A stretch of 63,747 nt of DNA, the filler included, from Octopus bimaculoides (Eukaryota), in NCBI RefSeq assembly GCF_001194135.2. It is 6 parts of 6 records of this genome, joined end to end, with 100 filler letters (N's around TTAATTAATTAA, not from the genome) between each part and the next. Parts side by side here need not be neighbours in the genome. Positions count along the whole stretch, not along the records: positions 16,856 to 46,308 come from NC_068984.1; 5 more parts are not named here. The stretch is one strand, 5' to 3'. Shown here in pieces: positions 1-63,747 of the stretch. A model generated the notes under the pieces. That model was not told where the DNA came from, made no database searches, and saw only the letters and a program-made list of their open reading frames with translations. Numbering within the stretch: position 1 is the first letter of the stretch; each line of letters starts with the position of its first letter. The translations under genes and the position numbers were made by a program.

Positions 1-12118: not shown

Positions 12119-12731
12119 AAACCTTAATAGTAAAATTGGAAATCTTTACTGAATCCTCTTCAGGTATCGTTTAATGTGAGAAAAAAATAATGGTGACAGA
12201 ACCATTATTTCTATAATACGTACAGATCACTACCTAGAAATGTGTTCAGTCTAAATGTTTTTTTAAACTAGTGTTAAAATTTATTAGTATTATGTTTAAT
12301 GCAGTGAGTATGAAAAACTCATTAAAAATATACAGTGAGAAAGAGACAGAATTAACTCAATGATTAATATTATTTTAACTATTTTGGTATGTATGGAAGA
12401 CAACTCAGAGCATGTTTTGATCTCATTAGGTATCTTCACCGTATTTGACAGCATCACTAGCAATATGTACAATAATCTATGATTGCAAGGATGATAATTA
12501 GCATATTTCAATTACTTAGAGACTCGATCAGTATGGAAAACATTAGTTAAGTTGGTTCTCTGAATGAGCCAAAAAGAATTAAAAATATCACAGGCTTAAA
12601 ATACATCGACTTGGAATAGATTAAAATTTTAGAGAACGAAAAATGTCATGAAATCAGCTGAGTTTGGTCTGATGTGTAGAGTTTGAAAACAGTATTAGTT
12701 TAATAAAAATTCAGCAGTTGTTATTACATAC

Positions 12732-12825
12732 CTACCCAAAAGGACGTCCGAGATTTCATAATTGTCTGTTACCCAAAGGTCAGTTTTAATTGTAACACCG
12801 GAGGCGTCGAATGTATTTTCAAGTT
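12732..12825 (-). CDS. MYLK: MLCK-like kinase exon preceding the catalytic domain
   Basis: TTTCAG|AA acceptor and AG|GTATGT donor, 94 nt, phase 1/2. Encodes LENTFDASGVTIKTDLWVTDNYEISDVLLG(R) and splices in frame to give LLGRGKFGEV. Too short to appear in the ORF track. Confidence 0.88.
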
Positions 12826-13234
12826 CTGAAAGTGAAATAAAATATATATTAATAAACTGCTTCGTAATATTTTCAACATAATCTCAGTTTTTAAAAATAT
12901 ATCTGTGGCTGCTGTTTATAACTGCAATTAGCAAATTGCTGATACAGAGTTTAGACAACGTAGAGGAATACAAATGCATAAGGCAGAAAAGGAATGTCAA
13001 TCCCAGATACGTGTCTCTTCAGATATTTTCTATCCTGTCCATCGAAACTTAATAAATTTAGCATGATGCTGAAGGAAAGGTTGCAAACTATTAGCAATTA
13101 TAGCAAACTGTAGTTACTATTAGCATTCATATAAATACCCAGAAAAATAAAACGCGCCATTCACAGACATATACATAGACGACGAGAAGAAAGAATCTTC
13201 GAATGCCTGATAGAATGCTTTGCAGGATTCGTTC

Positions 13235-13335
13235 TAGCTCTCTGAGCTATGAGTTAAAATTCTGCCGAGGTTAGCCTTACCTTTAATCCTTCCGAGGTCA
13301 ATAAATAAAATACTGTCCCACACTGGGGTTGATTC
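13235..13335 (+). mobile_element. Degenerate SINE family A core
   Basis: TGAGTTAAAATTCTGCCGAGGTTAGCC...CCTTCCGAGGTCAATAAA...CACTGGGG. Confidence 0.6.
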
Positions 13336-13759
13336 ATCTATTTCTCTATAGAAGAAGTCCACAGTGTTCGGTTCTGGAGAAGGATGGGATATGCCAGGCA
13401 TTTAAACTGCCCAAAACACACTGTGCATCACGAAGGTGCTCCAACGACATCCTCGCTTACGTACATATTGGCCTTTACAACTAAGGGAAACTATGCAAAG
13501 AATACTTTAGGTGAGGAAGACAGATTAACACAGCTTTGTTTTCAAGTACCAGCTATGGTCCCTACAGTTGGATATTAGGGCTCCGTTAATTAAATGTAAC
13601 CATGGTAATATAGATATATTATTTTTTATCCAGAGAAAGAAGGCGGTTTGGCTTAAAATTTTCGAAATCCTGAAAACTGAAAGCATATGGGACTTCCTTA
13701 TCATACAAAAACGACAAGGCCTGGCTTTCTGTCTGTTACTACGACGAGTGCTCTAGTAG

Positions 13760-13950
13760 AATCGATCAGTGGAAAAGCCTGCTCGTGAAATCAACGTGCA
13801 AATGGCTGAGCATTCTACAGACACGCGAACTCTTAAGGTAGTTCTATGGGAGATTCAGCGTGTCATGCATGAATGAGAAAAAGCTGGCCCATTGAACTAT
13901 TTTTTCCAGCTGAGTGGACGGGGGCAACGGGAAATAAGCGTCTTTCTCAA
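13760..13950 (-). mobile_element. Degenerate SINE with family B-like 3' part and family C-like core
   Basis: Reverse complement resembles 32700-32810 and 10040-10090. Confidence 0.65.
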
Positions 13951-14255
13951 GCTGGCACCCTATCCGCTCAGTCATGCGCCTTCACACCGAACAGCAACCG
14001 CAGATAATAACAATTTAGTTGAAATTAAAAAAAATGAAATGGTCCTCCAATGATTCATTCTGATAATCCCTGCTTTAAATAGGTTAACATTAGTCAAATT
14101 ATTATTTTGCTCTGCGGATGGTGCCCAAGAGCAATTCATTCTCTGCATATTTCAACTTTCCACACCTACCAATTTATAAAAGAGTCCGAGGAAGAATTGT
14201 ATAAGTTCAGCTGTTTTGAGGTGCGGAGTCCCTAAAGTTTCGGACCCTTGCTCAC

Positions 14256-14289
14256 CATCTGAGAGAGGAAGACAATATGGTGTTGTCAT
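14256..14289 (-). CDS. Candidate alternative first coding exon (MTTPYCLPLSD-E)
   Basis: AAA-ATG, 11 codons plus G, then a GTGAGC donor. Phase 1 joins exon 12825 in frame. Sequence-only hypothesis. Confidence 0.3.
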
Positions 14290-15959
14290 TTTCGATATAG
14301 GAATATGCATGTATGTTTGTATGTATGTATGTATGTATGTATGTATGTATACTCTCACGTATATAGACTAGGGCAACTGACCTGATATTATTATTTGTGA
14401 TTGGAAGATAAAGACATGGCTAGAGAGAAACGCTAGAACCGCTTTATGCGCATGACTTCAGAAAACGTACAAAAGAAATATTTGCATATGAAATTTCATT
14501 CTGATAATTATTTCGACAACAGATTATATACCAACAAAGCATGATTGAACATGGTTTCTCCGAAGGAATATAATCTTCAAATCTGCATAATTGCAAGGAT
14601 GATGATAAAAATTTGCATGTACGTTAAAAATGCAATGCTTCATCATTCTCGTTATCTAAATTCTTGAATGACGGCTTTGTTTCATTATTAGAATATAGCT
14701 TTTCTGTTGAAAGAATTCAGATTATTAAAAAGAACGTTAGCACACATACATGAATGCATACATACATACATACATACATGCATGCATGCATACATACATA
14801 CATAATACATATATACATACATACATACACGCACATATATACATACATACATGCATACTCAGATATACATACTTATGTACGTCCAGCATAATGTATGTGT
14901 TGTTGACATGTGTAACTCTTTCGAGTAAATTTAGTTATTGCTAAATTAATATTAGTGAGTATATACTCATCTGCATATATATACATACATACGTACACAC
15001 NNNNNNNNNNNNNNNNNNNNNNNNNNNNNNNNNNNNNNNNNNNNNNNNNNNNNNNNNNNNNNNNNNNNNNNNNNNNNNNNNNNNNNNNNNNNNNNNNNNN
15101 NNNNNNNNNNNNNNNNNNNNNNNNNNNNNNNNNNNNNNNNNNNNNNNNNNNNNNNNNNNNNNNNNNNNNNNNNNNNNNNNNNNNNNNNNNNNNNNNNNNN
15201 NNNNNNNNNNNNNNNNNNNNNNNNNNNNNNNNNNNNNNNNNNNNNNNNNNNNNNNNNNNNNNNNNNNNNNNNNNNNNNNNNNNNNNNNNNNNNNNNNNNN
15301 NNNNNNNNNNNNNNNNNNNNNNNNNNNNNNNNNNNNNNNNNNNNNNNNNNNNNNNNNNNNNNNNNNNNNNNNNNNNNNNNNNNNNNNNNNNNNNNNNNNN
15401 NNNNNNNNNNNNNNNNNNNNNNNNNNNNNNNNNNNNNNNNNNNNNNNNNNNNNNNNNNNNNNNNNNNNNNNNNNNNNNNNNNNNNNNNNNNNNNNNNNNN
15501 NNNNNNNNNNNNNNNNNNNNNNNNNNNNNNNNNNNNNNNNNNNNNNNNNNNNNNNNNNNNNNNNNNNNNNNNNNNNNNNNNNNNNNNNNNNNNNNNNNNN
15601 NNNNNNNNNNNNNNNNNNNNNNNNNNNNNNNNNNNNNNNNNNNNNNNNNNNNNNNNNNNNNNNNNNNNNNNNNNNNNNNNNNNNNNNNNNNNNNNNNNNN
15701 NNNNNNNNNNNNNNNNNNNNNNNNNNNNNNNNNNNNNNNNNNNNNNNNNNNNNNNNNNNNNNNNNNNNNNNNNNNNNNNNNNNNNNNNNNNNNNNNNNNN
15801 NNNNNNNNNNNNNNNNNNNNNNNNNNNNNNNNNNNNNNNNNNNNNNNNNNNNNNNNNNNNNNNNNNNNNNNNNNNNNNNNNNNNNNNNNNNNNNNNNNNN
15901 NNNNNNNNNNNNNNNNNNNNNNNNNNNNNNNNNNNNNNNNNNNNNNNNNNNNNNNGTTC

Positions 15960-16100
15960 AAATGTACAACAAATAAGAGAGAGACAGGTGAAGGAAAAAC
16001 AAACAAGGTGTATTAGTTTGACGCTCAGGGAAAATGGAAAAGTCTTTGACGTGTTAAGTCTCTTCGACAGAATGGAATAAGGACAGAAAAGGGTGAGAGA
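15960..16100 (-). repeat. Penelope-pLTR-like repeat (family H3) with decayed hammerhead-like motif
   Basis: Homologous to 42940-43130. Minus strand reads CUGUCGA(16070-16064)-AGAGAC...ACGUC-AAAGAC; the GAAA is lost. Confidence 0.55.
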
Positions 16101-16257
16101 AAAGCGCGTCACGATTAACGGTTCCACTTGTCGAAAACTCAACATCCATTCATCCATCCATCCATCCATCCGTACGTACGTATGTATGTATGTATGTATG
16201 TATGTATGTATGTATGTATGTATGTGCATGTGTGTGCGTGCATAAATACGTATATGA

Positions 16258-16442
16258 CCGTGTTATGGAGTTGTTGCATTTCTGCAACCAATGCTTTGAT
16301 GTGGAATTCCGTTACGCAAAACGTATTTCTATTGACTTCTGAGATTATTTCGAAAACAAAAGGAAGAGATTAAGAAATACGTTATGTGTTACAGAATGCC
16401 GCATTACAAGATTTTCTAGAACGCAGCGTTTTTGTAACGTGG
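16258..16442. repeat. Degenerate foldback element
   Basis: ATTCCGTTACGCAAAACGTATTTCT vs AGAAATACGTTATGTGTTACAGAAT pair at about 20/25 positions; outer arms are weaker. Confidence 0.55.
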
Positions 16443-16594
16443 GGGATTCGTGTATATAAATACATATATATGTATATAAATATACGATAAAGTGAGGAGC
16501 GTATGTATTTAGTAGACGTACATTTAGTCCCGGTGTTAAAAAGTAGGAACCTCGTTTAAGCCACAAACTTCCCTTATTGTGACCAGACAAAGAA

Positions 16595-16644
16595 ATCACT
16601 CTAACTAGTTTGAGCTTTTGTTAAAGCCTCATCAGAGATCGATC
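16595..16644 (-). ncRNA. Decayed minimal type I hammerhead
   Basis: UCU-CUGAUGA-GGCUUU aaca AAAGCU-CAAA-CUAG-UU-AGA. Stem III is the palindrome ACUAGU; G12 is absent. Confidence 0.55.
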
Positions 16645-16755
16645 ACGCATTCTTCGTCATGAGAGGAATAGTGCTTTATCGCTAATTTTAGTATACGCCT
16701 GCTCTCAATCTAATTTAGCTCTGATATACAACTTTCTATGACACTATATATATAT

Positions 16756-16855
16756 NNNNNNNNNNNNNNNNNNNNNNNNNNNNNNNNNNNNNNNNNNNNT
16801 TAATTAATTAANNNNNNNNNNNNNNNNNNNNNNNNNNNNNNNNNNNNNNNNNNNN
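16756..16855. other. Assembly spacer (44 N + TTAATTAATTAA + 44 N); similar spacers near 46.3, 50.6, 54.4 and 62.0 kb
   Basis: The same 12-mer, with stops in all frames, sits inside N runs five times; an artificial 100-nt join. Confidence 0.95.
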
Positions 16856-18081
16856 TGTGCAACATTTATTTTTGCTTTTCTTTACTGTCTTTAAACTAAT
16901 GCTTTTTTTTTTCAATTCGTGTATTCTACTAATACTACCATCACAACCATCAACCCCCCACCCCCACCCCACACACACACCTTTTCCTCTTTTTCTACTT
17001 CAATTTATCTTCTTTAATGGCTAAATATTTTAGTTTCTGATTTTTCACTTCACCCTAATCGCACTCATTTTATTTTCGAGAAAAACTATGACAAAATTAA
17101 ATATACAAATACATACAAGCGTACACACATACACGCACACACACAAACACACGCACACACACACATATCAAAAGGTACCATTCTTCCCAACGTTCATGAC
17201 CATGCCTATTTCGTTGGCAGAGGCGAAGCTGAATTAGACGTCTTTTTATTTTTCATATAATCTACTTTTCTCTTTCTTTCTATTTTCATTCAATTCTTAT
17301 TTTCTATTTTTCTCTTTCTTTACAGTTAATTTCTTTAAAACGTTCCCACTATTTCGTTTGCATTCGTTAATCTGGGAAGCTACACTACATACAATGATTT
17401 CTGATATAGAAACATAAGGTCATACAGCAATTAGGTGAGCATTTAGAGAAGCAGTTAAAACGTTGGTACTTGACGCGAATTAATATATCCGTTGTTATTT
17501 TCGAAATATGGAAATAAAAATTAATCTCAGATTTTTAAAATTTACACTTGGAACGTGCGAGAGAGTTTGTCGATAAAAACGTTTATTCCACATGGAAAAA
17601 AATAACCCGATTATTCTCTCAATATATATTCTAAAATATATATTTTAAAATATATTTTTTTAATGACACGACTTTTGAGATATCCAGGTAATACATGAAG
17701 GCATTGGGACGTAAAGAAATCGTGAAAATTGTGATTCCTGGTTATATATTCCTATATGAATATGTGCTTACGAGCACGTTTATGCATGTGTGTGTCTTTT
17801 TTGATGGTTGGTGGTAAAAGACAAAGTAGAAGAAAGTACTAATGGCGTGTATTTTTTAAGGTGGTACTCACCGTATCAGGAAGTGACCCCCACACTTGAT
17901 TTCAGGATCTTCCTCTATAGCACATATAGAATGAGACATGCAGGGTCCAGTTTTGAAAGTGCAACGGACTGCTGCTCACCCAGTTATTACTTTGAGCGGC
18001 GCCTTCTGTGGCATGTCCGTCGTGCATAAACCTTTTTAGAATCTATAGTATATATATATTTTAAAAGTAGTTGAGTCTATG

Positions 18082-18162
18082 TCCGGTCATAGAGTGACTA
18101 ATGGTTTCGCATTCACAAAGGCCTTAAGCCCTGTGAACGTCTCGTCAGACTCTAAAGCCGAA
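18082..18162 (-). ncRNA. Type I hammerhead ribozyme (H2), catalytic core fully intact
   Basis: UAGAGU-CUGACGA(18148-18142)-long stem II (about 13 bp, loop UUAAG)-GAAA(18108-18105)-C caUUa G-UC(18096)-ACUCUA. Distal stem I is UUCGG/CCGGA. Confidence 0.82.
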
Positions 18163-18309
18163 GACAAATGTAACTCTTCACCTCTGGGAGGCAGGAATCC
18201 GTTACGGTCATTTAGTCAGTTAGTCACCAAAGAATGGTATATATATTGATTTTTCTCTTCTTTGCGTTATGAGCGGCCACATCCGAGTTTGCAGCCGATG
18301 CTACAAGCT

Positions 18310-19350
18310 TTTAATTAGTTTTGTCATTCGCTCTTTCATCACTTTTCAAACCACGGTCTATAGACCTATTTTTCTTCTGAATTTCCCAGTGAACCTCTTC
18401 ATCTTCGCCTCCTTCGATGTGTATCGATGCATAATAATATACGCGGGTGGCCTTGATAAATTACTAATTTCATCATTAGTTTTAAACTGCCCTCTATTTT
18501 ACACGTAATATTTCTTCTTGGACGATTTGCTTGATTAGCAAATCGTTTTGACGCCTCTTTTCATGTCACAATATATGTTTTCATTGTAATTGTCTAATGA
18601 TGAGTAGATTAAACTAATAAAGGTCTATCAGTGTCAGAGATTTCTTTATTAGCGTCAAATTAACCTTATTTTGGACACAAATATACATTTTAGACTTGCT
18701 TAGTAAGTCTACTTATTGCCACTTTTCAAAACACGCTCTATTTATTTTCCATTATCTTTTTCTAATAGACAGATGGATGAATATAAGGTTCTCTAGTCAT
18801 GTCACTGATTTCTTTATTAACTTTCAATTGATCACCTCCCTTCTCACACCTAACATTGCTGATAAGGTACCTATTTCATTTAGTTATTCTTTATCATGGC
18901 TATTCAAAACGGACCAGTATGCTGTCTCTAAGCATCCCACCTGATCAAAAAGAAAAAAAAAATGATGAAATTGGGTGTTGTCTAGACATTTCAATGATTT
19001 CTTTATTAGTTCTATATTGATTCATACTTAAAAATGAAAACTTGTTTCTAAAGTAGTTGAATTATTTTGACTTTTTCTCACCCCTTTTTAAAATACTTTT
19101 TACATTTTGTTCCTTTCTTCTCTTCACAGAAACACGAATGTATAGATGGATAATACTTCATATTGTCTTAAACACGTCATTCAAAATACTTTATTAGTTT
19201 TAAAGTGACCACATATTACGCGTAAAATTGCTTTATACGCCTTTTTAATAATACTCTTTTTCTCGGTATTTTCTTCTTAATGCTGGATCGATGAATATAT
19301 TGGTTGTCTAGGCACATTAGTGATGTCTTTATTAGTTTAAAATTGCTCCC
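18310..19350. repeat. Ancient degenerate tandem array, 6-7 units of about 140-190 bp
   Basis: The core TTGTCTAG.CAT.TCA.TGATTTCTTTATTAGTTTTAAA recurs, with TTTATTA(G/A) at 18645, 18813, 19002, 19190 and 19328; weaker copies near 18475 and 18320. Confidence 0.7.
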
Positions 19351-20436
19351 ATCGTTTGCATAAAATATTTCTCAGTGATTTGCTTACGAATAATTCCTCG
19401 GTGGCTGTCCACATTTCGCAAGCATATACTTAAAGCATTTTATTGTAATCATTTTTTTTTTTCCTTCATCATTTCAAAACCTCATGTCTTCTCTAACACA
19501 TTTATTGATACATCAATACATTGCTTAACATTGGCCATAACCGTATCTAAAAAGCTAAGATCCATGCGGAATAGTTTGGTGAAACGGTAGCCGACGCTTC
19601 TGAGAGAAACAATTTGATTTGTTTCGCACCACTTATACATTTTGAATGAGATAGTATGAATACCTGTTTATGTGCTTGTGTGTATCAGTGAGCTAGAAAG
19701 AGTGTGTAGATGTGTGTTGTTGCTGCTTGATATAGTTTGTTTATCTATTCGGCTATGAAGTCTCTGCACAGAGAAGCATACACATAGTTATAAATAAATG
19801 TGTGTGCATGTATTTAAGTGTGTATGTGTTTGTTCGCGTGTTGGGTGGACGTGTGTGAATATGTATGTAATAATGTACATGTATATCTGTGCTTGTGAGT
19901 GAATGTGTATGTGATAGTGTTTAAGTGCACGACTACATAGAGTAAGACAGAATGACAGCGATAAGGAGATAGAAACAGAGAGAAAAATACGCATGTAATC
20001 ACTGTAGGGGCCTCACATATACAATATACTGAAATGAAAACTTCATTTCACTAAGATTATTCATGCAATAAGAAAATAGACCCTCTAGAAATGTATAAAA
20101 TCTATAAACAGAAGAGCGACATCTTTAATAATAAACAATTGAAATTTCGAAAAATAAAGAATTGCAGGATACAAGAGAATCTGATCTTTAAAGCCTGTAA
20201 ACTGCTGAATGTCATGGTAGTATTTCATATCTCATAAACATTCACAGTAAAGCATATTTCACTCATGGGGTATTTGATTGGTGACTGTTGGTATTGTCAC
20301 TGGCATTTGCATTCGAAGTAGGGAAGGGAGAAAGACAGTTTACCGAGAAATAAAATAGAGGATGGAGTTTCCCTTTAAAGGGAGAGAGAACCGCTTCAAA
20401 AGAAATCATCATCATCATCATTATTATTATTATTAA

Positions 20437-20620
20437 GACGTTAGCACGTCGGGCGAAATGCTTAGTGGTGTTTCACCTGCTACTACGTTCTGAGTTCAAA
20501 TTCCACCGAGTTCGACCTTGCCATTCATCCTTTCGGGGTCGATAAAGTGACAACCAGTTGAACATCGGGATCAATGTAATCGACTCATCTCCTAACCCAA
20601 AATTGCTGCCCTCGTGGAAA
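20437..20620 (+). mobile_element. SINE family A
   Basis: GTTAGCACGTCGGGCGAAATGCTTAG...TTCATCCTTTCGGGGTCGATAAA core (recalled as Deu/Nin-domain-like). Confidence 0.85.
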
Positions 20621-20624
20621 TTTT

Positions 20625-21360
20625 TTTTTTTTCTTTCCTCAAATTTTCTTCCATTTCTCACCGAGTGTTTTCCGTACACCTAGGGCAGAGAAGCTCATTG
20701 TATGCATTCACAGTTTACACACGCAAATTCACAGGTAAAATATGTATGTAAAAAGAAAACTAACAAATAGATAAATTCATGAATGGATGTTGTTTTCACA
20801 ATGATAATGCTCTTCTCAGTACATGAGTTGTTCCAGTTAACACGATTTTCTGCATTTCTTGCAGGGATGGTAGGCCTGGTATCATTTTCAAATAGGTTTC
20901 AGTACCTTTTTTATCATTCCTAGAGAACCTACGATCACTGGTACGGTAGTCGCCTTGAGGTGCCACATTTTTTCAATTTCTATTAGCAAGTCTTTATATT
21001 TACTGATCTTGTCAAATTCTTTCGACGCTATATTGTGATAGCAAGGAATACTCATGTCAATTAATAAACACACCTTTTTTGTCTGATCTTTTATAATAAT
21101 ATCCGGTTTATTAGCTTTTATAGTTTTGTCGGTATGTACGGGGAAGTCCCAGAGAATCGACACATTTTGTACCTCAGTCACAGCTTCAGGATGATGTTTA
21201 CACAATTTGTCAGCAGTTAAGATTTTATAATGTTGACATATTGTCCAGTGTAAATACTGGCCGACTCTGTCATGTCTTGCTTTATATTCTACAGGTGCTA
21301 AGACTTTACACCCTNNNNNNNNNNTATTCTACAGGTGCTAAGACTTTACACCCTAAGATT
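20625..21360 (-). mobile_element. R4/Dong-like element 3' part (second lineage)
   Basis: YLHWTICQHY...ILWDFPVHTDKTIKANKPDIIIKD...LIDMSIP...KEFDKISKYKDL...VPVIVGSLG, followed by a 3' UTR. Confidence 0.9.
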
Positions 21361-21428
21361 AGGTGGTCTATAGTTTCAATCTAATCGTTACAGAATCGGC
21401 ATTTTGGGTCAGCTCCAATTTTTATCAC

Positions 21429-21702
<274 letters not shown>

Positions 21703-22910
21703 GCCTTTGCACAGCTTCTAACGCTGGAGATGTACTGCGGTGTTAGCTGTTCACTACCAGTGAACTAAGGTAACACACCTTATTTTTCGAGCACCTTCTG
21801 GAGTATACGAGCGGTTCCAAGCAGTGCTGTTTTCTGCAAGTGCTCCACCCTTATTCCAGCCCCTGTTTGTTCCATGTACTTCTCAAGATTTTTACTCACT
21901 GTTCACAGGGCTCCGACAATTATTTGTACTACTATCACCTTTTTCATCGACCACAACTGCTTAAACTCTCAAGCTAACCTATCATATCTCTCAACTTTTC
22001 TTTCCTCCTTACCGCATAACTTGATGTCAGCTGGGCATGCTATATCTATGATCCAGCATAGTTTGTTTTCTTTCTCAATTAAGACTATGTCTGGTTTCCT
22101 ATTCTCTATGTCTGGTTTCCTATTCTCTGTGTCTGGTTTCCTATTCTCTATGTCTGGTTTCCTATTCTCTATCTCATGATCGCACTTAATCATAAAATCC
22201 TACAGGATCTTTGCATTATCATTTTCGATGATGACTTCGGGTTTATGGTCGTACCAATTTTTTTTCCGTTAAGTCCATACTTGTTGCAAAGTGTCCAATG
22301 GACAAGCCTGGCTATATTGTCGTGGCGTCTCTTATATTCCTTCTGGGCTAGTGGCTGGTAATATGCCATACGGTTTCACCATTTTGTTTACAAATTCTGC
22401 ACCTATCACTTTCTGATGTGTTGTCTATTGTGTATTTTATGTAATTTGTTCTTAGTGCTTTCTCTTGGGCAGCTCAGATTAGAGGCTCCGTTTCCTGTTT
22501 TAAATCATTTTTAGTCATCCACAGCCATCTTTTTTCTCTGTCTGTCTTGACTTCAACATCTATATGAAATTGACCATGCGTTCTTTTCTTCACACACCTA
22601 TTTTCAGTTTCATTCGTTTTCAATTGCTTGTACAGTGCTTTGTCTTTGCAATCTTTCGTCCTGCACAAGCCTATCCTTACTTCTAATGATAGCGGTTCTG
22701 TGGCATTTTTTACATACCATGCTATGTTATTTTCTTCTGCTCTAATGCCGTGTTTGCATCCAATAAGTCCTCTTGCCCTTCTTTTCTTGGTACTTACAGT
22801 CTGTTTGTGTCACTTTTCGGATGGAGTGACCCATACCCAGTTAGCAACTTCCTTGTCTTTCTGTCTAAGTTGTTTAGTTCGTCTACTGTCCATGCGATTA
22901 CTCCTACTCC
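21703..22910 (-). mobile_element. R4/Dong-like element 3' part (third lineage) abutting (TAA)n
   Basis: KRTHGQF...WLWM...LKQETEPLI*AAQEKALRTN...CRICKQNGETVWHI...(ENRKPDI)x4 VLIEKE...IIDIACP...EERKVERY...IIVGALG...QKVLEK*. Confidence 0.92.
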
Positions 22911-22968
<58 letters not shown>

Positions 22969-22996
22969 TACAGGAGAGAGAGACATACATAAATAA

Positions 22997-23225
22997 GGCG
23001 GTGAGCTGGCAGAATCGTTAGCACGCCGGGCGAATTGCTTAGCGGTATTTCGTCTGCCGCTACGTTCTGAGTTCAAATTGCGCCGAAGTCGACTTTGCCT
23101 TTCATCCTTTCGGGGTCGATTAAATAAGTACCAGTTACGCACTGGGGTCGATCGAATCGACTTAATCCGTTTGTCTGTCCTTGTTTGTCTCCTCTGTGTG
23201 TAGCCCCTTGTGGGTAGTAAAGAAA
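22997..23225 (+). mobile_element. Full-length SINE family A
   Basis: GGCGGTGAGCTGGCAGAATCGTTAGCACG head, GAGTTCAAAT B-box-like motif and conserved core. Confidence 0.9.
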
Positions 23226-24924
23226 TAACATAAATAAGGACTGACAGATAGACAGATAGACTGATAGATAATGTTTCATCTCCTATTAGGATATAATTAT
23301 TTATGTGTGCTGTTTCAATTAATTCTTACTCCAGACGATACGTTTGTTAAGTCTACGCAGCATACAGAATAAACTAGATGAAAGAAACAGACCTTTTTCC
23401 AAAGTGGTAGATGGATGTGAAAATACGATTGGTCTAATGGCGTACTGCAGATAAAGAAACGTTAGCGATTAGCTGGTCATCTACAAGCATCACGATGCAA
23501 ACGGGTAAAGATATATACAGGTAGATTTATCAAAAAGAAAGAAGGATTTTAAAAAGTACATGAAACGTGAAACTGGGGAGATAGTAGTTTGTGCACCAAT
23601 GTTTTTATCACCCTTAGAAAACACTGCTAGCAGGCAGTATAGTAGATATGCTAGAAGTAAGGTGTTGTAATGATCCCCGGCAAGGTCTTTAACAAGTCAG
23701 ATGTAGAAATATTGAAATGACGAAAGGAATTATCAATGATGTGGAAACTCACAGCAATACCGAAAGCCTTTCCAAAAATTGCAATGTCAATAGCATGCTA
23801 GAAAGTGAGGATTATGCATTTCTTAGTCCTAGTGCTACCTCCCTATCATACCAGCACATTTTAACCTTTCATTATTTCTATATCTCACTTATTACAGGCA
23901 GATTCCATAGTGAAATACTTTACCGTTCTTCGATTATATCCACTAAAGTCGTATCTAAAAGAACCATTACCATTCAAGTCAAGTTTCTTCACAACTACCT
24001 CACTCTTCCCACTACCACTATGTGTGCACTTTTCTTTCTGTGTTTTTTTTCTTTTTTTTTTTGTTTCCTGCTGACTCATGGTTAAAGTCTGTTTGTATTA
24101 TAATGTTAACAAATGACCAGTAAATCCTACACTGCTATCCACCTATCGTACATCACCAACCAGCCATATGCTACCAATCAACAATTGTGTTTTTGTTTTG
24201 TTTTATTTTGTTTTGTTTTTGTAACTTGCAGAGTCTTGGCAAAAGGTTAATGCCCGAAACTTTACAGACTCTCTGAGACATTTTACATTCCGTTTAATCT
24301 ATAGCAGATCAACAAAAGCAGAAAAAAACTTGGAAAGGGACAAAATTCCAGAGGGCCAATATTCAAAGTTTAAAGGACTAGGCATAGTATTTAGTGCAGG
24401 TCCGGAGAGTTTTGACCTAGCAAGAGTAATGAGAGGTTGTAAGACGAGTGAGTTGAGGATCTGTGAGATGTGAAGGTACGAAGAATTGTAGCTCTACGGA
24501 ACGGTGGTCATTATAGCTACAATTGAAACGACAGCACGCCCTTGGGTTTGAGATTGGGGAGTTCCTGCTGTTAAATATTAATCATTGAAATGACCCTTCT
24601 GAGTAGGTGGTCTAGAATATCTGTGTGTGTGCGTGTGTATGCGTATGTGCGTGCGCGCGCACGTTTGTATACATGTATGTGTATATTCAGGGAGAGAAAG
24701 CGAGTGGGAAAAGAGAGTGAGAGAAACAAAGACAAACAGTAAGGAAAAAGAAATAGAGAGAGAGGTGAGAGCGATCTGGCAAAGTTGTTAAAGAGTTTCA
24801 ATTCGTACCCCTATGAGATCAAATCCCACGATGACAACATAGCGTTTAAGCTTTACGCTGTTTCCACAATAAACCACTCCAGATCGATGGAAAACCAGAA
24901 CTTTTGAAAGGTTTGATCCAACTT

Positions 24925-25140
24925 TATGGCAGTTAGCTGGTAGAATTGTTACCGCACCGTACAAAATGCTTAGCTGAATTTTGTCTGTCTTTATGTTCTG
25001 AGTTCAAATTTTTCCGAGCTCGATTTTGCCTTTCATGCTTTCAGGTTCGATAAAATAAGTACCTGTTGAGCACTGGGGTCGCTGTAATCGACATACCTAG
25101 TCTCCTATGATTACTGACTTTGTACCAATATTTAAACCAA
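24925..25140 (+). mobile_element. SINE family A (diverged)
   Basis: Same head, core and tail as 22997. Confidence 0.8.
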
Positions 25141-25545
25141 TATTTTCGCTAGACACTAATGTCTAGCAATATCGGTGCAAGACAGCGGACACATCTTAAA
25201 TAAACGTTGATAGCATGGGGAGAGGAAGCATGCAGACGCTTCTTCAAAAAGTAAAAAAAAACTCTTGCCTGACTAAAACACACTTGTGCAGATGTATAGA
25301 CAGTGTTAATGGACGAGGAACCTATATGCACACACACACGTGTATGTGTGTCTATTGGTGTATGTATATAGATAGATAGATATATAGATAGATACATACA
25401 TACATAATACATACATACATACATATACATAAATAGATCGGGAAAGATGGAGGGAGGTAGATATTAAAATATACGTCTCGTCCATTAATCCATCTTATAG
25501 ATATAGCATCGTCCCCATCATTAGACGATATCAGTCTCAACTTAC

Positions 25546-25549
25546 GCAT
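25546..25549 (-). CDS. Candidate minimal first coding exon (ATG+C)
   Basis: AAT-ATG-C|GTAAGT. Phase 1 would give M-Q-L-E-N-T-F with exon 12825. Confidence 0.2.
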
Positions 25550-25968
25550 ATTCACACACACACACACACACACACACGTTCACTCACTAATTCCACACCA
25601 TCACACCGCAATGTGCTTAAACTATCGCTACACACGCGAAGTCTATTTCACTTGTATCAAGTTACTATCTATACTTAATGCATAAATATTTGCACACATT
25701 AACGCTATTCACTCGTCGGTGTTATTATTAATACAGCGCTTAGTCAGGATATACACATCTATTTAATGATCCATTCTTTGAACCCACACTGTTTTGGATA
25801 TTCGTCATTATCGAAATACATAGAACAACAATAACAACAACAATACCAACAAAAACAATGAAATACATCAATGGACAACAAGAGAAACAATAAAAATAAG
25901 CAACAAATAAAATACTTAATAAGAGTAACAATCACAAAACAAACAAAATTACTGCAAATCAATGTCTC

Positions 25969-25982
25969 GTTGCTATGGCGAC
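25969..25982. promoter_or_regulatory. RFX X-box motif
   Basis: GTTGCTATGGCGAC; its reverse complement GTCGCCATAGCAAC fits the GTHNYY-AT-RRNAAC X-box consensus and lies in non-repeat sequence. Confidence 0.5.
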
Positions 25983-26235
25983 TTTGAACATCCTCTATTT
26001 ACTTTGTCAGCCACTTAGCAGCTAACATTATCGGATGTTATCTCCCAGGTATTAACGTTTTTCTTTTCCTTATTGATTATATAATCAAACACGAGAGATT
26101 GCGTATGCGCGTGTCCAGATACGTGCGTATGAAAGAGAGAGTGAGAGAGAGATGGAAAAGCTGAGAAAGAAAGAAAGACAAACAGATACTTGTGTGTGCG
26201 TCTGTGAGTGTGCGTATGCATGCGAGTATGTGTGA

Positions 26236-26283
<48 letters not shown>

Positions 26284-26732
26284 ACGCTGAAATGTGTATA
26301 TAAACTACGCATGCATGTTGTTTTCTGGATGTGCTTGTTTATATGTGTAAGCTTAACACATTTACTTGCGTTCATATCAATTATCACTGTTTACATATCT
26401 TACTACTCAGTTCTTGGTCATCTTTCTCACTCTCTCTCTCTCTCTCTCATTCCTTCTCCCTCTTACTCTCACTCTCTCATACATACATTCATATATGCAT
26501 ACATGCATACATGGATGCATGCATGTATGCATGTATGCTGATATGTATGCATACCTTTAAGTGTCTCTCACTTTATATGTACACCCTCAGAGATTCAAAA
26601 ACACGCATGCGTATGTGTTTATCTACTTTACACTATTTCTCTTCCTGTCTTTTTTCGTTGTCACACCTTGTACATATATGTGTGTGTGTGTATGTGTGTG
26701 TGCATATATACACACGCACACATAAATGTATT

Positions 26733-26823
<91 letters not shown>

Positions 26824-27687
26824 ATCTGGGAATATGTGCGTGTGTGTGTGTATGTATGCATGTGTGTCTCTCTGAGTCGGTGTGCACGAGTATGTTTGAA
26901 TTAAATTCAAAACATTCCAAAACTGTTTCATACTGCCCGACCACATACTGAGAGAACAGTAATCTACGACAAAAGAAACATGACAGTAGTCGATACAGGT
27001 TCGTGGCAGAAATGTCAACAACCCGTTGCATGTATGTCTCTGATAAGTAGGAGCAGGAATTCTATACATAAAGGTTTCATACAGTTACACACTGTTGGCA
27101 TTATTGGAAATGCTTCGCTATCAAAAAGACATACTAAAATACAATGATGGAGAGAAATTGACTTCATTTATCGAACACGTGTGTAAATGCCTATATTTTG
27201 TACAGATATTCTGTGTGGATATGTGTGTATACATAAATAGACAGAAACACACACATACACATACACATAGACACACGCGCGCACACACACATATATATAT
27301 ATATATATGTATATGTGTGTATCTGTATATATGTGTGTGTATGCATATACATATGTGTGTGTATGTATGTATGTAAATATGTATGTATGTGTGTCTGTAT
27401 GTATGTATGTATACGTGTACACACGCAAGCACACACACTCATATATGTGTGTGTGCGTTTATATGCATATATATATATGCCCTAACTCTTCGAAACGCCA
27501 GTGTTAGAACGGTGGCAGCTGATGAAGGAAATGTTCTCTATGTGACCTGTGTGTTTTCTGTACTTTGTTTATCATTTTGTCTACATTTTGTTTGCAATGT
27601 CCTGTCCCCAGATATGCATCTATATATACAGGTAGATGTGAGTATGTGCATACATGTACGTATATATGCATATACTCATTTATTATT

Positions 27688-27721
<34 letters not shown>

Positions 27722-28431
27722 TATTTGCTTCATGTGCTTCACAGTCAGTATAGTAGGAATATAGCGTATTTCATATAGATTGTATATACTCTGCGTTGTG
27801 TTCCTTAGGTGATATTATGTCCACGTGTACCAGCGTCCTATGTTAGGCTACGGGAGTCTAAAAGATAACTGTAGGATAGGTGCTTTTTACATCGGGATCA
27901 GAGAAAGTTAATTTAATAGCCCGCTATACAAGCTTGACATCTTTTATATGCTGTTGCAAACACAAAAGTTAATCGCAAACGTATCTGTCACGAATAATAT
28001 GGCTATAAAGGGTGGAGCTACCGGCCTTCTATGAGTTATATTTGACAACACCAGCAAGTTATATAATGGTCTAAAACGATATAGTTTACGTTTAAGTGAC
28101 AAGCAGAAAATAAATCGACATACTCTAATAATGAACAAAACAAAAAAAACTAATTTCAGCGTTCAAACATTGTATAAAAATTTTACGATAATTTTGCACA
28201 ACAGAAAAACCTTAGGCATTAATTGAGAGGCTGGCATATTGTATTTTATTTCATCAACTATGGTGAATGTTCGGTGAAGATTGGTGCGCTCAAATTTCAG
28301 GTTAATAGCATGAAAGTATCGTTCACAAGAAACAACAAGCACCTTTATACATACATACATACATACATACATACATACATACATACATGCATACATACAT
28401 ACATACATATATATACATACACTCACAAACA

Positions 28432-28495
<64 letters not shown>

Positions 28496-29023
28496 CATAT
28501 ATATGTATATATTTGTGTGTGTGTGTGTGTGTATGTATGCATGTATGTAAAAATGTATATTATACGACCATTGCTATGGTGCTAGTAAATTTAGGCATAT
28601 GGTAATGGACTATTCATGATTTATCGTTTTTTAGCTACTATCGTGGTTTGGATCGGTGCAAATTGTGCGTTTGCTCGTAAAATATGTGTCAGCCTGTAAA
28701 ATGTGATATGCTTCTTTTAGCCGCACACTCTATATGTACATATGTTTGTGTATGAATGTGTATGCGTGTGTGTGTATGTGTCTGTGTGTGCGCGCGTAAT
28801 TCTGATGCAAAACTAACTGGAACTAAATGTTGTATCGAACTAAAACATGTTGGAAAATATTTTTGAGTAAACACGCTTTGTTTCCGGCTAACCGAATGCA
28901 AAAATACTCTATTCCTGATTTTGGCTAAGTTTCCGTCCGTTGTTTTCCAACTGTTATGTATGAGTGAGAAAGTGAGAGAGAGAGGAAGAAAGACAAGGAA
29001 AGAAAGAGTGCATGCGTGTATGG

Positions 29024-29090
<67 letters not shown>

Positions 29091-29439
29091 CTTAGTTATC
29101 AACTTGTGTGTGTATTTTGGTTATCGGTAGCAAACCGAATGGTGCATGGTTCATTAGAAGCAAAACAATATAATTTCACTATAATCTTGAGCACGCAAGC
29201 TTACTAACTTAAATAAGAATTGGTTTCGATAGGCAATTTCACTTCTTCATTCTATAGCAAGATCAACTATTTGATGATATTCAGATGTTCACTGAAGTGT
29301 GCAGTTTGTATAATTTCATATAACCTACCATGCATGCATACATAACAAAACAACTTCCATTGACATCTGTAGGCGATATCAGATGTGTTGTGTTGGCACT
29401 TTTAGGCTACTGCATCTGCATTTGGGTATCTGCGTGTTT

Positions 29440-29800
29440 GTAGTGAATATATGCGCTCATGCGCACTTGACAGGATTTCTTTTCACCCTTCTCCTCCAGT
29501 GATCCCGCTCAAAGCTCTTCTGGGAAATTTCGCACATCGTGTGGAATCTAGTTTCTCTCATCAAAAGCCTGATCTGATAATATGTATTTACAAGTCGTAC
29601 ATATTTTATGTCTAGGTAGAATCCTTCCAATAATTCTGTTTAGTAGGTTGTCTTCAGAGAATACTGTTTCCAAATATTCGTTCGTGCGTAGGTTGCATCG
29701 GTTGCGGCTTCCAGGATAAGATTTTCTTCTGGATAACATTTTCCATTTGAGATTGAATGGTATAGATATGGGTTTTGTTTATCATGTACGTGGTTAGCTA
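29440..29800 (-). mobile_element. Penelope-like element 3' end (GIY-YIG C-terminus and pLTR remnant)
   Basis: LKWKMLSRRKSYPGSRNRCNLRTNEYLETVFSEDNLLNRIIGRILPRHK matches the recalled PLE pattern W-I-----Y-----CNLC--EK--I-----LLN-R-E----CRH. A decayed UUGAUGA...GAAACUAG follows. Confidence 0.75.
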
Positions 29801-30594
29801 ACGCGGTTTTCATTTGACTATTTGGGTATCTAAAAAAAATAATAGTGTGAATTTCACCATGATTTAAAAGTTTTTGTGAACATGCTTATGAAGCATTTCT
29901 ATTGACTATACACATTTAAACGACGTCCTTAGCATTTATGGAACAATCTACTAAGTTCTAGACCATAGCAGATAAGCGTTACGCTAAATTCTTTTCATAT
30001 GATAATGATAGTTACCACACCCAAATAAGCCGTTCTCAAAGCAATAGGTGACATGAAAGTAATGTGATTAAGTTCTGCTGTAGGAGGATAGATAGGTAGA
30101 TAGACAGACAGAGAGACAGACAGAGAGACAGACAGAGAGACAGACAGAGAGACAGACAGAGAGACAGACAGACCACACACACTACATCCAACCCATACTC
30201 ACACACACACACACGCACGCACATGGACACACACACAGACGGACGAACAACAGACGGAAAATGGACAGAAAGTCGTTACTCCCTGAGCTTACCAGTTTGA
30301 GTGAACTAAGACTTTGGATCAAATATAGACCAAAGCAGGGTGTTTGGCAAGCGGATTCTCGTGAGGCACTCAAGCTTCTCTGTCACACGGGCAACACCAA
30401 CGGTGGGGGTTCCACGTCATCTTTTTACAGAGGATTGGTAGCGGCTTAGTGTGAAGACGTCCTGAAGGTCAACTAGCTGGCCTGTTCTGGAGGCCATTCG
30501 GGCCAGGACTCTTGGATAACGTATTTTTCACTCACTGGTAATGTCCTGTACTTCATGTATATTTTTAATTATACACACATAGATATATATATAT

Positions 30595-30861
30595 ATAACC
30601 AATGGGCTTCTTTCACTTTACGTCGACTGAATCTACTCGCAAGTCTCTGGTCGGCCAGAGGCTATAGTAAAAGACACTTGCCCAAGGTATTATACAGTGG
30701 GACTGAACCCGGAACTATGTGGTGGGAAGCAAGCTTTTACCACGCATCAACGCCTGTGCCCATATTCCTTTATTTCTTTACTTCGGCCACGCTAGAGCAC
30801 TTCCTTAGGGGTTCCTGGTCGAAGAAATAGACCCCAGGAGTTATTCTGTATAAGCCTGGTA

Positions 30862-30862
<1 letters not shown>
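30595..30862 (-). mobile_element. SINE family D pieces (5' half and a separate 3' half)
   Basis: Reverse complement of ...CAGTCCCACTG...CTTGGGCAAGTGTCTTTTACTATAGCC... and of the family D tail. Confidence 0.8.
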
Positions 30863-30927
<65 letters not shown>

Positions 30928-31694
30928 TANNNNNNNNNNNNNNNNNNNNNNNNNNNNNNNNNNNNNNNNNNNNNNNNNNNNNNNNNNNNNNNNNNNNNNN
31001 NNNNNNNNNNNNNNNNNNNNNNNNNNNNNNNNNNNNNNNNNNNNNNNNNNNNNNNNNNNNNNNNNNNNNNNNNNNNNNNNNNNNNNNNNNNNNNNNNNNN
31101 NNNNNNNNNNNNNNNNNNNNNNNNNNNNNNNNNNNNNNNNNNNNNNNNNNNNNNNNNNNNNNNNNNNNNNNNNNNNNNNNNNNNNNNNNNNNNNNNNNNN
31201 NNNNNNNNNNNNNNNNNNNNNNNNNNNNNNNNNNNNNNNNNNNNNNNNNNNNNNNNNNNNNNNNNNNNNNNNNNNNNNNNNNNNNNNNNNNNNNNNNNNN
31301 NNNNNNNNNNNNNNNNNNNNNNNNNNNNNNNNNNNNNNNNNNNNNNNNNNNNNNNNNNNNNNNNNNNNNNNNNNNNNNNNNNNNNNNNNNNNNNNNNNNN
31401 NNNNNNNNNNNNNNNNNNNNNNNNNNNNNNNNNNNNNNNNNNNNNNNNNNNNNNNNNNNNNNNNNNNNNNNNNNNNNNNNNNNNNNNNNNNNNNNNNNNN
31501 NNNNNNNNNNNNNNNNNNNNNNNNNNNNNNNNNNNNNNNNNNNNNNNNNNNNNNNNNNNNNNNNNNNNNNNNNNNNNNNNNNNNNNNNNNNNNNNNNNNN
31601 NNNNNNNNNNNNNNNNNNNNNNNNNNNNNNNNNNNNNNNNNNNNNNNNNNNNNNNNNNNNNNNNNNNNNNNNNNNNNNNNNNNNNNGTTTTTTT

Positions 31695-32210
31695 TTCAGT
31701 GTTATTGATGGTTTATCTGGGGATTTTAACTCCACTTTCTAGCAGGTAGGCGCCTCGTGTGCCGTTATGATAAATGTAAATTTTAATTCAATAGCTATCT
31801 AACGCTATTTAACGCCTGAAACCACCTATATTTACCGTAGACAATAATAACAATAATAATAATATCTGTATAAATGTTCGCATTTGAATATTTACTCCTT
31901 ATTAATATATTTACACTGAAGCTGTTCTGACTTTCACGCGAAACAAATCAGAACGCCGGCAGACTTCACTTAGTAAAACTTGCCGAGGAGAGTTAAAGCT
32001 TTTTCACCAGAACTAGAAATCGTGATACAAATGTATCCAAATGCCAGACTATATAGCATTTAGCTATGATGGTGTCTAAACTCATTACCCGTTCGCTCGA
32101 CTACTGTTGTTTTCTATTGTGTTGTTCAGTGTTACTGGTGGTTTACCTGGGTGTGTTAACTCCACTTTCTAGCAGGTAGGCACCTCAGGTGCCCTTATGA
32201 AAAATATATA
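31695..32210. repeat. Pair of ~85-bp direct repeats 430 bp apart
   Basis: ...TTAACTCCACTTTCTAGCAGGTAGG... with TCCACTTTCT starting at 31731 and 32161. Confidence 0.8.
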
Positions 32211-32463
32211 ATGAGTGCAAACAGAAAGTTTGTAGCAGTATGCACATATGCATGTATGTATGTATATATGTATGCATGTATGTATGTATGTACGTATGTA
32301 TATACGTATGTATGTACGTATGTATGTACGTATGTATGTATGTATACACGTATATATATGTATATATACGAGTGTCTGTGGTTTCTGTGTCAGTGTATAA
32401 ACTTTTGTATATCTTTTACATATATCCATGTGTATGTATGTATGTATGTATGTATGTATGTGT

Positions 32464-32845
32464 GGAGGCGCAATGGCCCAGTGGTTAGGACAGCGGACTC
32501 GGGGTCATAGGATCGCGGTTTCGATTCCCAGACCGGGCGTTGTGAGTGTTTATTGAGCGAAAACACCTAAAGCTCCACGACGCTCCGGCAGGGGATGGTG
32601 GCGAACCCTGCTGTACTCTTTCACCACAACTTTCTCTCACTCTTACTTCCCGTTTCTGTTGTGCCTGTAATTCAAAGAGTTCAGCCTTGTCACACTGTGT
32701 CATGCTGAATATCCCCGAGAACTACGTTAAGGGTACACGTGTCTGTGGAGTGCTCAGCCACTTGCACGTTAACTTCACGAGCGGGCTGCTCCGCTGATCG
32801 GATCAACTGGAACCCTCGACGTCGTAAGCGACGGAGTGCTAACAA
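32464..32845 (+). mobile_element. Full-length tRNA-derived SINE family B
   Basis: A-box TGGCCCAGTGG and B-box-like GGTTTCGATTCCC. Nearly identical to 52300-52600 and embedded in (TATG)n. Confidence 0.92.
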
Positions 32846-32994
32846 CATGTATGCATGTATGTATGTATGTATGTATGTATGTACGTATGTGTGCATGTAT
32901 GTGTGTGTACGGCTACTTGATTTTTATTGTAAACACGAACGACTATGTATCTAATTTCAACTTTTTGTTAGAATTTTTCTTTCACCATTACGCA

Positions 32995-33910
32995 TGAGTC
33001 TCTTAAAATTCTTTTAGAGCAATAAACTTCTAAATCTTTTATGACCATCCATAGAACAATACAAGCACTAATTAACAACGATTATTCTGACAGACAAATA
33101 GACCAAGCCAAAGTGGAATATATACAGAAATACGACGCGACAATCATATCAGATATTACACATATCAAAAATACACACAACTTTCGCATGAAATTCACAC
33201 AACTTACTATATGATTCAAATGCCTATTAACTATAAAACAGACGAATCCGCGTTAATACTTTTATTAGCGGAAACAAAAAATACTTAGTAATAGGCCACA
33301 TACTAATTCTAATAATATACTACAAAAACATTTAAACCAAAAGCTTCTGTATCCACGACAAACCATAGCCTTCTAAATCAGAGACACCATTTTAAATGCG
33401 TTGCAGGATTTATAAATTTTAAGCTGCAAGGCTTCATGACTCGTATTTTAACATTAGCCACGGATGTACAACACTCGCTCGTAACAAAGAACAACAACAA
33501 CGCTTATAACATAAGTATTGTAGTTACTACTTGCGACTTACACCCTAAGTCTTACATCACAATATGATTTACAACGCAATACCAAATTAGACACTTCGAG
33601 CTTTGATAACACGTCTATTCAATATAAAATTTCCAGGAGGTATAGATTATTAATAATGGAAGCATTCTCCATATCGCAGCAAAATGCTAAAATTAATACG
33701 ATGACAACACACACATGTCAAAAACAAATAGATATATGTCTAATAATGTAAATATCAAACAATTAAATTTCAAATTCCATTGAATCATATTCAGTTGATA
33801 AATTCTATATAAATCTCATATATCTATTGTAAAATGATGCTGTTACACACACAAATACTGATTTAATTTCTGATGAGGACTCTGTGAAAGTCTAGACACG
33901 TTAAAGATTA
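32995..33910 (+). mobile_element. Decayed Penelope-like element (RT thumb + GIY-YIG + hammerhead remnant)
   Basis: IQALINNDYSDRQID, YYMIQMPINYKTDE, LILIIYYKN and RLLIMEAFSI...IN occur in different frames. CUGAUGA-GGAC..GUCU-AGACACGUU at 33870-33902. Confidence 0.7.
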
Positions 33911-34639
33911 TCATGAATGTATTAAGTTTATTGTCCAAAATGAACTCTAAGTGACCTGTACAAAACTATCGACAACTTTAAAGAAAAATTTAAACCCGGA
34001 ACACAGTCGTGATTTCATAATATTATTACAAGAAAAAGTGAAAACTTGCGCGCACACATTCGCACGTACCAGAACATGTTTACAAATGCATATGTGTGTG
34101 AATGTATGTGCATGTGTACGTGCATATACATGAGTATATCCATACATATGTGTGTATGGGCGTGTGTATTTGTGGTGAATTTTACCACGAATTTATCGTT
34201 CTCCAGTTGTAGCATCTTGCACGTTGTGAGAAAACTTTGAAATATAAAGCAATACACTCTACCGTCAAATTCTTTGGATACATGTATTTGATTTGTAGAC
34301 ATCTTTACCCTATGAATAAACATACCCCGTTGACAATATATTTGATCGACTGTACCTTTAACACAAAAATTCAGCTTTAACATACTTGTGGCGTTCTGAT
34401 GCTGTCCAATGATATGTTAAGGGTACACATGCCTCTTAAATATTTTGCCACTTCGCAAACTAATTTAGTAAGTGAACTGTCCAATCAATCAAACATCTGT
34501 GCATCCATTATCACGTGTGTGTATGTGGACGGCTATATACATGTCTGTGTGTATAAAATATGTATATATACCTGCACATCGGTTCATGCGTGTGTGTCTA
34601 TGTCTGTGTATGTGTGCATGCGTGTGTGTATTAGAATGC

Positions 34640-34790
34640 TAAAAGTTATGGCCGGTCATAGAGTGACCATTGGTTTCGAACCTATAAAGCGCTTAGCAGT
34701 ATAGCTAACACATGAGATTCAAATGGCTGAAGGCATATAATGTCCTTACAACTGGAGGAAGAAATACGTAACGGCCAGTTGGTTTTGTAA
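34640..34790 (-). repeat. H2 repeat arm with inactivated hammerhead (34651-34728)
   Basis: GAAA-CC aau GG-UC-ACUC is intact, but the core reads CUCAUGU. Confidence 0.75.
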
Positions 34791-35581
34791 ACAAAAAGCA
34801 TTTGTCCATGCTGCGGGCGGGACGGGGTTATCTCCTCTTACATCGGCTCTGGCTTTGATGATATTCGGAGGAACTGTGCCAAAACTATTCAATAAATGAG
34901 AAATTCCAAGTCTGCAATAGGAAACTTTTTTTAATGTGGGTATTGTCTGAATACTTCTTTCCTGGAGTTTAAAAATGTCTCTGGGTCAAGCGAGTTTTTT
35001 TAGGGTTCTTGCCCTCTCAGCCAAGCAAATTTTACATCGTTTGCTCCCGTTTATATAAGTCCCTGGTTGATCAAAGAGTTTTCATTTAATTTTGTATGGA
35101 GTTCCTTCCTATTTTAAGTGTCATACACGGCTGGCCAGGGACGTCATGTTGCACATTTCCGGTGACTCTAGCCATCTACGTATGGTGCTTAAAAGAGAAA
35201 GGAACCCCATACATAATTAAATGTTTCAGTCAAGAGACTGCAGTCATTACGGCCGATCTTAACAATCAGTTTCACACCGGATATCAGGGTAACAGGGTGG
35301 TTATATAATACATATGCCCTTTGTGAATGGTAGTTATAGCAAAAATATAACAACTGTAACAGCTTCCACTCCCGAAGAGCACTGTATTAGCTAACCATCT
35401 AGTTAGCTAACAGCCATTGGAAAACCAGCTATAATGTATCTATAATACTGCATACTTTGATATCTACAAATGTGACTAGGGTGGTAAAAGCACCTACAAT
35501 GCTAAAATAGGAGCTAAAATGCTCTAATGCTGTAGTTAACGCACATTAATGAAAACATGTACACTAACAGGGACCTGAATC

Positions 35582-35682
35582 GACCGAAAAATGCCGATTG
35601 AGATTTCTTAATACTGACATCAATTTGCGCAATTTCCGTGGCCTCATCAGTTAAGCCCGCTAGATCTCAGCCATTTTCGGAC
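35582..35682 (-). ncRNA. H1 hammerhead copy 1 (G12C, damaged stem II)
   Basis: CUUAA-CUGAUGA-GGCCA cggaaa UUGCG-CAAA-UUG augu CAG-UA-UUAAG. Confidence 0.8.
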
Positions 35683-35936
35683 TTACTTCTCTATTAGTAT
35701 ATATGTCTTCGTCAACCAAATTAATGGATGATTTAGCGATTCGCCAATGTGTATACACAAAATTAATATAAAGAGCAGTTTGCAATGTTTAACCAAAAAA
35801 AGAGAATTATAATTGTCATTAAATGTGACTAGAGTGTTAAGAAACACCTACATTGCTAGAAATAAGAGCTAAAATGCTCTAATTCTGTAGTTAACGTACA
35901 TGAATGAAAACATATACAGTAACAGAGACCTGGATT

Positions 35937-36037
35937 GTCCGAAAAATGCCGATCGAGAATTCTTAATACTGATGTCAGTTTCGGCAATTTCCGTTGCCTC
36001 ATCAATTACGCCCACTGGATTTCGGCCTTTTTCGGAC
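35937..36037 (-). ncRNA. H1 hammerhead copy 2 (C3U, one stem I mismatch)
   Basis: CGUAA-UUGAUGA-GGCAA cggaaa UUGCC-GAAA-CUG acau CAG-UA-UUAAG. Confidence 0.85.
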
Positions 36038-36189
36038 TTATTTCTCTATTAGTATATATAACTACCTAATCAATTTTAGTGACAATTATAATTCTCATTT
36101 TTGGTGAAACATTGCAGCCTGGTGTTTATATTAATTCTATATATATACATTTGCGAATTGCTGGATCATCCATCAATTTGGATGAGGAA

Positions 36190-36290
36190 GTCCGAAAAGG
36201 GCCGAGATCGAGTGGGCTTAACTGACGAGGCAACGGAAATTGCCGAGACTGTCGTCAGTATTAAGAATTCTCGATCGGCATTTTTCGGAC
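36190..36290 (+). ncRNA. H1 hammerhead copy 3 (A14G)
   Basis: GUCCGAAAA..GCC..GAUCGAG..CUUAA-CUGACGA-GGCAA cggaaa UUGCC-GAGA-CUG ucgu CAG-UA-UUAAG..CUCGAUC-GGC..UUUUCGGAC. All helices pair. Confidence 0.88.
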
Positions 36291-36413
36291 GATTCATGTC
36301 CTTTTTAGTGTATATGTTTTCATTCATGCGCGTTAAGTACAGCATTAAAGCATGTTAGCTCTAATTTCTAGCAATGTAGATATTTCTTAACACCCTAGTT
36401 ACAGTTACGTATG

Positions 36414-36491
<78 letters not shown>

Positions 36492-36527
36492 CATATACAC
36501 ATGCATACACACACATATGTATATAGA

Positions 36528-36710
36528 CGCAGGAGTGGCTGTGTAGTAAAAAGCTTGCTTCCCAACCAGGGTCTCACTGGATGGTACCTTGGGCAAGTGT
36601 CTTCTACCATAGCCATGGGCTGAATAAGGCCTTGTGACTGGATTTTGTAGACGGAAGCTGAAAGCAGCCTCTGGTGTGCGCGTGTGTTTTTGTGTGTGTA
36701 TGTGTGTCTG

Positions 36711-36789
<79 letters not shown>

Positions 36790-36995
36790 CTTTGTGCTTG
36801 TGTTTGTCCACTCACCACCGCTTGAGAGCCGGTGTTTGCATGTTCACCTCCCCGTAATTCCGTGTTTCGGTAACAGACACCTATAGAATAAGTATCACGC
36901 TTAAAAAATAATAAGTACTGAAGTAGGCTAAAAATCCATCAAGGCGGTGCTCCAGCATGGTCGCACTCTAGTGAATGAGACAAGTAAATGATAAA
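36528..36995 (+). mobile_element. SINE family D, full length, with internal (TG)n
   Basis: GCAGGAGTGGCTGTG head, central (TG)n and AAGGCGGTGCTCCAGCATGG tail. Confidence 0.85.
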
Positions 36996-36997
36996 AG

Positions 36998-37049
<52 letters not shown>

Positions 37050-37696
37050 GTGGATGTAGACAAGCACGGCCATATCCGTATATACAAGTATATATTCATA
37101 CAATTACAGATATGTGACACATATATATGCAAACAAACGACATAGGTTCTCAGTTAAAAATAACTATACGCAATACACGCTTTTTTTTTTCAGTTGACTA
37201 TCATTATTTCGTGCTTCTACTGCATATCTGAGTGCAGTTACATGTGCCTTTGGGACGCATAGTGTTTCGAATTGGTTTTGTTTGTTTTTTTTTCTTTTTG
37301 TTGTTTCTATTTTTATTTTCTTTTGTAATGTTCGGTTGTACTGAATGTAATCTTCGTAATATGTGTACGAATGCCGAGTAGTGCAATTATCTACGTGGCG
37401 TATTTCTAAGGAAGACAGCAAAGGAATAATAATTAATGATATAGCAAAGTTCAGTTAAAATTATATTTTTTACCATTTGCTCTTGTTCGGAGAGTAATCA
37501 CGTTAAAGAGATAACAAAGTAACGTGGAGGCTCTAAATGCTGTAAGAAGAGTTAAATGGCGAAGGTACTTCCGTCGTTACAATATCTTTAATTCTATGCT
37601 ATTGTCTTCCCTCCTTTCTGTATTACTTGCTTTTGTTTTGAATGGTATACCTCACGCACACGCACACGCACACACACACACACACACACACATACA

Positions 37697-37783
<87 letters not shown>

Positions 37784-38331
37784 GCACAATATACATACAT
37801 ATATGTGTGTGTATAAAACCTCAAGTTTCGTGAATGCATATATAGAGATATATCTGCATATATGTATATATGTACACAAGGTTATTAAAGTGTGTGTAGA
37901 TATGTTTGTGCATGTAATCTCTAAGTATAAGTACAAATTATAGGTCATACTAGTAAGCGGATGCGAAGAAGTTAGGTAATAGTATATCAAATGTGAAGAC
38001 TTGTATAAAACTATCTCTTTACAATAATTCAGATTAGTTGATTCGGTGGATAGCTTACAAAATAGCAGGAAACTCCCTACTTGCAGTTTTACATTAATAA
38101 CTATTATTGTTCGTCATCCCCTCTACTCTCGTATAAGATGCTTGTTTTTACTAGAAAAATTTGTAGTTTAATAGGCTGAGATATATGCACGATTTTAGTA
38201 GCTAAAAATACAACTGATCATATTGCAGGATCATTACTGAACTAGAAAGTTCAGATCAGTTAATTTTTATACTATGGGCTCCTTTAATTCAGCTGAGGTA
38301 ACCGATTAACTTGGATTATTCCCATTGTAAA

Positions 38332-38545
38332 GGCGGCGAGCTGGCAGAATCGTTAGCACGCTGGGCGAAATGCTTTGCGGCACTTCGTCCGTCTTTACGT
38401 TCTAAGTTCAAATTCCACCGAGGTCAACTTTGTTTTTTAACCTTTCGGGGTTCATAAATTCCGTACCAGTTAAGTGCTGGAGTCGATGTAATTAACTTAA
38501 ACCCTTCACAAAAATTTCCGGCATTGTGCCTACACTAAAAATGAT
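38332..38545 (+). mobile_element. SINE family A
   Basis: GGCGGCGAGCTGGCAGAATCGTTAGCACG head and core. Confidence 0.88.
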
Positions 38546-39011
38546 TATTTGTATTATACGAATTAGTTTTAAGAAAATAATTTCTAGCCATAGGCGGACC
38601 ACAATAGCGTGATGACTTTGTTTTACAACCCTTGATTACCATTCCTCTGAACGATTTAGATAATGTCTCATTATAATCCCTATCACGTTTATTAAGAATA
38701 TAGTAATTCTAAATGTTCTTGATGTTACTTTACATTTAATTTTTAGCCTATGTTATCCATTTCTTAAATCTAGTTAAATACTATACCATATAAGTAAAAT
38801 GCCTATCTTAAATTCATCTAATATGATAAATGCGAAAACTAATTTCTGTGTGTCAGTGTGTCACACTTTGAATCCTTCTCTCACTCTTCAACGACACTTC
38901 TACTGTTGATGATGTTTATTAAAAGTAATACTATTAGTGGTGGCAGTGGAAGTGATAATAAGAGAGAGAGAGAAAGAGGGAGAGAGAGAAAGAGAGAGAG
39001 AGAGAAAAAGA

Positions 39012-39122
<111 letters not shown>

Positions 39123-40034
39123 TGGGTATGTGAGGGAAAGAGGGACTGAACATTAAATTCATTTTCTTAGTAATACCACCATCACTACCACATCTGCTAT
39201 ACATACACCATTCAGACTTCTGACGCCACCACCATCAATATCTTTGACGTTGCCGTCTCCACCATCACCACTGTCTTTCACATCGCTTACTCTCACCGTC
39301 AATTCTAACCGCCTCGACTACCACCACCACCACCACCATCCTCACCACCGCAAACGCCTCTATCACAACTATAGCTCATACTATTACTATCACCCCATTA
39401 CCATTACAAAAAGACTGAACGGTGTGTGTTTGGTAGATGTGGTGGCGATGGCGGTGGTACTGATGTTTATCATGCAGCTTTGCAATAAGTCCCAAATTAT
39501 ACCATTGCTTTTGATGAAAATTGTTTATTGCTTAAAAAAATTGTTCAAGTTAAATAAAATTTTATATGCACTCAATGCAAGAAGCATCATTGTTGGGCTC
39601 AACGCCTAATGAAGAGCGCTCCCCATGAGCTAGCTTAAAAACCGCTCTATCGTTGGGCTTTTAAGCTAGTAATTAATAAAACTAATCAGAAATATCGCAA
39701 ACTGAGCCTTGAATCTATTTACTAATAGTAGAATTATGATAATGCTTCCTTTGTTAAAAAAAAAAAAAAAAGCCTTGATAAAAAGTGGGTATGAGAACAC
39801 CAAAACTGAATCACCCACTTAAATAAATGTCTCTTTAGGCACAGAAATTCCTCGATAACAAGAAATAATTTCTGTAATTCAAAACCTCCAATTGTAATAG
39901 CTTACTCAGTAAAAATGTGAATACTATTGTAACAGAATAAGGAAGCACGCTAGTAAATAATTAAGAAAAAACGTAATAATGATCGAGAGAGTTCATTGAT
40001 TAGTAACATCAATATTACAAATTATCCTTTCTAC

Positions 40035-40245
40035 AATAGAGACAAGGCCTGAAATTTGGGGGAAGGGGACTAGTCGATAACATGGACCCCAATGCTTCAC
40101 TGGTACCTAATTTATCGAACCCGAAAGGGTGAAAGGCAAAGTTGACCTCGGTAGCCTCAGAACGTCGACCTCAGAACGTGAGACAGACGAAATACCGCTA
40201 AGCATTTCGCCCGGCGTGCTAACGATCCTGCCAGCTCGCCGCCTT
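40035..40245 (-). mobile_element. SINE family A
   Basis: Reverse complement of the family A consensus, with a small internal duplication (CCTCAGAACGT x2). Confidence 0.88.
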
Positions 40246-41059
40246 CAATATTACAAATAATACTAAGTATAAACATAAAGTAAGAACATTTCCAGCTGCT
40301 CATAACAATAATACTAATAACAAGATTAATGATAGTAGACATGACAGACACTCTGTTGTTAATTCCAGAAGATTCAATTACTTCACCGAATCTAGTCGAG
40401 TTGGTAGCAAGATAACTAAACACCCTTCGGTGCAGAACCGATGATTACACTTATGTTACTTCTACAAATCATATTCTAGTAATACATGATTATAGGAAAT
40501 ATAGGAGTAGAAATATCGCATGGTATAATCTTCCATTCTCCGTACAGGAAAAGACACGCGTGCCGAAACATTTCTTTAAAATTCTTACCACCATTTCAAC
40601 TAATAATTCTACTCTACTATTCCATCGTTGTTGATAAAATATCGGCATCTGTTCATCGTAAACTAAAAAATAATATAAGTAATGTTTTGCTAGTTCTGTA
40701 TCAAACTCAGAATTTTCATATACGAGAATTTTGGCTAAGCTACTAAACCAAATATGAATACGTTTTTATTAATGGAAACGTTGAATAATGAAATAACCAT
40801 TCAGTCTCAGATTATAATAATATTAACAACGTCTGTCATAGTGAAAAACCAAATAATAATTTCCTGAATGGCACCAAACATACACAAGTCTGGAAAGTAA
40901 ACAGTACTCTAATGATAATTAATCCAATAAGAATAAGTCGTTATTGGATTGTTTATTATTAAACAAGTTGCTGATGACAAACCTGTCAAAAGCAAGAGCG
41001 TAATAATGTAATATATAAATGTTCAGTACGAACTCATAATTTCATATATATATACCGGT

Positions 41060-41250
41060 TTCAAAATTTCGTGGGTGGGGATAAGTCGATTTTATCGGCC
41101 CCCGTGCTCAACTGACACTTATCTCACCGACCCTGAAAGGATGACAGACGAAGTCGACCTCAACGGAATTTGAACGAAATGCCGCTGAAGATGGATGAAA
41201 TGCCGTTAAGCATTTTTTCTGAAGTACTTACAATTCTGCAATCTAGCTGC
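41060..41250 (-). mobile_element. SINE family A (diverged)
   Basis: Reverse complement of the core GTCGACTT...TCATCCTTTCAGGGTCGG. Confidence 0.75.
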
Positions 41251-41461
41251 TTTGATTTGTGCATATATTAAATAGGCTCCGGCGCATCTTAAAGATTTTA
41301 ATGACCCCGTCAGTCGCTCACTAATGAAAAATTTTACCTTACGAAGTGAAACTCCTTCGCTGAAAATATATTCAGTCTAAAATCCAAAGGTAATAATTTA
41401 CTACTGAAAATGGCCTACTTTAAATTCTGCTAAAGTGTCCACCGGAAATAGGAAGAATTAC

Positions 41462-41474
41462 CTTCTTCATACAT
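41462..41474 (-). CDS. Candidate first coding exon (MYEE-E)
   Basis: ACC-ATG-TAT-GAA-GAA-G|GTAATT. Phase 1 gives MYEEELENTFD..., and there is an in-frame TAG upstream. Confidence 0.35.
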
Positions 41475-42007
41475 GGTAAGCACGAAAGTTATTAAGAGCT
41501 AGGCATAAATTTTCTCCAAATTTTAACAATTTTATTATAGGAAATAAACACAGGTTAAACAATGAAAAATCTAAAAAAATTTCATAGTGATGATAGTTAA
41601 AAAAGAAATAGAAACCAAATTACGATTAGCTCTCTCAGGGTAGGAGAAATTAAGTATGATATAATTCCATGTATTTTCGAATTATGTTTGCTTTATGAGT
41701 AATTTATTTCAATTTCTGTTAAATTAATTTTATCTTATAACATTCTGGTTTTAGTTATTTGCAATAGTTCTTTTATTATAACATATCTGGTTTAATTCAT
41801 ACTTAATATTTTGTACCTAGTATATTTCTGTGCTTATATTGTGTGTGTATATATATGGTGGTTGTCTACTCCTTACACAGAGTTTGACCACCTCCTGCAC
41901 CTACACCTTAGCCCTTTCATGGCGTCTGATGTGGCTTTTTAAACCAGACAATGTTTTGAAAAAATACCCACACAGATTGCACCTCTGATTTGCACTACCA
42001 ATACCTG

Positions 42008-42170
42008 CAGGTATTTCGTCTGTCTTTATGTTCTGAGTTCAAATTCCGCCGAGGTCGACTTTGCTTTTTGGGGTCAATAAATTAAGTACCAGTAGCTTAA
42101 TGGGGTCGAGCTAATCGACTGGCCTACTCCCAAAATATTTCGGGCCTTGTGCCTAGAGTAGAAAAGAAAT
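42008..42170 (+). mobile_element. SINE family A (5'-truncated)
   Basis: GTTCTGAGTTCAAATTCCGCCGAGGTCGACTTTG core. Confidence 0.85.
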
Positions 42171-42784
42171 TCGTCAGACATANNNNNNNNNNNNNNNNNN
42201 NNNNNNNNNNNNNNNNNNNNNNNNNNNNNNNNNNNNNNNNNNNNNNNNNNNNNNNNNNNNNNNNNNNNNNNNNNNNNNNNNNNNNNNNNNNNNNNNNNNN
42301 NNNNNNNNNNNNNNNNNNNNNNNNNNNNNNNNNNNNNNNNNNNNNNNNNNNNNNNNNNNNNNNNNNNNNNNNNNNNNNNNNNNNNNNNNNNNNNNNNNNN
42401 NNNNNNNNNNNNNNNNNNNNNNNNNNNNNNNNNNNNNNNNNNNNNNNNNNNNNNNNNNNNNNNNNNNNNNNNNNNNNNNNNNNNNNNNNNNNNNNNNNNN
42501 NNNNNNNNNNNNNNNNNNNNNNNNNNNNNNNNNNNNNNNNNNNNNNNNNNNNNNNNNNNNNNNNNNNNNNNNNNNNNNNNNNNNNNNNNNNNNNNNNNNN
42601 NNNNNNNNNNNNNNNNNNNNNNNNNNNNNNNNNNNNNNNNNNNNNNNNNNNNNNNNNNNNNNNNNNNNNNNNNNNNNNNNNNNNNNNNNNNNNNNNNNNN
42701 NNNNNNNNNNNNNNNNNNNNNNNNNNNNNNNNNNNNNNNNNNNNNNNNNNNNNNNNNNNNNNNNNNNNNNNNNNNNNNNNNNNN

Positions 42785-42822
<38 letters not shown>

Positions 42823-42939
42823 CGTAATAAAAACAGCTGTTTGCAACGTTGTACTGTAAAAGAAAATTATAGTCGTCAACTTAACTTGAGTAAGGGTGTG
42901 AATAGTTATTCACACCCTTTGTCAAGTTTAGTTCACGAC

Positions 42940-43130
42940 TATATGTACATATATATATGGGAGAATTTACGAAAAGAAACAACAACAGACGAGGACAGGT
43001 GGTGTAAACAACAAAAGGATGTATTAGTTTAACGCTCGGGAATAGAGAAAGTCTTTAACGTTTCGAGCTACGCTCTTCAACAGAAAGAATAAGAAGAACA
43101 AAGAGAAAAACACGGAGAAAAAAAATTTGA
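42940..43130 (-). repeat. H3 repeat with minimal hammerhead-like motif (43052-43088, A6U)
   Basis: UCUUU-CUGUUGA-A-GAGC gua GCUC-GAAA-CG-UU-AAAGA. Confidence 0.7.
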
Positions 43131-43149
43131 ATATATATATATGTATGTA

Positions 43150-43345
43150 TTTATGTGTGTGTTTGTCTCTGTGTCTGTGTTTGTACCCCCACCACCATCG
43201 CTTACACGGTGGTATGTTTACAATCCTGTAACTTAGTGATTCGGCAAGGCAGACCGATAGAATAAGTACTGGGGTTGATTTCTTCGACTAAAAACCTTTA
43301 AGGCGGCGTTCCATCATTGCTGCAGTCAAATAACAGAAACAAGAA
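43150..43345 (+). mobile_element. SINE family D 3' half
   Basis: TGTTTGTACCCCCACCACCATCGC...CCGATAGAATAAGTAC...AAGGCGGCGTTCCATCATTGCTGCAGTCAAAT. Confidence 0.75.
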
Positions 43346-44052
43346 AAAGAACAAAAGATATCGTGGTGCAGACCAGAAAAATAAGACTCAAAATACGAGT
43401 ATGTGTATATTTTTATTGATTTTTAGCGGAAGCAACAGATTGACTCAAGGTCAGAGTGACGCACGAAACTCAGATCTTGAGTCACTGTGCTACTTCCGCT
43501 AAACATTATATGTATATATATGTGTGTGTGTGTGTTTTCTCTCTCTCTCTCTTTCTTCTAGCATTTCTCTTTACAAAAAAAAATGTTTCTCACAGTATTC
43601 ACTATTTTCCTCTCGCTCTGGTCTAATGACCCACCATGTTTGTTTTCGTTCGGTTTCCTTGTATGATTCCACTGTCATGTTTATATCCGCAACTTTCACC
43701 CTCCATAAATCCTAAATTTTATTTTAGAATTTAAGGGAGCAACTGTCTTTGAAGACTCATATTGTTATTGAATGCTCAAAATGAGGAGTAAATAGACAGC
43801 CGACAACTGATGAAGGGTCCTTCCTCTATGTTTACTTGGCCTATTTTCCATTTTTTCTCGTTGTTTTCTCGTTGTTTACGTTTTACTCCATTTATTAAAT
43901 TTGTATATCTACTCAAGTACCCAAAATAACAAGGAGTTTCTACCTCATAAACAGGAGTTACACCACAGTCATTTTGTGATCTTTGCTACCCTGGTATCTA
44001 TTAACCAATTTATTTTGTCGGAGTTAATTATTAACTTAGAGAAAATAAATAC

Positions 44053-44100
<48 letters not shown>

Positions 44101-44462
44101 NNNNNNNNNNNNNNNNNNNNNNNNNNNNNNNNNNNNNNNNNNNNNNNNNTATATATATATATATATCTGTATGTATATACATAGGCATGCAAATGTGTGT
44201 GTGTATAAATTATCGTTTGCTGAAACTTGTATTTGTGTTTTAGTTCATATATATTTGTGGAAGACGATGAGAGACGTGACGTATAACGCTCCGGGACGAC
44301 TTGATAGTGATTGGTCTCGTCCCAAGTGGAAATAAGAAAAAAGTGAATAATCAGAATATTTGGAGAAGATTTGTTGCCCGTTGTACTGACAACACTGGAC
44401 GATCTAANNNNNNNNNNNNNNNNNNNNNNNNNNNNNNNNNNNNNNNNNNNNNNNNNNNNNNN

Positions 44463-44508
<46 letters not shown>

Positions 44509-46408
44509 TTGTTTTCATTTTCATATACATACTTATATAGGTTTTGCTCCATCACGTCTCTGCTTGGTTGTATTTGACTCAAATCACACATGCCCTGACA
44601 CTGATTTCATCTTGTATTCTTCTCAAATGGGTTTGATAGAATCAGCCACATCCTAGAAAAATGTTTAAATTACTGCAAATGCTGTGTCCCGATATGACCA
44701 CAGTGCAGTGATTAAAGCTAGAAAGAGGACAATAAATAACTAGTAGAAACCGATGAATATTTCACCGCGGTTATTTTGTGCATTATGAAAAACATGATTT
44801 TATTTCAAACTGTATTTTTCTTGAAGTGATTGACTCTGGAAATATCATATGTTCCCTATACGTAGTATTACGAAAGCAGTCTTAGGCGAGAACATTTTAG
44901 AAAACAATATTGTTTGTTATATATTACTCATCTTGTCTACCAGAAGAATTGTCTGTAATTTTTATCGCTACATTAAACTCAAAAATAGATTGATACAAAA
45001 GGCGTAATCCGTTTGTAATATACTTCTACACCAAGATGATGTAGGTCATGCTCTAACAGTTCTTAAAACGCTGTACTACACCCATGTTTTTACATTGTAA
45101 ATGTGCATATAACTAAATTTGAACTCATAACCCACGTGAACAAAGTACATTAACTGCATCTCATAGTTATGTATCCTTAGAATAGATCAGCACACACACA
45201 GATATGTTTGTATGTATATTTACATATATATGCATACACGCACACACACATGCACACAAACACATATCATACTTCACTTACAGTATCTATTTATCAGTCA
45301 AGTGTCTTACATGTAATATAAAATTTAGTAGTCTAAGATAGATTACGCTTTCGATTTTATTCATTCAATAGTCAGAGCGTTACATATGGAGTCCGTAGTA
45401 CAAAAAAAAATATTATAGATAAGAGTAACAGTAAAAAAAAAAACAAACGATAAATATAATGTAGACAAGGGTGATATGCCAGCAACAACAGTGGCAACGG
45501 CGACTGTGGTGACTCCGTCAGCAAAGCAGTAAAGATAACAGTAATAATGAAAATGAAATCAACAGCAGACATATGTAAAACCCATTGGAGCACAGATACA
45601 ATTGGTCTAAGAAGTAGATAGAAAACAGTCAAACATGAACAGACAAAAAAAATATTACTTCCAAAACAAGTGTGACGATATGGCGATAAACGAAAATTGC
45701 GTTAAAATGTCTCTATCATATAAGACAACTTGAAAGCCTGCTGGCTGTTATCATATTTTGGCTGAAGCAGAAGATCACATAATTGGCATAATTCAAATTG
45801 TAGATATTTTATAATTACAGAGGTCTCTCGGCTGAACTGAAGAACGTCTGTTCTGCTCTGCAAGATACGGCGGCCATATCTCCCTCAAAAATAACCAACA
45901 CAAGACCCTGAGTTTAACGCTCAGCTAATTTTTACCATCTACTTCCTTCTCTTGGGAACAAAAACGACGTCTAGAAAGGACACATGAGAGGATGCGGTTC
46001 TATTTCAGTCCTAATAAAGCCTGTAAATAGTCACATATCACTGTTAAAGGTAGCAGCTAAATCGCCTTTAAATTACATGCGACTGTATTGAGAAGAGCGG
46101 GTCACATTGGTTAATGTAAACCTAGAAACGCAGCTGCCGAAAAAAAGACTGTGCTCCTTGTCGGAATATTTTGGTTGTAGGGAAAATATGAAGTCAGTTG
46201 AACCAATTCTTACACTAATTTATGTCCATACAGTTGTCCACTGTCGGGTCACGCTATGAAAAAGTTAAAAGATAAATGTTTCCGGTAAGTTTTGAAATCA
46301 GAGCGTGANNNNNNNNNNNNNNNNNNNNNNNNNNNNNNNNNNNNNNNNNNNNTTAATTAATTAANNNNNNNNNNNNNNNNNNNNNNNNNNNNNNNNNNNN
46401 NNNNNNNN

Positions 46409-46456
<48 letters not shown>

Positions 46457-47362
46457 CTTTAAATCTCTGCCAGTGATTATATTATGATTATTATGTTGTT
46501 TTTATAATCCGTTTCGTTTCAACTTTGATCCTGTTTACTACATACACAGCTTTAGGAAATGACTCCTTCACGGTCCTCTGTCAATTTGTGTTTATCTATG
46601 ATGTTATGTTTGTCTCCGTGCGTGAATATATAAAATTAATTTATCAACATTTGTAACTTATATATTTTATGTGTGTATCCATACAGTGGTTGTGTATGTG
46701 TGTGTATTTGTGTGTATGTGTGTGTTTGCGTGTGTGTATTTTGTTTATGTGAAGGTGCCGACTGCTTTGTCAATTTGTCAACTAGTGTTTAGTTCGAATG
46801 TTACGTGTTATTTATTATAACGTAACTTACGTGTAATGCGATTTTAGCTCATCCTGTCTGTCCTCTGAGACTTAGCATACATAATAAGTGTTTCAAGTTT
46901 TAAAATCGTGCATAATCAGCAATTAAATATCAACTATAAAAAAATTAACGAAATTAACGAATAAAGAATTAAAAAGTATATTATTAGGTATTTCTTAACG
47001 TTTTCTTTTTTTGTTTCTTCGATATGTTTTCTAACTAAATTATTTTTTTATCCTTTAAGGAAATAGTTTGTGATGTATGAGTTAAGACGTATCACAAGAC
47101 CTGTCACAGAAAAATTAAATAATGTACGCGTGCATGTGTGCGTGAGTGCGCACGTGCGCGTGTGCGTGTGTGTGCGTGTGTGTGTGCGTAAAACTCAAGT
47201 GATTCGGTTAGCACTAATAGGAAACTGTAGATAACATACATACAACTAAAATAGCAACAACAGCTATTAGCAACAACAGCCAACAATTGTGGCAACATCA
47301 ACAGCAAAGGTGATGACAGTTAACAGTATTAACAGTAGAGAACATATCTACTCGCATTAGGA

Positions 47363-47431
<69 letters not shown>

Positions 47432-47907
47432 CAGTAGTAGTAGTAAGCGGAAAAGAAAGAGAAAATTAAAGAAATCAAACGAGAGAGAGCGACTGGGTAT
47501 GTCCGTGATTAAGTGCCGGGTGGCGATTGCTTAATTCTGTTATTGTCATTGTTATTGTAGCTGTTGTTGTTGTTGTTGTTGTTATTGCTGCTGCTGATGG
47601 TGATGATGATGTTGACTTTGATGATAATGTTCTAAATAAATCTTATGAATTATCATTGCTTTGTTGCTGTTGCATCTTTGATCAACTTGTTTCCACAATT
47701 GTTGCTTCAGTTTTTAACTCTTTTCCTTTCTTCATTCTTCTTCTTCTTCTTCTTCTTCTGCTGCTGCTGCTGCTGTAGTCGGTGTTGTTGTTGTTGTTGT
47801 TGGTAGTGGTGGTGGTGGTGGTGATGGTGTTTATGATACTGATATGATCATTGCTGTTTATGTTATAATGTATCATCAATCTACGTACCTCTGCCTCGGT
47901 GGGGCCT

Positions 47908-47944
<37 letters not shown>

Positions 47945-47964
47945 TATACTTATATGTATGTATG

Positions 47965-48019
<55 letters not shown>

Positions 48020-48458
48020 NNNNNNNNNNNNNNNNNNNNNNNNNNNNNNNNNNNNNNNNNNNNNNNNNNNNNNNNNNNNNNNNNNNNNNNNNNNNNNNNN
48101 NNNNNNNNNNNNNNNNNNNNNNNNNNNNNNNNNNNNNNNNNNNNNNNNNNNNNNNNNNNNNNNNNNNNNNNNNNNNNNNNNNNNNNNNNNNNNNNNNNNN
48201 NNNNNNNNNNNNNNNNNNNNNNNNNNNNNNNNNNNNNNNNNNNNNNNNNNNNNNNNNNNNNNNNNNNNNNNNNNNNNNNNNNNNNNNNNNNNNNNNNNNN
48301 NNNNNNNNNNNNNNNNNNNNNNNNNNNNNNNNNNNNNNNNNNNNNNNNNNNNNNNNNNNNNNNNNNNNNNNNNNNNNNNNNNNNTATATATATATATATA
48401 TATATATATATAAGTATGTATGTAGGTAGGTAGGTAGATAGATAGATAGATAAATAGG

Positions 48459-48518
<60 letters not shown>

Positions 48519-49952
48519 GGTTTAAGACCGAGATATTTCACAGTGAGATCAGTATATCAGTATATCGTATATCACCACCAGTGTATCATAATCCCAGTAT
48601 TTGATATTAAAGTATCACTGCAAAGTAATCAGGTTGGAAGAAGCTTTGACATTGCACTTGTCTTGTAACCATGATAAATGTCTATGCAAAGCACACACAT
48701 ACAAATAGACAAGAATACTCTCTCACACACACATTGGTATACATGACACATGCATATATATATATATATATATATACACACAAACAGTGGTGATCTAGAG
48801 TGAAGTGAGGAAAGGGTAAAGTCTATGTGTATGGAGAGTGAATGAGGGGGGTGAAAAGAAGGGAGGAAGTAGAAAGTAAGAGAGAGAGAGAGTGAGAAAG
48901 AAGGAGGTTTGGGAAGAGGGAAAAAGTTAATTGCTAGTGTTAATGGTGGCAAATGACGTTTGTGGGTGTGATATGAAAGTTGGCTATGTAATATCAAGGT
49001 ATTATAGCGGTGGCGGCGGTACTGGTGGTGGTGGCGGTGGTGGTGGCTTTGTTGGTGGTGGTGGCGGTGTTGGTGGTGGTAGCGATGGTAGTGGTAGTAG
49101 TGGCGGGGATGATGGTGCTAGTGGAGGTAGTAGTAGTAGTAGTAGCGATTGTGGTGAGTTGCTATTGTTGTTTAGCCATAGGTCAGTTGCGATCGATGAG
49201 ATGATGATGTATGATCAAAAGAAACTTCGGCCGGCCGTGACCATCTCGTCATTTTTGGTCGAACCACATTATCTCAGTTGTGCCCTTGATACTGAGGGAT
49301 ATTTTGGCTGCAGTTTCTAGCAGGTGACTGCTGGTAGTGACTAGTAGCATTGATGCTGGTGGGGATAATAAATGATAACAGAGATGAGACGCGGCTTTCG
49401 TGGTGGTGGTGGTGGTGGTGGCGGTTGTAGTGGTAAGTCGGTGGTAGTGGTGGTGACGATGGTGGTTGTAATGGAAACGGTAATGGTAGTGGTGACTGGT
49501 GATGGTATGAGTGAAAGGTTTCGGTTGTAGTGGTGAGTAATAGTAGTTGTGGTGAGTATTAGTGGGGGTGAGTAGTAGTAGTGGTGGTGGTGGTGGTGGT
49601 AGTGAAGCAGGTGAGTTCTATAAGNNNNNNNNNNNNNNNNNNNNNNNNNNNNNNNNNNNNNNNNNNNNNNNNNNNNNNNNNNNNNNNNNNNNNNNNNNNN
49701 NNNNNNNNNNNNNNNNNNNNNNNNNNNNNNNNNNNNNNNNNNNNNNNNNNNNNNNNNNNNNNNNNNNNNNNNNNNNNNNNNNNNNNNNNNNNNNNNNNNN
49801 NNNNNNNNNNNNNNNNNNAAAAGGGTGGTGGTGGTGATGGTGGTGGTGGTGGCGGTGATGTGATGGCGGTGGTGATAGGTGGTACAGTCACGGGTGGAAG
49901 TAATCGAAGAACAGAGTGGGAGGAGTGAGTGGTGGAGAGGGAACGAAAGGCG

Positions 49953-49990
<38 letters not shown>

Positions 49991-50363
49991 AAGAAGTTGG
50001 TGGAGCTGTAATAGTGGCGGGGTAGTGAATGACAGGGGAGGGGCCAGACAGATAATACTTGATTAAGATATTTAGCGTGAGCATGGGAGTGGATCAGAGG
50101 ATGATTATCAAAGAGTGAAAATATTAGAGAGAGAGAAGGGGATGAGAAGATAGGGAGAGAGAGAGAAAAGGAGGGGACAGACAGAACAAGAAAGGGAGAG
50201 TTTATAAGTATCTAAACAGGCGTTCATATAAGAATATTCTACGTATGTATGTGTGTATGTATGTATGTATGTATGTATGTTTGTATGTAAGTATGTTCGT
50301 GTGTATGTATGTATGTATGTATGTATGTATGTGTGTATGTGTGTGTATGTATGTATGTATGTA

Positions 50364-50394
<31 letters not shown>

Positions 50395-50924
50395 GTGTAT
50401 GTATGTGTGTGCATGTATGTATGTGTGTGTGTATGTATGTATTAATGTATGTCTGCTGCATGCATACATGTATATATGTATGTATGAAGGTATGTATGAA
50501 TTAATGTACGTACATCTATCTATCTATCTTTACACGCACATACACACATACACACATGCACACACGCATAGCCATGTATATACTCTTTATATATATNNNN
50601 NNNNNNNNNNNNNNNNNNNNNNNNNNNNNNNNNNNNNNNNTTAATTAATTAANNNNNNNNNNNNNNNNNNNNNNNNNNNNNNNNNNNNNNNNNNNNATAA
50701 TAATAATAATAATGATAATAATAATAATGATAATGATGATAATGATGATTATAATTTATGACATTAGCAAAAACCACAAATTTCGTGGGTTAGGAGGATA
50801 TGAATTGACAACTAGATCAGCCTCAGCTGAAATAATTCCATTTCTTTCACTATGCAAATACTTTCGACAAAAACTAAGAAGTTCACAAAAATATTGTTGT
50901 TTTGAACCTAGTTTGCTTAGAAAC

Positions 50925-51245
50925 AAGCACTGCAAGCATGGGACTTCAGGTTTAGCCCCCACTGCACGGCATCTTCGGAAAATGTCTTCTACTATAAGCC
51001 CCAGGCTAACTAATCAATGCCTTATGAATGAATTTAGAAGACGAAAAGTGTGCGGATGCCCACTGTACGTGCGCGTATGTGTGTGTGCGTCTTTCTGTTT
51101 GTGTTTGTCCCACAACAGCTTAACAATCGGTGCTAGTCTGTTTACATACTCGTAATCTAGCAGTTCAAAAGAGACCGATAGAATAGGTACAAGATTTTTC
51201 GTTTAAATAAGTACTAGAGTTGATTTATTCGTCTAAAACCTCTAA
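50925..51245 (+). mobile_element. Degenerate SINE family D
   Basis: Diverged head, (TG)-rich centre and GAGACCGATAGAATA. Confidence 0.65.
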
Positions 51246-52299
51246 GGTTTGTTTAAGGATGTTGAGCAAAACACCCATGTTTCCAAAGGTGAATTATTGA
51301 AACCCCAAAGAATTCCTCTCAACACATGGCTATGATGCTCCCCCACTACTTCTGCTCATGATCAGAGATGTACATATTGTCAGCCACCAAGGGCCATGCT
51401 GCAGGCAAGGACTGAAACAAGTGAAAGAAAAGAAATTAAGAGAGTTACTTAGAATCTAACCACAATGACAAGACGTCGAAAGAATCATAGAACCAAATGT
51501 TCTGGTAANNNNNNNNNNNNNNNNNNNNNNNNNNNNNNNNNNNNNNNNNNNNNNNNNNNNNNNNNNNNNNNNNNNNNNNNNNNNNNNNNNNNNNNNNNNN
51601 NNNNNNNNNNNNNNNNNNNNNNNNNNNNNNNNNNNNNNNNNNNNNNNNNNNNNNNNNNNNNNNNNNNNNNNNNNNNNNNNNNNNNNNNNNNNNNNNNNNN
51701 NNNNNNNNNNNNNNNNNNNNNNNNNNNNNNNNNNNNNNNNNNNNNNNNNNNNNNNNNNNNNNNNNNNNNNNNNNNNNNNNNNNNNNNNNNNNNNNNNNNN
51801 NNNNNNNNNNNNNNNNNNNNNNNNNNNNNNNNNNNNNNNNNNNNNNNNNNNNNNNNNNNNNNNNNNNNNNNNNNNNNNNNNNNNNNNNNNNNNNNNNNNN
51901 NNNNNNNNNNNNNNNNNNNNNNNNNNNNNNNNNNNNNNNNNNNNNNNNNNNNNNNNNNNNNNNNNNNNNNNNNNNNNNNNNNNNNNNNNNNNNNNNNNNN
52001 NNNNNNNNNNNNNNNNNNNNNNNNNNNNNNNNNNNNNNNNNNNNNNNNNNNNNNNNNNNNNNNNNNNNNNNNNNNNNNNNNNNNNNNNNNNNNNNNNNNN
52101 NNNNNNNNNNNNNNNNNNNNNNNNNNNNNNNNNNNNNNNNNNNNNNNNNNNNNNNNNNNNNNNNNNNNNNNNNNNNNNNNNNNNNNNNNNNNNNNNNNNN
52201 NNNNNNNNNNNNNNNNNNNNNNNNNNNNNNNNNNNNNNNNNNNNNNNNNNNNNNNNNNNNNNNNNNNNNNNNNNNNNNNNNNNNNNNNNNNNNNNNNNN

Positions 52300-52600
52300 G
52301 TTGTGAGTGTTCATTGAGCGAAAACACCTAAAGCTCCACGAGGCTCCGGCAGGGGATGGTGGCGAACCCTGCTGTACTCTTCCACCACAACTTTCTCTCA
52401 CTCTTATTTCCTGTTTCTGTTGTGCCTGTAGTTCGAAGGGTCAGCCTTGTCACACTGTGACACGCTGAATATCCCCGAGAACTACGTTAAGGGTACACGT
52501 GTCTGTGGAGTGCTCAGCCACTTGCACGTTAATTTCATGAGCAGGCTGTTCCGTTGATCGGATCAACTGGAACCCTCGACGTCGTAAGCGACGGAGTGCC
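52300..52600 (+). mobile_element. SINE family B (5' end in gap)
   Basis: Near identity to 32540-32840. Confidence 0.92.
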
Positions 52601-52714
52601 ACCCGTGGGAGAGAGTGAATAGCCATGTGGATAGAAAGATCGGTGGTTCGTAGCAAGCCAAAACCACTGCATTATGTCAGTGATTATTATACTTATTTTC
52701 ACCATTTCTTTTGG

Positions 52715-52872
52715 CTTTTTATGTTCTGAATTCAAATGCCACCGCGGTTGACTTTGCCTTTCATCCTTCAGGGTCGATAAAATAAGTGTCATTTGAGTGC
52801 AGTGGTCGATGTAATTAAGTGACCTCCTCCCACTAAATTTTGCTGGCCTTGTACCAAAATTTTAAACCATTA
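52715..52872 (+). mobile_element. SINE family A (5'-truncated)
   Basis: GTTGACTTTGCCTTTCATCCTTCAGGGTCGATAAAATAAG core. Confidence 0.82.
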
Positions 52873-54393
52873 TTACGCTTATTTTATCTCTAAATGACTT
52901 GGTCAGTTTACCTCTGAATATGTATCACAGATTGCAAAAACACCTCGCCGTTTAAGGTAGCGGTTGCAAATATTTAGACAACTTTTATATCTTCAAAAGT
53001 ATGAATAGGTGTTAAACTATCACACAGTAAATTGAAATGTCGCATTGAATAAAATTTGTGATTGAAGCATGTACTTGAAGTATCTATACTATAAAAGGCA
53101 AATCTACTCTGTGTGTGTGTATGTTTAAAATTCATACATTTACACAATTCAAAATTTCTTCTATTAAACAATCGCAATTAATATTCTAAATACAATAAGT
53201 TAGGTCACTGCGTCATTTTTTCATTCCAAAAATTTCCTAATAATGAATAACATCCGTAAAACTACAGAAGTAAACATTTTCTCCCTAATAAAATCTAATT
53301 TCCTCTTTNNNNNNNNNNNNNNNNNNNNNNNNNNNNNNNNNNNNNNNNNNNNNNNNNNNNNNNNNNNNNNNNNNNNNNNNNNNNNNNNNNNNNNNNNNNN
53401 NNNNNNNNNNNNNNNNNNNNNNNNNNNNNNNNNNNNNNNNNNNNNNNNNNNNNNNNNNNNNNNNNNNNNNNNNNNNNNNNNNNNNNNNNNNNNNNNNNNN
53501 NNNNNNNNNNNNNNNNNNNNNNNNNNNNNNNNNNNNNNNNNNNNNNNNNNNNNNNNNNNNNNNNNNNNNNNNNNNNNNNNNNNNNNNNNNNNNNNNNNNN
53601 NNNNNNNNNNNNNNNNNNNNNNNNNNNNNNNNNNNNNNNNNNNNNNNNNNNNNNNNNNNNNNNNNNNNNNNNNNNNNNNNNNNNNNNNNNNNNNNNNNNN
53701 NNNNNNNNNNNNNNNNNNNNNNNNNNNNNNNNNNNNNNNNNNNNNNNNNNNNNNNNNNGTAATGACAGATACTAAAAACTACATACAAAATTACTTTGTC
53801 CCTCTAAAATTAACTATTTCTATTCCTCTTACACATCGTTTCAATTGCTACTTTCTCTTATGAACGTTTACGAATGCTCCAAGAAAAAAGACAAAGAAAC
53901 GAAGGGGAGTGAGTGTCAAATAAACAGACACACTGCCAATCATACGTAAATACACACATATATATGTACCTATGGTTACCAATGACCTCATTCTAATTGG
54001 CGGGAATTATAAGTTTACTTTCCATTTCTAACACCGTCATTTACCAGTGAGACATCTTACTCAAATACGATCAACAAACATTTATTCCCTACAAACTGTG
54101 AGTTTTTTTTTTAACTAAGGATTACATTAAGTATACGCGTGTTTGTGTATCCAATTCAGCCACTTTCATACTAACACGAGTTATAATTCAATAACTAGTA
54201 AATCGAAACCGACAGAGATACATGCATTCATGTAAGCCTAAGCTTAAGCCTACATGAGTACATCGATGGCTTACCTGCTGTTGAATTTTTACATTAAATA
54301 TGTGCATTTTTTTCTTTTTATGTGGGTCATTATGCCTTATTATCATTTCTGATATATAAGTACCGGATGTACGATAATGCATCATATATATGT

Positions 54394-54435
<42 letters not shown>

Positions 54436-54584
54436 NNNNNNNNNNNNNNNNNNNNNNNNNNNNNNNNNNNNNNNNNNNNTTAATTAATTAANNNNNNNNN
54501 NNNNNNNNNNNNNNNNNNNNNNNNNNNNNNNNNNNACTCCCATGATCGCGTCTAATAAAAAAAAAATGAATATATTCATAATAA

Positions 54585-54870
54585 TAGTACTTATTCTATC
54601 GGTCTCTTTTTTTGCCGAACCGCTAAAGTTACGGGGGACGTAAACACACCAGCATCGGTTGTCAAGCGATGGCATGGCGAGGGGGGGGGACAAACACAGA
54701 CGCTGGTGTGTTTACGTCCCAGTAACTTAGCGGTTCGGCAAAAAAGAGACCGAAAGAATAAGTACTAGGCTTACAAAGAATAAGTCCTGGGGGTCGATTT
54801 GCTCGACTAAAGGCGGTGCTCCAGCATGGCCGCAGTCAAATGACTCAAAACAAGTAAAAGAGTAAAAGAG
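54585..54870. mobile_element. Two SINE family D halves joined in inverted orientation
   Basis: 54585-54653 is the reverse complement of 54702-54767 (about 90% by eye); the plus copy continues to the tail at 54870. Confidence 0.9.
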
Positions 54871-54889
54871 CAAGATCAGCTAAAATTAC

Positions 54890-55035
54890 ATAACTGTAAT
54901 CCATGTATGATCCATTGCCTCGTCGCCATAATCCTGCCGAAGCATGCTCAATGTCTCTGTAGCAGGCATCTCAAGTTTAACGCCAAAGTTTCATGTTCGC
55001 TCTGTGCTCCTGTCCATGACAAAAATCGGAGGCCA
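54890..55035 (-). mobile_element. Mariner transposase N-terminal fragment
   Basis: MDRSTERT*NFGVKLEMPATETLSMLRQDYGDEAM matches the mariner HTH start (KF-VKL-K-ATET--ML---YGDEA). Confidence 0.75.
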
Positions 55036-56489
55036 AAGCACACACGGAAGGTGACCCATTCCTTGTTGCTGTTTAGTCCCAGATGTTCCAGACATGAAAC
55101 ATCTTGTCATTTATTCAGACATAGTGTATCTAGGACTACATTTATCTAATGTTGCCTTCCTCTTTGCTGTTTTAGCACCAGGTCAATCCTGACGCAGCAG
55201 ATCTCTGATCACCTTTGATGATGGTGGTGGTAGCGATAACGATGGTTATGGTGATTTTGGTGGTGGTGGTGGTGGCAATGGCGGCGGTGGTGTCGGTGGT
55301 GGTGGTGGAAGTGGTGCTGGTTGTTGCGGTGATGGTCGTGATGTCATTGGTTGGAATATTTGTGGAAGTGGNNNNNNNNNNNNNNNNNNNNNNNNNNNNN
55401 NNNNNNNNNNNNNNNNNNNNNNNNNNNNNNNNNNNNNNNNNNNNNNNNNNNNNNNNNNNNNNNNNNNNNNNNNNNNNNNNNNNNNNNNNNNNNNNNNNNN
55501 NNNNNNNNNNNNNNNNNNNNNNNNNNNNNNNNNNNNNNNNNNNNNNNNNNNNNNNNNNNNNNNNNNNNNNNNNNNNNNNNNNNNNNNNNNNNNNNNNNNN
55601 NNNNNNNNNNNNNNNNNNNNNNNNNNNNNNNNNNNNNNNNNNNNNNNNNNNNNNNNNNNNNNNNNNNNNNNNNNNNNNNNNNNNNNNNNNNNNNNNNNNN
55701 NNNNNNNNNNNNNNNNNNNNNNNNNNNNNNNNNNNNNNNNNNNNNNNNNNNNNNNNNNNNNNNNNNNNNNNNNNNNNNNNNNNNNNNNNNNNNNNNNNNN
55801 NNNNNNNNNNNNNNNNNNNNNNNNNNNNNNNNNNNNNNNNNNNNNNNNNNNNNNNNNNNNNNNNNNNNNNNNNNNNNNNNNNNNNNNNNNNNNNNNNNNN
55901 NNNNNNNNNNNNNNNNNNNNNNNNNNNNNNNNNNNNNNNNNNNNNNNNNNNNNNNNNNNNNNNNNNNNNNNNNNNNNNNNNNNNNNNNNNNNNNNNNNNN
56001 NNNNNNNNNNNNNNNNNNNNNNNNNNGGGGGGGGGGGTTCATGATGGTTCAGAGCCGGAGAGGGGAGTAGAGAGAGATAGAAAGGGAGAGAGAAAGAGAG
56101 AGGGGGAAGGAGGAGGAAGACGATTGGGGGTGACGGCGGGGAAAGGTTAGGGGTGAAGGCGTGGTTTTATTGTTGTAGGGGTCACGGACTCCCAGATCCG
56201 TATTGTAAGGGTTAGTCTAGTGTGATATATTAAGTAGGGATCCGAAGGGGGTCGGTGTGGTGGTGGCAGTGGGGAGGGGGTGTATTGTGTGAGAGGTGTG
56301 TGTGTATGTGTGTGTGTGTGAGTGTGTACTCTGTGTGTGTGTTTCTGTAAGGGTGTGTGTATTGTGTATGTGTGCGTATTGCATACTTGTGTGTGTGTGT
56401 TTGTGTTTGTGCATGTGTGTATATTGTGTATGCATGTATAATTTTTGTGTATATTTTATGTGTGTATATGTATTTGTAAGACTGTTTGC

Positions 56490-56537
<48 letters not shown>

Positions 56538-57738
56538 TTTTGTGTGTATTATGTGTGTGTGAAAGCTGTGTGAATATGTAGGTATTATGTTATACGCGTG
56601 TGTATTGTGTGTGCGTGTGTAATATCTGTGTAGCGCTTGAATGTGTATTGTATGAGTGTAGTGTGTGTGTGTGTGTGTGTGTTGTGAGTATTTACTCTGT
56701 GTGTGTGTGTGTGTGTGTGCGTGAGCGTGTTGCACGCATTGTGTTTGTATGTGAGGTGTGTGTGCGATTTGCGTGTGTACTGGGTATATATTGTGTATTG
56801 AATGTGTGGTAGGTGGAAGAAAAGGGGGTGAGGGAGTGGGTGGGGGTGAACTGAGAGGGAGAGGTGGGGAGAAACGGGGAGTGTGAGGATAAGGCAGAAG
56901 AGGGTTACATAGGTACAAGGTGAGAGGAGGGGACGGGAGAGGGGCGGAAAGAAAGAAAGAAAGAAAGAAAGAAGAGATGAGGGAAATAATGAATCATTTT
57001 GAGATAATAGACATATAGGTATCGTCTCCACCATCATCAATATCATCATCATCATCATAATATTCATCATCACCAGCATCATCACCGTCATCATTATCAT
57101 CATCATCATAATCATTATCGTCGCCGTCATCATCCCCTTCACTATCTTCGCTACCACCACCACCGCCACAACAAGTACCATCACCACCGATATCATCAAC
57201 GTCATCATTGTCACGACCATTAACGACATACATACATACATTTGTTTGTGTGTGTATGTGCATATGTATCTCTCCCTCTCTATATATATGTCTGTGTGTG
57301 TGTGTACATATATATATGTCAGCAACGTTTTCGTTTGAAATCTTGTATCCCTGCTGTAAGGCTTTATTTCCATATACGGCAGCTTAATTTAATTCATCCT
57401 TTGTCGAAAGAAACCTGTTGTGATGTCCTGTTTTATTATTTTTATTGTATTTGTGTAACATTGTTCGTTTCTTTCCGTCCTTGTTTTTGTATACATTCGC
57501 TGCTTTCTTCCAAGGAATCTAATGCTCTTAGCTTAGTTTTTCCTTGGGGCTGGCCTGATTGGAGCAATATCGAGAGTAACCAGCCGAAATTGCAAAGATA
57601 ATCTGGATCTCGACTGATGAAAGAAAACTCCAAATAACCTGTCCTTGTTTTCTTTGTGTCGTCTATCTGTATGTTTTATCCCTTTCTCGTATCACATAAC
57701 TGTCTGGATGTTTTGCTTCCTTGTCCCATTTTGTATTT

Positions 57739-57784
<46 letters not shown>

Positions 57785-59110
57785 CCCAACAAACCACACA
57801 TATACGAACATACTTACACACATAGAGCTACGCACACACACGCACATGCACTGTAACGTGGATCTACACAGATTTTTATCAAAAAGAAAAACAAAAAATA
57901 CTAATTAAATTAAAAGTAAACTTCAAAAACATAGATTAAAACACACACACACTCACACACACACACACACACACACACATGCACACAACACAAAAAACAC
58001 ATAATCACGCACATAGATCTCCATTCACACATACATACATACATACATACATACATACATACACATCCCACACAATCTGAAATACACACAAAACGCACAC
58101 ACATATCTCCGTTACACACATACACACTTCACAAGCATCTCAACGTACACACACGAACGCATCACATGTCCCACAAGTACTCTTTCAAATCGTCCAACTT
58201 ATCCCACCAAACCCTCTCTCCTCTCCCTAATTCTCCCTGCTTTTGTTTTTGTTTGTTTGGTTTTTTTTAAATATATATTTGACTCCCCCCACCCCACCCC
58301 AATCATTATTTACATAAGTTTGTTTGATTCATTCTTGTTAAAAATTTTGTTTAAAAAAACGCCAAAACATAACAAAAATTCGCTCAAATAAAGCAAAGAA
58401 ACTAATACGTTAAACGAATGTTTACGTACGTTTTTTTTTTTGCGAGCTGTTTCTTTTAACATTTTTACGTTTTTCTCAAAGTTTCATTTTTTACGTGTTT
58501 TTATTACATTTTCTCTTTTATCAGGGAGTTTTTTTTACAAGGGTTTTTTTTTTTTTCACGTTTTGCTTCTGTGTGTCAACTTTTGTTGTCTTGTTTTGTT
58601 TTTAGTATAGTCTTCTCGTATTTGTTGCTGTTGTTTTTATGGCGGAGTGGGGGAGTATTTTGTTTTTGCTAAATATATTGTAGTCTTGTGTTGCTAATTG
58701 TCGTGTTGTTTTGGAGGGGTTTTTTTTTTTTTGCAAAAGAATAGGAGAATTTTAGAAGCNNNNNNNNNNNNNNNNNNNNNNNNNNNNNNNNNNNNNNNNN
58801 NNNNNNNNNNNNNNNNNNNNNNNNNNNNNNNNNNNNNNNNNNNNNNNNNNNNNNNNNNNNNNNNNNNNNNNNNNNNNNNNNNNNNNNNNNNNNNNNNNNN
58901 NNNNNNNNNNNNNNNNNNNNNNNNNNNNNNNNNNNNNNNNNNNNNNNNNNNNNNNNNNNNNNNNNNNNNNNNNNNNNNNNNNNNNNNNNNNNNNNNNNNN
59001 NNNNNNNNNNNNNNNNNNNNNNNNNNNNNNNNNNNNNNNNNNNNNNNNNNNNNNNNNNNNNNNNNNNNNNNNNNNNNNNNNNNNNNNNNNNNNNNNNNNN
59101 NNNNNNNNNN

Positions 59111-59181
<71 letters not shown>

Positions 59182-59349
59182 CTATCTATATGTATGTATA
59201 TATATATATATATATATGTATATCTATCTATATATATGTACATATATATATATATATATACATAAAACCATACATATATATGTATATATATATATATATA
59301 TATGTACATATATTACACACATATGATGTTAGTATAGCATTTTTTTTAT

Positions 59350-59903
59350 TTCATTCGTTATCATCATCATCATCATCATCACCATCATCATTATGATTAT
59401 TGGTTAATATGGCTTCTGATATTGCAGTTTGTTGTTGTTGATACTGTTGTTACTATTTATGACGTAACTTGTTGTTGTTGTTGTTGTTGTTAGCGATAGT
59501 AATAGTAGTAGAACCAGCAGGTGCCGCAGCAGAAACTAAAACAACACCAACAACAACAATATGGCGGGTCGTGGTGGTGATGGTGGTGGTGGTGGTGGTA
59601 ATAGTAGTAGCAGCAGCAGCAGTAGTCGTAGTCGTAGTAGTAGTAGTAGTAGTAGTTCTTTCTAGTATAGGCACAATGCATAACGATGATACCGATAATG
59701 ATGATGATGATGATGATGATGATGACGATGACGATGATTTCATTAGCCAGAGGGTCAAAGATGAGGAGGACAATAGTAACACTTTGTTATCAGAGTAAGA
59801 ATAATGACGATGAAATAATGAGACTAATGATAATAATAACAACAGCAACAACAACAACAACAACAACAATTATAATAATAATATTGACAATAATAACAAG
59901 AAC

Positions 59904-59953
<50 letters not shown>

Positions 59954-60014
59954 GAAATAAAGATTGATAATCGTGGTTTCTTTCGTTTGCCAAAGGGGTG
60001 GCAGCAGCAGTAGC

Positions 60015-60064
<50 letters not shown>

Positions 60065-60196
60065 CAGTAGTAACAATAGTAGTGGTTTTAGTAGTAGTAG
60101 TAGTGGTAGTAGTGGTAGTAGTAGCAGTAGTAGTAGTAGTAGTGGTAGTAGTAGTAGTGGTGGTAGTAGTGGTGGTAGTAGTAGTAGTAGTGGTTT

Positions 60197-60235
<39 letters not shown>

Positions 60236-61114
60236 TAGTAATAGTGGTTACTGTTGGAGTAGGAGTAGCGGTCGTTGTCGTAGTTTTAGTGATGGTGGTG
60301 ATTGTTGTAGTAGTAGTAGTCGTAGTAGTAGGAGCATCCGTGGTAGAGGTGGAAGTGGTAGTAGAATTTGTAGTAGAGATCGTGGTAGTAGTAGCAGCAG
60401 TAGTAGTAGTAGTAGTAGTAGTAGTAGCAGTAGTAGCAGTAGTAAGAGGAGGAGGACGACGACGACGACGATGATGGCTGGTAGGAGTTGTAGTGGTTGT
60501 AGAAGTGGTGGTGGTGGTGGTGGCGGCGGTGGTAGTGTTTGTTTTGCTCTCTGTTTACGGAGGAGTGTTGATAGTTTTGGTGACAAGGGCCCCTATTATT
60601 AAATATCAAACAGCGAACNNNNNNNNNNNNNNNNNNNNNNNNNNNNNNNNNNNNNNNNNNNNNNNNNNNNNNNNNNNNNNNNNNNNNNNNNNNNNNNNNN
60701 NNNNNNNNNNNNNNNNNNNNNNNNNNNNNNNNNNNNNNNNNNNNNNNNNNNNNNNNNNNNNNNNNNNNNNNNNNNNNNNNNNNNNNNNNNNNNNNNNNNN
60801 NNNNNNNNNNNNNNNNNNNNNNNNNNNNNNNNNNNNNNNNNNNNNNNNNNNNNNNNNNNNNNNNNNNNNNNNNNNNNNNNNNNNNNNNNNNNNNNNNNNN
60901 NNNNNNNNNNNNNNNNNNNNNNNNNNNNNNNNNTGGTGGTGGTGGGTAAGGTGATGGTGACGCTTGTAATAGTAGTATAGAGTAGCAGTGGTGATGGTAG
61001 CGGTGGTAATGGTGGATACGGTGGACATGGTGGTGGCGGTAGTAGTAGTAGTAGTGGTGGTGGTGGTGCCGGTAGTTACTTGTAGCGTTAATGATGATGA
61101 TATCGATGAGGATG

Positions 61115-61146
<32 letters not shown>

Positions 61147-61150
61147 CATG
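59350..61150. repeat. Compound trinucleotide low-complexity block (GTA, GGT, GAT, AAT, GTT)
   Basis: Directly visible. It is the source of the poly-S/V/I/D pseudo-ORFs. Confidence 0.95.
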
Positions 61151-61359
61151 ATGACAGTAACCTCAGCCAGATATATGGGCTGAGATGAAGCTATCCCTTA
61201 AAATGTGTGACAGAGGCGGCCATCATATGAATTGCCCGTCTACCGATTGATATTCGTGCCCCACAACCCCCTGCCCTGCCCTGCTCTGTTTTGCCTGGTC
61301 TACCATGTCCTATGCTACACGACCTCTCTGACCAGATTTCAGTGTTTAAATGTCTCGTT

Positions 61360-61423
<64 letters not shown>

Positions 61424-61730
61424 AATTCGAGGATGTTAGATCCACATTAGTGATTATATAATCCGAAAAATTCCACTGTTTAATCACGTTCATATAATCA
61501 CTTTTTTGTATGCATCCTTTCAAGACATATGTAAACCTTTGTTCTATAAGCTCATAAAATCGCTGACAAGATTCTGCCTCATATTGTTGAAGATGATACC
61601 AATTCTTTGCATATAACCAAATGCTTTGAATTACGTATCGACTAGGGGCATGAACCGAAACATATATGTAGGTTTCTCGCACCTACCGTTTCTCTTTTAG
61701 CTTTACAACTTATATTTATATTGCTGCTAT

Positions 61731-62026
61731 TGGGAAAGACTTAAGAGATTAAGACTCTATTCCTTAGAGCGTAGGCGAGAAAGATATGCCATAATATACA
61801 TCTGGAAGATCCTCGAAGGAATTGTCCCAAACTTTGGCATCGAAAGTTACACAAATGAAAGAACTGGACGCCATTGCATAGTGACAAGGACTCCAAATTT
61901 GCCATCAAGATGTAGGACAAGATACTGCAATAGCCTGGGCTTCAGAGGTCCACAGCTCTTCAATATCATCCCGAAGGACCTGAGAGACCTGCATGGGGTG
62001 GATGTAGGTGTCTTCAAGATGAGGCT
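61731..62026 (+). mobile_element. CR1/L2-group LINE RT C-terminal fragment
   Basis: WERLKRLRLYSLERRRERYAIIYIWKILEGIVPNFGI...RGPQLFNIIPKDLR...FKMRL. Confidence 0.82.
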
Positions 62027-62129
62027 NNNNNNNNNNNNNNNNNNNNNNNNNNNNNNNNNNNNNNNNNNNNTTAATTAATTAANNNNNNNNNNNNNNNNNN
62101 NNNNNNNNNNNNNNNNNNNNNNNNNNATA

Positions 62130-63075
62130 TATATAGTGGAGGGGGATGCTCCTAGAGAGTAACTGTGAGAATAAGATTAGGCTGGGCATAGTTCAGACAG
62201 CTCCACCTCTGCTGGCAACAAAGGGCCTCTCTCTCAGAATGAAAAGCAGATTGTTTGATGCCTGCGTGTGAACAGTTATGCTGCATGGCAGTGAAACAAA
62301 GGTTGTGACTGTCGAGTACGTGTAGGTTTGATAGAAATGAAACAGGTATGCTTCGCTGGATGTGCAATGTTAGTGTGCATGTTCGACAGAGTGCAAGCAT
62401 CTTGAGAGAAAAGTTAGACATAAGAGGCATCAGATGTGGGATGCAAGAGAAACGACTGCGCTGGTATGGACATGTGATGCGTATGGATGAGGACAGCTGT
62501 GTCAAGAAGTGCCAATCTCTAACTGTGGAGGGAACCTGTGGTAGAGGTAGACCCAGGAAGACATGGAGCGAGGTGCTGAAGCATGCTGTTCGAAATTTGA
62601 GCCTCATAGAGGCGATGACTAGTGACCGAGACCTTTGGCGATGTGCTGCGCTTGAGAGGACCCGCAGAGCCAAGTGCACCCGTGCTGATGGCACGTAGAG
62701 AATACCTTTCGAGCGTTGGGCCTCACGGAGGAAAAGTGGCTGAGTTCCTTTTGAGTGATAGGCTTCATGGAGGAAATGACCGAGACCTTTGGCATTATGC
62801 CGTGCTTAAGAAGACCCATCAGACCGAGTAAAATCGCAGTTGTGTTAGATACTGGTGTCACCCAAATCGTCACCCGTGCCGGTGGCACGTAAAAGCACCC
62901 TGGTGTCATGTAAATGACACTCATTACACTCTCGTAGTGGTTGGCGTGAGGAAGGGCATCCAGGCGTAGATAACCATGCCAAATCAGAGTGGAGTCTGGT
63001 GCAGCCTTCCAGTGTGCCAGTCCAGTCGAACCGTCCAACCCATACCAGCATAAGCAACGGACATTAAATGATGAT
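62130..63075 (+). mobile_element. RTE-clade LINE 3' fragment
   Basis: LSLRMKSRLFDACV*TVMLHGSET...MLRWMCNV...RLRWYGHVMRMDEDSCVKK...GRGRPRKTWSE, then a 3' UTR ending in TGATGAT. Confidence 0.92.
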
Positions 63076-63435
63076 AATCTCTCTCTCTCTCTCTGTATAT
63101 ACATTATGCACGCACACACGCATTGCTATTGTTGAGTTCTTTCATTTCCAAGCACAAGCGTATATCGCCTTTATGCCCGTCTTTTCATAAGTACCAGTAC
63201 ATCTAGTTTTTATTTCAATCTGACACGAATGCATTTTCTTCTACATTCGTTTGTTATCTATTTCCAGTCTAATACGTGCCAACCATAGCCATCACCACTG
63301 GTTTACAAGTTCTGGTGTCAATCCAGCCATTATCTCAAAAGTGCTGTATCCTACTTCATCTTTGTCTACATCTATTTATCTTTAAGATGCTTTTAATCTA
63401 GTCTTGAAAATCTGTTTTATCCCTACTTCTTACGA

Positions 63436-63635
63436 AGGTAGTGAGATGGCACAATCATCAGCGCATTCCTTCCGACGCTTCACGTTCCCAGTTCAAATCC
63501 ACTCCGCCTTCTATCCTTTTGGGGTTGATAAAGCGATAAAATGGGTACCAGTTTAGTACTGAGGTCGATATTATCGTCTAAATGCCCCACTCTACCTAAA
63601 ATTAATGACCTTGTGCCAAAATTTGAAGCCATTCT
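63436..63635 (+). mobile_element. Degenerate SINE family A
   Basis: CCTTCTATCCTTTTGGGGTTGATAAA...GTACCAG...CCTTGTGCCAAAATTTGAA. Confidence 0.7.
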
Positions 63636-63664
63636 TATTCATTATCAGTTTTTTCCCCTCTCTT

Positions 63665-63711
<47 letters not shown>

Positions 63712-63747
63712 GGGGACAGACAGACGTGACTGTGTGTGTGTGTGTGT

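What the first reader, a model, noticed from the sequence alone, without database searches (positions are those of the whole stretch)
35465..36403. Candidate cephalopod retrozyme: 355-nt tandem unit with a canonical type I hammerhead
Seen: three ~101-nt copies whose consensus is GUCCGAAAA-GCC-GAUCGAG-uggg-CUUAA-CUGAUGA-GGCAA cggaaa UUGCC-GAAA-CUG acgu CAG-UA|UUAAG-aauu-CUCGAUC-GGC-UUUUCGGAC. Helix I has 5+7+3+9 bp, with an internal loop placed to contact loop II. Helix III is within the palindrome ACUGACGUCAGU, and the site is GUA. Each copy has a different core lesion (G12C, C3U, A14G), so the ancestor was intact. The two minus-strand sites (35967, 35612) are 355 nt apart, so a tandem transcript would release a monomer able to circularise. 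Established: non-LTR retrozymes (short tandem units with type I HHRs that yield circRNAs) are reported in axolotl, coral and mussel. I do not know of a described cephalopod family, but novelty needs a literature/Rfam check.
Basis: partly seen in the sequence, partly recalled or inferred. Interest (0 to 1): 0.9.

Follow-up and report, generated by a model that had tools for sequence, protein, structure and literature searches.

The report
Decayed hammerhead-ribozyme retroelement in octopus-like DNA
A 940-base block holds about 2.7 mutated copies of a 355-base non-coding repeat whose reconstructed ancestor carries a complete self-cleaving hammerhead ribozyme: a dead insertion of the known "retrozyme" kind, in a group of animals (cephalopods) for which no such family has been described in the papers I could search.

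Summary
Three homologous 101-nt hairpins lie at 35582-35682(-), 35937-36037(-) and 36190-36290(+). Their majority consensus is a complete type I hammerhead. Each copy has its own core lesion: C11.1G+G12C, C3U and A14G. The two minus-strand cleavage sites are exactly 355 nt apart.

A chance origin is unlikely. No shuffle of the piece (0 of 150) gave a site with at most one core mismatch. A model built only from four published retrozyme hammerheads ranks copies C and B first and second in the 29-kb piece.

Rfam reports no hammerhead match to the mutated copies, even at lax thresholds.

The block is not a simple tandem array. A 5'-truncated unit plus a full unit lie on the minus strand. They meet, head to head, an inverted full unit on the plus strand. 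Both outer ends fall at the same unit position, and one end abuts a (CA)n/(TA)n microsatellite. This is the insertion pattern described for Penelope-like elements, the proposed mobilisers of animal retrozymes.

The three copies have diverged neutrally (83-86% identical), so this locus is a fossil. I could not reach any other copy, any expression data or any cleavage test.

Verdict: a new, decayed member of a known kind, of modest interest.

The parts
35468..35822 (-). U1: full 355-nt repeat unit (sense = minus strand). Its 3' end (...CACCCUAGUCACAUUU) is the left edge of the block.
   Evidence: Direct repeat of period 355 (D3/D4); blastn self-hits; alignment A1.
35823..36058 (-). U2: 5'-truncated unit (unit positions ~119-355), directly upstream of U1 in the sense orientation. 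Together they form a partial tandem.
   Evidence: blastn: unit 119-355 matches 36059-35821 at 86.6%; alignment A1.
36059..36077 (+). Last 19 nt of a preceding unit (UAACUACCUAAUCAAUUUU) at the 5' end of the inverted arm. The head-to-head junction with U2 lies at 36058|36059.
   Evidence: Inverted repeat I5; alignment A1 columns 1-28; sequence.
36078..36406 (+). U3: inverted full unit with a ~25-nt internal deletion upstream of the ribozyme. Its 3' end (...CACCCUAGUUACAGUU) is the right edge of the block.
   Evidence: Inverted repeats I1-I3; blastn at 77.9% over 357 columns; alignment A1.
35582..35682 (-). Hammerhead copy A. Lesions: C11.1G+G12C and a helix II A>C change. A17 is at 35612. It no longer folds as a stable hairpin (z = -0.62).
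   Evidence: own-family model R1 scores 104.7 bits.
35937..36037 (-). Hammerhead copy B. Lesions: C3U and a helix I U>G change. A17 is at 35967.
   Evidence: The independent model R2 scores 14.5 bits, E~0.04, rank 2 in the piece.
36190..36290 (+). Hammerhead copy C. Lesion: A14G (U7C is at the free position). A17 is at 36260. This is the best-preserved copy.
   Evidence: Descriptor hit with 1 core mismatch. Model R2 scores 18.4 bits, E~0.003, rank 1. Fold z = -6.4.
36407..36513 (.). (CA)n/(TA)n/(CATA)n microsatellite directly abutting the right end of the block. It is context and a possible target site, not part of the element.
   Evidence: Sequence; Tandem Repeats Finder rows 36414-36513.

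Best explanation
The block 35468-36406 is one old, neutrally decayed insertion of a short (355-nt), non-coding, AT-rich retroelement. Its source copy carried an intact type I hammerhead ribozyme. That makes it a member of the animal 'non-LTR retrozyme' kind.

Inferred life cycle of the active element:
1. Multimeric transcripts are made from tandem units.
2. Each hammerhead cuts after GUA. It may act as a monomer, helped by the internal loop in its long helix I. It may instead act as a 'double hammerhead', in which the 12-nt palindrome ACUGACGUCAGU of two units forms one extended helix III.
3. This releases a 355-nt monomer with a 5'-OH and a 2',3'-cyclic phosphate end.
4. A host RNA ligase or the ribozyme itself closes the monomer into a circle.
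5. The reverse transcriptase and endonuclease of a Penelope-like element copy the multimeric or circular RNA into a new site.

Shown here:
- The ribozyme consensus.
- The 355-nt period.
- An insertion architecture typical of Penelope-type integration: a partial tandem, plus an inverted copy joined at the 5' ends, with identical 3' termini at both outer edges and a microsatellite at one edge.
- Neutral decay that has inactivated all three ribozymes.

Inferred, not shown: transcription, cleavage, circularisation, the identity of the mobilising element, and the existence of other copies.
For: 1. The consensus has C3-U4-G5-A6-U7-G8-A9, the G10.1-C11.1 pair, G12-A13-A14, the A15.1-U16.1 pair and H17 = A. 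It has three helices with helix I open. In the hammerhead structure 92% of cells are paired, against 27-49% when the partners are slid.

2. Chance is excluded at the scale of this piece. No shuffle (0 of 150) gave a site with at most 1 core mismatch, against one such site in the real sequence.

3. Model R2 was built only from four experimentally validated retrozyme hammerheads: coral, mussel and two axolotl (supplement of PMC7229834). It ranks copy C first (18.4 bits, E~0.003) and copy B second (14.5 bits, E~0.04) over 59 kb of both strands.

4. All four published ribozymes have a palindromic helix III: ACAGUACUGU, ACGCGCGU, ACACGUGU and ACAUGU. One of them cuts after GUA, as here. Two copies of the core are predicted to join through a 12-bp helix III (-32.9 kcal/mol).

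5. The unit is 355 nt, 35.5% GC and has no coding capacity. This is inside the published definition: short tandem repeats with a monomer of about 300 bp (150-450 bp) and below 45% GC (PMC7229834).

6. The architecture matches the description of Penelope-like insertions in PMC8557442. [quoted passage not shown] The matching features here come.

7. The decay is star-like and neutral. There are 17, 12 and 19 private changes over 227 shared columns, and the ribozyme is no better conserved than its flank.

8. The 355-nt monomer folds well below shuffled controls (z = -4.09).
Against: - Rfam finds no hammerhead match to any copy, even at E<=10 on 121-nt slices. The consensus itself could not be submitted.
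- There is no covariation; with three recent copies the data cannot show any.
- The nearest-neighbour lowest-energy fold of the consensus pairs CUGAUG with CGUCAG into one long hairpin (-43.5 against -38.2 kcal/mol for the hammerhead fold).
- Only one insertion is seen. No second full copy is in the 29-kb piece, in about 60 kb of possibly related DNA that was modelled or BLASTed, or in the metagenome, prokaryote and viral collections.
- No Penelope-like reverse transcriptase is seen in the window.
- There is no clear target-site duplication, and the microsatellite is on one side only.
- R2 E-values are rough. Copy A scores at noise level (8.8 bits).
Confidence: 0.7

Rival explanations
1. This is a small patch of hammerhead-bearing satellite DNA. 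It was amplified and rearranged at the DNA level by unequal crossing-over and then a local inversion or palindromic duplication. It is not a retrotransposition product. On this reading the ribozyme is still real and ancestral.
For: The units are tandem with a 355-nt period. There is no target-site duplication and no poly(A) or other tail. The classical newt, cricket and schistosome hammerheads were first described as satellite DNA (PMC6155905).
Against: There are only about 2.7 units. Both outer edges fall at exactly the same unit position, while the inner ends are truncated at different positions. A random inversion in a satellite does not predict this pattern; target-primed reverse transcription does. 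The pattern matches the published Penelope-like insertion structure.
Confidence: 0.14
2. The block is a remnant of the terminal repeat (pseudo-LTR) of an autonomous Penelope-like element whose coding body has been lost. It is not a stand-alone non-autonomous retrozyme.
For: Penelope-like elements carry hammerheads in their pseudo-LTRs and form tandem and inverted structures. A 2026 preprint finds retrozymes to be sister to pseudo-LTRs.
Against: U2 and U1 abut directly, and U3 is preceded by the 3' end of another unit. The repeating entity is therefore the 355-nt unit itself, with no room for a 3-4 kb body. There is no protein-like open reading frame near the block. Hammerheads of Penelope-like elements are described as minimal variants lacking helix III and loop contacts; this one has a 4-bp helix III with a loop, and a 5-bp helix II.
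Confidence: 0.08
3. The block is a foldback or terminal-inverted-repeat DNA transposon (MITE-like). Its 101-nt hairpin resembles a hammerhead by coincidence.
For: The 220-nt arms are 87% complementary (I1). Each 101-nt segment is itself a strong hairpin (z about -6). The lowest-energy fold is a plain extended hairpin. Rfam gives no hammerhead match.
Against: All 13 fixed core positions, three helices and a cleavable triplet are in register in the consensus. The shuffles give none. An independent hammerhead model picks these copies first. The arms are unequal multiples of one unit. There is no target-site duplication and no transposase.
Confidence: 0.04

Closest known systems
Metazoan non-LTR retrozymes (Cervera & de la Pena 2020, PMC7229834; coral Amil224, mussel Mg353, axolotl Ax330/Ax353)
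   Same: - A short AT-rich non-coding tandem unit: 355 nt here, against 224-353 nt in the published elements.
- One type I hammerhead per unit.
- A palindromic helix III.
- A helix II of 4-5 bp capped by an A-rich 5-6-nt loop.
- GUA cleavage, as in Ax353.
- A monomer predicted to be strongly self-paired.
   Different: - There is no sequence similarity outside the ribozyme core.
- Helix I is unusually long and self-contained: about 25 bp in four segments, closing a 101-nt hairpin.
- All copies seen are dead.
- Copy number, expression and circularity are unknown.
- The published elements are described as head-to-tail arrays. This locus includes an inverted copy.
Penelope-like elements and their non-autonomous derivatives (PMC8557442; preprint 10.64898/2026.07.22.740005)
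   Same: The insertion architecture matches: a partial tandem, plus an inverted 5'-truncated copy joined at the 5' end, with high 5' truncation and a microsatellite at the insertion edge. The ribozyme lies in the repeated part.
   Different: There is no reverse transcriptase or GIY-YIG reading frame. The hammerhead here is full-size, not the minimal helix-III-less form reported for Penelope-like elements. No sequence comparison with any octopus Penelope-like element was possible.
Newt satellite 2, Schistosoma Sm-alpha and cave-cricket pDo500 hammerheads (established knowledge; reviewed in PMC6155905)
   Same: All are type I hammerheads in repeats of a few hundred bp. They have a weak or palindromic helix III that allows cleavage as a dimer of tandem units. 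An internally looped extension of helix I is needed for activity as a monomer.
   Different: The sequences are unrelated. Sm-alpha is SINE-like; no polymerase III boxes were recognised here by eye. The tertiary loop contacts could not be assessed.
Rfam Hammerhead_1 hits in the giant squid genome (235 loci, PMC6962438)
   Same: They show that type I hammerhead motifs exist in a cephalopod genome.
   Different: That paper gives only a count from automatic annotation. It gives no family, unit, tandem structure or link to retroelements. The copies here fall below the Rfam thresholds.

Membership tests
Hammerhead ribozyme, type I | Conserved core in register: C3 U4 G5 A6 N7 G8 A9, the G10.1-C11.1 pair, G12 A13 A14, the A15.1-U16.1 pair, and H17 not G | tested here: met
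   Met by the majority consensus of the three copies. At each lesion the other two copies carry the canonical base.
Hammerhead ribozyme, type I | At least one genomic copy with an intact core | tested here: not met
   Copy A has C11.1G+G12C, copy B has C3U and copy C has A14G. No other copy could be found.
Hammerhead ribozyme, type I | Three helices around the core, with helix I open-ended and helices II and III capped by loops | tested here: met
   Helix I has 5 bp plus about 20 bp of extension, helix II has 5 bp and helix III has 4 bp. In this structure 92% of cells are paired, against 27-49% when slid. No covariation is available.
Hammerhead ribozyme, type I | Recognition by the curated Rfam hammerhead models | tested here: not met
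   There is no hit at gathering or at E<=10. Only the mutated copies could be scored, not the consensus.
Hammerhead ribozyme, type I | Recognition by an independent model of validated animal retrozyme hammerheads | tested here: met
   With model R2, copies C and B rank 1 and 2 in the piece, at E~0.003 and ~0.04. Copy A is at noise level. The E-values are rough.
Hammerhead ribozyme, type I | Loop II to helix I internal-loop tertiary contact, and self-cleavage after H17 | not testable with these tools
   An internal loop (UGGG/AAUU) lies 5 bp from the core and loop II is CGGAAA. The specific contacts and the activity need experiment.
Non-LTR retrozyme (metazoan) | Short tandem repeat unit (about 150-450 bp) with one type I hammerhead per unit | tested here: met
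   The period is 355 nt, with 1.67 units direct plus 1.05 units inverted. Each full or partial unit carries one ribozyme copy.
Non-LTR retrozyme (metazoan) | Low GC (below 45%) and no coding capacity | tested here: met
   GC is 35.5%. The longest open frame is 85 aa. Two frames searched as pseudo-proteins found no relatives.
Non-LTR retrozyme (metazoan) | A multi-copy family dispersed in the genome | tested here: inconclusive
   One further 82-nt fragment related to the unit junction lies at 42822-42945. There is no full copy in the piece or in the sampled O. sinensis locus. No cephalopod genome collection was available.
Non-LTR retrozyme (metazoan) | Expression as linear and circular monomer RNA | not testable with these tools
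Autonomous Penelope-like element | A reverse transcriptase plus GIY-YIG endonuclease reading frame between the terminal repeats | tested here: not met
   The units abut directly and there is no protein-like ORF.
Penelope-type insertion (autonomous or mobilised in trans) | A partial tandem, plus an inverted 5'-truncated copy at the 5' end, with a common 3' terminus | tested here: met
   Both outer edges end at ...CUAGU(C/U)ACA(U/G)UU. The inner ends are truncated at unit position ~119 on one arm, and 19 nt before a unit start on the other.
TIR / foldback DNA transposon | A target-site duplication flanking the inverted termini, and a transposase-related partner | tested here: not met
   The flanks ...GATATCTAC and ACGTATGCATAC... 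share only 'AC'. There is no transposase ORF.

The most novel reading that the evidence does not exclude
Octopus genomes may carry a still-active, undescribed retrozyme family with two unusual features. Its hammerhead is locked inside a self-contained hairpin of about 25 bp. A built-in competing pairing (CUGAUG with CGUCAG) would act as a switch between a cleavage-competent state, probably dimeric, and a stable rod. Intact tandem copies would give abundant ~355-nt circular RNAs in cephalopod tissues. The family would be mobilised by Penelope-like elements as partial-tandem/inverted insertions. That would give direct genomic evidence for the retrozyme-Penelope link in an invertebrate.
Probability: 0.25. 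Interest if true: 0.55.

Novelty: new member of a known kind. Interest (0 to 1): 0.33.

Why it matters
If intact relatives exist, cephalopods would join cnidarians, bivalves and amphibians as hosts of ribozyme-made circular RNAs.

This locus also adds a structural clue to how animal retrozymes move. Its partial-tandem-plus-inverted layout, with identical 3' termini, is the signature of Penelope-type integration. That link has so far been argued mainly from co-occurrence and sequence trees in vertebrates.

As it stands, the locus is a dead copy of a known kind of element. Its practical value is as a seed for a genome-wide and transcriptome-wide search.

Tried and rejected
- **Rfam.** I ran cmscan at gathering on the whole piece, and at E<=10 on 1.2 kb and on two 121-nt slices. 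It gave no hammerhead match, only spurious miRNA and snoRNA hits caused by the inverted arms and microsatellites.
- **Exact-pattern scans.** Two conserved stretches were scanned in the metagenome, prokaryote-genome and viral collections. The results were 0 hits, or 37 chance hits lacking the CUGAUGA context. These collections hold no cephalopod genome.
- **Pseudo-protein route.** I translated the two longest open frames across the unit and searched 5.8 billion predicted proteins, hoping for spurious gene calls on other copies. Nothing was found.
- **Sampling related genomes.** I fetched contigs through a neighbouring transposon ORF, 8 look-ups and about 165 kb in all. Only the O. sinensis locus L039 shares many repeats with the window, and none of the loci holds the family.
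- **Own-family model R1.** Run with filters off on the piece and on three of these loci, it found only the three known copies plus generic microsatellite hairpins.
- **Covariation analysis.** It is uninformative with three near-identical copies.
- **Ideas considered and dropped.** An miRNA-like hairpin: the Rfam scores are far below gathering. A SINE with polymerase III boxes: no convincing A or B box by eye.
Full report
**Observation**

Three homologous 101-nt segments lie at 35582-35682 (minus), 35937-36037 (minus) and 36190-36290 (plus). They align without gaps at 93% mean column identity.

Read in the sense orientation, their majority consensus has these parts:
- a long helix I;
- CUGAUGA;
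- helix II, GGCAA/UUGCC, capped by CGGAAA;
- GAAA;
- helix III, CUG/CAG, around ACGU;
- U-A, then the 3' strand of helix I.

Every conserved hammerhead position is in register: C3-A9, the G10.1-C11.1 pair, G12-A14, the A15.1-U16.1 pair, and H17 = A.

Each copy departs from this at a different place:
- Copy A has C11.1G and G12C, plus a helix II mismatch.
- Copy B has C3U, plus a helix I mismatch.
- Copy C has A14G. Its U7C change falls at the unconstrained position 7.

The residue before the cut is 35612 and 35967 on the minus strand, exactly 355 nt apart. It is 36260 on the plus strand. The repeat finder independently reports a 222-nt direct repeat with spacing 355.

**Is it more than chance?**

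I wrote a type I hammerhead descriptor with 13 fixed positions plus three helices and scanned both strands of 16856-46308.
- The real sequence gives one site with one core mismatch (copy C) and one with two (copy A).
- 150 block shuffles give none with at most one mismatch and a single site with two.

Rfam is negative. There is no hammerhead at gathering on the whole piece. There is none at E<=10 on a 1.2-kb slice or on 121-nt slices around copies C and B. Only the mutated copies could be scored, not the consensus.

To get an independent test I took the four experimentally validated retrozyme hammerheads printed in the supplement of Cervera & de la Pena 2020: coral Amil224, mussel Mg353, and axolotl Ax353 and Ax330. 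I aligned them and built covariance model R2, which contains nothing from this window. With filters off on the 29-kb piece:
- copy C is the top hit (18.4 bits, E~0.003);
- copy B is second (14.5 bits, E~0.04);
- copy A is at noise level.

These E-values are rough, but the ranking is clear.

The same four published ribozymes all have a palindromic helix III (ACAGUACUGU, ACGCGCGU, ACACGUGU, ACAUGU). Ax353 cuts after GUA. Both features are shared with ACUGACGUCAGU|GUA here.

**Folding**

The consensus, copy C and copy B fold far better than shuffled controls (z = -5.8, -6.4 and -3.7). Copy A has lost this (z = -0.6).

The predicted lowest-energy structure is not the hammerhead. CUGAUG pairs with CGUCAG and turns the whole 101 nt into one extended hairpin at -43.5 kcal/mol. 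The hammerhead fold is at -38.2 kcal/mol. Nearest-neighbour energies ignore the tertiary contacts that stabilise active hammerheads. Competing rod-like folds are known for viroid hammerheads (established knowledge). This is therefore a caution rather than a refutation.

Two core segments are predicted to dimerise through a 12-bp helix III (-32.9 kcal/mol). That is the 'double hammerhead' solution described for newt and viroid ribozymes (PMC6155905).

With three near-identical copies there is no covariation to count. 92% of cells are paired in the hammerhead structure, against 27-49% when the partners are slid.

**Anatomy of the block**

The repeat is larger than the hairpin, and the block is not a plain tandem array. 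In the sense orientation:
- The left arm runs on the minus strand from 36058 to 35468. It is a 5'-truncated unit (U2, unit positions ~119-355) followed directly by a full 355-nt unit (U1).
- The right arm runs on the plus strand from 36059 to 36406. It is the last 19 nt of a preceding unit followed by a full unit (U3), which has a ~25-nt internal deletion.
- The two arms meet 5' end to 5' end at 36058|36059.
- Both outer edges are the same unit position: ...CACCCUAGUCACAUUU on the left and ...CACCCUAGUUACAGUU on the right.
- The right edge abuts a (CA)n/(TA)n microsatellite.
- The flanks share no duplication beyond 'AC'.

This matches the description of Penelope-like element insertions in PMC8557442. 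That paper reports high 5' truncation and a full copy preceded by a partially truncated one. [quoted passage not shown]

Because the units abut directly, the mobile entity is the 355-nt unit itself, not the terminal repeat of a 3-4 kb element. The unit is 35.5% GC and has no coding capacity. The longest open frame is 85 aa, and neither tested frame has any relative among 5.8 billion predicted proteins.

**Age and state**

Over 227 shared columns the three copies are 83-86% identical, in a star-like pattern with 17, 12 and 19 private changes. The ribozyme is no better conserved than the flank.

This fits one insertion event from an intact template followed by neutral decay. The central CpG of the helix III palindrome has gone to UG in copy A and to CA in copy B, as expected for CpG decay. 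All three ribozymes are predicted to be inactive, so this locus is a fossil.

**Organism**

A transposon ORF fragment at 20888-21205 has as its only named relative an Octopus sinensis protein, at 66% identity. The window shares 19 interspersed-repeat matches (about 70-90% identity) with an O. sinensis contig. It shares only the transposon ORF, or at most two further short repeat matches, with the other animal-like contigs I fetched. An octopus-like cephalopod origin is therefore well supported. The species is not established.

**Related sequences elsewhere**

None could be reached. There are no exact-pattern matches with the right context in the metagenome, prokaryote or viral collections. The family is absent from about 165 kb of fetched eukaryotic loci. 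A family-specific model finds nothing beyond the three copies.

Inside the window there is one further fragment. At 42822-42945 an 82-nt stretch is ~78% identical to the unit's 3'-end/5'-start junction. It is folded into a 37-nt-arm palindrome beside (AT)n and an assembly gap. This hints that the family, or a relative, has inserted more than once.

**Mechanism**

By analogy with the characterised retrozymes (PMC7229834), the active element would work as follows:
1. Tandem units are transcribed.
2. Each hammerhead cuts after GUA.
3. The 355-nt monomer is circularised.
4. A Penelope-like reverse transcriptase copies the multimeric or circular RNA into new sites.

The steps shown here are the ribozyme consensus, the period and the insertion signature. 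Transcription, cleavage, circles and the mobiliser are inferred.

**Comparison and novelty**

The element meets the testable defining features of a metazoan non-LTR retrozyme: a type I hammerhead per unit, a 150-450-bp tandem unit, low GC and no coding. It fails only 'intact copy present' and the Rfam threshold. Copy number is inconclusive and expression is untestable here.

It is not an autonomous Penelope-like element. It lacks the target-site duplication expected of a terminal-inverted-repeat transposon.

In the searchable literature no cephalopod retrozyme is described. The nearest statement is a count of 235 Rfam Hammerhead_1 hits in the giant squid genome (PMC6962438). The 2020 paper also says in general terms that such repeats occur 'from molluscs to arthropods'.

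I therefore rate it as a new, decayed member of a known kind, of modest interest. Two points could repay follow-up: the unusually long self-closing helix I with a competing pairing, and the clear Penelope-type architecture.

Noticed in passing
window 42822-42945: An 82-nt stretch is ~78% identical to the retrozyme unit's 3'-end/5'-start junction (unit 332-355 plus 1-59). It is folded into a near-perfect palindrome with 37-nt arms (42868-42904 / 42907-42943). It lies directly beside (AT)n at 42785-42821 and a 602-nt assembly gap. It may be a second, fragmentary insertion of the same or a sister family.
   Followed up: partly
window 43052-43088 (minus strand): A minimal hammerhead-like motif of the type reported for Penelope-like elements: UCUUU-CUGUUGA-a-GAGC-GUA-GCUC-GAAA-CG-U-U|AAAGA. 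It has an A6U change, one bulged A and a 2-nt palindromic 'helix III'. A descriptor written after seeing it gives 1 real hit against 0 in 200 shuffles. The independent model R2 does not report it. It lies about 110 nt from the fragment above.
   Followed up: partly
window 20795-21313 (minus strand; ORF 20888-21205): A fragment of a transposon-type ORF with 60 relatives among predicted proteins. The only named one is Octopus sinensis LOC115230721. Relatives lie next to reverse transcriptase (RVT_1) genes in other assemblies.
   Followed up: partly
window 36514-36669, 30558-30765, 32658-32837, 43131-43276 and others: Interspersed (SINE-like) repeats shared at about 70-88% identity with an O. sinensis contig (L039). 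One of them lies just right of the microsatellite that flanks the retrozyme block.
   Followed up: no
window 35083-35223: An inverted repeat with 56-nt arms (79% complementary, 29-nt spacer) lies about 240 nt upstream of the block. It may be a small MITE-like hairpin unrelated to the retrozyme unit (I4).
   Followed up: no
window 21315-21324, 30930-31686, 42183-42784, 44101-44149, 44408-44462: Runs of N (assembly gaps) and very dense di- and tetranucleotide microsatellites occur throughout the piece. The draft-quality assembly means that repeat arrays could be collapsed or truncated.
   Followed up: no
window 35988-36238 and 36003-36224: Weak Rfam matches to plant miRNA precursor families (MIR4208, MIR7723, MIR869) lie far below gathering. 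They are artefacts of the 220-nt inverted arms of the block, not miRNA genes.
   Followed up: yes
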